A stretch of 62,853 bases of DNA from Candidatus Omnitrophota bacterium. GTDB taxonomy: Bacteria; Omnitrophota; Gorgyraeia; 2-01-FULL-45-10. Under the pieces are notes generated by a model. That model saw nothing but the letters and a program-made list of their open reading frames with translations. It was not told where the DNA came from and ran no database searches. Position 1 is the first letter of the stretch. Each line of letters starts with the position of its first letter. The translations under genes and the position numbers were made by a program. Shown here one piece after another: positions 1-62,853 of the stretch. The stretch lies in assembly GCA_043798375.1 (NCBI GenBank), contig JAZDOS010000018.1, positions 1-62,853 of the forward strand, read 5' to 3'.

Positions 1-179
1 GGGCGGTGAGGTAAAGATGTCCACATATTCACATTATTCACAAAGAAAGAAAAAGGAGGCGAAAAAGAAAGAAAGGACTACGGCTACTGGTACATCTTAT
101 TTTCGTCTAAGAATGGTCTTGACAAACCCGACCACCTAAACCTTTAGAATTTTCATATAATAATAACTCCTTTAATATA

Positions 180-696
180 TTATTTCGGTTTTAGTATAGC
201 GATAAATCCTGCAAGAGTCAAGCCTGCAAAGCCAACTGCCGCACTCTCAGTCCCAAGTGCCGAGGCCGCCAAAGCCGCTCCCCCAAGAATTGCGAGAGCA
301 CCAATAATCGCTGTGGCTTGGGCATTCCAATCATTCTTGTTTACCTTTACCTCGATATTCCAAGCACTTGAGGATGCTCCTGAAGATATTTCATGACTGA
401 ATGATACCGTCTGCGTCAAGATATCGCTTTCTGCCCTCCATTCTTCACTTGCTGATAAGGTATTATTGATATTCCAATCAAATGAACTTCCAGTGCCGAA
501 TGAAAAAAGGCTTGCAAACGCTGAACCACTATTTACACCTGCTAAGTCAAATGACACAAGAGTTTCCGTTGTTACCTTTCCGGTTGAATCTGCGGTAGTT
601 ACTAAACCACCTTCAAATTTACCCGTTACAAGATTAAATGTTAACTCGCCTTTCGAACCATTTGGAGCATTGCCATTAAATATCAATGATGTATCT
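180..696 (-). pseudogene. 3' remnant of an AT-rich gene of unknown function with a C-terminal hydrophobic hairpin, cut at the IS end
   Basis: The ORF is open from the IS terminal IR (697) to the stop at 180, has no RBS or ATG of its own, and ends in a Gly/Ala-rich hydrophobic segment (AIIGALAILGG...GFIAIL). Confidence 0.5.
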
Positions 697-753
697 CGCA
701 ACTTTGTCAGTTGCTAAAGCGAATTATCAATAGTATCAAGGGGTTACGTAAGT

Positions 754-2372
754 TCAGGGCAGGCGTACCACTACATTTTCGTGGATATCTTGGGGATTTT
801 CTAATACGCGGGGCGGGATTTTAAGCCCGGCCGCCTTAAAGGCGAGATGGGCGTCTCCCTCCAATTCCGTCCTTAACACAATGGGTGCGTCTTTGAGCGT
901 TATCCGGGCCGCTTTTATTTTTCTTACATCCTCTAACACTTTCGTAGGACTTACGGATTTACCTATGGCAAGAAGGGCTTTCTGGAACGTTACCTTTAAG
1001 ACAAGGGCTAAAAACGAGATGAATATGTGGGCTCTGATGCGCCGTTCGGTGTAATGATAGACCGGTCCCATCTCAAGCTCGGATTTGAGCGTCCTGAATC
1101 CGGCCTCCACTCTCCATAGATCCTTATAGGCAAGTATCACTTCCTTCCAATTGAGTTTCGTATTGGTCTCTATGACGAATTTGCCGTCGAAGAGCTCTTC
1201 ATACTTTACCCTTTCCTCATCAAGCCGTGGCTTATCGGCTTTTATCTTCAGATACTTGGAGTATTCTTTGTGGATCAAGAGGCTTTTTAAGCCCTGAGTC
1301 TTAAGTTTTATCACAAGTCGGGCGATAATTTCCAGGCGCTTCTTCTTATCTTTTAAAGATTCTTCCTCGTTAAAGCAGACAATCAACCGCCTGTCCTTGA
1401 AGTGAACCTCTTTGCCTTTTAGTCCTTCGGTTACAGAGGCCATGTCCTTTATCGACAGAATCTTCTTCGCGTCCTCTGTCTTAAGCTGCCTCATCCTCAT
1501 GCCGACGACGTATTCATATCCGTCCAATTTGAGCGTGCGGATGTTGTCTTCGCTAACCATGCCTCTGTCACAGACTATTATAACTCTTCTTATTTTGAAT
1601 TTGGTTTTTACGGCGCGGATCATCTCTTTAAAGGCGCCTATGTCATTGGTGTTTCCGGGATAGACCTCGTGTCCTATTGGTAAGCCGTCTTTTGTCATGA
1701 GGATGCCGACTATTACCTGTTTAAGATCGAATCTCTTCTCTTTGGAATAGCCGTAGTTAAGGATATTTTCGGCCTTATCCCCGTCTCCGAAATAGACAAG
1801 GCTTGTCGTATCCATAAGAACTACGTCTATCTCGGCATTAAATAAATCTTTCTGCGATTCGAACAAGTCTTTTTCTATCATCTCTTTGTGTTCGATTATG
1901 AAGTCGAGCGTCCTGTACCATTGGTTTAAATCTTTTGGAGGCTTTATCCCATAGAGGGATTTCGACCACTCGTGTATGGCAAGCTCGCTTTTAGGATCCA
2001 TGAGGCGGTTTAGAACACTCGTATACGCGAGTTCTTCAGCATCAAAACCCATCTTTCTTCTGTTTAGATATTTTTTGATGTTCGTATCCAGTTTTAAACT
2101 CTCCCAGATTCTTCTGAATATAATGACAGGACCGTATTCCTTAACCCAGTCGCTCTTCATATCGTCGGAAAGGTGATGACTTTTAATCTCTTGGTGAATT
2201 TGGAGAGTTTTTCTATGATATCAGGAAGGGTCTTGTCGGCGTCCTCTACTCTGCCGAAGTTGGCTACTATTACCTGCTTGACGCGGCCGGCTATCCTCTT
2301 GGTCTGGACCAAATATATGTAATGCCTTAAGGAGCCGTCCTTATTTTTAAAGCTCTTTATCCTTGTAAACAT
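754..2372 (-). pseudogene. IS1634-family DDE transposase split by a single-base frameshift near 2170
   Basis: ORF 2157-2372 (MFTRIKS..Y.YLV....) plus ORF 754-2160 (DTTSLVYFG, GYSKEKRFDLKQV, VCDRGM, W.VE..FR.LK). The frames join at ATCACCTTTCCGACGATATG. Confidence 0.85.
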
Positions 2373-2397
2373 GGCATTCCTTTATCTTTTCATAAGA

Positions 2398-2426
2398 AGT
2401 ATACCATATTCGTCGAGATTTGTCAA
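2398..2426 (-). promoter_or_regulatory. sigma70-like promoter of the transposase
   Basis: TTGACA-17 bp-TATACT just upstream of the start at 2372. Confidence 0.65.
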
Positions 2427-2556
2427 TAGATTACGGAGAATTTTCTTATATACGTGGCACTACGTTTTGGAGGAATTTACGCGGCTGGGATGGGTCTTCC
2501 CGTCGGAGATTATATTACTGGCGGGTAAAATATGGGCTGCAACTGACAAAGTTGCG

Positions 2557-2649
2557 CAATTTCTTACTTTTCATCAATCTATAGAGAGTAAGCTTAGAGA
2601 GCTTTAAATACTTGAGTGTCTCCATCGTAGTCATCAGCGGTTCATTCAT
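2557..2649 (-). pseudogene. Truncated excisionase-like HTH (HTH_17/AlpA-type) gene
   Basis: Manual translation MNEPLMTTMETLKYLKLSKLTLYRLMKSKKL runs directly into the IS terminal IR at 2556. Confidence 0.7.
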
Positions 2650-2902
2650 ACAAGCTATCTCGTTTTTACAGTTTATACTAGTTTAATGAGGTAAATGTTA
2701 GTTTACACTATAAACCGGAAAAAGGCAAATAAGGCTGGCACAAAAGCTTAATTTTTTAACTCTTAATTTCTGTGAATATAGGATTTCCATCACTATCACC
2801 GTCTTCCTCTTTTCATACGTACTATCTTATGGAGGTCGTATCAGGCAGGACAGGCAGGACGAGAAAGGCCTTTGGCGGCAACTCTAATACGATTTTCAGT
2901 GC

Positions 2903-2927
2903 ATAGGAAAGTTTTATACTTTCCTAT
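2903..2927. terminator. Perfect 10-bp inverted repeat (terminator or operator) downstream of the HAD gene
   Basis: ATAGGAAAGT-TTTAT-ACTTTCCTAT. Confidence 0.4.
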
Positions 2928-2940
2928 ATCATAAAAATCC

Positions 2941-3549
2941 CTACGCAATATCCCGTTCGCGCAGCGCTTCTTTCAGTTTGTTCGCGTTTTCGAACCGTAT
3001 AGAATCGATACCCAGCGCCAGCGCTTCTTTAATAAGGTCTTCGCGGTCGTCTATGTACAACAGGCTCTCTTTTCTTCCGCCTGCGCGCCTAATGACGTCT
3101 TCGAATATGAGTTTGTCGGGTTTTGTCGCGCCGACCAGATAGGAAAGGATGATCTCGTCAAAGATCTTTATTATGTCGAACTTTTTCTCGATGTATTCGA
3201 AGTGGAGCCTGTTGATATTTGAAAGAAGGAACAGCCTGTAGCTCTTTTTTAACCGGCGGACGAGGCCGCAGGCCTCTTTGTCCTCCCAGAATATGTCATT
3301 CCAGATAGCGACAAAGTCTTTATACGGCATCTTTACGGCGAGAAGGCTCGAGGCCCTTCTGTAGAATTCCCTCGGAGAGATCTCCCCTTTTTCGAACGCC
3401 CTCGTTATCTCGGAATCAAAAAAAACATCGTAGATCTTCTTTGAATCGAGACGAAAAAGATTCGCGACCTTCTTCGCGGATATGTTGTGATCGAACCTGA
3501 TTATTGTATTGCCGAGGTCGAAGACTATTACCGAATACCTCTTATTCAC
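2941..3549 (-). CDS. HAD-superfamily phosphatase (YihX-like)
   Basis: Motifs VFDLGNT, LLSN, KPD, YIDD. Probable GTG start at 3549 overlaps the upstream stop (GTGA). Confidence 0.85.
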   Translation of the reverse strand: MNKRYSVIVFDLGNTIIRFDHNISAKKVANLFRLDSKKIYDVFFDSEITRAFEKGEISPREFYRRASSLLAVKMPYKDFVAIWNDIFWEDKEACGLVRRLKKSYRLFLLSNINRLHFEYIEKKFDIIKIFDEIILSYLVGATKPDKLIFEDVIRRAGGRKESLLYIDDREDLIKEALALGIDSIRFENANKLKEALRERDIA

Positions 3550-3776
3550 CTTTTCATCATGTGGCAGGGGCCGCCCTTCATCCCGCACATACCACCCATC
3601 TTACCCATCAAAGGGCAGTTTAGCCCTGAGAATATCAGGCCATACATCAGGCTCAGGACCAACGTTGCGATCCCGAGAGTGTAGCCTAACGACTTCAGGA
3701 TTCCTTCCTGCTTCTTCGCTATCACGCATAATACATAACCGAGCGCGAGCGATATGAGGATACCTTTCATCATCAT
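3546..3776 (-). CDS. Small hypothetical membrane protein (2 TM)
   Basis: 76 aa with two hydrophobic helices, translationally coupled between truA and the HAD gene. Confidence 0.7.
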   Translation of the reverse strand: MMMKGILISLALGYVLCVIAKKQEGILKSLGYTLGIATLVLSLMYGLIFSGLNCPLMGKMGGMCGMKGGPCHMMKR

Positions 3777-3800
3777 GGCCAGCTCCTTTCTTTTTTAGTC

Positions 3801-4535
3801 TCAATAAAAAACCCTGACCAGGCACAGGCCCTTCGCCGGCATCGTGGGGCCCGCAGACCTTCTATCCCTCTTCTCCAGAATCTTTTTTACGTAATCTACG
3901 GTAAATTTCCCGCGGCCGGCCTCTATCAGTGTCCCGACGATGGACCTGGCCATATTGTATAAGAAGCCGTCGGCTTTTATATAAATATACACTATATCTT
4001 TGGATTTTTCAAATTTAATGTACTCGATCGCGCGAACCGCATACTTCCCTTCCCCATCCACTGTCTGAAATGATTTAAAATCATGCCTTCCTACAAGAAT
4101 CCCGGCCGCTTTCTTCATTAGGCCAATATCTATACGGTAGAAACATTTCGCCGCGTATTTTCTTAATGGCGGATTAATGAAATCATTATTGACTATGGTG
4201 TAGCGGTAGAGTTTGGATTTCGCGTCATGCCGGGAATTGAACCGCAAGCCCGCCTCTTCGGCCTTCGATATCACAATGTCGTCGGGAAGGGCGCTATTCA
4301 GCGCCATTTGTAGATTTTTTAACGGAATACCGGAGCGCGTCCTGAAATTCGCTACCTGCGCCTCGGCATGGACACCGGCATCGGTCCTTCCGGAGCCTGT
4401 CAGGTTAACCTTTTCCCCGGTTATATTTTTGACGGCGTTCTGGATGGTTTCCTGAATAGACCGGCCGTTCTTCTGAAACTGCCACCCCGAGTAGCGCGTC
4501 CCGTCATATTGTATGGTAAGTTTAATGTTGCGCAT
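3801..4535 (-). CDS. truA: tRNA pseudouridine(38-40) synthase
   Basis: YDGTRYSGWQFQ, GSGRTDAGVHA, FLYNMAR, T.PAKGL. Confidence 0.97.
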   Translation of the reverse strand: MRNIKLTIQYDGTRYSGWQFQKNGRSIQETIQNAVKNITGEKVNLTGSGRTDAGVHAEAQVANFRTRSGIPLKNLQMALNSALPDDIVISKAEEAGLRFNSRHDAKSKLYRYTIVNNDFINPPLRKYAAKCFYRIDIGLMKKAAGILVGRHDFKSFQTVDGEGKYAVRAIEYIKFEKSKDIVYIYIKADGFLYNMARSIVGTLIEAGRGKFTVDYVKKILEKRDRRSAGPTMPAKGLCLVRVFY

Positions 4536-4542
4536 TTAGCCG

Positions 4543-6096
4543 TCACTTTGTTGTATCGATACGGGGAAATAGCGGGCCGGCCTTATTGATTTTATGGCCT
4601 TCTTTCAGATTACCCCAGTCTTTGGTTTCGGAGAACCTTACCTTATCGAGGCCTTCTTTCATGCCGAGTTGGGCCCAGACATTCTTCGCCGTTTCGGGCA
4701 TAAACGGATAAATCGATATGGCGACGACCCTGATCGCCTCCAAAAGGCCTGTCATCAATCCAGCGAGTTCGTCGGTCTTCTTTTCTTTCGCCAACGCCCA
4801 CGGTTTCGAATCCTCTATCAGTTTATTCGCGGCGTTGATAACTTCCCATATTTTCGACAGCGCGCTTACAAAATCGAGATTCGGAATCGATTTTTCCAGC
4901 TCCGTCGCAAGAGCAAGGGATTTTTCTTTTATTTTACTGTCAACCGTCAACTGTCTACTGTCAACTAAACTAGGAATTTTTCCCTCGAAATACTTCTCCA
5001 CCATCGACAGCGTCCGGCTTAAAAGATTGCCCAGGTCATTGGCAAGATCGCTGTTATAACGGGTAACGAGCGCTTCTTCGCTGAACGTCCCGTCCATCCC
5101 AAATTGCACCTCGTGCAGGAGAAAATACCGGTAAGGATCGACTCCGTATTTTGTGGCCATTTCAAGCGGATCGACGACGTTTCCCCTCGACTTCGACATC
5201 TTCTCGCCCTTTATCACCCACCAACCATGGGCAAATATGGATTTTGGCGGTTCGATACCGAGCGCATGGCACATTATCGGCCAATAGACCGCGTGATGCC
5301 GAAGAATGTCTTTTCCCATAACGTGATAATCCGCGGGCCATAATTTCTTAAAGGTAGCCATATCGTGCGGATAGCCGGCGCCGGAGACATAATTTATGAG
5401 CGCATCGAACCAGACGTATGTCACATAATCTTTATCGAACGGGATCTCGATCCCCCAGGACATCCTTGATCTTGGCCGCGATATGCAAAGATCCAAAAGT
5501 TCCTCTTTCAAAAATCCCAGGACTTCGTTCTTACGGAAATCGGGCCTGATGAAACCCGGATTTTTGTTTATGTAATCGACGAGCCATTTCTGATATCCGG
5601 AAATCTTGAAAAAATAGTTCGCCTCATCAAGTTTCTCAATAGGCCTTTTGCAGTCCGGACAAATCCCGTCAGGACTCTGTTTCTCTGACCAAAATGTCTC
5701 GCACGGGGTGCAGAACCATCCCTTGTATTCCTTTTTATAGATATGGCCGTCTTTATGCAATTTTGTAAGGATCGATTGTACCGTATTTATGTGCCCAGCG
5801 TCTGTCGTTCGTATAAAATAGTCATAGTTTATACCGAGCTTTTTCCACAGATCCTTAAATACAGGGACTATCTCGTCGACAAAATTCTTTTCCTCGCCCG
5901 GTTTTCCGCCGCGCTCCAAGGCCGCCTTTTCGATCTTTTCTCCGTGCTCGTCGGTTCCGGTCATGAAAAAGACGTCATGGCCGCACTGCCTCATAAACCT
6001 GGATACAACGTCACAGGCAATCTGTGTATAGGAATGGCCTATGTGCGGCTTGGAATTGACATAATAGAGCGGGGTTGTAATATAGAATTTACTCAC
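4543..6096 (-). CDS. metG: Methionyl-tRNA synthetase (short form)
   Basis: PHIGH, TGTDEHG, YVWFDAL, KMSKS. Confidence 0.97.
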   Translation of the reverse strand: MSKFYITTPLYYVNSKPHIGHSYTQIACDVVSRFMRQCGHDVFFMTGTDEHGEKIEKAALERGGKPGEEKNFVDEIVPVFKDLWKKLGINYDYFIRTTDAGHINTVQSILTKLHKDGHIYKKEYKGWFCTPCETFWSEKQSPDGICPDCKRPIEKLDEANYFFKISGYQKWLVDYINKNPGFIRPDFRKNEVLGFLKEELLDLCISRPRSRMSWGIEIPFDKDYVTYVWFDALINYVSGAGYPHDMATFKKLWPADYHVMGKDILRHHAVYWPIMCHALGIEPPKSIFAHGWWVIKGEKMSKSRGNVVDPLEMATKYGVDPYRYFLLHEVQFGMDGTFSEEALVTRYNSDLANDLGNLLSRTLSMVEKYFEGKIPSLVDSRQLTVDSKIKEKSLALATELEKSIPNLDFVSALSKIWEVINAANKLIEDSKPWALAKEKKTDELAGLMTGLLEAIRVVAISIYPFMPETAKNVWAQLGMKEGLDKVRFSETKDWGNLKEGHKINKAGPLFPRIDTTK

Positions 6097-6875
6097 TTGT
6101 AGCTCACTTCAATAAGGCTTCCGTCCTCGAGCTCGACCGTCACCGAACGCTTGATGGCATTGACGCTCACAATTTTACCAGGCCCCTTTTCGGTCTTCAG
6201 CGTCTCACCCTCATGCGGCAATCCCTTCATGAGTTCTTTATAAGTCTTGTATTCGTAGCCGAGGCAGCACATGAGCCTGCCGCAGAGTCCGGATATCTTC
6301 GTGGGATTGAGCGGAAGGTTCTGTTCCTTCGCCATCTTAATCGTGACCGGCTCAAAGTCTTTCAGATATGTCGCGCAGCACAGCGCCCTGCCGCACGGCC
6401 CGAGGCCTCCCAGTATCTTCGCCTCGTCGCGGACGCCGATCTGTTTCAATTCTATGCGCGTCTTGAAAGCATTGGCAAGGTCCTTCACGAGATCCCTGAA
6501 ATCGACCCTGCCCTCGGCGGTAAAGTAGAACATTATCTTGGACCGGTCGAACGAGAATTCCGCGTCTATCAGTTTCATCGCAAGCCGGCGTTCCTGTATC
6601 TTTTTGGAACATGTATCCATCACTTCCCTGATCTTCTTCTTATTCTTATCGATCTGGTGCATGTCCCACGGGTTCGATTTTCGTATGACCTTCTTGAGAG
6701 GCTCTTCTATGTCCGAATCCATTATCGCCGACGTCTCCGACAGCACCTGCCCGTAGTCGAGCCCTCTATCCGCCTCGACTATGACATAATCACCTATTTT
6801 AAACTTCATGCCGCTCGGCGAGAAGTATGTGATCTTGCCTGCTTCCCTTAGCCTGACCTGTATCACTTCGTACAT
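6093..6875 (-). CDS. PSP1/stage 0 sporulation family protein (RicT/YaaT-like)
   Basis: RVDFRDLVKDLA, GPCGRALCC, KISGLCGRLMCCL; typical location after holB. Confidence 0.9.
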   Translation of the reverse strand: MYEVIQVRLREAGKITYFSPSGMKFKIGDYVIVEADRGLDYGQVLSETSAIMDSDIEEPLKKVIRKSNPWDMHQIDKNKKKIREVMDTCSKKIQERRLAMKLIDAEFSFDRSKIMFYFTAEGRVDFRDLVKDLANAFKTRIELKQIGVRDEAKILGGLGPCGRALCCATYLKDFEPVTIKMAKEQNLPLNPTKISGLCGRLMCCLGYEYKTYKELMKGLPHEGETLKTEKGPGKIVSVNAIKRSVTVELEDGSLIEVSYK

Positions 6876-7831
6876 ATGCTTGCCCCCAGGACGCTCATTG
6901 CCAATTTAAGATTGACATTCTGTTCCAAAAAAGACCTTGTTAACATGATCTGTTTTATTATATCGTCGAGAAAACGAAAATCGAGATGTTTAGCCTCTTC
7001 TTTTATAATATCGGATTTATCGGCATTCACCAATAATGATTCGCTGTGCCTTGCGGCGGCCTTCGCTATCAGAATATCCCTGTACCATGTAAGCATCATA
7101 TCAAGATACGATCTCATCGCCGGTCTTGTAAGGCCTTCGAAATCCGAATCGAAAAATGAACCGTCGACAAGCCCCTTGAGGACGCTCGATCTCCTTTCGA
7201 AAAACTTCTCTTCATTGAGCTTTAACGCCAGCGCCGGCGAGCCGTTCGCTATCCGCGACAGAATCCGCGCCCTGTCTGTGTCCAGCTTATGAACTTTCGT
7301 CAAGATCCGGCTGATATCGTCGGCCTTAAGCGGGTAAAATCTTACGGCCTGGGAGCGCGATTCTATCGTCGGAAAGAGGTCGCCGGAGCTCTCGGCTATG
7401 AATATGATGACCGAATCCGACGGCGGCTCCTCCAGTGTCTTCAGAAACGCGTTCTGGGCCTCCCCGGTCAGGCTGGCGGCGCCGTCTATTATATAAATCT
7501 TCTTTCCGGCTTCGTAAGGCTTAAGCCCGATATTTTTTATTACCTCCCTCACCCTGTCGATCCCAAGGCGCGATCCGGTTTTGTCGGGTTTCAATAAAAA
7601 TACGTCGGGATGGTTCGACGCGTCTATCTTCCTGCAGGAGATACATTCATCGCATGGCTTCTCACCCGATCCGGAAGAACAGTTCAGCGCTTTCGCGAAA
7701 TTCACGGCTGTAAGCAACTTGCCCGTTCCGGCCGGGCCGGTAAATATATAGGCGTGCGCGGCCCTATCGCTTTCGAGCGCGCCCTTCAAAAAACTGACCG
7801 CCCTGTCCTGCCCCAGTATGGCTTTATACAC
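6863..7831 (-). CDS. holB: DNA polymerase III delta' subunit
   Basis: HAYIFTGPAGTG, PCDECISC, HPD, AQNAFLKTLEEP, TIESR. Confidence 0.93.
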   Translation of the reverse strand: MYKAILGQDRAVSFLKGALESDRAAHAYIFTGPAGTGKLLTAVNFAKALNCSSGSGEKPCDECISCRKIDASNHPDVFLLKPDKTGSRLGIDRVREVIKNIGLKPYEAGKKIYIIDGAASLTGEAQNAFLKTLEEPPSDSVIIFIAESSGDLFPTIESRSQAVRFYPLKADDISRILTKVHKLDTDRARILSRIANGSPALALKLNEEKFFERRSSVLKGLVDGSFFDSDFEGLTRPAMRSYLDMMLTWYRDILIAKAAARHSESLLVNADKSDIIKEEAKHLDFRFLDDIIKQIMLTRSFLEQNVNLKLAMSVLGASICTK

Positions 7832-9254
7832 CGTATGCCAGCTTCTTTCCGTATTCGAGGATCGCGAGCGCTTTCTTAACGCTGGCCGCTTCCGCGTAGA
7901 CCCTCAGGATCGGCTCGGTTCCCGAGAGCCTCATCATGAGCCATGACGAATCGCCGCAGATGAATTTATAGCCGTCCGTCGTCTTTGTCTGGGCCACCGG
8001 CTTGCCCAATATATCCTCGGGCGGCGTATTTTTCAGAAATTCCAGCAATTTCGGCTTCTTATCATCCGGATACTTTAAATCAAGCCTTCGATATTCGTAT
8101 GTCCCGTATTCCTTATCTATCGATTTCAAAATATCCAAAATCTTCTTCCTTCTCATCGCCATCATCTCCAGGATAAGGAGGCCCGAGAGGACGCCGTCCC
8201 TTTCGGGGATCGAATTTTTGAACGCGACTCCGCCGGTCTCTTCACCTCCGACCAGAACATCCTCTTTCAGCATCAGCTCGCAGATGTATTTGAATCCGAC
8301 CGGCGTCTCATACATCTTAAGGCCGTATTTTTTACATATCTTCTTAATAAGGAATGTTCCGCATAGCGTCTGGACCACGCCGCCTTTCATCTTTCTATCT
8401 TCCAAAAGATGCAGGAGTAGAAGCGTCATCACCTTGTGGCCGGTGAGAAGCAAGCCGTTCGGCAGCGCGATACCGAGCCTGTCCGCGTCGCCGTCCGTCG
8501 CTATGCCTATATCGTATTTGCCTTTTTTTACTTTCCCGGCAAGCTCTTTCAGGTTAGGAAGTATCGGCTCCGGGTTTATCCCGCCGAAACCGGGATTATA
8601 AACATTGTGGATGGAATCGACCCTCGCCTTGCCGCCTTTTAAAAGATCCGCTATGTAATTATTGCCGGTGCCGTACATCGAATCGACGAGAATTTTAAGC
8701 CGTGTATTTTTGAGCAGCTTTGTATCGACGTATTTTTTGATAAATGCGAGGTGTTTCGGAATTATATCCTCGACCTCGATCATGCCTTTTGATTTCAGTT
8801 CTTCGAGCGGCTGATACGAAACTTCCCTTTTTCCGAGATATTCTTCGAATTTCTTTGTTATTTCGGGCATTGCGGAGCCGCCGTAATACGCCTTATATTT
8901 TATGCCGTTATATCTGGCCGGGTTGTGGCTTGCGGTTATCATGACGCCGCCGATGAGCCCCCTATCCTTAATGGTGAAGCTTACCGACGGGGTCGGCGCC
9001 GCCCTGTCGGAAAGGATCGTCTTTATGCCGTTCGCGGCGAGGACGCACGCGACAAGTTCCGCGTATTTTTCCGACAAAAATCTCGTGTCATATCCGACAA
9101 CGACCCTTTTGTCCTTTACCCTCGATGCCGGCCCATCGTCATTTCGGACATAATCCGCTATCGCCTGGCCGACTTTCTTAACATTATCGAATGTGAAATC
9201 TTCGCTTATCACGGCCCTCCAGCCGTCTGTCCCGAACTTGATTCCGCCCATCAT
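7824..9254 (-). CDS. Phosphoglucomutase/phosphomannomutase
   Basis: FGTDGWR, ITASHNP, DGDADR, GGEETGG, R.SGTEP. Start chosen after the GAGGAG RBS. Confidence 0.93.
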   Translation of the reverse strand: MMGGIKFGTDGWRAVISEDFTFDNVKKVGQAIADYVRNDDGPASRVKDKRVVVGYDTRFLSEKYAELVACVLAANGIKTILSDRAAPTPSVSFTIKDRGLIGGVMITASHNPARYNGIKYKAYYGGSAMPEITKKFEEYLGKREVSYQPLEELKSKGMIEVEDIIPKHLAFIKKYVDTKLLKNTRLKILVDSMYGTGNNYIADLLKGGKARVDSIHNVYNPGFGGINPEPILPNLKELAGKVKKGKYDIGIATDGDADRLGIALPNGLLLTGHKVMTLLLLHLLEDRKMKGGVVQTLCGTFLIKKICKKYGLKMYETPVGFKYICELMLKEDVLVGGEETGGVAFKNSIPERDGVLSGLLILEMMAMRRKKILDILKSIDKEYGTYEYRRLDLKYPDDKKPKLLEFLKNTPPEDILGKPVAQTKTTDGYKFICGDSSWLMMRLSGTEPILRVYAEAASVKKALAILEYGKKLAYGV

Positions 9255-9269
9255 TTCCTCCTCGTTGAT

Positions 9270-9318
9270 TCTAACCAGGTTAGACACTCAGGTCAACCTA
9301 ATATCTAACCTGGTTAGA
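9270..9318. repeat. Pair of TCTAACCWGGTTAGA palindromes (9270-9284, 9304-9318)
   Basis: Direct sequence match. The second copy contains the rpe stop codon. Confidence 0.85.
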
Positions 9319-9958
9319 TATTAGGCCCTCTTAACTTCCTGATCGCTTCCGCGTAGTCCTTCGTCCCGAATACCGATGTGCCGGCTACGATTATATTGGC
9401 GCCGGCCTTTATGACCTCGGCTGCGGTCGTCCCGTTCACGCCGCCGTCCACCTCTATGTCTTTCCTGAAAATCCTGCGAAGCTCTTCTATCTTGGCAACG
9501 CAGTCCGGCATAAATTCCTGTCCGCCGAAACCGGGCTCAACCGTCATCACAAGGACCATGTCCACCATCGGAAGTATCGCCGGGAGAGTTTTCAGGTCTG
9601 TTTTCGGCCTGATCGAAACTCCAACCTTCTTTTTGTAATACCTGATCAATCTGATAATTTCTTTCGGATCCGCTTCCACTTCTATATGAAAAGTTATGAT
9701 ATCGCTTCCGCATTTGGCAAAACGTTCTATGTATTTTTGCGGGTTCTTTATCATGAGATGCGTATCGAGCGGCAACTTCGTTACGGGCCTTATAGACTTC
9801 ACGACGACCGGCCCCATGGTGATGTTGTCGACGAAATGGCCGTCCATGACGTCGATGTGTATCCAGTCGGCGCCGGCCTTCTCGACGGCCCTTATCTCCT
9901 CGCCGAGCCTCGAAAAGTCCGCGGAAAGAATGCTTGGAGCAATCATAATTTTTTGCAT
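9314..9958 (-). CDS. rpe: Ribulose-phosphate 3-epimerase
   Basis: IAPSILSADF, HIDVMDGHFV, VMTVEPGFGGQ, EVDGG. Confidence 0.97.
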   Translation of the reverse strand: MQKIMIAPSILSADFSRLGEEIRAVEKAGADWIHIDVMDGHFVDNITMGPVVVKSIRPVTKLPLDTHLMIKNPQKYIERFAKCGSDIITFHIEVEADPKEIIRLIRYYKKKVGVSIRPKTDLKTLPAILPMVDMVLVMTVEPGFGGQEFMPDCVAKIEELRRIFRKDIEVDGGVNGTTAAEVIKAGANIIVAGTSVFGTKDYAEAIRKLRGPNI

Positions 9959-9978
9959 ATCGTCCCTCTTATCGTTTA

Positions 9979-10015
9979 ATTACTCATTACGCATTACTGA
10001 TTACGAATTACGGAT
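9979..10015. repeat. Heptamer tandem array (TTACNNA x5)
   Basis: ttactca ttacgca ttactga ttacgaa ttacgga. Confidence 0.7.
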
Positions 10016-11063
10016 TTTTTTGAGACGCCATGGCGTAGATCCTGCCTATGTCTTCGATCGTAACGACGCCGACGGCCTTGCCTTCCTTCATTACCGGCAG
10101 CGCCCTCGCCGATTTTTCATGCATGATATTTTGTATCTTGATAAGCGAGTCCGTGTCTTTGGCCATGGGAAAATCTTTCGCCATTATCTCGCCGACGGCC
10201 TTATCCGCGCCAAAACGGTGCATGGCGGCCATTATGTCCTGCCGCGTGACGAATCCAACCATTTTGCCTTCGTCGACCACGGGAAAATCCTCCTGGTGCG
10301 AATGATAAACGAGCTCCAGCACTTTCCCCAGAGTCGTATCGCTTTTGCAGGTGTAAAAATCGCGAGGCAGTATATCGCGAACCTTGAATTTTTTCAAGGT
10401 TTCTTTTACGTCGACCTGCAGTTCCTCGTTCGATGCGGCCATATATATAAAAATAGCGATGACGACCAATATTATGTTGAAACGGATTATACCGAAGTAC
10501 GCGAACGCAAGCGCAAATACGTGGCCGAAGTTCACGGCTATCTTCGTCGCTTTCTGGTATCCCAGCCAGTTGGCAAGTATCGACCTCAAGACCCTGCCGC
10601 CGTCCATCGGGAATGCCGGTATCATATTGAAAGCCGCAAGCATAAGATTCAACCAGTAGATATAAGCCACGGTCAGGGGCCATGTCCGGGCCGATAACGG
10701 ATGAAATAGCACATCTTCGCCCAGCAGGAGCTTTAACGGATAGAAGAAAACTATAACAATAACAATATTCGATAAGGGCCCCGCGAGAGATATCAATAAT
10801 TCCTGGCTTGGTTTCTCGGGCATCTTTGACATAGCGGCAATCCCGCCTATCGGCAAAAGAGTTATCTCCCGCACCTTTATCCCGAACCGTTTTGCCGCGA
10901 GGCTGTGGCAGATCTCATGCATCGTTACAAAAAAGAATACGCCGATGACGAGAAATACCCACTTTATGCCTCCGGGAAGCACCAGCAATAGAAGAAGAAA
11001 GAATGTGCTATGGATATTTATCGATATTCCGAAAACCGTGAATAACTTTATCGAACCCCTCAT
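10008..11063 (-). CDS. Site-2 (M50) metalloprotease with CBS domains
   Basis: HEICH, NMIPAFPMDGGR, C-terminal CBS pair. Start at ATG 11063. Confidence 0.92.
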   Translation of the reverse strand: MRGSIKLFTVFGISINIHSTFFLLLLLVLPGGIKWVFLVIGVFFFVTMHEICHSLAAKRFGIKVREITLLPIGGIAAMSKMPEKPSQELLISLAGPLSNIVIVIVFFYPLKLLLGEDVLFHPLSARTWPLTVAYIYWLNLMLAAFNMIPAFPMDGGRVLRSILANWLGYQKATKIAVNFGHVFALAFAYFGIIRFNIILVVIAIFIYMAASNEELQVDVKETLKKFKVRDILPRDFYTCKSDTTLGKVLELVYHSHQEDFPVVDEGKMVGFVTRQDIMAAMHRFGADKAVGEIMAKDFPMAKDTDSLIKIQNIMHEKSARALPVMKEGKAVGVVTIEDIGRIYAMASQKNP

Positions 11064-11167
11064 CCCGTTAGACCTCCAACCCAAACCGATATAACAATTT
11101 TAAGTATATATGTCTTATATACCATTTTGTACTGTATAACGTCCTGTTTTTATGAGGTCTAACGGGA
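11063..11167. mobile_element. MITE-like element, 14-bp IR TCCCGTTAGACCTC, 4-bp duplication CTCA
   Basis: IRs at 11063-11076 and 11154-11167; CTCA at 11059-11062 and 11168-11171. Confidence 0.7.
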
Positions 11168-11168
11168 C

Positions 11169-12434
11169 TCATCTTATGCGTAGCTCCTCTCTGACCGCCT
11201 TATCGTCTTTAACAGGCCCGATGACGGAAAGATTGAGAGACTCATCTCTGAACATGCGCCCGGATACTCTCATAAGGTCATCCGCTGTCACTTTTTCGAT
11301 ACGCTCCAGAATATTTTTGACACTGAAATCTTTCTCGCCCGATATGACCTTCTCCCCGAGCCACAGCATATGGCTCATCGTATCTTCGAGCGCGAATAGG
11401 AGCTGCCCCTTATAATATTCCTTGGCTCTATGCAATTCCTCTTCCCCGACAGGCTCTCTCTTCATCCTCGCGAGCTCTTTTAAGATAATTTCAAGGGCCT
11501 TCACAAGCTTCTTCTCATCCACGCCGGCTGAGACGACAAACGCGCCGCAATCGTCATACTTTCTTATGCTCGAGGAGATCTCGTAGCACAGCGCCATCTC
11601 ATCCCGCACCTTATGGAAGAGCCTCGACGACATATTCGCGCCCAAAATAATGTTTACCAGGCTCATAACGTGTTTGTCGGGGCTGAACCTGTCAAGGGCG
11701 TGAATGCCCAAGGCAACATGCGTCTGTTCCGTATCTTTCGCGAGAAGCTTGAATTCGGGCGCTTTCTGATTCAGTTTTACTTTGCTGAAAGCGGACGCTG
11801 TCCCTCCCCCGGCGGAGGAAAGATATTTCTTCGACAGCCCGACAAGCGCTTCTTCATCGATGCGGCCGGTGGATACAACAAGCATATTTTTAGGATTGTA
11901 ATACTCATTTTTATATCCGATGATATCCTGCCTGGTGATCGCCTTCACGCTCCCGACGGTCCCGGCGAGCGGCATGCCAAGGGGCTGATCCGGCCACATC
12001 ATCTCGGCAAGTATCTCATGGACATAGTGGGCGGGCATGTCCTTATACATATTTATCTCTTCTATTATCACGCCCTTCTCTTTTACCATCTCCTCTTCGG
12101 CAAGTCTCGGGTTCAGGATCATATCGCTCAATATATCAAGGCCAAGACCAGCGTCTTTCGAAAGGACCTTGACGAGGTAGCAGGTATGTTCTTCCGAGGT
12201 AAAACCGTTGAAGCTTCCGCCGCGGCCCTCTATCTCCTGTTTTATCGCCATCATGTCGCGTTTCGTCGTCCCTTTAAAGAGCAGGTGCTCCAGCATATGG
12301 CTTATGCCGTTATTCGACCGCGTCTCGTATCTTCCGCCGGCGCGTATCCATATTCCGATAGCGACACTCTCCATGTGGGCCATCGGTTCCGTCACTATTT
12401 TTAAACCGTTGTCGAGCTCATCACGCTTGTACAT
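11169..12434 (-). CDS. M16 (pitrilysin) family zinc peptidase
   Basis: Inverted zinc motif HMLEH, NGFTSEE, SSRLF..VR. Confidence 0.93.
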   Translation of the reverse strand: MYKRDELDNGLKIVTEPMAHMESVAIGIWIRAGGRYETRSNNGISHMLEHLLFKGTTKRDMMAIKQEIEGRGGSFNGFTSEEHTCYLVKVLSKDAGLGLDILSDMILNPRLAEEEMVKEKGVIIEEINMYKDMPAHYVHEILAEMMWPDQPLGMPLAGTVGSVKAITRQDIIGYKNEYYNPKNMLVVSTGRIDEEALVGLSKKYLSSAGGGTASAFSKVKLNQKAPEFKLLAKDTEQTHVALGIHALDRFSPDKHVMSLVNIILGANMSSRLFHKVRDEMALCYEISSSIRKYDDCGAFVVSAGVDEKKLVKALEIILKELARMKREPVGEEELHRAKEYYKGQLLFALEDTMSHMLWLGEKVISGEKDFSVKNILERIEKVTADDLMRVSGRMFRDESLNLSVIGPVKDDKAVREELRIR

Positions 12435-12438
12435 CAAA

Positions 12439-12855
12439 TTATCCTTTCTTCCTCGAATCGAGATAACTCTGCAATATGACCTGCGCGGCAAGCTTATCGA
12501 TAACTTTTTTTCTCTTGGCGCGGCTCATATCGGCTTCCAACAGGGCGCGCTCGGCCTGGACCGTCGTGAGCCGTTCGTCCCATGTCTTCACTGGAATAAC
12601 TACGGCTTTTGTGAGGCTGTCCGTAAACTCGACCACCTCTTTGGTCTTCGCGCTGTAACTCCCGTTCATATTAAGAGGGAGGCCGACGACGGCCTCTTCT
12701 ACTCCATTTTCTTTTATGATCCTTTTTATTTCGGCGAGGTCGTCGGCAAGCGACTTTCTTTGGATCGTGGCCTGCCCCTGGGCTGTGAGAAGGAGCTCGT
12801 CGCTCAAGGCTACGCCTATGCGTTTCGTGCCGACATCGAGAGCAAGGATTCTCAT
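12439..12855 (-). CDS. ruvX: YqgF/RuvX pre-16S rRNA nuclease
   Basis: ILALDVGTKRIGVALSD, VVGLP, WDERLTT, D..AA..IL. Confidence 0.95.
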   Translation of the reverse strand: MRILALDVGTKRIGVALSDELLLTAQGQATIQRKSLADDLAEIKRIIKENGVEEAVVGLPLNMNGSYSAKTKEVVEFTDSLTKAVVIPVKTWDERLTTVQAERALLEADMSRAKRKKVIDKLAAQVILQSYLDSRKKG

Positions 12856-12956
12856 CCCGTTAGAAATTTTTCCTATTATTTTTTATTTGATTTAAGTACA
12901 GATTTCCAGTTTTCACATAAATAATAATGCCAAATTCTGTAAAATTTCTAACGGGA
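12855..12956. mobile_element. MITE-like element, 16-bp IR TCCCGTTAGAAATTTT, 4-bp duplication CTCA
   Basis: IRs at 12855-12870 and 12941-12956; CTCA at 12851-12854 and 12957-12960. Confidence 0.7.
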
Positions 12957-12957
12957 C

Positions 12958-13887
12958 TCATAATATTTTTGTTACCTTTCCGTCTTCCAGGACAAAGCGC
13001 CTAGATTCGCGCTTCAAGACCGGTATAAGGCTCTCGAAACTCCCTATGTCATTCCAGCCATATCCGCCCTTTATGCAATACATATTACGCGCATGCTCCA
13101 TAACAGCGTAATCAATAGATATGTCCGGCATATCTTTATAATGTTTGGCGCCCTTGCCTATCAGGGCATATATCCCGGGCGCGAATTTCCTGATAGCCTT
13201 CACTATCGTGCTTGCCCTGAATATAAACGCGCCCGCGTTCCATAAATAAAGCCCTGTCTTAACGTATCGTTTCGCGGTTTCTAAATCCGGCTTCTCGGTA
13301 AATTCCTCAACCTTATATACACCCTGTCCCCTGTCCCCTGAACCCTGTCCCCGGTCCCCTGTACCCAGAACCCTGTACCCGGAACCCTGTACCCTGATAT
13401 ACCCCAGCTGTGTCGAAGGCGATGCTGGTTTGATCCCAAGGGCAATGATGGCATCGCCTTTTTCCCTTATAAAACCTATTCCGCTTTTTATCGCAGCCAG
13501 ATATTTATTCTTGCCGGTTATATACTGATCGGACGGCAATACCGCTATTATGCCGTCGCCAAACCTTTTTTTTATCGCATGCGCGGCAAGCGCTATTGCC
13601 GGCGCCGTATTGCGCGAAACCGGTTCAAGTATCAGGTTTCGTTTGCCGATATTGCGAAAATCTTTTTTGACAAGTTTCGCGTGGGACTTGTTGGCGACTA
13701 CTACCATGTTTCCTTCGCCGATAAGGCCGGCAACCCTCTCCATCGTGTTCCTGAACATCGTCTTTCTATCACGGGTGACAGATATGAAAGCCTTGGGCCT
13801 TGCGCCGGTCGACAGCGGCCTTAACCGCTTGCCTTTGCCGCCTACTAATATGACGGCATAAACGTCATTAGTCGATGGTTTACGCAT
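12958..13887 (-). CDS. manC: Mannose-1-phosphate guanylyltransferase
   Basis: GG.G.RLRPLS...PK, EPVSRNTAPAI, PSDQ, F.EKPD, WNAG.F, SIDYAVME. Confidence 0.88.
   Translation of the reverse strand: MRKPSTNDVYAVILVGGKGKRLRPLSTGARPKAFISVTRDRKTMFRNTMERVAGLIGEGNMVVVANKSHAKLVKKDFRNIGKRNLILEPVSRNTAPAIALAAHAIKKRFGDGIIAVLPSDQYITGKNKYLAAIKSGIGFIREKGDAIIALGIKPASPSTQLGYIRVQGSGYRVLGTGDRGQGSGDRGQGVYKVEEFTEKPDLETAKRYVKTGLYLWNAGAFIFRASTIVKAIRKFAPGIYALIGKGAKHYKDMPDISIDYAVMEHARNMYCIKGGYGWNDIGSFESLIPVLKRESRRFVLEDGKVTKIL
13320..13396 (-). repeat. 11 x 7-bp array (CAGGGTW-like) inside manC
   Basis: cagggta cagggtt ccgggta ... cagggtg, translated as QGSGYRVLGTGDRGQGSGDRGQG. Confidence 0.85.
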
Positions 13888-14671
13888 TATGAATGGCCTT
13901 AGCCAAGATGTTTGCAAATCGTGAAACCCGCGAAATAACATCCTTTTTTTCGCCGATTATCTTTACTATCGCGCTGCCTACTATGACGCCATCGGCGACG
14001 CTCGCGACCTCTTTCGCCTGGCCGGCATTCGATACGCCGAACCCTACCGCTACAGGTTTATCGGTAATAGATTTTATCAGCCTCACCCTGGATTTGAGTC
14101 CGGCCGAAAGCCCCGATCTCGCGCCGGTTACTCCGGTTAACGAGACATAATAGATAAAACCGGTCGAATTTTTGGCGATATTGGCTATTCTTTTCCGCGT
14201 CGACGTCGGGGCAGCCAGAAATATCGTGGAGATCCTGTTTTTCCTCCCCAGCCTTATGACCTCCACCGCCTCTTCCGCGGGAAGGTCCGGGATTATCAAG
14301 CCGTCGACACCGCATCGGCCGCAGGCTTTAAAAAATCCTGAAAGGCCGCAGCGCAAAACCGGATTATAATACGTCATAAACGCGATCGGAATATCGGCCT
14401 TCTTCCTGACAGCCGATACCGTTTTGAATATTTTCATGAGGTTCGTTCCTGATTTCAGCGCGCGCTGGGACGCCGCCTGTATGGTCGGGCCGTCCGCAAG
14501 CGGGTCGGAGAAAGGTATTCCGAGCTCAACAATATCCGCGCCGGCCTTTTCCAGCGCGATGACAAGTTTTTCGGTCACCGAAAGATTCGGGTCGCCTGCC
14601 GTGATATAGACAATGAAGGCCTTCTTCTTTCGTCTCTTCAATTCCTTGAATTTTTTATCGATGCGGTTCAT
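13880..14671 (-). CDS. trpA: Tryptophan synthase alpha chain
   Basis: YITAGDP, ELGIPFSDPLADGPTIQ, GVTG, VGFG. Confidence 0.97.
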   Translation of the reverse strand: MNRIDKKFKELKRRKKKAFIVYITAGDPNLSVTEKLVIALEKAGADIVELGIPFSDPLADGPTIQAASQRALKSGTNLMKIFKTVSAVRKKADIPIAFMTYYNPVLRCGLSGFFKACGRCGVDGLIIPDLPAEEAVEVIRLGRKNRISTIFLAAPTSTRKRIANIAKNSTGFIYYVSLTGVTGARSGLSAGLKSRVRLIKSITDKPVAVGFGVSNAGQAKEVASVADGVIVGSAIVKIIGEKKDVISRVSRFANILAKAIHNA

Positions 14672-15059
14672 CTTTAACCTCTTTTAACAGTATCGGATAA
14701 TTCAAAAACAGCTCTTTATCCAGCAACACTTCGACCCAGTACTTTCCCGGGTTCGGGAAAACAAGATTGTTGAACCTCGAAATAAGCGTATGATGCCTGT
14801 CTATATCGCCGAGCTCGAAGGCCTGTTCGTCGGTTTCAAAAACGCTCTTTTTGTCTATGGGATTCACTATCCGTATCTTCTGCGTAAATGTCCCCTCGCC
14901 CTTGCACCATCTGTTCACGACGAATAGCGACGGATGCGTCGCGGGAAACTTCTTGGCGTTGATCGCTTCAAATAGCCCGATCAGTATGAACTTCCCGTTA
15001 TCCTCCCGCCTCACATCGTCGCACAATACCGAGAACTGCAGATTCGGCTTAATCTTCAT
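14655..15059 (-). CDS. Conserved hypothetical beta-rich protein (DUF6941-like)
   Basis: LCDDVRREDNGK..LIG.F N-terminal motif; coupled to trpA. Confidence 0.75.
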   Translation of the reverse strand: MKIKPNLQFSVLCDDVRREDNGKFILIGLFEAINAKKFPATHPSLFVVNRWCKGEGTFTQKIRIVNPIDKKSVFETDEQAFELGDIDRHHTLISRFNNLVFPNPGKYWVEVLLDKELFLNYPILLKEVKDEPHR

Positions 15060-15084
15060 TCATCACCTCACGTAACCTGGCAAA

Positions 15085-15098
15085 TCTAACCAGGTAGA
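15085..15098. repeat. TCTAACCAGGT(T)AGA palindrome, 1-bp deletion variant
   Basis: Preceded by TAACCTGGCAAA, as at other copies. Confidence 0.65.
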
Positions 15099-15110
15099 TT
15101 GTTTAACCTA

Positions 15111-15139
15111 TTGACAATCGTTAAAAAATATCCCATACT
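15111..15139 (+). promoter_or_regulatory. sigma70-like promoter for candidate ncRNA-1
   Basis: TTGACA-17 bp-CATACT, pointing into a region with no ORF. Confidence 0.6.
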
Positions 15140-15146
15140 TCTAGAT

Positions 15147-15276
15147 AGACAACTCATCCGAGACCCGCTTAGTTAGCCGAAAGGTTATGAGTGGGTCTTG
15201 CGAAATTCTTATCGCCTTGTCACGGCAAGGCAGAACCAAATTTCCCTCTAGATATGTATCGGAGGGACTCTTTTTA
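15147..15276 (+). ncRNA. Candidate ncRNA-1 (~130 nt), DUF3800-associated
   Basis: Own promoter. Stem AGACCCGCTTA/TGAGTGGGTCT capped by TAGCC-GAAA-GGTTA, hairpin GCCTTG/CAAGGC, and terminator TCCCTC...GAGGGA-CTCTTTTTT. Confidence 0.55.
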
Positions 15277-15314
15277 GGCTTTTACTGCTAAAAGACGCTT
15301 ATAAAACTTCAGCT

Positions 15315-15403
15315 TAAAAAAAGACCCACCTAACTAACCTTACGGTAAGCCCCATGGGCTCTTTCATTAGGTGGGTACCTTTAGTTCCAGTATTTTTAAA
15401 TCC
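15315..15403 (-). ncRNA. Candidate ncRNA-2 (~90 nt) directly 3' of the DUF3800 gene
   Basis: Own promoter. Three-way junction: ACCCACCTAA/TTAGGTGGGT, AGCCC/GGGCT, ACC-GTAA-GGT, followed by T7. Confidence 0.65.
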
Positions 15404-15409
15404 ATTTAA

Positions 15410-15438
15410 AATATAGCACATAAATCGCCTATTGTCAA
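15410..15438 (-). promoter_or_regulatory. sigma70-like promoter for candidate ncRNA-2
   Basis: TTGACA-17 bp-TATATT, starting 9 bp after the DUF3800 stop. Confidence 0.6.
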
Positions 15439-15446
15439 ATCAACTC

Positions 15447-16100
15447 TTAATAATAAATAGTGCCATCACCGGCACCGAAATAATCGAATATACTCTTTAC
15501 CTTATCCTTAATTTCAGCGTACGGGCGCCCCTCAACCTTACCCCAATTCCCCACTTTTTTGTAGATAGCCCAACTGCTATAGTCAACTGCCTGAAGACAA
15601 TAGTGAGAATGCGAGCAATGATGATATATATAAAACGGCTTATTGGAAACCAGCTCTTTAATAGCTACTTTCAATCCTTTTTCTAATTCTTCCCTTTTCC
15701 CGACGCTGGGCAGGTTATCTGTAAATATAATAAGCTTATTAAAATCATGCCTTTTTAAAACATACTCTAGCAAAGTCGAAAAAACCTTTTTATATAATCT
15801 GCCAGGATTGTCCACCAAAGCCGGGTTCGTTTTCTGTTTTTCTATAACTACTGAATCGATCTCGTAGCCAGGCTCCTCTCTTAAGCAAGTAAACACTTTA
15901 TCCCTAACGAATTGCTTGTCTTCTGAAGCATGAAATTCTGATATATCATGGCCTTCTTCCAAAAGCGCATGTCTTATCTTTGACAATTTTGCATCAAAGA
16001 TATCAGGATTTTTCACCAAAAGCGAAGTAAAAACCAAATACTGAGTTCCCTTTTTACTAAAAACCCAATTACCTGACTCATCAAGAAATATATATCGCAA
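15447..16100 (-). CDS. DUF3800 family protein (RNase H-like, acidic-residue nuclease fold)
   Basis: N-terminal YIFLDESGN, central IFTD, C-terminal LQAVDY (QxAD-type); AT-rich. Confidence 0.8.
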   Translation of the reverse strand: MRYIFLDESGNWVFSKKGTQYLVFTSLLVKNPDIFDAKLSKIRHALLEEGHDISEFHASEDKQFVRDKVFTCLREEPGYEIDSVVIEKQKTNPALVDNPGRLYKKVFSTLLEYVLKRHDFNKLIIFTDNLPSVGKREELEKGLKVAIKELVSNKPFYIYHHCSHSHYCLQAVDYSSWAIYKKVGNWGKVEGRPYAEIKDKVKSIFDYFGAGDGTIYY

Positions 16101-16146
16101 TTCTTGTTAAACCTATATTTATGGCTATTATTCTTAACCTGACAAT

Positions 16147-16161
16147 TCTAACCAGGTTAGA
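16147..16161. repeat. TCTAACCAGGTTAGA palindrome
   Basis: Exact copy, preceded by TAACCTGACAAT. Confidence 0.8.
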
Positions 16162-16182
16162 TTATTTTTTATTTAAAGGATT

Positions 16183-17004
16183 CTACGCAAATATTAATCC
16201 CTCAGCTTTTTTGTGTAACAGTTTCTGTCGAGTCTCTGCAGCTTGAGTGCCATGTTTTATATGGTAGCGTATTCCTTCTTTATTACAAAACTTAATTACT
16301 AAATCTGAACAGTTGTTATAAAATTCTTTTGTATACCTGAATTCAGACGATTTAACATTATAATTCAACCTACCAAAAATAATTTTGTCTACAAAAGAAA
16401 TGGAATTTAATAATTCTAGCAAATCTTGATTTATCAAATTAGGCGTAGGATATGGCTCCATACTAACCCACGTCTTTAATCCTTTCTCATGGAGATAACG
16501 CAACGATTCTATTCTATTATAAAAACCAGCCGCATTAGGCTCAAATCGTCGCCTGAAATCCTCATTAAGAGAGACTAATGTAATTCCATATTCATTGTCT
16601 ATGCTAAATCTGTTCTTATCGGTAAGCTCCTGCGGAAAAAGTCCTTTTGTCAAAACCGTACATCGGATATCCTCGACATTTAGTCTTTCAATAATATTTA
16701 AACTTAAATCACTCACTTCCTTTTGTTCATACATAAATGGATCTGTTGAGAAACACATATGAACATAGTCTATTTTATTTCTATATTTAGGAATTTCTTT
16801 ATCTAGTAATTCTAACGCATTAGAAACTATTTTGGGCTTACGCCATTCTTCATATGTTTTAATCACCCCGCATCTTTTTTTCATCATATAAGCATAGCAT
16901 GGATATTTGCAACCGTGTGAACAACCCTCCACATGATTTAAACAGAAGTCGGCATATTCGACGCCGCTTTTATAAAGTAATGTTTTTCTCTCGATTGTTT
17001 TCAT
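16183..17004 (-). CDS. Radical SAM protein (SPL/DNA-repair-photolyase-like)
   Basis: GCSHGCKYPCYAY (CX3CX3C variant), FSTDPF, LTKG, G.TL, R.E.L..L...G..TWVS.EP. Confidence 0.8.
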   Translation of the reverse strand: MKTIERKTLLYKSGVEYADFCLNHVEGCSHGCKYPCYAYMMKKRCGVIKTYEEWRKPKIVSNALELLDKEIPKYRNKIDYVHMCFSTDPFMYEQKEVSDLSLNIIERLNVEDIRCTVLTKGLFPQELTDKNRFSIDNEYGITLVSLNEDFRRRFEPNAAGFYNRIESLRYLHEKGLKTWVSMEPYPTPNLINQDLLELLNSISFVDKIIFGRLNYNVKSSEFRYTKEFYNNCSDLVIKFCNKEGIRYHIKHGTQAAETRQKLLHKKAEGLIFA

Positions 17005-17843
17005 TTCTGTATCATGCCCGATTTTGCATATTTGTTAAAAATATGATCTACTATCTTCTTCGCAACTGGTTTTTGAGACGCAAAGAACAGATAATAAACA
17101 ACGGCGTTCTTCGAATTCCGCATTGGTAAAGGCTCGGAAACATAGTTAAATTTCGCAATATTTCTTAACCTAGCTTGAAAGGCCTTTGCAATCGTACCGC
17201 CCTCTTCTTTTTCTATGTATCCAAATAAATTTTTGTTTGTAGTATATGCGATGTTACGCCAGGATTCGTCTCCCCAATACAAGGTCATCCGTTTAATATC
17301 GGCTTCGTCTACGCCCTCAAATTTATTCCAAAAAACATTTCTATTCATATCGGTTATTGGAAAATTTAGAAATATTTCTATAGTTTTCATTTCGCCGACC
17401 TTTTGTATAATTTTCCAATCCAAATGTAACCCATATGGATCCAAAAGACACAGGCCTCGCATGTAATCTTTATATTGAACTTTTGGTAATATTTTACTTG
17501 ATAAAATTGAATTACAATCGCCGCGATAGACACTAACATTCTCCCTATTCCCAATCTTAGTTTTCAAATAATCTGACTTTGCAGGATCAAGATCGATAAA
17601 ATAATAATGATAAAACTTTGGATTGACGGACAAAACTTTAAGCGGACTGCCAAGGATATCCTCGCCACTAGTTTTTGATTTATGCACTCCTGCTCCCGAA
17701 AACGCATCGATATAGACAGATTTTATGTAGTTTTGATGAGATAAAATTTTAGTATACTCTTTTGCGTAAGCCTCAATAATCTCAAGCTTAATTTCTGACC
17801 ACATGCCAATTTTGTCAAACTCTAGCAACGCTTTTTTGCCCAT
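17001..17843 (-). CDS. tcmP: Three-Cys-motif partner protein (TcmP; methyltransferase-like fold)
   Basis: WSEIKL..I..Y, YIDAFSGAG, GSP, GDCN, LLDPYG, EIFLNF, YYLFFAS; overlaps the radical SAM gene (ATGA). Confidence 0.82.
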   Translation of the reverse strand: MGKKALLEFDKIGMWSEIKLEIIEAYAKEYTKILSHQNYIKSVYIDAFSGAGVHKSKTSGEDILGSPLKVLSVNPKFYHYYFIDLDPAKSDYLKTKIGNRENVSVYRGDCNSILSSKILPKVQYKDYMRGLCLLDPYGLHLDWKIIQKVGEMKTIEIFLNFPITDMNRNVFWNKFEGVDEADIKRMTLYWGDESWRNIAYTTNKNLFGYIEKEEGGTIAKAFQARLRNIAKFNYVSEPLPMRNSKNAVVYYLFFASQKPVAKKIVDHIFNKYAKSGMIQK

Positions 17844-17907
17844 TTTATTATCCTTTGAAAACTGTATTTTTAATGCTTTACAGTATATTCGATTGCTGTG
17901 AAAAATT

Positions 17908-19080
17908 TTAAAGAATACCCCTTACTATATCGATATCCTTATCGCCTCTGCCCGAGAGGCAGACGACGATGATTTTCGACTTCGGCAATTTCTTCGCGAG
18001 CCGCGACGCGTAATAGACGGCGTGCGACGATTCAAGCGCCGGGATAATCCCTTCGTATTCGGTCAGCATCTTGAAGCCTTCGAGCGCCTCTTTATCGGTG
18101 ACCGCGGCGTATTTCGCGCGGCCCGATTCTTTCAGGAACGAGTGCTCGGGCCCTACGCCGGGATAATCGAGCCCCGCGGAGATCGAATGCGCGATCTCGA
18201 TCTGACCGTCTGCATCCTGCAGGAGATAACCCTTCGAACCGTGCAGGACGCCAACCGAGCCTTTGCACAGGGTCGCCGCGTGATGAGGAGTATTCATGCC
18301 GAGCCCTGCCGCCTCGACCCCGATCATCTTCACGCTGTCTTTCAGGAACGCGTAGAATAGGCCCATGGCGTTCGACCCGCCGCCGACGCACGCGACCAGG
18401 TAATCCGGCAATCTGCCGAACAACGCCTGCGACTGGCGCCTTGCTTCCTTACCTATGATAGACTGGAAGTCTCTCACCATCATAGGATACGGATGCGGGC
18501 CCGCGACAGAGCCGATGACGTAATATGTCGAGCGGACGTTCGTGACCCAGTCCCTTATCGCTTCGTTCATCGCGTCTTTCAATGTCTTCGAGCCGCTCGA
18601 AACAGGAGTGACTTTAGCGCCCAACAGCTTCATTTTAAAGACATTTATCGCCTGACGCCTTATGTCCTCCTCGCCCATGAAAACTTCGCAGGTCAAGCCG
18701 AATAACGCGGCGACTGTCGCGGTCGCGACGCCGTGCTGCCCCGCGCCCGTCTCGGCGATAATACGCGGCTTTCCCATCTTTATCGCCAAGAGCGCCTGGC
18801 CGAGCGTATTATTTATCTTGTGCGCTCCCGTATGCAGAAGGTCTTCCCGTTTCAGATATATCCTGGCGCCGCCCGTTCTTTTCGTAAGCCTCCCGGCAAA
18901 ATATAGCGGCGTGGGACGGCCCGCGTACTCTTTTAAATAATAATCGAGTTTTTTCCTGAAAGACCTGTCGGACTTCGATTTTGAATACGCCTTTTCAAGC
19001 TCATCGAGAGCCGACATGAGCGTCTCGGGCACGAATTTACCGCCGAAGATACCGTAATAGCCTGATTTATCTGGCAGCAT
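17908..19080 (-). CDS. trpB: Tryptophan synthase beta chain
   Basis: [42 protein letters not shown]. Confidence 0.98.
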
Positions 19081-28631: not shown

Positions 28632-29852
28632 TTACTCGAACCTTACCTTAACCGAATCCAGGTGTTTCGACAGTTTCTCGATCCCGGCGATCTTCTCGAG
28701 CGGCTCGCGGATCTTCTCGAGCGCCCTCTTCGTATATGAGAGGATGTGCGAGCTCTTATAGAAGTCCGATAACCCCAGCCCGGAGAAGAATCTCGCGCTC
28801 CCGCCTGTCGGAAGGACGTGGCTCGGGCCCGCGACATAATCGCCGACCGCCACCGGCGTATACGGGCCGAGAAATATCGCGCCGGCATTCGTTATCTTCT
28901 TCGCTATTTTCTTGGGATTACTCGTCAATATCTGTAAATGTTCCGCGGCAAGCATATTCGCGACATCGGCCGCCTCATCCATGTTCTTGACGAGGATCAC
29001 ATAGCCTTTGATATTCTCTTTCTTAAGCGCCTTTGCCAATTTTTTCGAGTTCGTTATTAAAATCGCGAGCCCCATAAAGTGCTCCGCCTGCGCCTCGAGG
29101 TCCGCCTTTATAAAATTGATGTTCGAAAGCTGGTTCGCTATTATAACGACTTCCGTCGGGCCGGCAAGCATATCGATATCGCAGTATCCGAACACCTGCC
29201 GCTTGGCCTCGGTGACATACGCGTTGCCGGGGCCGACTATCTTATCCACCTTCTGGATAGTCTTCGTTCCGAACGCGAGCGCCGCGATGGCCTGGGCGCC
29301 GCCTATCTTGTATATCTCATCGACCTTCAGAAGGTCCGCGACTACCAGGATGTGCGGATCGACCGATTTATAAAGGTTGGGCGGTGTTACCAAAACGATC
29401 TTCTTCACGCCCGCCATTCTCGCCGGAATGACGGTCATGTAAACGCTCGACACCAGCGGCACCGTTCCGCTGGGGACATACACTCCCACCCTGTCAAGCG
29501 ACGAAATTTTCTCGCCCAGCAGCACTCCGTCGGCGTCTTTGATCTTCCAGGATTTCTTCAGCTGTTTTCGGTAAAATTTGTTTATATTGTCAAGGACGAC
29601 TTTAAGGGTCGATACAAATTCCGGTTTTATATCCTGATAGGCGCCGGACATCTCGCATGCCGAGACCCTGAGGTCTTTAGGCGCGAGCTTGACGCGGTCG
29701 AACTTCCGCGTATATTTTATGACCGCCTCGTCGCCGCCCACCTTCACGTTCTCCAGGATCTTCCGCACGCTCCCGGATATGCGCTTATTGCGCCCGGAAC
29801 CTCTCTCGCAAAGTTTCTGGAATTGTTTTGAGCCTACCCTTACGAGTTTCAT
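28632..29852 (-). CDS. hisD: Histidinol dehydrogenase
   Basis: GVYVP.G, GGAQAIAA.A.G, GPGNAYV, AGPTE, QAEH, GDYVAGPSHVLPT. Confidence 0.96.
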   Translation of the reverse strand: MKLVRVGSKQFQKLCERGSGRNKRISGSVRKILENVKVGGDEAVIKYTRKFDRVKLAPKDLRVSACEMSGAYQDIKPEFVSTLKVVLDNINKFYRKQLKKSWKIKDADGVLLGEKISSLDRVGVYVPSGTVPLVSSVYMTVIPARMAGVKKIVLVTPPNLYKSVDPHILVVADLLKVDEIYKIGGAQAIAALAFGTKTIQKVDKIVGPGNAYVTEAKRQVFGYCDIDMLAGPTEVVIIANQLSNINFIKADLEAQAEHFMGLAILITNSKKLAKALKKENIKGYVILVKNMDEAADVANMLAAEHLQILTSNPKKIAKKITNAGAIFLGPYTPVAVGDYVAGPSHVLPTGGSARFFSGLGLSDFYKSSHILSYTKRALEKIREPLEKIAGIEKLSKHLDSVKVRFE

Positions 29853-32359
29853 TTGAGCCTCTCCTTTATAATTACTGAAATTTTACTCATAGCGTCCGCC
29901 AATTTCGCGGGCGATTTTCCGCCGCCTTGAGCGAAATTCGGCTTTCCGCCGCCTGCGCCGTCGATAAATCCGGCCAGAAGCCTGGCAATCTCACCCGCCG
30001 AAACACTCTTTTTCACGATATCGTCCGTGACCGACGCAATAAAAGATACCTTGCCGTCATTTTGCGTGGCGAGGATCACGACCGCGGACTTCTCTTTTTC
30101 TTTAATTTTATCGCTTAAGGCCCTCAGGCCTTCCATATTTATCCCGCCTATAATTTCAGTTACGACCCTGGCGCCGCGATAGGCTTTCGCCCTGGCGATA
30201 AATATATCGAGATTCGCGGCCTCCTCTTTAAGCCTCGCGTCCATCCGCTTCTTCTCTTCAACTTTGCGGCCTTCGGCCTCAAGCCTTCGCGCTTCGGCCT
30301 CTTTCTCGCGGGCGATCCATTCTTTCGCGGCAGCGCCTGTGACCGCTTCGATGCGCCGCACGCCGGAGGCGATAGAGCTTTCGCCCGTGATCTTGAATAT
30401 GCCTATCGCTTTCGTATTATCGACGTGCGTACCGCCGCAAAGCTCTTTCGATATATCACCCACGCTCACGACGCGCACCCTGTCGCCGTATTTTTCGCCG
30501 AATAACGCTATCGCGCCGTCTTTGCGCGCGCAATCGATATCTTTTATCTCTTTCTTAACGGGAATCGCCTTTTTTATATTTTCGTTAACCAATTCCTCAA
30601 CACGCGCGACCTCGCGTTCTTCCATCTTCTTCATATGAGTAAAATCAAACCTGAGATGCCCGGCGTCAACCATGGAACCGGTCTGCTTTACATGCTCTCC
30701 CAGGACCTTGCGAAGCGCCGCCTGCAAAAGATGGGTCGCGGTATGATTTGCCATAATTTTTTTTCTAACACCCTCGTCTATCTCAACCTTCGCCGTCTCG
30801 TCTTTTGATATTTGCCCCCGCAGCATTTTGCCGATATGGACGATCGTCCCGCCAATCTTTTTGGCGTCTTCAACTTCCATTGAACCGGACTCAGTCTCGA
30901 TCCTGCCCCAATCGCCGGCCTGGCCGCCGGATTCACCGTAAAACGGCGTTTTGTCCAAAATCACCCCGCCGCCTTCGAGTACAGCCAGGACCTTCGCCTC
31001 GGCATGCGCCTTCTCATAACCGAGAAATTCCGTCTTCAATCCGAGCGCCTCGACCTTCCCGGCAAACGTCTCCGAAAATATCTCGCCTTTTATTTTAGTC
31101 TTGGCGCGCGACTGATCCCTCTGTTTATCAAGAAGCTTCTCGAAAGCATCCTTATCTATCTTCAATTTAAATTTTTCGGCAATCTCTTCCAGCATCTCAT
31201 AAGGCATTCCATAGGTATCATAAAAGTTGAACGCGATCTCAGCAAGTTTACCGGCTCCTTCGGCCCCGGCCATATCCGCAAAAGCCTCTTCGACTTTCGG
31301 AAGCTGCGTCTCGACCACATTTATAAAATTCTCTTCTTCTTTCTTAACAATAAGCGCGATGTCGTCCCTCTTTGTCTTTAATTCCGGGTAGGCGGCGCCC
31401 ATAACCCGGGAAACCGCGCTTACCAGTTTATACAGAAACGGTTCCTTGATCCCCAGGTCGCTTGAGTATGCGCTCGCGCGCCTGATCAATTTTCTGACAA
31501 CGTATCCGCGTTCTTCGTTCGACGGCATCACGCCGCCCGCGATACAGAACGTCGCCGCGCGGATATGGTCGGCGATCGCGTTGACTTTCGGTGTCAGGTT
31601 TTCGGTGTTCGGCGTTTGGGCGCCGATAACCGATAATCGATAATCGATAATCGACTCAACTATCGGCTTGAATATATCTATTTCAAAGTTGCTGCACACG
31701 CCCTGCATTACCGATGCCAGCCGCTCTAACCCCATTCCGGTATCGATATTCTTTGCCGGAAGCGGTTTCAGTTTTCCGTCCGCCTGCCTGTCAAATTGCG
31801 TAAAGACGAGGTTCCAAACTTCGAGATCCTTATAATATATCTCGGAGCATGGACCGCAGGGCCCGTTCGGCCCTTTCGTCGGCGCCTCGGCAGGCCAAAA
31901 ATTTTCCTTCTCTCCGAATTTCTTAATCTTCGCCGGCGGTAATTCAATAACATCTTTCCATATGTCATAGGCTTCCATATCGTCCTCATATACGGAAACC
32001 CACAGGTCATCTTTCTTTAGCTTCAACTCTTTTGTAAGAAACTCCCATGCCCATTCGATAGCCTCTTTCTTGAAATAATCGCCGAATGAGAAGTTCCCGA
32101 GCATCTCAAAGAACGTGTGATGGCCGCTCGTCCTGCCGACATTCTCAAGGTCGCCTGTCCTCAGGCATTTCTGGCTCGAGACGGCGCGCTTATAAGTCAC
32201 GTTGCGGCCGAGAAACTTCTCCTTGAACTGGTTCATCCCCGCGCCGGTGAATAGAAGCGTCGGGTCATCCTTCGGAACAAGCGAATCGCTCGGGACGATC
32301 GTGTGGCCCCTGGACTTGAAAAATTCCAGAAATGTATTTCTTATATCATCGGTCTTCAT
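29849..32359 (-). CDS. alaS: Alanyl-tRNA synthetase
   Basis: AGMNQFK, FEMLGNFSFGDYFK, DTGMGLER, NHTATHL, ELCGGTH. Confidence 0.98.
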   Translation of the reverse strand: MKTDDIRNTFLEFFKSRGHTIVPSDSLVPKDDPTLLFTGAGMNQFKEKFLGRNVTYKRAVSSQKCLRTGDLENVGRTSGHHTFFEMLGNFSFGDYFKKEAIEWAWEFLTKELKLKKDDLWVSVYEDDMEAYDIWKDVIELPPAKIKKFGEKENFWPAEAPTKGPNGPCGPCSEIYYKDLEVWNLVFTQFDRQADGKLKPLPAKNIDTGMGLERLASVMQGVCSNFEIDIFKPIVESIIDYRLSVIGAQTPNTENLTPKVNAIADHIRAATFCIAGGVMPSNEERGYVVRKLIRRASAYSSDLGIKEPFLYKLVSAVSRVMGAAYPELKTKRDDIALIVKKEEENFINVVETQLPKVEEAFADMAGAEGAGKLAEIAFNFYDTYGMPYEMLEEIAEKFKLKIDKDAFEKLLDKQRDQSRAKTKIKGEIFSETFAGKVEALGLKTEFLGYEKAHAEAKVLAVLEGGGVILDKTPFYGESGGQAGDWGRIETESGSMEVEDAKKIGGTIVHIGKMLRGQISKDETAKVEIDEGVRKKIMANHTATHLLQAALRKVLGEHVKQTGSMVDAGHLRFDFTHMKKMEEREVARVEELVNENIKKAIPVKKEIKDIDCARKDGAIALFGEKYGDRVRVVSVGDISKELCGGTHVDNTKAIGIFKITGESSIASGVRRIEAVTGAAAKEWIAREKEAEARRLEAEGRKVEEKKRMDARLKEEAANLDIFIARAKAYRGARVVTEIIGGINMEGLRALSDKIKEKEKSAVVILATQNDGKVSFIASVTDDIVKKSVSAGEIARLLAGFIDGAGGGKPNFAQGGGKSPAKLADAMSKISVIIKERLK
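31585..31654 (-). repeat. 10 x 7-bp two-armed array inside alaS
   Basis: tcgatta x3 tcggtta tcggcgc ccaaacg ccgaaca ccgaaaa cctgaca ccgaaag. Confidence 0.75.
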
Positions 32360-32867
32360 CCGGAATATTTCCCATGCCCGCCAATTCCTGGGTTATCCTG
32401 CGGATTGTATCGTACTTGAACCCGCGCCTCAGCAAAAAATCATAAACACGCTTCAGCGCTTTTCGCTTACCTGTGCCGAGCGAAGCCGAGGCATCCAGCT
32501 TCTGAAACCGCTTATATCGTTCATTGGCCATACTAAAAGCCGTCTCGTATTCATCGTAATCTTTCGCCTTGTCCTGCAGGGTGGCTTCGATAACCGAATC
32601 ATTTACACCTTTTGATTTCAGCTCGTGCTTCAGGATAACGTCGCCCATCGGATTCATGTGCATCCGGGATTCCACCCAGAAGCGGGCAAACTTCGCGTCG
32701 TCGATATTGCCTGTCCTTTTAAGGTCGCCGACGACACCGTCTACCACAGTGTCGTCATAACCTTTGAGCTTCAGCCTCTGCCTGATCTCCGCTTCGCTCC
32801 TCGGCCTCGTGCGCAGGAGCAGGTATGCGTTGTTCTTCGCCCGAGTTTTTATCTTATCGTTTTCCAC
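32346..32867 (-). CDS. recX: Regulatory protein RecX
   Basis: RSEAEIRQRL, IDDAKFA, FLLRRGF; directly downstream of recA. Confidence 0.92.
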   Translation of the reverse strand: MENDKIKTRAKNNAYLLLRTRPRSEAEIRQRLKLKGYDDTVVDGVVGDLKRTGNIDDAKFARFWVESRMHMNPMGDVILKHELKSKGVNDSVIEATLQDKAKDYDEYETAFSMANERYKRFQKLDASASLGTGKRKALKRVYDFLLRRGFKYDTIRRITQELAGMGNIPDEDR

Positions 32868-32900
32868 TTTTACTATACGCTAAACGCTGTCCGCTATACG

Positions 32901-33992
32901 CTATTTAAGCGCCTTCTCGTATATCTCTTTTTCGATCTTCGCCATAACCTTCGGGTTCTCTTTCAGGAATACCCGCGCGTTCTCTTTGCCCTGGCCAAGT
33001 TTTTCCTCGCCGTAAAGCACCCACGCGCCCGACTTCTGCGTCACGCCGAGAGTCTCCGCCATGTCGAGGACGCTTCCGGATTTCGAGATGCCCTCGTCGT
33101 ACATTATGTCGAATTCCGCTTTCCTGAACGGCGGGGCCACCTTATTTTTGACGATCGACGCCCTGACGCGGTTACCTACGACCTCCTCGCCCTTCTTCAG
33201 CGAAGCGATGCGCCTCAGATCGATTCTGACGGAAGCGTAAAATTTGAGCGCCCGGCCGCCGGTCGTAGTTTCGGGGTTGCCGAACATGACCCCGATCTTT
33301 TCCCTGATCTGATTGATAAAGATGACACAGGTCTTCGACTTGGATATGCAGCCCGACAGCTTCCTGAGCGCCTGGCTCATCAGCCGCGCCTGTAATCCCA
33401 TGTGGCTATCGCCCATGTCGCCCTCGATCTCAGCCTTGGGAGTCAACGCCGCGACCGAATCCACTACAATAACGTCTACCGCGTTAGATCTTACCAAAGT
33501 CTCAACTATCTCAAGCGCCTGCTCGCCCGTATCCGGCTGCGACATGAGAAGATTATCCAGATTTACCCCGATCTTCTTCGCGTATGCCGCGTCAAAGGCA
33601 TGTTCGGCATCGATAAACGCCGCCTGTCCGCCCAACTTTTGAGCATTGGCAACTATGCTTAAAGTAAGCGTAGTCTTACCGCTTGATTCGGGGCCGAATA
33701 TCTCTATAACCCGTCCGCGCGGCACGCCTCCCACGCCAAGCGCTATATCGATAGTGGCCGATCCGGTGGAGATCGCGGGCACATCGAGCTTGAAATCCTG
33801 GCCGAGCTTCATTATCGTCCCTTTGCCGAACTGCTTTTCTATGTGGTCCAACGCCAGATCGAGCGCCTTCAGCTTCTGTTCCTGCGAAACATCCTTCTTC
33901 TCTTCTTTCGCAATTTCCTTAACCGCTTCCTTCTCCCTTGCCTTCGTCTTTACCATTTTCCGGCTCCTTTTGCGTTTTGCGTTCATAACCAT
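32901..33992 (-). CDS. recA: Recombinase A (charged N-terminal extension; start may be 33956)
   Basis: [42 protein letters not shown]. Confidence 0.98.
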
Positions 33993-34092
33993 TAATATAA
34001 TTATATTACATTAGAAGCTATATTATACATATATCACCCCCTTCCTGTAAAGCGATTTCCTGGTGATTTTCCTGGTGATTTTACCGCCGCCG

Positions 34093-34620
34093 CTACGGAT
34101 GAAAGCCTATCTTAGGTTTCGGCTTTGCCGGCGGCGGTTCCATAAGCTTCTTTATCGCCTTAAAAACAATCCCGAACTGCTTATCATACTTCTTCTCCAT
34201 GTCCTCGATTTTGTGCTTCAAGCCCGCGTAGGTCAAGCCTACGCGCCTCAATCCTACAAATGCGCGCATGATCTGGATATTGACTAAAATAGCCCTTTCG
34301 CTATTCAAGACGCTGGATAACATAGCAACACCTTGTTCGGTAAATACGTACGGAAAGTACTTAATATTTTGCCCTTGTTTCAAGGTCGCAATTTGCGACC
34401 TTGAATCCAATACTCTGGATTGAAGCGTAATGACTTCTTCTTTCGTCAACTGAAACATAAAGTCCTCGGGAAACCGCCTCATATTACGCTTCACCTGTTC
34501 ATTGAGCCGCTTTGTCGGCACCATGTAAAGTTCGGCAAGATCTGCATCCACCATTACTTTCTTACCCCTAAACTGAAAAATTCTATTTTCTATCTTTTCA
34601 ATCGGCACTAACATTTCCAT
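34093..34620 (-). CDS. ORF6N (KilA-N-like) DNA-binding domain protein
   Basis: RGKKVMVDADLA.LY.V, RFPEDFMFQLT, SQIAT, PYVFTEQGVAMLSSVLNS. Start after the GGGAG RBS. Confidence 0.92.
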   Translation of the reverse strand: MEMLVPIEKIENRIFQFRGKKVMVDADLAELYMVPTKRLNEQVKRNMRRFPEDFMFQLTKEEVITLQSRVLDSRSQIATLKQGQNIKYFPYVFTEQGVAMLSSVLNSERAILVNIQIMRAFVGLRRVGLTYAGLKHKIEDMEKKYDKQFGIVFKAIKKLMEPPPAKPKPKIGFHP

Positions 34621-34744
34621 TAACACTCCCTTCCAGGTAGTCACAATTTGTGACCACCTTAATGTTGTCCTCTTAAGGTGCCAAAATGGCACCTCAAGTT
34701 GCTACTTGCCCCCATATATAAAGACGCTTTTTTCGCCAAAATTA

Positions 34745-34773
34745 TTGCAACTATTTTAAAATAAGTGTATACT
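34745..34773 (+). promoter_or_regulatory. sigma70-like promoter of cinA-thpR
   Basis: TTGCAA-17 bp-TATACT. Confidence 0.55.
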
Positions 34774-34781
34774 CTCACCAT

Positions 34782-35936
34782 ATGAACGCGGAAATCATCT
34801 CGATCGGCACGGAACTTCTGCTCGGGCACATCGTCAATACCAACGCCGCTTTTTTATCCCGGAAACTCGCCGAAATTGGGATAGACGTCTACCACACCTC
34901 TGTGGTCGGCGATAATCCCGGCCGCCTTACCCATGCCATAAAACAGGCGGTTCATCGTTCTGACATCGTAATTATGACGGGCGGCCTCGGCCCGACCGTA
35001 GATGATATCACCGTCGAAACGATCAATGCGCTTCGGCCTGAAAATATAAAATGGATTAAAAATAAGGCCGGAACGGCTCCCGGCCTCGTAACCGAATATC
35101 GCGGCAAGATTATCGTCTGCCTGCCCGGCCCGCCGCGGGAGCTGGAGCCGATGTTTGACAAGGCTATTCTCCCATACCTCCGTAGGGGACGTTTAAACGT
35201 CCCCTGCTCTGTGGATAACTGTCGTTCCTGGATAATCAAATCCCGAACGATAAAGATTACGGGCTTACCTGAATCACTGGTAAATAATAAGGTAAAAGAC
35301 CTTTTGAAATTGAGGCCTCCGACGACTGTCGGCATTTACGCGAAGCTCGGGCAGGTCGAATTGAAGATAATGTCCAAGGCGAAGAACGAGAAAGAGGCGG
35401 GGCGGGCGATCGCCTCGATTGAGCGAAAGATCCGCTCGCGCCTCAAAGATCACATCTTCGGATACGATGACGAAACTCTCGAAGGCGCGGCCGCCAAACT
35501 ACTGACCGGGAAGAAAAGGACGGTCGCGGTCGCCGAGTCCTGCACCGGCGGGCTTCTATCGAACAGGCTTACCAATATCAGCGGAAGTTCGAAGTATTTC
35601 ATAATGGGGCTTATCGCTTATTCGAACGAGGTAAAGAAAAATATCCTCTGCGTAGATCCCGAAGTTCTGAAAATTTACGGCGCGGTATCGAAACAGGCCG
35701 CCGGCCAAATGGCTTTCGGAATAAAGTTTCTTGCGGGAACCGATATTGGCGTCGGTATTACAGGCATCGCCGGCCCTAAAGGAGCGACAAAGTCAAAACC
35801 TGCGGGATTGGTCCATATAGCCCTTGCTATTGGCAACAGGTTAATAACGCGTGAATTGAGATTCAGAGGCTCACGGGAAGAGATTAAGTTCCAGGCCTCG
35901 CAAACAGCGCTGGATTTGATCCGCAAAAACATCTAA
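34782..35936 (+). CDS. cinA: Competence/damage-inducible protein A (MoCF domain plus NMN deamidase)
   Basis: IGTELLLG..VNTN, GGLGPT.DD, LPGPP.E, AESCTGG, ITGIAGP. Confidence 0.93.
   Translation: MNAEIISIGTELLLGHIVNTNAAFLSRKLAEIGIDVYHTSVVGDNPGRLTHAIKQAVHRSDIVIMTGGLGPTVDDITVETINALRPENIKWIKNKAGTAPGLVTEYRGKIIVCLPGPPRELEPMFDKAILPYLRRGRLNVPCSVDNCRSWIIKSRTIKITGLPESLVNNKVKDLLKLRPPTTVGIYAKLGQVELKIMSKAKNEKEAGRAIASIERKIRSRLKDHIFGYDDETLEGAAAKLLTGKKRTVAVAESCTGGLLSNRLTNISGSSKYFIMGLIAYSNEVKKNILCVDPEVLKIYGAVSKQAAGQMAFGIKFLAGTDIGVGITGIAGPKGATKSKPAGLVHIALAIGNRLITRELRFRGSREEIKFQASQTALDLIRKNI
35181..35207. repeat. REP-like palindrome inside cinA
   Basis: CGTAGGGGACGTTTAAACGTCCCCTGC; homologous to 42439-42470. 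Confidence 0.65.
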
Positions 35937-35960
35937 TATTGCGGATAACTTCATAAATAA

Positions 35961-35986
35961 TTTTAAAAAGAGGTGCCAGGCACCTT
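35961..35986. repeat. TTTTAAAAAG-AGGTGCCAGGCACCT palindromic repeat
   Basis: An identical copy lies at 50495-50520. Confidence 0.75.
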
Positions 35987-35992
35987 ATTTTT

Positions 35993-36553
35993 ATGCGGAC
36001 ATTTATCGCAATAGAACTCTCCGATGAAATCAAGGACACCCTCGCCCAGATCCAATCCCATCTGAAATACGCCGGCGCTGACGTGAAATGGGTCGAGAAG
36101 GATAATATCCATCTCACGCTGAAATTCCTCGGCGAAATAGACGAGAAAAAATGCGAGAAGGTCAAGGCTGTTCTCGACGAAATCGCCAAATCCGTAAAAC
36201 CCTTCGAAATATCGATAAAAGATATCGGGGCTTTCCCAAAGATGGAATTTCCGCGGGTAATCTGGGTAGGTCTCGACAAAGGCGCGAAAGAATCGACAGA
36301 GCTGGCTGCAAAGGTAGACGAGTCGCTTTCAAAGCTCGGCTTTGACAGGGGAACCCGCCCTTTTGCTGCGCACTTAACCGTCGGCCGCGTCCGCTCGCCG
36401 AAGAACAAAGAGGCGTTGAAAGAGAAAATCATGGGCTGTGGGGAACGGGTTACAGGTAACGAAGAAATTTCTTCGGTAATTTTGTTCCAAAGCACCCTCA
36501 CCCCGGCCGGCTCCATCTACACTAAGCTCTACGAGGCAAAATTTGCGGGCTAA
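35993..36553 (+). CDS. thpR: RNA 2',3'-cyclic phosphodiesterase (2H family)
   Basis: RTFIAI, HLTLKFLG, F.AHLTVGR. Confidence 0.93.
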   Translation: MRTFIAIELSDEIKDTLAQIQSHLKYAGADVKWVEKDNIHLTLKFLGEIDEKKCEKVKAVLDEIAKSVKPFEISIKDIGAFPKMEFPRVIWVGLDKGAKESTELAAKVDESLSKLGFDRGTRPFAAHLTVGRVRSPKNKEALKEKIMGCGERVTGNEEISSVILFQSTLTPAGSIYTKLYEAKFAG

Positions 36554-36601
36554 TCCTGTTTATTGCGGAATAAAAGGGTCACGCCCATTTATTTCTTATG
36601 C

Positions 36602-39600
36602 TCAGGCCGCTATCAACGCCGCGGCTACATTGTTATAATCCGGCCTATCGTACGGCTCAGCCGGCCTGTATGAGAGTATGCCTTTAAGCAGCCTTGCCAC
36701 GTCACCCGTCATAATAGCCTCTATATAATCCGCGGCGGCCACATCATCGGCTAACTTAAAGTGCGTCTTTATATAAAAACTCAGGACCTGATATATCGAT
36801 GAATCTCTGGTTATATCTCTACTGATGCGCCTTGCCAGGAGCATCATCGCATAGGTATCGAGCTGGAACTTCTCGCGATACGAATCTTTATCGCTTCTTG
36901 CGTTCAGCAGGGTCCAGGCATTGGCCCTGATAAACCTGATGCCTGCCCCCTTCAGCCTGTCAAGCTCTGCCTCTTCTAAACTATCCGGAACGAGGGCTAT
37001 CGTCCTATTTTCAACACCCTTCGCTTTGGATAAAATATTTTCAACAAATTGCGCGGGGTTCGAGCCGCTTACCCTGTCAAGATTAAACCTGTCGCCATAC
37101 TTTAACCTGTGCGCCTCTAATTCACCGTTGGCGAAAAACTCCGATGTCAAAAGAAGCGTGTAACGTTCTTCCGGAAACGTGGGAATGTCTCTCCCTGCTT
37201 TCGCGGCAAGCCGTTCCATCGCTTCCAGCGCAACAGGTTTGACTTTTATATAACCGGGCACGTTTATCTGTATGTCCGGAGAAAGCGGAAGATGAGCAAG
37301 AAGCGCGGCCCTGCCTTCAGCCGACGGCATTATGTAGAAACCTATCCTGTCTATCCTGTCAATGACCAAATAACCATTTTCTCCGTCAAGTTTTACAACT
37401 ACGTAATCCGCCGGGTTAATCCCATCATCCTTCCTGACGTAATCTGCCCTGAATTTCACGGCCGCATAATAATCAAACAACACTCTCGTTTTCTCGGGGC
37501 CTTCTCCAATCGTTTTTCCTCCGACGGGTAATCCGAAATATTTCGCGAGCTGTATCCTCATAAAGGCCGGGACGGCGGCATAATCCGCGGAACTCAAAAA
37601 GTTCATGCCCTCCGGTGTAAAGCTCAACATCCGGCACATGCCGGACAGCTCCGTATAAAGACGATCGACTTTCGCCTCGTCTTTCTGGAAAGGCAATAAG
37701 CTGCCCTCTTTCACATACGAGGCTATCGCTTCGCGCAGCTCCTCCGCGGCCTTTTTATACTGTTCTCCCGCGATCAGGCCCGCAAAATCTGTGTTTGCCT
37801 GCTGTGCCTGCGCGTCCTCGGTAGGGGTTTTTGCGGCGGCGGTATCCCTCATGTGGTCCAACGCCCATCTTACGCCGATGAGCACATCGGGACAACCGGC
37901 AACGCCGGGCGTCGTTTCAAGCCGCGCCAGGGCCTCTTCCGTCGCAGGACTATTGATGTAGCCGAGCGATATCGCCGCCAGCCGCCTCAATGAAGAATCG
38001 GTTTTAGAGCCGATGATGCGAAGCAGATTATCCGCGGCCTCATTCATCTTCAGTTTTCCCGCCCAGTAAGCGGCGAACATCAATGCCCTTATTTTCCGGC
38101 CGTCCGCCAGACCGTCAAGATCCTGCGCATCCAGTTCACGGGCAACCACGCCCTTATCGATGTATTTACCCATGATATTTTCACGCGCGATCTCCGTGGC
38201 GTGAATTATCGTGAGAACGCGCAGGTTCTCGTCATTCCTCGCGATCCCGTGTTTAACATCCCTCTCGACGCGCGCGCTTATCTCCCTATCCTCTTCGGCC
38301 GCCGGTTCATCAAGAAGCCGTGAGCGTTCCGTTATTATATCGTTCACAACCCTCTGGTGTATTTCGTATATCGAAGCGCCTCTTCCGATTACAAATTGGT
38401 CGGACAGCCATCTTGCATTCACCAGCGCCGTGTCGGCTATATCCCCCTGTATGTGAGGCTTCAACTCCGCCATACGTTTTCTTATCCTGTCGCGGTTAGC
38501 GTCCGACATAACCCGGAAGATCTCCGGCTCCAGCATCGCGTGGAAGACTTCTTCCTTGGACGAGTAGATGCCGCCGCCGTTGGCGACAGGCCCGTAGAAA
38601 TACAGGATGCCGCCCGCCTCGAACTTGTCCTCGGTCCCTATGGCCGCGAAGTTGTTCGCGCCTTCGGAGATTATCTTTGTTCCCGCTTCCGCCATGCGCC
38701 GAATATCTTCCTCGCCGAATACAACGGTGCCTTTCGCGGCGGGAATGAGTATGGTGCTGCCGAGGAAATACGCCTTCCTTGTATCTTCCATAAATTCAAA
38801 TTCGCCTTTATAATAATCCTTAAGTGCAAATTTCCGCCCTGCCCGCTCTCTTACTTTTATCAGCCGCAGAAGCTGTTTTTTATCCAGCCCTTCCCTGTTA
38901 TATATCGTGCCTTTCGAATCGGCCGCGGCCGTTATTTTAACTTTGGCGAATATGTCGGGATATTTGTCATGCAGATACCTCAGGACGCCTCCTCCGACGT
39001 CGCCGAAGCCGACGATCCCCATCGTGAGATTATTCTCGTCTATCTTAAAACGCTTCATCAGTTCTGTGTTATCCAGCGCGGCCGCGAGCGTCTCCACGAC
39101 AGCTATGCTAGTCGCCATCCATTCCACGTGCGGGAATGTTCCGGTCGTTTCCGGATCGCGGCTTGTGGTGGAAATGATCTGCGTCTCCTGCATACCGAAT
39201 ACCCGGCGCGCCGCGATCTTCTCGTCTTCTATCCAGCCCATCTGCTCATACTCCATGCCTACATCCGGCCCGCCCAGATACAGGTTCATGAGGCAGCCGG
39301 CAAGCATGGATGAAGCGGCCCAGTCCCTGATAAACGATTCCTTATCGGCGTTCCTGTCCGCGAGGAATATGGTCTTGCCGCCGTCAAAATATGTCTCCCA
39401 GAACGGGCTTTTGTAGAACATGGCGTTCGCAAGGCGCACGCCTTCCAATAGCAGCGGATCCTGTGTCTTTTCCGGGTTGCCCATGAATTTTTCATCCATG
39501 CTATCCAGCGTGGATTTGCCGGCGTATTCGCCTACCTGATACCAGCGGCATCCGCCTTTAGCGAATATCATCTTTGGGTTCTTCGTGCGCGAGAATATGG

Positions 39601-42244
39601 TGGTAATAGCGGCTCCGTCCGGTAATGATGTTACCACTATGTAGCGCGGCCTATCAATTCCATCTATGCCGCCCCTGTAACCGGTTAGTATGCTTCCGTC
39701 AAATATGAATGTCGGCGGCAAAGCGCGGACTTTTCCGTCCCTGGCATAATCCGCCCTTCTCTCATCATTAAGGTTCGTCGCGACAAGATAACCGCCGGCC
39801 TTTACGCCTACGAGCAGTTTGTTATAATCAATATCCGGATTGAGCGGCGATAACATTTTTGTCATCTGGGTAACGATCCGCTCGCGCTCCGCCGCGGGCT
39901 GCTTTTGAAAAATCGGCCTGGGCGCAACGCCGTTTACGATTTCAAGCGTTGGCTCACCGGACAAGATCTCTCCGTCAAGAATAAGCTCGATCATGTCCAC
40001 AAGCGCAGGCGCTGTCCTGGCTTCAACACCGTTCGCTCCGTCCCTGGTCGAAGCGGCGATATGCGGAAAGATAACGGCGTTATCACGGTTTGTTTCGATC
40101 AGCCTGTAAAGCTCCGGCGTCATATCCAGGTCACCGTAATATGCCAGCCCTCCGGCTTTCACCCGCGGCTCCAGGAGCTCGGGCCTCGCGTATCCGGACC
40201 TGGATGTATTGATAAGGAGCTCAAGATTGGGGCTTGATATCTCCGCTTCCGTTAATTGAACTTTTGGCATATCCTCCTGTTTGGCCCCAAGATGAATGGT
40301 AACCATATTGGCCCTTTTAAACAGTTCTTCCCGGCTGACGGGCGCAGCGCCTAATTTTTTTGCTTCGGCGCTGTCAGGCGTTAAACTACGGGAATGGACC
40401 AACACGGTAAATGGTATATCGCGGGCATCTGCGATAGCCTTTAATTTCTGCGCCACTGCCCGGCCGATGGCCCCCCATCCGAGTATGCCTATAGTCTTCC
40501 CTCTTAATGCTTCCGCCGAAGACTCAAACGAATCTGTCGCAAGCGGATCGACTATTTCGCGCATCCAATAATCAGTAAGCCTATCCCGTTCTCCTTCAGG
40601 CACGACTGCCCATTTTTTGCTGTTGCGCACGAGTTTCTCATACTCACCGGGACCTGTCTGAAATAAACCTTCGATGTGATTGTCGAACGCGGAGCCCGAA
40701 GAGACCCCGCCCCTTGCCCCTTTTACACCTCTCTTTTTGCACATATATCCTAACAGGAAAGACAATGTCAGGTCGGCCACAGAATTAGCGCTTCCGTGAG
40801 TGCGGCCGACGGATATGCCATGATTGGCCGCCATATCATCTTTTATATTCTCATATCCGACTCCGGCCCGAATAATGGCTTTCAAGCCATTATTTTCCGC
40901 CAGTTCGAAAATCGATGGATCTTTACCGTCAAAAGCGGTGGTCGCCGAACGAACCACGATAGTGTCCGGCTTGTCGTTCCTGATGCGGGCCTTAAGCCAT
41001 TCCGCGTCCTTCCCTTTGCCGTGTTCGGTTATAAACTCAACTCTTCCGCCGAATCTTTCCGAAAGCTTCTCGCGGATCGCGTCAATCGTCTTTGGGTCTT
41101 CCGGGTCATCCGCAAAAAGGATCCTGACTTTCGCTTCCGGCGCCGCGGCTTGCGTTGTTGCGCCTGCAGCGTAATCGCGCGCCGCGAGATTCGTGTCGAG
41201 GTTGGCGATGTAATATTTCTTCCGCTTGAATTCGGCCTTCCTGCCTTTCAGGAGCAGCTCGTTATGCCTTACATCGATTTCATTCTCAGGCCGGCTGTCA
41301 ATAAACCTTAATACGGATAAGCCGAGCATCGCGCCGACTTCGTGAACCAAATAATCCTTTATGCGGCCTTCTACAAATTTCGCCCTCGCGCCGCCTCTTT
41401 TTAAATCGTCGATGGCCTCCCGGTTCAAAAAGAGATGCACGGCGTTATTGCTTGAATGGGTGTGGACAATAACTTTTTGCTTTGCGCCGTTTTTTGTCTC
41501 ATGTTCTACGCGGCTCTCGTTAAGCATGGAGGCAATCTTGCCTGTCAGAGGAACGAGATAAAATTTCCTGTCCTGAAGCGGGGCCATTCCGCCCGGATTC
41601 TCTATATCGAGCTTTAATTCGGAGATTATATCCGCGATCGTCCCTTTATAGTCAAAACGAGCCTCTTCTGCCGTCAGGGTAAGGCCGCCGCGGTGGGCGT
41701 AGTCTAAAATACCATCGACCTTTTCATGTTGAGTATATATCCCGGCGGCCTTTATAGAGCTTGCGGTTTTTGGCTTGGCCTTCCCGTCCGATCCTTCCGG
41801 ATAAACGTCAAGCTGTTGATTAACGGAGGAATACTCGATTATGTAGGTCCTCGCGCCATAGGCCAGGTCCTTACGAACAGCTTTTATCTTCAGGACGCCA
41901 TCTTCTGCAGACGGAATTTCGTGAATAAAGAATTGAGCGCCTCCCAGCTGGTATATTGTCTTTCCCGGCAGGTTTCCGGGCATATCGGCGAATTTCTGAA
42001 GGTTTTCGCGGGTAATTTCTAATCTATGGTCATTTATGTAATTTAAGGCAGCGGCAAACCATAGCTCGATATCGCCCATGTCTTTATTCCCGATATCCTG
42101 AATGTTGCTGAATTTGGATTGCGGCGCGAGCTTATCGGCTATGCCGATATTGAGCGATTGACCGAACGCGAAGTCGGATATGGCGGTATTGAAGATAAAA
42201 CAGACCAGAACGATACTTGAAATTATTTTGTTACACTTTTTCAT
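36602..42244 (-). CDS. 1880-aa predicted secreted protein with a D-2-hydroxyacid (SerA-like) dehydrogenase domain, a Glu/Leu/Phe/Val dehydrogenase domain and a HEAT-like repeat
   Basis: Signal-peptide-like N-terminus; VVRSAT, IRAGVGYENI, GKTIGILGWGAIG, INTSR, PHIAAST; AKGG, GGKT, GPDVG, GFGDVG, DSKGTIYN..GLD, EGANN. Confidence 0.85.
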   Translation of the reverse strand: MKKCNKIISSIVLVCFIFNTAISDFAFGQSLNIGIADKLAPQSKFSNIQDIGNKDMGDIELWFAAALNYINDHRLEITRENLQKFADMPGNLPGKTIYQLGGAQFFIHEIPSAEDGVLKIKAVRKDLAYGARTYIIEYSSVNQQLDVYPEGSDGKAKPKTASSIKAAGIYTQHEKVDGILDYAHRGGLTLTAEEARFDYKGTIADIISELKLDIENPGGMAPLQDRKFYLVPLTGKIASMLNESRVEHETKNGAKQKVIVHTHSSNNAVHLFLNREAIDDLKRGGARAKFVEGRIKDYLVHEVGAMLGLSVLRFIDSRPENEIDVRHNELLLKGRKAEFKRKKYYIANLDTNLAARDYAAGATTQAAAPEAKVRILFADDPEDPKTIDAIREKLSERFGGRVEFITEHGKGKDAEWLKARIRNDKPDTIVVRSATTAFDGKDPSIFELAENNGLKAIIRAGVGYENIKDDMAANHGISVGRTHGSANSVADLTLSFLLGYMCKKRGVKGARGGVSSGSAFDNHIEGLFQTGPGEYEKLVRNSKKWAVVPEGERDRLTDYWMREIVDPLATDSFESSAEALRGKTIGILGWGAIGRAVAQKLKAIADARDIPFTVLVHSRSLTPDSAEAKKLGAAPVSREELFKRANMVTIHLGAKQEDMPKVQLTEAEISSPNLELLINTSRSGYARPELLEPRVKAGGLAYYGDLDMTPELYRLIETNRDNAVIFPHIAASTRDGANGVEARTAPALVDMIELILDGEILSGEPTLEIVNGVAPRPIFQKQPAAERERIVTQMTKMLSPLNPDIDYNKLLVGVKAGGYLVATNLNDERRADYARDGKVRALPPTFIFDGSILTGYRGGIDGIDRPRYIVVTSLPDGAAITTIFSRTKNPKMIFAKGGCRWYQVGEYAGKSTLDSMDEKFMGNPEKTQDPLLLEGVRLANAMFYKSPFWETYFDGGKTIFLADRNADKESFIRDWAASSMLAGCLMNLYLGGPDVGMEYEQMGWIEDEKIAARRVFGMQETQIISTTSRDPETTGTFPHVEWMATSIAVVETLAAALDNTELMKRFKIDENNLTMGIVGFGDVGGGVLRYLHDKYPDIFAKVKITAAADSKGTIYNREGLDKKQLLRLIKVRERAGRKFALKDYYKGEFEFMEDTRKAYFLGSTILIPAAKGTVVFGEEDIRRMAEAGTKIISEGANNFAAIGTEDKFEAGGILYFYGPVANGGGIYSSKEEVFHAMLEPEIFRVMSDANRDRIRKRMAELKPHIQGDIADTALVNARWLSDQFVIGRGASIYEIHQRVVNDIITERSRLLDEPAAEEDREISARVERDVKHGIARNDENLRVLTIIHATEIARENIMGKYIDKGVVARELDAQDLDGLADGRKIRALMFAAYWAGKLKMNEAADNLLRIIGSKTDSSLRRLAAISLGYINSPATEEALARLETTPGVAGCPDVLIGVRWALDHMRDTAAAKTPTEDAQAQQANTDFAGLIAGEQYKKAAEELREAIASYVKEGSLLPFQKDEAKVDRLYTELSGMCRMLSFTPEGMNFLSSADYAAVPAFMRIQLAKYFGLPVGGKTIGEGPEKTRVLFDYYAAVKFRADYVRKDDGINPADYVVVKLDGENGYLVIDRIDRIGFYIMPSAEGRAALLAHLPLSPDIQINVPGYIKVKPVALEAMERLAAKAGRDIPTFPEERYTLLLTSEFFANGELEAHRLKYGDRFNLDRVSGSNPAQFVENILSKAKGVENRTIALVPDSLEEAELDRLKGAGIRFIRANAWTLLNARSDKDSYREKFQLDTYAMMLLARRISRDITRDSSIYQVLSFYIKTHFKLADDVAAADYIEAIMTGDVARLLKGILSYRPAEPYDRPDYNNVAAALIAA

Positions 42245-42296
42245 TTGTTTTTCTTCCTTTCTTTATACTTAATAAATACCTTTAGTTATAAAACAA

Positions 42297-42323
42297 AAAT
42301 GCCTGGCTTTTCGCCAAGCATTT
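42297..42323 (-). terminator. Intrinsic terminator-like hairpin in the leader of the 1880-aa gene
   Basis: AAATGCTTGGC-GAAAA-GCCAGGCATTT followed by TTGTTTT. Confidence 0.55.
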
Positions 42324-42363
42324 ACAAATGCGCTTCATGATAGATAACTACAAAACTTAACTT

Positions 42364-42391
42364 AGTTTACCATTAAAAAATAGTTTGTCAA
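42364..42391 (-). promoter_or_regulatory. sigma70-like promoter upstream of the 1880-aa gene
   Basis: TTGACA-16 bp-TAAACT. Confidence 0.5.
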
Positions 42392-42438
42392 GTTCTTAAA
42401 TCTATCTTTTTTGTATCTTAATCGGGATAGCCGACGAT

Positions 42439-42470
42439 GTCGTAGCGGACATTTAAATGTCCCCTACGAC
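42439..42470. repeat. REP-like hairpin downstream of asd
   Basis: GTCGTAGCGGACATTT-AAATGTCCCCTACGAC. Confidence 0.7.
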
Positions 42471-42523
42471 AGGCTGCTTCTTTATGCTAAATTGTTACTG
42501 ACCGAGATGTTCGAGGGATTACC

Positions 42524-43525
42524 TTATTTAACCAATCTCTCCGCAATTTGGATTGCGTTAAGCGCAGCGCCCTTACGAATATTATCGGCCGCAACCCACA
42601 TCGAGATGCCGTTTTTGATCGACTCGTCTTTTCGGATCCTTCCGACGAAGGTGTCGTCTTTACCTTCCGCGAATATCGGCATCGGATATGATTTGTTCTC
42701 GGGATCGTCTATAACGGTGACGCCTTCCGATTTCGAAAGAAGCTTGCGGACATCATCCGGTGAAATAGGTTTTTCGGTCTCGATATTGACGCTTTCCGAA
42801 TGGGCGTAGAATACAGGGACTCTGACGCAGGTGGCATTCACCTGAATAGAAGAATCGCCCATGATCTTGCGGGTCTCGTCAACCATCTTCATCTCTTCTT
42901 TAGTATAGGCATTTCCCATAAAAACATCTATCTGCGGAATAAGGTTGAAGGCTATCGGGTGCGGAAACTCGACAGGAGTAACCTTTTTCTTCGCAAGGAA
43001 CGCCCTCGACTGTTCCCGCAATTCTATAACCTTCTTCTGGCCCGCGCCCGAAACCGACTGGAAGGTGGTTACCACAATCCTCTTTATCTTCGCGGCCTTA
43101 TGGATCGGCCAGAGCGCCACTACCATCTGTATGGTCGAGCAGTTGGGGTTCGCGATTATACCTTTATGCCATTTAATATCCTGCGGATTCACTTCCGGAA
43201 CGACAAGCGGCACGTTATTATCCATCCTGAACGCGCTCGAGTTGTCGACGCATACCGCGCCTGCCTTTACCGCGCTGGGTAAAAATTCGAGGCTGCGGGA
43301 CGCGCCGGCCGACGCTAGCACTATGTCTATATCCTTGAAAGAATCGTGCGTGAGTACTTCAACGGGATAGGGCTTGCCGTTAAATTTCAATGACTTACCC
43401 TTCGACCGCTCAGAAGCAAGTAACCGTAAATTTTTTACCGGAAATTTTCTCTCCTCAAGGATCCTTAAAAAGCAGGTCCCGACAGCGCCGGTCGCCCCCA
43501 TTATTGCAATGTTGTATTTTTTCAT
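42524..43525 (-). CDS. asd: Aspartate-semialdehyde dehydrogenase
   Basis: GATGAVG, DNSSAFRM, NPNCSTIQ, C.RVPV..AHS, DNIRKGAA.N. Confidence 0.97.
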   Translation of the reverse strand: MKKYNIAIMGATGAVGTCFLRILEERKFPVKNLRLLASERSKGKSLKFNGKPYPVEVLTHDSFKDIDIVLASAGASRSLEFLPSAVKAGAVCVDNSSAFRMDNNVPLVVPEVNPQDIKWHKGIIANPNCSTIQMVVALWPIHKAAKIKRIVVTTFQSVSGAGQKKVIELREQSRAFLAKKKVTPVEFPHPIAFNLIPQIDVFMGNAYTKEEMKMVDETRKIMGDSSIQVNATCVRVPVFYAHSESVNIETEKPISPDDVRKLLSKSEGVTVIDDPENKSYPMPIFAEGKDDTFVGRIRKDESIKNGISMWVAADNIRKGAALNAIQIAERLVK

Positions 43526-43532
43526 TTTAATT

Positions 43533-43647
43533 CGTCTTTCGTTAATCGGTTGCGCTGCTCGTCACGTTAGACGTCTATCGGTTGCGTCCTCTGGACGATA
43601 AACGATATACGATACGAGCCGCGCAACCGTAACCGTTAACCGAGATA
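43533..43647. repeat. Degenerate heptamer arrays in inverted arms (leuB-asd spacer)
   Basis: ...tcggttgcg...tcggttgcg / gacgata aacgata tacgata ... cgcaacc gtaaccg ttaaccg. Confidence 0.55.
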
Positions 43648-44718
43648 CTATAGATTTTCTACGACTAAATCCCCGACTTGTTCGGTCGAGTATCCCATCT
43701 TACCGGCCGCGAGGCTCTTCAGTTTTGTATTGACGGCATTTATAACGGATTTCTCCACCGCCCTTGCGGCCTTTTCCTCCTGCAGGTTATCCAGAAGCAT
43801 CTCGATCGCGCATATCGCGGCGATCGGATTAATAACGTGTTTACCCGTATATTTCGGCGCGGAGCCGCCGATCGGCTCAAACATCGACACGCCCTTCGGA
43901 TTGATATTGCCGCCGGCCGCTATCCCCATCCCGCCCTGGATCATCGCGCCGAGGTCCGTTATGATATCGCCGAACATGTTATCGGTAACGATACAATCGA
44001 ACCATTCCGGATTCTTCACAAACCACATCGTCGTCGCGTCGACATGCGCGTAGTCGGTCGTGACATCGGGGTAATCGCCCTTTATCTCGTCAAACGTCCT
44101 CTGCCACAGGTCCCAGGCATAAGTGAGGACATTCGTCTTGCCGCAAAGCGTCAATTTTTTTCTCTTGTTCCGCTTTTTTGTGAATTCAAACGCGTAGCGC
44201 AGGCACCGCTCGACGCCTTTTTTCGTATTATAGGATATCTGTATCGCAACTTCGTTAGGTTTGCCTTTATCGCGAAATTCGCCCATCCCCTTATACAGGC
44301 CTTCGGAATTTTCTCTCACGACAACGAAGTCGATATCTTCCGGTTTCTTGTCCTTCAGCGGACAGTATGCGGAATTATATAATTTTACGGGCCTTAAATT
44401 AATATATTGATCCAGGCCGAACCGCGCGGCAAGCAGTATCCCCTGCTCCAGAATGCCGGGTTTCACGCCGGGATGGCCTATGGCGCCGAGGAATATCGCG
44501 TCGAACTTCTTTAATCTTTCGAGCTCTTCATCTGTTATCGTCTTCCCTGTCTTAAGATACCTTTCGCCGCCGCAATCAAACATCTCTTCGGCATAAGAAA
44601 ATCCGAATTTTTTCGACGCCGCCTTCAGCACCTTCAGCCCTTCGCGAACAACTTCCGGCCCGGTCCCGTCGCCGGGTATCACCGCGATCTTGTAATTCCT
44701 AGAGTTTCCCATCTCCAC
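43648..44718 (-). CDS. leuB: 3-isopropylmalate dehydrogenase
   Basis: IPGDGTGPEV, NLRP, VVRENSEGLY, DNMFGDI..D, FEPIGGSAP. Confidence 0.95.
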   Translation of the reverse strand: MEMGNSRNYKIAVIPGDGTGPEVVREGLKVLKAASKKFGFSYAEEMFDCGGERYLKTGKTITDEELERLKKFDAIFLGAIGHPGVKPGILEQGILLAARFGLDQYINLRPVKLYNSAYCPLKDKKPEDIDFVVVRENSEGLYKGMGEFRDKGKPNEVAIQISYNTKKGVERCLRYAFEFTKKRNKRKKLTLCGKTNVLTYAWDLWQRTFDEIKGDYPDVTTDYAHVDATTMWFVKNPEWFDCIVTDNMFGDIITDLGAMIQGGMGIAAGGNINPKGVSMFEPIGGSAPKYTGKHVINPIAAICAIEMLLDNLQEEKAARAVEKSVINAVNTKLKSLAAGKMGYSTEQVGDLVVENL

Positions 44719-44751
44719 CCCTTATCTTCCCCTGCTATCCCTTATTTTCCC

Positions 44752-45243
44752 CTATTTTTCCCTCTTCGCCAGCGAATTCATCAGCCCGCCTGCCCTTATA
44801 ATCCTCTGCATGAAAGGCGGATATTTTTCGAACCTGTAACTTTCCTTTCTTGTTAAATTCCTTATTATCCCTGTCTTCGTATCGATCCTGACAAGGTCTC
44901 CTTTATGGATGCGTTCCGACGCTTCGGCCGATTCCGCAATAGGAAGCCCCGTATTGATACTGTTCCTCGCGAATATCCTCGCAAAGCTTTCGGCTATCAC
45001 GCATGATACGCCGGCCGCCTTTATGGCGATAGGGGCATGTTCTCTCGACGAGCCGCAGCCAAAATTTTTACCGGCAACGATGATGTCGCCGGGCTTCACT
45101 CTTCCGGCGAAGCCCTTATCGGCGTCCTCCATGCAGTGCCCGGCAAGTTCGGCCCTGTCGGTCGTATTGAGATACCGCGCCGGTATTATCTCGTCGGTGT
45201 TTACGTCGTCGCCGAACCTGTGCGCCCTTCCTTTGTGCTTCAT
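44752..45243 (-). CDS. leuD: 3-isopropylmalate dehydratase small subunit
   Basis: [27 protein letters not shown]. Confidence 0.95.
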
Positions 45244-46521
45244 CTATATTACTTCCTCCGGATGGGAGATTTTGCCGTTAATGGCGCTCGCCGCCGCGAC
45301 TGCCGGATTGGATAAATAAACTTCGCTCTTCGGATGGCCCATCCTGCCGACGAAATTCCTGTTCGTCGTGGCGATAGCCCTCTCGCCTTCCGCAAGTATC
45401 CCCATGTGCCCGCCCAAACACGGCCCGCATGTCGGCGTCGAGAAGATCCCGCCCGCCTCCACAAAAACGCGCGCCAGGCCCGCCTTCACCGCCTCAAGAT
45501 ATATCTTCCGGGTGGCGGGGATCACGATAAGCCTCACACCGCTCTTCACTTTCTTCCCGCGCAGTATCTTCGCCGCCAAAACCAGGTCGGAGAGCCTTCC
45601 GTTCGTGCACGAGCCGATCACAACCTGGTCTATCGCTATCTCTTTTAACGATTTAACCGGCTTCACGTTGCTCGGCAGGCTCGGGCACGCTACGAGCGGC
45701 TCAACCTTGCGACAGTCATATTCTTTGATCTTGCAATATACCGCATCCATGTCGCTCGAATAAAATTTTCCGGAGCCCTGCCTCGGCTTCGATCTTATAG
45801 CTTTTATATAACGGGATATTACCCTGTCCGGCGAGATTATGCCGTTCTTCGCGCCGGCCTCGATCGCCATGTTGCACATCGCGAGCCTGTCATCTATTGA
45901 CAGATTTTCGATCGTTTCGCCGCAGAATTCCATCGCCCTGTAATGGGCGCCGTCTACGCCTATGTCGCCAATGACATAAAGTATAAGGTCTTTGCCGCCA
46001 ACCCATTTATTTAGACGTCCGAAGAATACGAATTTCATCGATTCGGGCACTTTGAGCCAGCACTCGCCTGTGATCATGGCAGCCGCAAGATCCGTTGATC
46101 CCACGCCCATCGAGAATGCCCCCAGGGCGCCGTAAGTGCAGGTATGCGAATCCGCGCCTATGACAAGGTCGCCCGGCAGGACCAGCCCCATCTCCGGCAG
46201 GAGCGCGTGCTCTATCCCCATCTTCCCGATCTCGAAGTAATTCTTAATACCGTACTTCTTCGCGAAATCCGCCAGCATCCTGCAGTGGTTGGCGCTCTTC
46301 ATGTCTTTCGCCGGCGCGAAATGGTCCGGAACAAGCACAACTTTTTTCTTATCAAAGACTTTCTTGGCGCCCGCCTTCTCGAATTCCTCTATCGCGAGCG
46401 GAGCGGTGACATCGTTCCCGAGGCACAGGTCGACCTTTACGTCGATAAACTCGCCCGGATGTATCTTCTTCGCCTTCGTGTGCTTTAATAAAATCTTTTC
46501 GGTTATCGTATATCCCATCAT
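45244..46521 (-). CDS. leuC: 3-isopropylmalate dehydratase large subunit
   Basis: [34 protein letters not shown]. Confidence 0.95.
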
Positions 46522-46967
46522 ATCTCTTTTATCATAGCTATTTCCTTACATCCGGGAAAATACATGCACTTTATGCACTCGCTCCAGATCTTATGCGGCA
46601 GTTCTTTTTTGTCGATGATACTAAACCCGAATTGCTCAAAGAATTCCGGAATATAGGTAAGGGCGAATACCTTCTTCAGCTTCAACATCTTTGCCTCCAT
46701 GAGGCAATGTTCGAGCAGTTTCCTGCCCATACCCTTGCCGGTCTTTGATCTCGATACGGCAAGGCTCTTTATCTCGGACAGGTCCTCCCAGTCAACGTGA
46801 AGCGCGCAGGCCCCGTAGACCTTCCTGCCTTCGGCGTAGACATAGAAATCCCTTATATTTTCGTAAAGCTCGTTTAACGAGCGCGGAAGCATCCTCTCGC
46901 GCTTCGCGTAGTAGTTGACGAGCTTCTGGATCTGCTTCACGTCCGTAACATTCGCTTTTCTTATCAT
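46518..46967 (-). CDS. GNAT N-acetyltransferase (short ArgA/N-acetylglutamate synthase-like)
   Basis: [29 protein letters not shown]...FF...GF, LPHKIW.EC..C. Confidence 0.88.
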
Positions 46968-47069
46968 GGTAATTCCTTCTTCATGGTTTCTTTGAACCCG
47001 CAAAGCCCGTAAAGAATAGAAGACCCGCATCCCGGGCCTTGCGCCTTGCACGTCTTTCGACCGTGCTCT

Positions 47070-47098
47070 ATTATACCTAAATGGAATTCATATATCAA
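47070..47098 (-). promoter_or_regulatory. sigma70-like promoter of the GNAT-leuCDB-asd operon
   Basis: TTGATA-17 bp-TATAAT. Confidence 0.65.
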
Positions 47099-47153
47099 GT
47101 GCTTTGGAACGATAGCGGATAATACGCCGTGCGCCTCTTTTTACGCTGAATAG

Positions 47154-47903
47154 TCATGAGATATTTAAGACGGAACCCAGCAGCTTTTTTGTGTAATTAT
47201 GGGCGGGGTTGGAATATAAATTTTCCGGCGGCCCTTCCTCGACAATTTTTCCTTCCTTCATGACGGCGATTTTATCAGACATGAATTTAACGACTCGCAG
47301 GTCATGGCTTATAAATAGATACGTTATCGACAAGTTCTTCTGTATCTCTTTAAGAAGCTTCAATATCTGGAGCTGGACCGTGACATCCAGGCTCGAGACA
47401 GGTTCGTCGCAGACGATAAACTCAGGATTTGTTACCACGGCCCTCGCTATCGCGATCCTCTGCCGCTCCCCTCCGGAGAATTGGTGCGGGTATTTGTTGA
47501 GCGCGCTATTTGGGAGCTTTACCAGGCCGAGCGTTTCCTCTACCTGCTTCCTGACCCGCGGACTATGATGGGCCATGGGCCATGGGCTATTCACAACAAG
47601 CCCTTCCGCAATAATATCCGCCACCCTCATCTTCGGATCGAGCGAATTTTGCGGATCCTGGAATATGACCTGTATTTTTTTAGCGGCGATTTCGATCGAT
47701 CCCGCGTCGGGTTTTAAAATTCCGAGGATCAGTTTGCCGAGCGTAGTCTTGCCGCATCCGGATTCTCCGACGAGGCCGAAGGTCTCGGCCTTCTCTATCC
47801 CGAGAGACACGCCGTCGACGGCATTGACAAAACTTTTTGTCCCGCGCAGGTAACCGCGCTCGACCGGGAAATATTTTTTTACTTTGTCCAGTTTAACGAT
47901 CAT
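47154..47903 (-). CDS. Oligopeptide/dipeptide ABC transporter ATP-binding subunit (OppF/DppF)
   Basis: GESGCGKT, YPHQFSGGERQR, DEPVSSLD. Confidence 0.93.
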   Translation of the reverse strand: MIVKLDKVKKYFPVERGYLRGTKSFVNAVDGVSLGIEKAETFGLVGESGCGKTTLGKLILGILKPDAGSIEIAAKKIQVIFQDPQNSLDPKMRVADIIAEGLVVNSPWPMAHHSPRVRKQVEETLGLVKLPNSALNKYPHQFSGGERQRIAIARAVVTNPEFIVCDEPVSSLDVTVQLQILKLLKEIQKNLSITYLFISHDLRVVKFMSDKIAVMKEGKIVEEGPPENLYSNPAHNYTKKLLGSVLNIS

Positions 47904-48685
47904 GCAAGCGCCCTTACCGATTCCAGGAGCGAAATCGTATATTTTTCTTTCGGATTTGTAATAATATTATGGGTACTCCCCATCTCGACGATCCTGCCCC
48001 TATGCATCACGCCGACCTCATCGCACATCTTCGCGATTATCCCGAAGTCGTGGCTTATAAAAAGTATCGACAGCTTCTCGAGTTCAATAATCTCTTTCAG
48101 AAGATCCAGGATCTCGGCCTGGATCGTGACGTCAAGCGCGGTCGTCGGCTCATCCAGGATTAAAAGCCGGGGCGTATTTACAAGCGCCATCGCTATCATC
48201 GCGCGCTGTTTGGTGCCTCCGGATAACCGGTGAGGATAGTCATAAAAAACCTTCTTCGGATCGGGGATGCGGGCCTTCTTTAAATATTCCATGGCTGATT
48301 CTTTTGCCTTTTGTTCGCCGATCTTTTGATGGGCGAGAATAGCCTCCGTGATCTGATATCCTATCGTAAAGACCGGATTGAACGCGCTCGACGGCTCCTG
48401 GAAGACCATCGTAATTTTGGAGCCTCTGACACTCCGAAGATACTCCTCGTCCATCGCCAGGAGATCTGTGCCGTCGAAAAGGATCGCCCCGCCCATTATT
48501 TTACCGGGTTCGGGCACTAGCCTCAGGATCGAAAGCGCGGTAAGCGTCTTGCCGGATCCGGACTCGCCCACAAGGCCGAAGACGGTATTATCCTTTATCT
48601 TGAAACTGACATCGTTCACGGCTTTTACGATTCCGCTCTGCGCGTAGAAGTAGGTTTTAAGATTATCTATCTGTAAAATATTCAT
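47900..48685 (-). CDS. Oligopeptide/dipeptide ABC transporter ATP-binding subunit (OppD/DppD)
   Basis: GESGSGKT, YPH.LSGG..QR, DEPTTALD. Confidence 0.93.
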   Translation of the reverse strand: MNILQIDNLKTYFYAQSGIVKAVNDVSFKIKDNTVFGLVGESGSGKTLTALSILRLVPEPGKIMGGAILFDGTDLLAMDEEYLRSVRGSKITMVFQEPSSAFNPVFTIGYQITEAILAHQKIGEQKAKESAMEYLKKARIPDPKKVFYDYPHRLSGGTKQRAMIAMALVNTPRLLILDEPTTALDVTIQAEILDLLKEIIELEKLSILFISHDFGIIAKMCDEVGVMHRGRIVEMGSTHNIITNPKEKYTISLLESVRALA

Positions 48686-49500
48686 TCTTTCAGTCTCGGC
48701 TCCAGAATATCGCGAAGCCCTTCGCCCAGCAGGTTATACGCCAGCACCGTAAGCAAAATAAAAATACCGGGAAATACCGTAAGCCACCAGGCCACGCCCA
48801 GCGTCGATTTACCATCCATCAGAATATTCCCCCAGCTCGGTGTCGGAGGTTGTACCCCTATTCCCAGGAAGCTCAGGGCGGATTCTGTCAGAATCGCCCC
48901 GCCTATTCCGAGCGTCGCGCTCACCAGGACCGGCCCGACAGCGTTCGGTATGAGATGCCTTGTGATAATCCAGGCGTCACCGGCGCCCATGACTTTCGCG
49001 GCCGCGACATAATCGCGCTCTTTCAGCGTAAGTATCTCGGCCCTCACAAGCCGAGCCACGCCCATCCACGACGTCACGCCTATCACGGCCATTATGTTAA
49101 AGATCGAAGGCTCGAGGATCGCTATCACGGCAAGTATCAGGAAAAACATCGGGAAGCACAGCATTATATCGACAAGCCTCATCATGACGGAATCGACCAT
49201 GCCGCCGTAATAGCCGGCGATTGAACCGAAGGCGACGCCGATTAAGACCGCGATACCCACCGCGATAAAACCTATGGAAAGGGATATCCTTGAGCCGTAA
49301 ACTATACGCGAGAAAATATCGCGGCCCAACGGATCGGTTCCCAATATGTGGGTTCTCGAAGGCGCGGCGAGAATATTATCCGTATCGACAGCGGAAGGAT
49401 TATAAGGCGCTATTAAAGGCGCAAAAATGGCAAACACCAGAATTACGGCTATAAAGACAAGTCCTGCGAATGCCAATCTGTTTTTTATCAGCTCTTTCAT
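48682..49500 (-). CDS. Peptide ABC transporter permease (OppC/DppC)
   Basis: LGTD.LGRD, RAE, H.IPN, LSFLG.GVQPP..SWG. Confidence 0.93.
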
Positions 49501-50477
49501 GGTTTTTTCGTAACCCTTATGCGCGGGTCGGCATATGAATACGCTGTATCGGCCAGCAGATTTCCCGCCAGTGTCAGGATAGCGCCGATCGAAAGGACTC
49601 CCATTATAGTCGGGTAATCCCTTGCCATGACAGATTCGTAGAAGAGCCTCCCCATCCCGGGGATCGCGAATATCGATTCGAATATGACGCTCCCGCCGAT
49701 AAGCCCCGGTATCGAAAGGCCGAGGATCGTTATCACTGGTAGAAGCGCGTTCTTCAAGGCGTGCTTATAGATCACGTCCTGTTCCTTAAGGCCTTTCGCC
49801 CGCGCTGTACGTATGTAATCCTGGCGAATGACCCCGATCATTGAAGCCCTCGTATATCTGGATATACCGGCAAGGCTTCCGAATGCCGCTATGGAGACTG
49901 GCAGGACGAGATGTTTCGCTACATCCAGAATTTTTCCCGGGAGGCTGTAATATTCAAAATCGAGCGATTTTATCCCGGATACCGGCAGCCACCCTAATTG
50001 GATACCGAACAGGCTCATCAATATGAGCGCGAGCCAGAATTCAGGCACCGAAAATCCGGTAAACGCGAAGATCGTCGTAGCCCTATCCGCGATCGAGCCT
50101 CTTCTTACCGCCGAAATAACGCCGAGAGGTATTCCGATAAATAATATTAAGATTATCGACGAGATATTGATGAGAAGCGTTATCGGGATCCGCTCGGCAA
50201 TTTTGCGCGAAACCGGCCTGTCGTCAATGTAGGACCTTCCGAAATCGAATGTCACAAACCTCGTGAGCCATTCGAAGTACCGGGCGCCCAGCGGCTTATC
50301 CAGGCCGTAGAGCTTATCGAGCCTCGCCCTCGCCTCGAACGAGACCTTCGGGTTAAGGCTCGTCTGGATATCGGTCGGCTTCCCCGGCGCGAGGTGGATC
50401 ACGAAGAATGAGATGAGCGTAATCCCGAGAAATACGGGAACGAGCCCTAATAATCTTTTCGCGATGTAGTTAATCAT
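49497..50477 (-). CDS. Peptide ABC transporter permease (OppB/DppB)
   Basis: [25 protein letters not shown]. Confidence 0.93.
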
Positions 50478-50494
50478 AATTTCTTATTAAAAAT

Positions 50495-50520
50495 TTTTAA
50501 AAAGAGGTGCCAGGCACCTT
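50495..50520. repeat. Second copy of TTTTAAAAAG-AGGTGCCAGGCACCT
   Basis: Identical to 35961-35986. Confidence 0.75.
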
Positions 50521-50523
50521 TGT

Positions 50524-52122
50524 TTACCTGTATCTTTGTTCGTTCTTCGGGACGTACCACTTGATGAAATTATATCCGATTCCTATCGGCGAAACCTCAA
50601 CGTTGCGGAACCTCTTATTAACGACAGGTAATATCTCCGCCGAATATAGGAACAGGTACGGCTGGTCGTCGTAGATGAGCTTATGAATTTTATGATAGAT
50701 CCTTGCGCGCGCGCGTTCGTCAAATGTCCGGCGCCCTTCTTCGAGGAGCCTGTCGACTTCTTTATTATTATATCCGATGAAATTGAACTCCCCCTCGCGG
50801 GTCTTTGAAGAATACCAAATATCAAAACAATCCGGGTCGCGGCCCAGGAACCATCCCATCAGAACGGCTTCAAACCGTTTCTTGTTTATGAATTCGTTAA
50901 TAAGGGCGCTCCATTCCAGCACCCTTATCTTCATATTTATGCCGATGGCCCTGAGATAGCCCTGGATAAGTTCGGCGCATCTCAGGCGCTCGACGCTGCC
51001 CTGGTTTACAAGAACGGTGAACTCGAAAATTCTACCGTCTTTTTCGATGAGGCCGTCGCTGTTGGAATCGATCCAACCCGCACGAGCCAATAACTTTTTC
51101 GCCGCTTCAGGATCATAGGAAACCGGCTTTACTTCCTTATTATAAGCCCACGAATCCATCATGAAGGGCCCGGTCGTCACTCTCGCGAGCCCGAAGAACA
51201 GGGCCTGGACGATCTCGTCCTTGTTTACGGCGTAATTTATAGCCCGCCTTACCCTTAAATCCTGAAACTTCGGATCATGGAGGTTGTAAGCCATATATGT
51301 ATAGCCGAAGCTCGGGTAGCGAAATTTTCGGTAATGCGTTTTGAAAAAATTGCTGCCGGTCTGCCTTGTAAATTGTAACGGGCTTAAAAGCGACAAGTCG
51401 ATGCCCTGAGTCTCCAGTTCCAGAAATATCGTCGCATCGTCCGGGATGATCCGGTATATGTAACGGTCGATATAAGGACGCCCCTCAAAATATTCGCGGT
51501 TCGAGGCGAGCTCTACCTTCTCTCCGGTCTTCCATGATCTGAATTTGTAAGGGCCGGTTCCTATCGGATTGCGGCCGAACTGCGTTTTATTCAGGTCGAC
51601 TTTCCCCAGCAGATGTTCGGGCATTATCGGCATGCCCCAGCTGGACAAAGCCGGTGAAAACGGCTTCTTATACGTTACCCTTACGGTATAATCGTCTACA
51701 ACCTCGAGTGATTTTATCCTTTCGAAATCGCCGCTGTACGGCGTCTTCACGTCCGGATCGATCAGTTTTTTATAGGTAAATTCCACATCGCGGGCTGTAA
51801 ATGGGGCGCCGTCGTGCCATTTAACATTTTTTCTCAAACGAAATACTATTACAAGGCCGCCTTCAAGGATATCCCAGCTTTGGGCGAGGTCCCCGACAAT
51901 TTTTATATCCTTGTCATATTTGACCAGGCCGTTAAAAACCATCCCGCAGATATCGCTCGAGGCGCTGTCGGAGGCAAGTATCGGAACGAGCGTCCTGGCG
52001 TCGGATATCGAGCTTACAACGATTGCGTCTCCGTAGGACGGCTCGTCCGCAGCGTTAACGAAAACAGCCGTAAACAAAAATACCGCTGAAATTATCAGCG
52101 GTATTTTTCTTAGTGTGTCCAT
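50524..52122 (-). CDS. Peptide ABC transporter substrate-binding protein (family 5)
   Basis: Signal peptide, GDLA.SW, KWHDG..FTA.DV, PIGTGPY. Confidence 0.93.
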   Translation of the reverse strand: MDTLRKIPLIISAVFLFTAVFVNAADEPSYGDAIVVSSISDARTLVPILASDSASSDICGMVFNGLVKYDKDIKIVGDLAQSWDILEGGLVIVFRLRKNVKWHDGAPFTARDVEFTYKKLIDPDVKTPYSGDFERIKSLEVVDDYTVRVTYKKPFSPALSSWGMPIMPEHLLGKVDLNKTQFGRNPIGTGPYKFRSWKTGEKVELASNREYFEGRPYIDRYIYRIIPDDATIFLELETQGIDLSLLSPLQFTRQTGSNFFKTHYRKFRYPSFGYTYMAYNLHDPKFQDLRVRRAINYAVNKDEIVQALFFGLARVTTGPFMMDSWAYNKEVKPVSYDPEAAKKLLARAGWIDSNSDGLIEKDGRIFEFTVLVNQGSVERLRCAELIQGYLRAIGINMKIRVLEWSALINEFINKKRFEAVLMGWFLGRDPDCFDIWYSSKTREGEFNFIGYNNKEVDRLLEEGRRTFDERARARIYHKIHKLIYDDQPYLFLYSAEILPVVNKRFRNVEVSPIGIGYNFIKWYVPKNEQRYR

Positions 52123-52129
52123 TTTTCTT

Positions 52130-52456
52130 CTAAAAATCCATCGGCTCGTCCGCGAACGGCATCGGAGCGCCCGTGCCCTGACTAATCGGCGCGGCCATCT
52201 TGCCCTGCGAGACGAGCGACCTTCCCCTGTGGCTCGTCAATACGGCAAGCGTAAGGCAGGTGAATATATAGATAACCGCGGACGCGGCCGTTGCGCGCTT
52301 CAGGAATACAGAAGTCTTTGTGCCGAGGATCGTCTGGGTGGAGCTGCCGCCGAAAGTTTCGCTTAAGCCGCCGCCCCGCCCTGCCTGCAGAAGAATAACG
52401 GCGATCAACATCAGGGAAGCGATAACGTGTATCGCGATAACCAATCCGTATAACAT
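52130..52456 (-). CDS. secG: Preprotein translocase subunit SecG
   Basis: LLQAGRGGGL...FGG; two TM helices; follows tpiA. Confidence 0.9.
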   Translation of the reverse strand: MLYGLVIAIHVIASLMLIAVILLQAGRGGGLSETFGGSSTQTILGTKTSVFLKRATAASAVIYIFTCLTLAVLTSHRGRSLVSQGKMAAPISQGTGAPMPFADEPMDF

Positions 52457-52537
52457 ATCATTCACCTCATTTTTAGCATCCAGCCGACCACGCAGGTCAT
52501 ATCGAGTCAATCTACCGGCAGACCTGCGCGGTCATTT

Positions 52538-53296
52538 CTAGGTTAAACAATTTTTGATTATGCCGGTAAATGAATCCGCCTTTAAGCTCGCGCCTCCGAC
52601 CAGGGCGCCGTCGACATCCGGCTGCGTGATCAGCTCTTTGATATTTTCAGGCTTGACGCTGCCGCCATACTGAATCCTTACCTCGTTCGCAACGTCTTTA
52701 CCGTACATCCCGGCCAAAAGGCCTCTTATATATTTATGGACCTCTTCGGCCTCGTCTTTGGTCGCGTTAACGCCCGTACCTATCGCCCAGACGGGCTCAT
52801 AGGCAATAACGGCCTTTAACATCTCGTCTTTCGTGAGGCCTGCGAGCGAATTCTCGACATGGTCCCTGACAACATCGAAAGTTTTACCCGCTTTCCTCTG
52901 GTCCAGCTTCTCGCCGACGCAGACGATAGGATTAATGCCTTCTTTGAGAAGCGCCTTTGCCTTCTTGTTTACAGTCTCGTTAGTCTCATGAAAAAACTGC
53001 CTTCTTTCCGAATGGCCCACTATGCAATAAACGCATCCCACATTCTTAAGCATGGACGCGGAAATCTCGCCGGTAAAAGCGCCTTCCTTCTCCCAATAAC
53101 AATCCTGGGCGCCTAGCCTGATATTCGTATCCATTATCACTTCCTTTACATCACTCAAAGAAGTAAACGGCGGGCACAATACTATCTCTATCTCGACGAT
53201 ATCGGCCAGCGACCTCTTCAAAGAGTTCGCCAGCTCTATCGACTCCGAGATGTTCTTATTCATCTTCCAGTTGCCTGCGATTATCACTTGTCTCAT
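52538..53296 (-). CDS. tpiA: Triosephosphate isomerase
   Basis: AGNWKM, GHSERR, AYEPVWAIGTG, YGGSV, LVGGASL. Confidence 0.98.
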   Translation of the reverse strand: MRQVIIAGNWKMNKNISESIELANSLKRSLADIVEIEIVLCPPFTSLSDVKEVIMDTNIRLGAQDCYWEKEGAFTGEISASMLKNVGCVYCIVGHSERRQFFHETNETVNKKAKALLKEGINPIVCVGEKLDQRKAGKTFDVVRDHVENSLAGLTKDEMLKAVIAYEPVWAIGTGVNATKDEAEEVHKYIRGLLAGMYGKDVANEVRIQYGGSVKPENIKELITQPDVDGALVGGASLKADSFTGIIKNCLT

Positions 53297-53308
53297 AATA
53301 CCTGCCTT

Positions 53309-53337
53309 TCTAACCTGGTTAGATCTGTCAGGTTAGA
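53309..53337. repeat. TCTAACCTGGTTAGA palindrome plus half copy
   Basis: TCTAACCTGGTTAGA-TCTGT-CAGGTTAGA. Confidence 0.8.
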
Positions 53338-53342
53338 AAAGA

Positions 53343-54557
53343 TTATTTCGGTTTTCCGCAACAACAAGAGGTTGACTTATCGTTCAACGCGTCGATCCCC
53401 GGCAGGCCTCTGCCCTCGAGATACTCGAGCGATGCGCCGCCGCCCGTCGAGATATGCGTCATCTTATCGTCGACCTTGAATTTCAGCATCGCGGCCGCGG
53501 TATCTCCGCCGCCGATTATAGAAGTAACGCCTTTAAGGCCCGCGATGAACTTCGCGATTCCCTCGGTGCCTTTGGCGAACTTATCCATCTCGAACACACC
53601 GAGAGGGCCGTTCCATACGATCGTCTTTGCCGTCTTCAGCTTATCCTCGAACAGTTTAATCGTCTCCGGCCCGATATCAAGCCCCATCCATCCGTCAGGA
53701 ATATCTTCGCCGACCAATTTTGTGTTCGCGTCAGCGCCGAACTTATCACCTATAACATTATCAACGGGTAATAGAATCAGTATATTCTTCTTCGCGGCCT
53801 TATCCAAAGCGGCCTTCGCCGTATCAAAACCGTCTTTATCGAGTTTCGACGAGCCGATCGTCTTACCCTGAACCTTCAAAAAAGTGTACGCCATGCCGCC
53901 GCCGATTAACAGCGCGTCGACCTTATTCAGCAGGTTATCGATCACCTTTATCTTGTCTTTAACTTTCGCGCCGCCGAGAATAGCCACAAATGGCTTCTTT
54001 GGATTATCAACGGTGTTTCCAAGGTATTGGATCTCTTTTTCGAGCAGGAATCCGGCAACTGACGGCAGGTAATGCGTTACGCCTTCGGTCGAGGCGTGGG
54101 CCCTGTGCGCGGTGCCGAACGCGTCATTTACAAAAACATCGCCGAGAGACGCGAGTTCTTTCGCAAAGGCGGCGTCGTTCTTCTCCTCTTCGGCATGAAA
54201 CCTCAGATTCTCGAGCAAAACCACATCCCCCGGTTTCATCGCCGCCACGGCCTTTAAGACGTCATCGCCGATGCACTCTTTGAGGGCGGTAACAGGCTTA
54301 CCGAGCAGTTTCCGAAGCCGGGCGCCGCACGGCGCCAGTCTCAATTTGTCATTGACCTTGCCGTCCGGCCTGCCGAGATGGCTCATCAGGATAACCCTGG
54401 CGCCTTTATCGACAGCGTATTTAATGGTCGGCAGGGCCGCCCTTATCCTTATATCATCGGTTATATTAAGATTTTCATCCAAGGGGACGTTGAAATCGAC
54501 CCTCATTAAAACACGTTTTCCCTTTAAATCGACATCGGAAATAGCCTTTTTAGGCAT
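53343..54557 (-). CDS. pgk: Phosphoglycerate kinase
   Basis: [37 protein letters not shown]. Confidence 0.98.
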
Positions 54558-54686
54558 GTTCACTCCCTCTAAAATCCGCCGAAGCATCCCCTCAATTACG
54601 CATTGATTGCGAAGGCGGAAGGAATATTGATTATAATCGGCTCGAGGGGGGGTTGTCAATGATTTTCGTAAGGATTGTCGTAAGGA

Positions 54687-55334
54687 TTATTTAAAGATAA
54701 ATCCGGTTTGGAGGGACCAGAAGAGAAGGTCGAGCTCTTCCATGGGAATGTTGATAATTTTCGAGAATTCCTTCATCTTATTTTCGATATCGATATAGGC
54801 TTTCTTGGGCCCTACCGAATCCGGCACTCTGCCGATGACGCCGTAACGCTTCAAGTTCTTCAGGATATGCCTGTCAAGTATCGCCATGTCTTTGCCGAGG
54901 CCTATATTGCGCAGGAAATGGCTCGCTTCCTTATAACCGAATCCTTTAATATTCTCGACAAGCCAGTCCCTCGTAGCTAATATATTTTTCTTGTCGAGGC
55001 TGTTCTTTATATCGATAGACCTCCCCCGTTTGAAAAGATCCCTTGCTCCAATTATATAATCGGCCTTCTTATTGTGGAATCTCGTCCTGCCGCGCAATAC
55101 CGGCCTCAACTGGCGCGGCATACCTTTTAACAGAAGCCCCAGCCTGGCCAGCTCTTTGACCGCTTCATCGCATCGCATGGCATTGGCGTTCGCGGTCAAT
55201 ATGCAGAATGAAAGCTCCCGAAATATATCCTCGTCCCTGCCTTTATGGAGGCACGCGAATTCTTTCAATCTTTTCCTGATTTCATGTTTTCGGTTTTTAT
55301 ATTCCGAAACCAGTTCTTTCAGGGCGCGGGTCAT
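54687..55334 (-). CDS. ogg: 8-oxoguanine DNA N-glycosylase/AP lyase (archaeal/Thermotoga-type Ogg)
   Basis: ELSFCILTAN, RF.N.KA, KGFGYKEASHFLRN, AILDRH, LDLLFW. Confidence 0.88.
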   Translation of the reverse strand: MTRALKELVSEYKNRKHEIRKRLKEFACLHKGRDEDIFRELSFCILTANANAMRCDEAVKELARLGLLLKGMPRQLRPVLRGRTRFHNKKADYIIGARDLFKRGRSIDIKNSLDKKNILATRDWLVENIKGFGYKEASHFLRNIGLGKDMAILDRHILKNLKRYGVIGRVPDSVGPKKAYIDIENKMKEFSKIINIPMEELDLLFWSLQTGFIFK

Positions 55335-56233
55335 CGCTTCTGGTTCAGGTACTTGAACGCGGCAAGCGCGGCCTTGGAGCCTTCGCCGGCCGCTATCACG
55401 ATCTGTTTTTCCGGAACATCGGTAACGTCGCCTGCCGCGAATATGCCGGGGACGTTCGTTTCGTTGCGGGTATTAATCTTTATCTCGCCGTAACTATTCT
55501 TCTCGAGGTCTTTGGCGAATTTCGAATTCGGTATAAGCCCTATCTCCACGAACACGCCCTCTACGGCGATCGATTCTTCTTTTCCGTCCCTTTTACATTT
55601 GATCCCCGTCACCATCTTATCGCCCGATATCGCCGTGACTTTTGAATTGTTCATAACGGTAACGACGCCGGATTTCTCGACCTTCTCGCGCAGGACGGCG
55701 TCACCGCCTATCGAGGGGTTTACATTGATGAGGTAGACGTGCTTCGCGATCCTGATCATCTGAAGGCACGCGTCAAGGGCCGAATTTCCTCCTCCGATGA
55801 CCGCAACGTCTTTCCCGGCAAATAGCGGCCCGTCGCATGTCGCGCAGTATGTAAGCCCCCTGTGTTTAAACTCTTTCTCTCCCGGCACATTCAATTCTTT
55901 CGATAGCTTTCCCGAGGCTATGATAGCAGCCCTGGATTCGTATTCGCCCTTATTCGTCCTGACTTTTACGGCGTCACCGATTTTTTTAACCTCTTCCGCG
56001 TCCTCGTCTTCTCTTATGGTGATATTGTATCTATGCATGTGCTCTTCAAACTTGGCCGTGAGATCGGGGCCTGTGATGAACTGGTAGCCGGTGTAATTTT
56101 CTATGTCACCGCTCCAGGCCGCCTGGCCGCCTACATCGAGGGTTATCACGAGAAAGTTGAGTTTTTTACGCGCCGCGTAAACGGCGGCGGTTATTCCCGC
56201 CGGGCCGGCGCCTATTATTATAAGATCATACAT
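55331..56233 (-). CDS. trxB: Thioredoxin-disulfide reductase family protein
   Basis: GAGPAG, CATCDG, VIGGGNSA, FAAGD. Confidence 0.9.
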   Translation of the reverse strand: MYDLIIIGAGPAGITAAVYAARKKLNFLVITLDVGGQAAWSGDIENYTGYQFITGPDLTAKFEEHMHRYNITIREDEDAEEVKKIGDAVKVRTNKGEYESRAAIIASGKLSKELNVPGEKEFKHRGLTYCATCDGPLFAGKDVAVIGGGNSALDACLQMIRIAKHVYLINVNPSIGGDAVLREKVEKSGVVTVMNNSKVTAISGDKMVTGIKCKRDGKEESIAVEGVFVEIGLIPNSKFAKDLEKNSYGEIKINTRNETNVPGIFAAGDVTDVPEKQIVIAAGEGSKAALAAFKYLNQKR

Positions 56234-56236
56234 ATT

Positions 56237-56274
56237 CGTCGTTCGTCTTCCGTCGTTCGTCTTCCGTCGTTCGT
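56237..56274. repeat. Heptamer array (cgtcgtt/cgtcttc)
   Basis: The 14-bp unit is repeated about 2.7 times between grx and trxB. Confidence 0.8.
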
Positions 56275-56275
56275 A

Positions 56276-56512
56276 TTATATTCCGAGGGCTTCCTTAATC
56301 TTCTCCTTGTCGAACCCGACGATAATTCCGCCGTCGATTTCGATCACGGGCACGCCCATTTGTCCCGACTTCTTTATCATCTCCTGGGCCTTATCCTGAT
56401 TTTCGGAAACATCGATATCTTCGAACTGAATAAAATTATCCTTCAGGAACTGCTTCACCCTTACGCAGAACGGGCATGTCGATGTGCTGTAGACTGTAAT
56501 CTTTTTCGCCAT
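56276..56512 (-). CDS. Glutaredoxin-like (NrdH/YruB) protein
   Basis: CPFC, GQMGVPV, IVGFD. Confidence 0.92.
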   Translation of the reverse strand: MAKKITVYSTSTCPFCVRVKQFLKDNFIQFEDIDVSENQDKAQEMIKKSGQMGVPVIEIDGGIIVGFDKEKIKEALGI

Positions 56513-56517
56513 AATGA

Positions 56518-56592
56518 CCTCCGATTTGCTGTTGTTTGCCCGTGGGCAAATCGTCCCGAGCGCCTGTCATCCTCTTCAGGGCGCGAGGGACT
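56518..56592 (-). promoter_or_regulatory. Structured leader motif, copy A (before glutaredoxin)
   Basis: Aligns with 58597-58671 with compensatory changes; ends in CGGAGG. Confidence 0.65.
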
Positions 56593-57235
56593 ACCTTATT
56601 ATCTTTTTCAGCTCCAAAAGATCATCTATTACGTAATCCGGCCGAAGCGGCCGGACATCTTCGGCCTTGCCGAGCCCGTGCGTGACCCAGCACGTCTTTA
56701 TCCCGGAATTTTTTCCCGCCATTATATCTACGTCCATATCGCCGACGATTAGCGCGCTTGCCCTTTCAATATTGAGCTTCGGCATGAACCTGTCGAAAAC
56801 GCAAGCCATCGGCTTGAGGCAGCCCTCATCGTCTCCGCCGATGATATCCTCAAAATATTTCGCTATGCCGAGCTCTTTCAAAACCGCGGCGGCAAAAACC
56901 GCGTACCTGTTCGTAAGTATGAATTTTCGCTTCTTACTGAAATACTCGAGGACCTCCACAACGTTCGGGTAGAGTTTTGCGCGGTCGGCGGGATGTTTTA
57001 AATAGTATTCGCCGTAAATCCTTACTCCTTCTCCGACAAGTTTCGCGTCCCGCGTCCCCATGCTCTTCGCCACCAGATCGCTTACGCCGGTTCCTATATA
57101 CGATACGATGTCGGCAAAAGGTTTTTCGTCATATCCGAGCCTGGCGAGGGTATGGTTCATGGCATTTACGATATCGGCCCTGGCGTCGATAAGCGTGCCG
57201 TCGAGGTCGAATAACAGCGTATCCGCGGCTATCAT
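56591..57235 (-). CDS. HAD phosphatase (phosphoglycolate phosphatase-like)
   Basis: FDLDGTL.D, LTN, KP, VGD...DI.AG. Confidence 0.9.
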   Translation of the reverse strand: MIAADTLLFDLDGTLIDARADIVNAMNHTLARLGYDEKPFADIVSYIGTGVSDLVAKSMGTRDAKLVGEGVRIYGEYYLKHPADRAKLYPNVVEVLEYFSKKRKFILTNRYAVFAAAVLKELGIAKYFEDIIGGDDEGCLKPMACVFDRFMPKLNIERASALIVGDMDVDIMAGKNSGIKTCWVTHGLGKAEDVRPLRPDYVIDDLLELKKIIR

Positions 57236-57631
57236 CTATGCGGCTTCTATCCGCCGCGAATTCTGCCATAGGCCGTGAATATTGCAGTATGAGGAGGCAA
57301 GAATCGCGCCCGGCTTGTCTGTCTTAAAAGTTACGGACGTTTCCGGATGGGTGAATACTCCGCTTGTATCCGGGCCCTGGGCCGATTCGCCGTGCGAAGT
57401 AAATTCCACCCTCGCTATCTGGTAAGGGAATTTTTCGCCGTCCGGAAGAAAAAACGCCGCGATCCACCTGATGTGGTGCGCCGTCGTGTTGGGATGCGCC
57501 ACCTCTTTGCCCACGGTCAGCGTGATCCTGAAAAATTCGCCTTTTTTCACGCTGTCGGGCGCATCACACACCGGAACGTGCTTCTCGGTCTTCCAATCCG
57601 CTGATTGCAGCAGGTCTTTAAGCTCTGCCAT
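57236..57631 (-). CDS. Class II superoxide reductase (neelaredoxin)
   Basis: EKHVP, HP...HHI.WI, YCNIHGLW. Confidence 0.92.
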   Translation of the reverse strand: MAELKDLLQSADWKTEKHVPVCDAPDSVKKGEFFRITLTVGKEVAHPNTTAHHIRWIAAFFLPDGEKFPYQIARVEFTSHGESAQGPDTSGVFTHPETSVTFKTDKPGAILASSYCNIHGLWQNSRRIEAA

Positions 57632-57647
57632 AGCGCTCCTCCTGTTT

Positions 57648-57662
57648 TCTAACCAGGTTAGA
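57648..57662. repeat. TCTAACCAGGTTAGA palindrome
   Basis: Exact copy. Confidence 0.8.
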
Positions 57663-57671
57663 AATAACTTA

Positions 57672-58190
57672 TTATATTCCCTTCTCTCCTCTTATAAAAG
57701 TCGGTGCCGCTCTCGGCGTAGTCCCCTTCTTTACAAGATGATAATATTCATAGGTCATCGGCTTACCCGGTTTTATCATCCCGGATTCTGTCATTTCTCC
57801 GAAAAATACGGTATGAGTCCCGCAATCGAGCTTACCCGTAACCTTGGCCTCAAGGTAACAGATAGAATTATCCAGAATTACCGGACAGCCGGACCCGAGT
57901 TTTTTGAAATTAACACCTTTAAACTTGTCTTCATTCCTGCCCGTCTTAAATCCGAACTTTCCGATAAAAGGAAGCGCCGTCTCCTCGCTGAGGACCGATG
58001 CCGTAAAATGGCCGCCGGCCTCTATGTATTCATGGGTCAGGTTCTTCTTGTTTATGCTGACGGCGATGGTTACAGGCTCGCTTGTTATCTGAAAGACCGT
58101 ATTCGCGATCTGGGCGTTCAAAGCGCCGTCTTTATCGGAGGAGACGATATACATTCCATAGCTCAAATTGTGTAAAATGCTCAGGTCCAT
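57672..58190 (-). CDS. Flavin reductase-like (FMN-binding) protein
   Basis: LSYGMYIV, N..FQIT..P, GFKTGR..DK, GTH..F.G. Confidence 0.88.
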   Translation of the reverse strand: MDLSILHNLSYGMYIVSSDKDGALNAQIANTVFQITSEPVTIAVSINKKNLTHEYIEAGGHFTASVLSEETALPFIGKFGFKTGRNEDKFKGVNFKKLGSGCPVILDNSICYLEAKVTGKLDCGTHTVFFGEMTESGMIKPGKPMTYEYYHLVKKGTTPRAAPTFIRGEKGI

Positions 58191-58202
58191 CGCAGCGCGC
58201 GC

Positions 58203-58388
58203 CTAACTGACAGTTATCACTGTCACCGGACATTCATCCGCAGCCTTCTTACAGCATTCTTCAGCGCCTTTCGGAACCACAGATGCAATAACTACCGCCT
58301 TATCGTCTTTCATCTCAAAAACTTCCGGACAGGTAGAAACGCACAACCCGCATCCTATGCAAGTATCCGCATCAATTTTCGCTTTCAA
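58203..58388 (-). CDS. Monocluster ferredoxin
   Basis: CIGCGLC...CP, CPV. Non-ATG start after the GGGAAGGAG RBS. Confidence 0.9.
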   Translation of the reverse strand: MKAKIDADTCIGCGLCVSTCPEVFEMKDDKAVVIASVVPKGAEECCKKAADECPVTVITVS

Positions 58389-58408
58389 ATTTCTTCTCCT
58401 TCCCTTTT

Positions 58409-58437
58409 TCTAACCTGGTTATTCTAACCAGGTTAGA
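58409..58437. repeat. Tandem TCTAACCWGGTTA(GA) palindromes
   Basis: 58409-58421 and 58423-58437; the second contains the rubredoxin stop. Confidence 0.8.
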
Positions 58438-58591
58438 TTTTCTCGAACTCGCTCTTCGGAGCGCCGCACTCCGGGCAGACCCAATCCGCCGGAATGTTCT
58501 CGAAAGGCGTGCCTGCCTTCACCCCGTTATCCGGATCGCCTACAGCCGGATCGTAGATATAGCCGCAGACCAGACATTTATACTTATCCAT
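58433..58591 (-). CDS. Rubredoxin
   Basis: C..CGY.YDP..GDP..G, W.CP.CG; start MDKYKC after GGAGG. Confidence 0.95.
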
Positions 58592-58596
58592 GCAAG

Positions 58597-58671
58597 CCTC
58601 CGATTTACTGTTGTTTTCCTCTTGGTAAATCGTCCCGAGCTGCAATTGCTTCGTCTATGCAGCAAGGGACT
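58597..58671 (-). promoter_or_regulatory. Structured leader motif, copy B (before rubredoxin)
   Basis: Homologous to 56518-56592; preceded by TATAAT. Confidence 0.65.
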
Positions 58672-58799
58672 TCATTATATTATAACATATGTTAAAAAAG
58701 ATGGGCGGTTTTATATTGACCGGGGACGCGAAGATAGATCGTGTCTCCCTTGATGAGTCAAAGAAATAAAAGAGCCGCGCCTATTTGTTTCTCAAAACA

Positions 58800-58850
58800 A
58801 CCGCGTCGGCCTGCTGCGAGCTTTGCTCGGAGTCGACCGACGCGGTTATA
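58800..58850. terminator. Long GC-rich hairpin downstream of the gap remnant
   Basis: AACCGCGTCGG...CCGACGCGGTT. Confidence 0.45.
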
Positions 58851-58894
58851 TCGGTGTAATAAAGTGGTGTGACCCTTTTATTTTGGCTGCTTTT

Positions 58895-59002
<108 letters not shown>

Positions 59003-60130
59003 TCATATATCTAAACCCGCCAACCAATCAGCGGCAGGCGTAACAAAAATGCCATGCGTTGTTCTTGCACGGGCCGCCGTTTGAATAAGCTGGACAGATT
59101 CCCTGGGTTTTAGCTTTTTATGATAATGGAAAAGACTTTGCGACAGGCTCTCATCCGACACTTTCACTTCTATTAAAAGATCTGTCTTTCTGTCGATCTC
59201 GACAAGAAAATCGACCTCTCGCTTCTCCTTGTCTTTTAGATAACAGAGCTGGACGTCGCTGCCCTTTATATCTTCAAGGAAGTGCAGCCATTTCCTTAAG
59301 CAAACGGCAACCGCGTTTTCAAGCCGCGCGCCGGTGTCTCCGATTACCGCGCCGGTATCGTAAAAATAGATCTTCGGTTCTTTGAGTATGGCTCGCGCTA
59401 AATTACGGTGATACGGAGTAACAACGAAAAGAACATACATATGTTCCAGTATTTGTATCCAGTGCTTGACGGTATGGGGCGATACCTGGAGGTCTTCGGA
59501 CAAAGAAGCGTAAGAAATGCGTGATCCTACCCGCTCGCGCAACAGATCGACCAGGAGAAATAGCGATGAGATATTTTTGATCGGCTCCAGGTCCTGAACA
59601 TCTTCCCTGATGATCCTTTCAAGATGCTGCTTTCTCCACCTTTTTGAAAACTCTTCCGACCGGCTGAAAAACGGCTCGGGAAATCCTCCCAACGTCATGA
59701 TTTGTTGCAATGCGTCCCGGGGCGCGGCATCAGCCTTCAGCTCTCTGACCGATAGCGGATAGAGGCGATGCAGAAAATAGCGCCCTGCCAGAGAGTCGCC
59801 GCCGCGGCGATAAAGGTCGAGGCGGGCGCTTCCCGTTATTAATATCCTAGGCCGTATGCCTTCCGTATCATAGATTCCCTTGATGCGCGACTTCCAATTC
59901 TTAAGCTTATGGAATTCGTCCAGTATCAGAAGCGGCGCCTTTCTGTTCCACTCCTGCCTTAGCATTATTTTACGGTCTTTCGCGGCATCCCAGTTTAAGT
60001 ATTCCGCGCCGGCCCAAATCGCGGACAAGGATTTTGCCAGCGTGGTCTTACCCACCTGCCTTGGACCTGCAAGTATTACCATCTTCTTATCCAGGTCTTT
60101 TGCTATGATACCGCTTTGTAATCTTTCCAT
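59003..60130 (-). CDS. AAA+ ATPase with DUF4143 domain
   Basis: GPRQVGKTT, LILDEFH, ITGS, GDSLAGR, K.YFYDTG, EVDF...IEVK. Confidence 0.9.
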   Translation of the reverse strand: MERLQSGIIAKDLDKKMVILAGPRQVGKTTLAKSLSAIWAGAEYLNWDAAKDRKIMLRQEWNRKAPLLILDEFHKLKNWKSRIKGIYDTEGIRPRILITGSARLDLYRRGGDSLAGRYFLHRLYPLSVRELKADAAPRDALQQIMTLGGFPEPFFSRSEEFSKRWRKQHLERIIREDVQDLEPIKNISSLFLLVDLLRERVGSRISYASLSEDLQVSPHTVKHWIQILEHMYVLFVVTPYHRNLARAILKEPKIYFYDTGAVIGDTGARLENAVAVCLRKWLHFLEDIKGSDVQLCYLKDKEKREVDFLVEIDRKTDLLIEVKVSDESLSQSLFHYHKKLKPRESVQLIQTAARARTTHGIFVTPAADWLAGLDI

Positions 60131-60139
60131 GATATGACT

Positions 60140-60179
60140 ATTATACACTGTACTGCATTTTAGTCAAGACCAAAATGCA
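60140..60179 (-). promoter_or_regulatory. Promoter overlapped by a 12-bp-arm palindromic operator
   Basis: TTGACT-16 bp-TATAAT; TGCATTTTAGTC-AA-GACCAAAATGCA at 60154-60179. Confidence 0.6.
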
Positions 60180-60241
60180 TATCTGTTTATATTACACCGC
60201 TCGGAGGAGCGCTTGGAGCGAGCGGTAAATGTGCTGCGGGG

Positions 60242-60541
60242 TTATCTGCCGCAGCACTTTTTGTATTTTTTTCCGCTTCCGCAGGAGCAGGGGTCGTTGC
60301 GGCCTATTTTCACCGACCTCGCCGGCTTGACAGATTCCGCGTCAAGTCTATCTAAAAAAGTATTTTCAATTTCTTCACTTGAGCAGTATCTAATAGCTTC
60401 TTCTTCATGTTTTAAGGAGTCGATAATGGGCTCCACAGCCCTTTCCCTAAATCCTATCAACTTCTCCATCTCAATTATCGGGTAGTCTGCAGTTTCGCGG
60501 GAACAGATCTTTTTAAGTAAGTCGGATATTTCGTCGGTCAT
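60242..60541 (-). CDS. Small SEC-C motif protein
   Basis: C-terminal [18 protein letters not shown]. Confidence 0.8.
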
Positions 60542-60588
60542 AACATTTTATTTAATCCGGAAATGCTGCTTTAATAAAATCCCTTATT

Positions 60589-60620
60589 AAAAAGAGCGCT
60601 GTTTTTTCATCGCTCTTTTT
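60589..60620. terminator. Bidirectional terminator-like hairpin
   Basis: AAAAAGAGCG...CGCTCTTTTT. Confidence 0.55.
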
Positions 60621-60764
60621 TGTCCTCCGGACTGAAGAAGATTGAAGCCAAAAGTGGGAATTGTTTTTTATGTCAAATTTTACTGTTGCAACGCTTATTT
60701 TATCTGATTAACTTTTTTTGTCAATCGTTATTTGACTAACTTGAGCTTTCGCGAGCTTACGATC

Positions 60765-62150
60765 TTACTTTACAAGGTTGTCTTTATGAACCAGATGCAC
60801 TTTTTCCTTCTTCGCCAATTCGATCATGTCCTTAGTGAAACCGCTTTTGCTGAAAAGTATATAGTGCTCATTCCGTGCGTTCCTCTTCCAGTCAACATGC
60901 GCCGCTTTTTCCTTCAGCGCCTCATAAATATTTGTGCCAACCTGCTTCTCTGACCATTTTGCTTCGCCAAAAAGAATATCCTTTGTTCCGGCATTAAGCG
61001 CTACGATATCGATCTCTTTCTCGCGCTCCCACCATTTGCCAACCCGCTCAAATGCAAAAAACTCATCCCGAAAATCCTGTATCATATGACGGCAGACTGT
61101 TTCATATATTCCGCTTTCCAGTATTTTGAAACTCTCTCTCATCTTCCTTAATACTTCATCAAATCTCTGTATCTCAAGATCGCTCTTATACGGGAATACA
61201 TATTGAAACCAGAATCGGAAAAAGTTGTCCGCTATCGCGTAGAGACCTTTGCGCGACTTCTGCAGATTATCCTCGGTAACGGGCACTTCTTTTTCAATGA
61301 TCTGAAGCCTCTCAAGCGTCATCAGATATTTTGTAAGTATGTTCTTCTCAAGGCCGGTTTCATTCACGATTTCGCTGAATTTACGCTTCCCCAATGACAT
61401 GGCTCGGAGAATGGACAGATAATTCTTTGGCTCTCTGAATTCCTCTTTCAAAATGAACTCAACTTCGTTATGCAAAAATTCCGTGCTCATGAATATCTTT
61501 TTCTTTATATTCTCATCGACCGAAAGAGCTGGATCCCACTGTAATATGTAAGCAGGGATACCACCCGTGATGGTATATATACTTAAAACTTCGTCAAAGC
61601 CCTTTCCGGGAAAGAATCCTCTCATCTCATTGAAAGGAAGCGGCTTAATTAGGATCTGGCCCGTTCTTCTGCCATATAGCGGAGCCTTATAGGCAAGAAC
61701 CTCCGATTCCATCATGCCGATACTTGACCCTGAGAGCACCATAAATATGCCGGAATCTTTCAGCGTCTGGTCCCAGCCTTTCTGAAAGATAGAGCTTATC
61801 GATTTATCGGTTTCGACCAGGTAAGGATATTCATCTATCACAAGGATAAATTTGTCTTTTTTATGTTTTTTAAGATACGTGAACGCTTCCAGCCAGTTTT
61901 CAAAGCCACGGTCTTTTAATATATCGTCTTCAAACATATCGCCGACGATTCGGCCAAGCTCTCTTAATTGCTCTAAACTCGTTCTCTTATCGGCAAGAAA
62001 ATAGACGGCAGCTTTTCCTTTGATGAACTGCTTTATGAGTTCGGTTTTGCCTACCCTGCGCTTTCCGTAAATAATAACAAGCTGCGATGAGTTTTTGGCC
62101 CACTTATCATTTAACGCCTTCAATTCCGTTTCACGATCGATAAATTTCAT
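60765..62150 (-). CDS. Archaeal-type ATPase with wHTH and DUF234/PD-(D/E)XK-like C-terminus
   Basis: FIDRETEL, YGKRRVGKT, IDEYPY, GSS..MM, LYGRRT, DNFFRFW, EIDIVA, FGEAKW. Confidence 0.9.
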   Translation of the reverse strand: MKFIDRETELKALNDKWAKNSSQLVIIYGKRRVGKTELIKQFIKGKAAVYFLADKRTSLEQLRELGRIVGDMFEDDILKDRGFENWLEAFTYLKKHKKDKFILVIDEYPYLVETDKSISSIFQKGWDQTLKDSGIFMVLSGSSIGMMESEVLAYKAPLYGRRTGQILIKPLPFNEMRGFFPGKGFDEVLSIYTITGGIPAYILQWDPALSVDENIKKKIFMSTEFLHNEVEFILKEEFREPKNYLSILRAMSLGKRKFSEIVNETGLEKNILTKYLMTLERLQIIEKEVPVTEDNLQKSRKGLYAIADNFFRFWFQYVFPYKSDLEIQRFDEVLRKMRESFKILESGIYETVCRHMIQDFRDEFFAFERVGKWWEREKEIDIVALNAGTKDILFGEAKWSEKQVGTNIYEALKEKAAHVDWKRNARNEHYILFSKSGFTKDMIELAKKEKVHLVHKDNLVK

Positions 62151-62191
62151 GTGTCTCCTCTCATACAATTACACATGGAACCATCTGAATT

Positions 62192-62235
62192 AGTATACTT
62201 GTAAGTAGTATACTCTAAAGTATACTAATAGTCAA
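62192..62235 (-). promoter_or_regulatory. Promoter with three AGTATACT palindromic boxes
   Basis: TTGACT-17 bp-TATACT; boxes at 62192, 62207 and 62219. Confidence 0.6.
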
Positions 62236-62435
62236 GAGCTTTGCTTTAGGCTTGCCGGCTTTTAGATAAAAGTGGAGAGAGTATGCCAAGATTACGCCTT
62301 ATGAATACGTTGCTTGTGACAAATATAAACCGCTACTTTAAATTTGTCATGTGCTTTCTTCGACTGCGCCATAATATCTCCACATGCTTATTATGGCCCA
62401 TTCCGCCTATCCTTCTTTTACAAAATATCCATGAA

Positions 62436-62853
62436 TTATTTGGCTAATATTTCTTCTATTTTAAGCACAAAATCTTTCGCGTCTTCCAATATCCATTCAG
62501 CATCGTCATTTGTAAGCACTTCGATTCCGTATTGATCCACGACTCTATCTTCTTGCGCTTTTTCCAGGGTATTGGCGTATTTTTGCTCGAGCTGCCTCGC
62601 CCTTTTGATATAGGTAATATATTCAGACTTTACTTTACCTCTCCTTACATAGAATTCTTTAAATGCGGCTATGGCACAATAATGGGCCGTGGCGCGAATA
62701 CCTATATTAAATAGGGCCGCCAGGACAGCATGATACATAGCGTAATATCCGCAGATGATAGCCCAGTCAAATAGATCGCTATCGAACATTATTTTCATTG
62801 CACGTAGGTTCCTGCGGGCTTTGTCGATATGCTGTTTTGCCCGTTCTATATTA
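62436..62853 (-). CDS. HEPN-domain protein (5' end outside the window)
   Basis: The frame is open to the window edge: KARRNL.A, W....GYYAMYHA..A.L, R....Y, A..FV..I...L. Confidence 0.8.
   Translation of the reverse strand, partial: NIERAKQHIDKARRNLRAMKIMFDSDLFDWAIICGYYAMYHAVLAALFNIGIRATAHYCAIAAFKEFYVRRGKVKSEYITYIKRARQLEQKYANTLEKAQEDRVVDQYGIEVLTNDDAEWILEDAKDFVLKIEEILAK

What the first reader, a model, noticed from the sequence alone, without database searches (positions are those of the whole stretch)
36602..42244. Secreted 1880-aa protein carrying two normally cytoplasmic NAD(P)-dependent dehydrogenase domains
Seen: a hydrophobic signal-like N-terminus, then a ~350-aa unknown domain containing a degenerate zincin-like HEVGAMLG. 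Next is a SerA/D-2-hydroxyacid dehydrogenase module (~aa 372-770) retaining GxGxxG, the NTSR Arg and the PH His. A Glu/Leu/Phe/Val dehydrogenase module follows, retaining the AKGG and GGKT Lys, the GPD Asp and GFGxVG. A HEAT-like helix pair and an unknown C-terminal domain close the protein. Established: Omnitrophota are known for very large multidomain proteins linked to a host-associated or predatory lifestyle. Inference: a modular carrier-plus-captured-enzyme effector that could drain or rebalance amino-acid, 2-oxoacid or NAD(H) pools in a host or prey cell. The two domains could be coupled, because GDH recycles the 2-oxoglutarate/NADH relevant to SerA-type reactions.
Basis: partly seen in the sequence, partly recalled or inferred. 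Interest (0 to 1): 0.72.

Follow-up and report, generated by a model that had tools for sequence, protein, structure and literature searches.

The report
Leader-tagged Omnitrophota carrier with two dehydrogenases
This intact 1880-residue gene belongs to a rare Omnitrophota-only protein family in which an export-type leader and two conserved end domains of unknown fold bracket interchangeable, normally cytoplasmic metabolic enzymes; here these are a D-2-hydroxyacid dehydrogenase and a divergent glutamate-type dehydrogenase, and it is not yet known where the protein acts.

Summary
ORF 36602-42244 (-) is one open 1880-aa frame with a tripartite Sec-like leader. An N-terminal domain follows, then a D-2-hydroxyacid dehydrogenase module and a divergent Glu/Leu/Phe/Val-type dehydrogenase module with a HEAT-like tail. 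A ~205-aa C-terminal domain ends the protein. Both enzyme modules keep their catalytic residues, and the genome also has ordinary standalone GDH and SerA genes.

The carrier-plus-cargo idea is supported across the lineage, not within this genome. The C-terminal domain occurs in 282 protein clusters and always lies at the extreme C-end. Relatives carry different middles: alanine/glutamate dehydrogenases, transketolase, transaldolase, PFK, hexokinase/ROK, PGM, PPDK and GH77. This genome has a single copy.

Both end domains gave AlphaFold models (C-cap confident, N-cap moderate) with no PDB match, so the zincin idea is unsupported.

Evidence for export:
- The leader has a conserved -3/-1 cleavage motif, and there is no other TM segment.
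- The protein is Cys-poor, like the genome's leader-bearing class.
- Signal peptidase I and secretins are present.

Export is unproven and host delivery is untested. My best guess for the cargo is a redox-neutral pair converting an L-amino acid to a D-2-hydroxyacid plus ammonium.

The parts
36602..42244 (-). Whole gene, 1880 codons plus stop
   Evidence: GC is uniform at 0.51-0.53 across the gene.
42364..42391 (-). Promoter-like site: TTGACA, 16-nt spacer, TG-TAAACT
   Evidence: This is a consensus match only; 7 sites were found in the region against 6.8 expected by shuffling.
42297..42323 (-). 11-bp hairpin followed by a T-run. It lies between the promoter-like site and the ribosome-binding site, so it is either a leader structure or the terminator of asd.
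   Evidence: No Rfam family matched.
42253..42258 (-). Ribosome-binding site AGGAAG, 8 nt before the ATG
   Evidence: Read directly from the sequence.
42161..42244 (-). Leader, residues 1-28. It has an n-region MKKCNK, an h-region IISSIVLVCFIFNTAI and a c-region SDFAFG, with the predicted cleavage before Q29.
   Evidence: AlphaFold models a helix at residues 2-22 followed by disorder at 23-49.
42116..42133 (-). Conserved post-leader motif KLAPQS (family consensus LAxPS; Leu39 nearly invariant), located in a disordered linker
   Evidence: The motif is also present after the leader of P0011, whose N-domain is unrelated.
41159..42097 (-). N-cap, residues 50-362: two beta-rich subdomains carrying HSSNNAVH (263-270), HEVGAMLG (301-308) and RDYAAG (356-361)
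   Evidence: Alignments A2 and A3. AlphaFold gives pLDDT 74. No PDB fold or sequence match was found.
39920..41122 (-). D-2-hydroxyacid dehydrogenase module, residues about 375-775, with a ~75-residue insert before the NAD(P) domain
   Evidence: The homologous cassette sits in the same position in P0013, at 46% identity.
38450..39712 (-). Divergent ELFV (glutamate-type) amino-acid dehydrogenase module, residues about 845-1265
37805..38257 (-). HEAT-like helical tail of the dehydrogenase cassette, residues about 1330-1480
   Evidence: HEAT_2 matches weakly at E 0.0066. The region is conserved in P0011 and P0012. The free-standing relative P0160 carries precomputed HEAT Pfam calls.
37229..37804 (-). 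Unassigned region, residues 1481-1672
   Evidence: No Pfam or NCBIfam match.
36605..37228 (-). C-cap, residues 1673-1880: a four-stranded alpha/beta core plus a helical part, ending in ...VAAALIAA
   Evidence: Alignment A1. AlphaFold gives pLDDT 90 and pTM 0.86. No PDB or BFVD match, best TM-score 0.32. 282 clusters carry it, always at the C-terminus.

Best explanation
The gene encodes one member of an Omnitrophota-restricted, cap-bracketed protein family. A conserved Sec-type leader and an N-terminal cap of about 310 residues start the protein. A C-terminal cap of about 205 residues, always the last domain, ends it. Between the caps, evolution has swapped in cassettes of normally cytoplasmic enzymes.

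In this member the cargo is two oxidoreductases that look catalytically competent. The first is a D-2-hydroxyacid dehydrogenase. The second is a divergent glutamate-type amino-acid dehydrogenase with a HEAT tail.

The most likely mechanism has three steps:
1. The leader takes the unfolded chain across the inner membrane through Sec, and signal peptidase I cuts after AFG28. This is inferred.
2. The caps act as handling or sorting modules for the envelope or for a later export step. This is inferred from their fixed terminal positions.
3. The two enzymes work as a redox-neutral pair. The amino-acid dehydrogenase oxidises an L-amino acid, probably glutamate, to its 2-oxoacid plus ammonium and makes NAD(P)H. 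The 2-hydroxyacid dehydrogenase uses that NAD(P)H to reduce the 2-oxoacid to a D-2-hydroxyacid. The cofactor therefore cycles inside one polypeptide. This is inferred.

Shown here: the architecture, the family, the cargo swapping and the retention of catalytic residues. Not shown: export, cleavage, substrates and the site of action.
For: Family and architecture:
- The caps are shared while the middles differ.
- The C-cap ends within 1-3 residues of the protein end in nearly all of the 150 listed hits.

Cassette nature of the cargo:
- The N-cap to 2HADH junction is reproduced in P0013.
- The GDH-like plus HEAT unit is reproduced in P0011 and P0012 and stands alone in P0158 and P0160.

Catalytic competence:
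- The 2HADH module keeps the Arg, the His and GxGxxG.
- The GDH-like module keeps three Lys, the Asp, GFGDVG and the Ser that binds the glutamate gamma-carboxylate. All are conserved across a subfamily only 32-47% identical.

Pairing logic:
- The same 2HADH cassette is paired with an ELFV dehydrogenase in P0001 and with an alanine dehydrogenase in P0013.

Export:
- The n/h/c leader with D-x-A-x-[GSA]|Q is conserved in most complete members.
- The charge distribution follows the positive-inside rule, which puts the bulk of the protein outside.
- There is no further TM segment.
- Signal peptidase I and two secretins are encoded in the genome.
- Cys content is 0.37% in P0001 and 0.51% in 55 family members. 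The genome's leader-bearing class has 0.67% and its leaderless soluble class 1.18% (Mann-Whitney p 1e-10 between the two classes).
- The housekeeping GDH has 2.0% Cys against 0.5% for the module.

Not the housekeeping copies:
- Standalone GDH (318 bits against 80 for the module) and SerA (231 against 58) exist elsewhere in the genome.
Against: - NAD(P), ATP and ThDP are not expected outside the cytoplasm.
- Relatives also carry winged-helix-like repeats, a sigma-54-type AAA+ module and cNMP-binding domains, which are typical of proteins that work inside a cell.
- No secretion genes flank the gene here or in relatives. The neighbours are asd and leuBCD here, and metG and tatD in relatives.
- No signal-peptide predictor could be run.
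- The acid partner of the 2HADH catalytic His is ambiguous and is not conserved in P0013.
- Only 2 of the 3 proteins carrying 2HADH also carry an amino-acid dehydrogenase.
- Substrates were not tested.
Confidence: 0.5

Rival explanations
1. The protein is a cytoplasmic or inner-face membrane-tethered metabolic scaffold. The hydrophobic N-terminus is an uncleaved anchor or an assembly helix. The enzymes work in the bacterium's own cytoplasm, and the caps organise them on a membrane or a larger assembly.
For: - The cargo across the family needs cytoplasmic cofactors and includes wHTH-like, AAA+ and cNMP-binding modules.
- The gene lies next to amino-acid biosynthesis genes on the same strand and, in relatives, inside a housekeeping cluster.
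- A 2026 preprint reads about half of the Omnitrophota long proteins as inner-membrane-anchored with cytoplasmic domains.
Against: - The N-flank is positive (+3) and the C-flank is acidic, which predicts the bulk of the protein outside.
- Small residues at -3 and -1 are conserved across members only 25-35% identical, which is hard to explain for a mere anchor.
- The protein is as Cys-poor as the genome's leader-bearing class.
- Housekeeping copies of the same enzymes already exist.
Confidence: 0.3
2. The protein is an effector delivered into a host or prey cell, where host NAD(P) and amino acids let the enzymes rewire nitrogen, 2-oxoacid and redox pools.
For: - It shares all the export evidence listed for the best explanation.
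- It would explain why the cargo is cytoplasm-type.
- The genome is small, 1.46 Mb, and published work infers host dependence and giant surface proteins in Omnitrophota.
Against: - No injection apparatus is linked to the gene.
- No host is known.
- The cargo cassettes are lineage-internal rather than host-derived.
- Nothing shows passage across an outer membrane or into a second cell.
Confidence: 0.15
3. The reading frame is an assembly chimera or a decaying fusion, or the enzyme modules are dead binding domains.
For: - The 2HADH to GDH-like junction (residues about 775-845) was not seen in any other assembly.
- Read mapping could not be run.
- PF02812 scores only 13 bits.
Against: - The frame is open for 5.6 kb with uniform GC.
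- The N-cap to 2HADH and GDH-like to HEAT junctions recur in independent assemblies.
- Catalytic residues are conserved through a divergent subfamily.
Confidence: 0.05

Closest known systems
Omnitrophota giant 'multi-enzyme metabolic cluster' proteins (West-Roberts et al. 2023, bioRxiv 10.1101/2023.11.21.568195; 2026 preprint 10.64898/2026.06.07.730766)
   Same: - Same phylum.
- Leader-bearing or membrane-associated long proteins tiled with sugar-metabolism and other cytoplasm-type Pfam domains such as ROK, PGM and HEAT.
- The same genome holds further such proteins of up to 7380 aa.
   Different: - This protein is ten to eighty times shorter and has a single hydrophobic segment.
- It belongs to a defined family with two conserved terminal caps, which I did not find in term searches of those texts.
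- No PilZ or type II secretion genes lie next to it.
Modular multi-effector and polymorphic toxin architectures (MARTX-type; conserved ends with exchangeable internal effector domains)
   Same: Conserved terminal modules bracket an exchangeable middle, and the repertoire differs between strains or species.
   Different: - There is no sequence or fold relation.
- No repeat regions or cysteine-protease processing domain were detected.
- The cargo is housekeeping-type metabolic enzymes, not toxins.
- Secretion has not been shown.
C-terminal sorting domains of dedicated export systems (for example the type IX secretion CTD)
   Same: A conserved domain is locked to the extreme C-terminus of otherwise unrelated, Sec-leader-bearing cargo proteins.
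   Different: - The C-cap is a ~205-residue alpha/beta plus helical fold, not an 80-100-residue beta-sandwich.
- No cognate machinery has been identified.
First two steps of the hydroxyglutarate pathway of glutamate fermentation: NAD-GDH plus (R)-2-hydroxyglutarate dehydrogenase HgdH, a D-2-hydroxyacid dehydrogenase family enzyme (from my own knowledge)
   Same: Both pair an ELFV-type amino-acid dehydrogenase with a D-2-hydroxyacid dehydrogenase, and the net reaction is redox-neutral.
   Different: - Here the two are fused in one polypeptide behind a leader.
- Substrates are unknown.
- The downstream enzymes (CoA-transferase, dehydratase) were not looked for.

Membership tests
D-isomer-specific 2-hydroxyacid dehydrogenases (PF00389/PF02826) | Pfam match above the gathering score for both the catalytic and the NAD-binding domains | tested here: met
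   34.5 bits against a cut-off of 24.6, and 60.6 bits against a cut-off of 25.1.
D-isomer-specific 2-hydroxyacid dehydrogenases (PF00389/PF02826) | Catalytic Arg-Glu-His triad and a GxGxxG dinucleotide fold | tested here: inconclusive
   Arg682 (NTSR), His728 (FPHI) and GWGAIG align to PDB PGDHs. The Glu position is offset by one residue, and the closest homologue P0013 has Lys there.
Phosphoglycerate dehydrogenase SerA (TIGR01327) | Equivalog score of at least 454 bits | tested here: not met
   The module scores 61.8 bits. A separate 530-aa SerA-type ORF exists on another contig.
Glu/Leu/Phe/Val dehydrogenases (PF00208/PF02812) | Pfam match for the NAD(P)-binding domain | tested here: met
   77.4 bits against a cut-off of 23.4.
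Glu/Leu/Phe/Val dehydrogenases (PF00208/PF02812) | Pfam match for the N-terminal substrate and dimerisation domain | tested here: not met
   PF02812 scores 13.1 bits against a cut-off of 25.3. Homology is visible only in a guided alignment.
Glu/Leu/Phe/Val dehydrogenases (PF00208/PF02812) | Catalytic Lys and Asp, plus the substrate-binding Lys pair | tested here: met
   K896, K945, K957 and D993 align to the KGG, K, GGGKGG and PD motifs of two canonical GDHs. They are conserved in six subfamily members.
Sec (type I) signal peptide | Positive n-region, hydrophobic h-region, and small residues at -3 and -1 | tested here: met
   By hand: MKKCNK / IISSIVLVCFIFNTAI / SDF-A-F-G|Q. The same layout is seen in most of 55 members. 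No predictor was run and no cleavage was shown.
Zincin metalloproteases | HEXXH motif | tested here: not met
   The motif is HEVGA, with no second His. Only H301, E302, G304 and G308 are conserved.
Zincin metalloproteases | Zincin fold | tested here: not met
   Foldseek against the PDB found no match (best E 0.049, TM-score 0.15 or lower), using a pLDDT-74 model. A profile search of PDB sequences was empty.
Omnitrophota cap-bracketed carrier family (provisional; earlier scan note e1-1322334) | Conserved leader plus N-cap (HSSNNA, HEIG, RDYAAG) at the start, and the C-cap as the last domain | tested here: met
   The N-cap is 25-35% identical and the C-cap 24-66% identical to relatives.
HEAT repeat proteins | Pfam HEAT match above threshold | tested here: not met
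   HEAT_2 scores 17.1 bits against a cut-off of 27.7. The homologue P0160 has precomputed HEAT calls, so the region is HEAT-like but not certified.
Known anti-phage defence proteins (PADLOC) | Any model match | tested here: not met
   0 families at E <= 0.01.

The most novel reading that the evidence does not exclude
Omnitrophota have a dedicated, lineage-specific route marked by a conserved leader, a post-leader LAxPS motif and novel-fold N- and C-caps. This route moves intact central-metabolism enzymes out of the cytoplasm, to the cell surface or into an attached host. There, self-contained cofactor-recycling pairs, such as the amino-acid dehydrogenase plus 2-hydroxyacid dehydrogenase here, process host metabolites.
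Probability: 0.2. Interest if true: 0.85.

Novelty: new variant of a known kind. Interest (0 to 1): 0.6.

Why it matters
Omnitrophota are uncultured, ultra-small bacteria thought to depend on hosts, and the role of their large proteins is an open question. This gene is a tractable 200-kDa representative of that phenomenon. It has two enzyme modules that can be assayed, two end domains with no detectable known fold (the C-cap model is confident), and a clear yes/no question about export. If export of cofactor-dependent metabolic enzymes were confirmed, it would be an unusual form of extracellular or trans-cellular metabolism. If the protein stays inside, the caps would define a new way of tethering metabolic enzymes. 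Either result would inform how the much larger multi-enzyme proteins of this phylum should be read.

Tried and rejected
- **Zincin reading of HEVGAMLG.** There is no HEXXH, no PDB fold hit for the N-cap model and no PDB sequence hit for its profile. The sister protein P0011 has a true HELFH motif, but profile comparison aligned only the leader and LAxPS region. No link was found.
- **Fold assignment of the C-cap.** The best PDB and BFVD matches have TM-scores of 0.32 or lower, to generic alpha/beta layers of PLP enzymes. The PDB sequence profile search was empty.
- **Distant homology of the P0011 and P0013 C-termini to the C-cap.** hhalign gave a probability of 0.1%, so I rejected this.
- **Paralogues in the same genome sharing the caps.** None were found.
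- **Conserved neighbourhood.** The asd and leu neighbours are not conserved. Five relatives share a metG to tatD position instead, and in this genome metG lies 30 kb away.
- **Cargo as the organism's only enzyme copy.** This would have forced a cytoplasmic role. It is rejected for GDH, SerA and, in a relative, transketolase.
- **Rfam match for the 5' leader hairpin.** None was found.
- **PADLOC.** No match.
- **The search for related loci with the C-cap alignment.** The single-sequence scan returned two Candidatus Omnitrophota MAG records.
Full report

The minus strand carries one uninterrupted 1880-codon frame from 42244 to 36602. GC is even at 0.51-0.53 across the gene and matches its surroundings.

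Pfam places three domains above their gathering scores:
- 2-Hacid_dh at residues 392-740.
- 2-Hacid_dh_C at residues 575-730.
- ELFV_dehydrog at residues 1043-1235.

A HEAT_2 match at 1391-1442 is below threshold. NCBIfam gives only weak sub-threshold matches to PGDH, glyoxylate reductase and GDH equivalogs. The modules therefore belong to these superfamilies but are not orthologues of the named enzymes.

A Kyte-Doolittle scan finds a single TM-like segment, residues 7-25. Upstream lie a promoter-like site, a hairpin with a T-run, and a good AGGAAG ribosome-binding site 8 nt before the ATG.

**2. Catalytic residues**

*2-hydroxyacid dehydrogenase module.* Alignment to PDB phosphoglycerate dehydrogenases puts NTSR682 on the catalytic Arg, FPH728 on the catalytic His and GWGAIG on the dinucleotide loop. 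The Glu partner is offset by one residue. In the nearest homologue P0013 that position is Lys, so this residue is uncertain. The end of beta-2 reads VHSRS instead of carrying an acidic residue. That hints at NADP(H) use, but this is inference only.

*ELFV module.* A MAFFT alignment with the genome's own GDH and with the canonical GDH cargo of P0006 aligns the key motifs:
- FAK896GG aligns with P(A/Y)KGG.
- YK945S aligns with the second substrate Lys.
- DGGK957T aligns with GGGKGG.
- GGPD993 aligns with the catalytic Asp.
- GFGDVG aligns with GxGNVG.
- NGGGIYSS aligns with NAGGVxxS.

The same residues are kept in P0011, P0012, P0158, P0159 and P0160, which are only 32-47% identical. That pattern indicates selection for catalysis. 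Retention of the first Lys and the late Ser, which bind the gamma-carboxylate of glutamate in characterised GDHs (my own knowledge), favours a glutamate-like substrate.

The genome also encodes a normal GDH (318 bits against 80 for the module) and a normal 530-aa SerA-type enzyme (231 against 58 bits). The cargo modules are therefore additional, divergent copies.

**3. The protein is a member of a cap-bracketed family**

A word-indexed search of 5.8 billion proteins returned nine large proteins of 1098-3051 aa, each matching only about 11% of the query. BLAST shows that the shared parts are the first ~370 and the last ~205 residues, and that the middles differ.

Neither end has a second copy in this genome.

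In 301 sampled genomes of the phylum, the C-terminal domain occurs in 21. All 21 are in the same class. Each has 1-5 copies, and the domain always sits at the end of ORFs of several hundred to about 3800 codons.

An exhaustive profile search of 1.84 billion cluster representatives finds 282 clusters. In the 150 listed, the match runs to within a few residues of the protein's end, and lengths reach 5448 aa. Named relatives are all Candidatus Omnitrophota or Omnitrophica MAGs.

**4. What the middles carry**

Pfam scans of 55 members list these domains:
- Amino-acid dehydrogenases: alanine dehydrogenase, GDH.
- 2-hydroxyacid dehydrogenase.
- Pentose-phosphate enzymes: transaldolase, transketolase.
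- Glycolytic and sugar kinases: PFK, hexokinase, ROK kinase, GHMP kinase.
- Glycogen and sugar handling: phosphoglucomutase, 4-alpha-glucanotransferase (GH77), aldose epimerase, glucosamine-6-P isomerase/6PGL.
- Others: pyruvate phosphate dikinase, ARMT1-type phosphatase, PIG-L, adenosine deaminase.
- Regulatory modules: a sigma-54-type AAA+ module and cNMP-binding domains.

BLAST with module queries finds alanine dehydrogenase in at least eight clusters carrying the C-cap. Many members also carry a repeated ~70-residue unit, GKSPEDA..KVIALS...TARRDL, that looks like a winged helix. P0001 lacks it.

**5. The cargo is built from reusable cassettes**

Searching with the middle region alone found three proteins:
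- P0013 has the same N-cap followed at the same junction by a homologous 2-hydroxyacid dehydrogenase (46% identical, with the same ~75-residue insert). It continues into other domains, including an alanine dehydrogenase, and has a different C-terminus.
- P0011 and P0012 have a different N-domain (with a true HELFH motif) and a glycogen-synthase part. These are followed by the same GDH-like plus HEAT cassette (45-52% identical) and yet another C-terminus.

The GDH-like unit also exists free-standing. P0158 is 458 aa, and P0160 is 736 aa with HEAT repeats.

This genome encodes a P0011-type relative with a PFK module (C44, 1979 aa). It also encodes a 3398-aa leader-bearing protein with nucleotidyltransferase and PGM modules. 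So cargo cassettes are shuffled among several leader-bearing families in this lineage.

These independent assemblies also confirm two of the three internal junctions of P0001. Only the 2HADH to GDH-like junction is unique.

**6. The caps**

The C-cap models with high confidence (pLDDT 90, pTM 0.86). It has four parallel beta-alpha units followed by a helical part, and the conserved terminal helix packs into the fold.

The N-cap models at pLDDT 74. It has an N-terminal helix (2-22), a disordered linker (23-49) and two beta-rich subdomains.

Neither gives a credible match in the PDB, and the C-cap gives none in BFVD either. Profile searches of PDB sequences are also empty. The zincin suggestion therefore has no support.

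Conserved N-cap positions include H263, S265, H301, E302, G304, R356 and D357. An autoprocessing role at the RDYAAG boundary is conceivable but untested.

**7. Export or not?**

For export:
- The leader has 2-3 basic residues, a ~15-residue hydrophobic core and a conserved D-x-A-x-[G/S/A] followed by Q. This holds in most of the 55 members, although they are only 20-35% identical overall. It fits the -3/-1 rule.
- With the acidic C-flank, the positive-inside rule places the body of the protein outside.
- A nearly invariant Leu in an LAxPS motif follows 10-15 residues later. P0011, with its unrelated N-domain, also has it, which suggests a sorting or processing element.
- The genome has signal peptidase I and two secretins.
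- In a crude gene set of this genome, leader-bearing proteins without other TM segments have 0.67% Cys, against 1.18% for leaderless soluble proteins (p 1e-10). P0001 has 0.37% and the family 0.51%. The housekeeping GDH has 2.0%.

Against export:
- Every cargo type needs cytoplasmic cofactors.
- DNA-binding-like, AAA+ and cNMP modules occur in relatives.
- No export machinery is adjacent. Here the neighbours are leuC-leuD-leuB-asd upstream and thpR, cinA and recA downstream. In five relatives the gene sits between metG and a tatD-radical SAM gene.

I put export at roughly 0.55-0.65, cytoplasmic tethering at about 0.3, and delivery into another cell at about 0.15-0.2 as a subset of export.

**8. 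Likely chemistry**

An amino-acid dehydrogenase and a D-2-hydroxyacid dehydrogenase on one chain can run a closed cofactor loop:
- L-amino acid + H2O + NAD(P)+ gives 2-oxoacid + NH4+ + NAD(P)H.
- 2-oxoacid + NAD(P)H gives D-2-hydroxyacid + NAD(P)+.

GDH plus the 2-hydroxyacid dehydrogenase family enzyme HgdH do exactly this at the start of the hydroxyglutarate pathway (my own knowledge). The same 2HADH cassette is paired with a different amino-acid dehydrogenase, AlaDH, in P0013, which gives the idea some comparative support. A third 2HADH-bearing member shows no such partner. This step is inference. I give it about 0.3.

**9. Comparison with what is known**

- West-Roberts et al. (2023 preprint) and a 2026 preprint describe Omnitrophota giant proteins. 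These include a 'multi-enzyme metabolic cluster' class rich in sugar-metabolism domains and almost always predicted to have a signal peptide or TM helices.
- Seymour et al. 2023 link giant ORFs to host dependence.
- P0001 is a small, well-delimited relative of that phenomenon.
- Term searches of those texts turned up no description of a family with two conserved novel-fold caps and swapped cargo.
I treat it as a lead, not as independent support. I re-derived the family, the cargo swapping and the leader here.

**10. Verdict**

The protein is a new variant of a known kind, namely Omnitrophota leader-bearing multi-enzyme proteins. It is of real interest because it is small enough to test.

Noticed in passing
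window 42297-42391 (-): The 280-nt gap between asd and the gene holds a promoter-like site (10 of 12 matches, extended TG). An 11-bp hairpin with a T-run follows, and only then the RBS and ATG. The hairpin could be an attenuator-type leader or simply the asd terminator. No Rfam family matched.
   Followed up: partly
L076 (G000:C39:13780-21765): A 2662-aa leader-bearing ORF elsewhere in the same genome contains an intein splicing domain (PF14890, E 3e-22, residues 1028-1302).
   Followed up: no
L075 (G000:C44:33163-39099) and L077 (G000:C44:22445-32638): Two more leader-bearing large proteins lie on one contig of this genome and carry cytoplasm-type sugar enzymes. One is 1979 aa with a PFK module, is 40% identical to the HELFH-motif N-part of P0011 and has SLATPK after its leader. 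The other is 3398 aa with nucleotidyltransferase plus PGM modules. Neither shares the caps of P0001.
   Followed up: partly
G000 contigs C39, C45, C6 and window 42161-42244: Several of the genome's largest ORFs (2662, 7203, 1471 and 1880 aa) start with a similar leader ending in ...F(L/I)xN....D(I/L/F)(A/V)(W/F)(A/G). This hints at a leader class used by big proteins. All of the largest leader-bearing ORFs are Cys-poor (0.18-0.71%).
   Followed up: partly
window 4543-7831 (-); L055, L056, L059, L062, L066: In five related genomes the family gene sits between metG and a tatD-radical SAM fusion gene, inside the tmk-holB-PSP1-metG cluster. In this genome holB-PSP1-metG lie at 4543-7831 without it. 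No TatD homologue was found at E <= 1e-10, so the family gene has changed position.
   Followed up: partly
P0004-P0010, P0013 (relatives): A repeated ~70-residue unit, GKSPEDA.KVIALS...(F/Y)..Y...TARRDL..L...G.L, looks like a winged helix and gives weak HTH Pfam hits. It occurs once to several times in many family members but not in P0001. Some members (P0004, P0009) also hold a second internal copy of the N-cap motifs.
   Followed up: no
window 34093-34692 (-): An ORF6N-domain gene (E 1e-32), usually phage- or antirepressor-associated, sits between recA and cinA, just downstream of the gene studied.
   Followed up: no
P0159 (relative of the GDH-like module): One of the closest free-standing relatives of the GDH-like cassette (32% identity) is labelled as coming from a Candidatus Altiarchaeales MAG. 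This could reflect transfer between groundwater lineages or a binning error.
   Followed up: no
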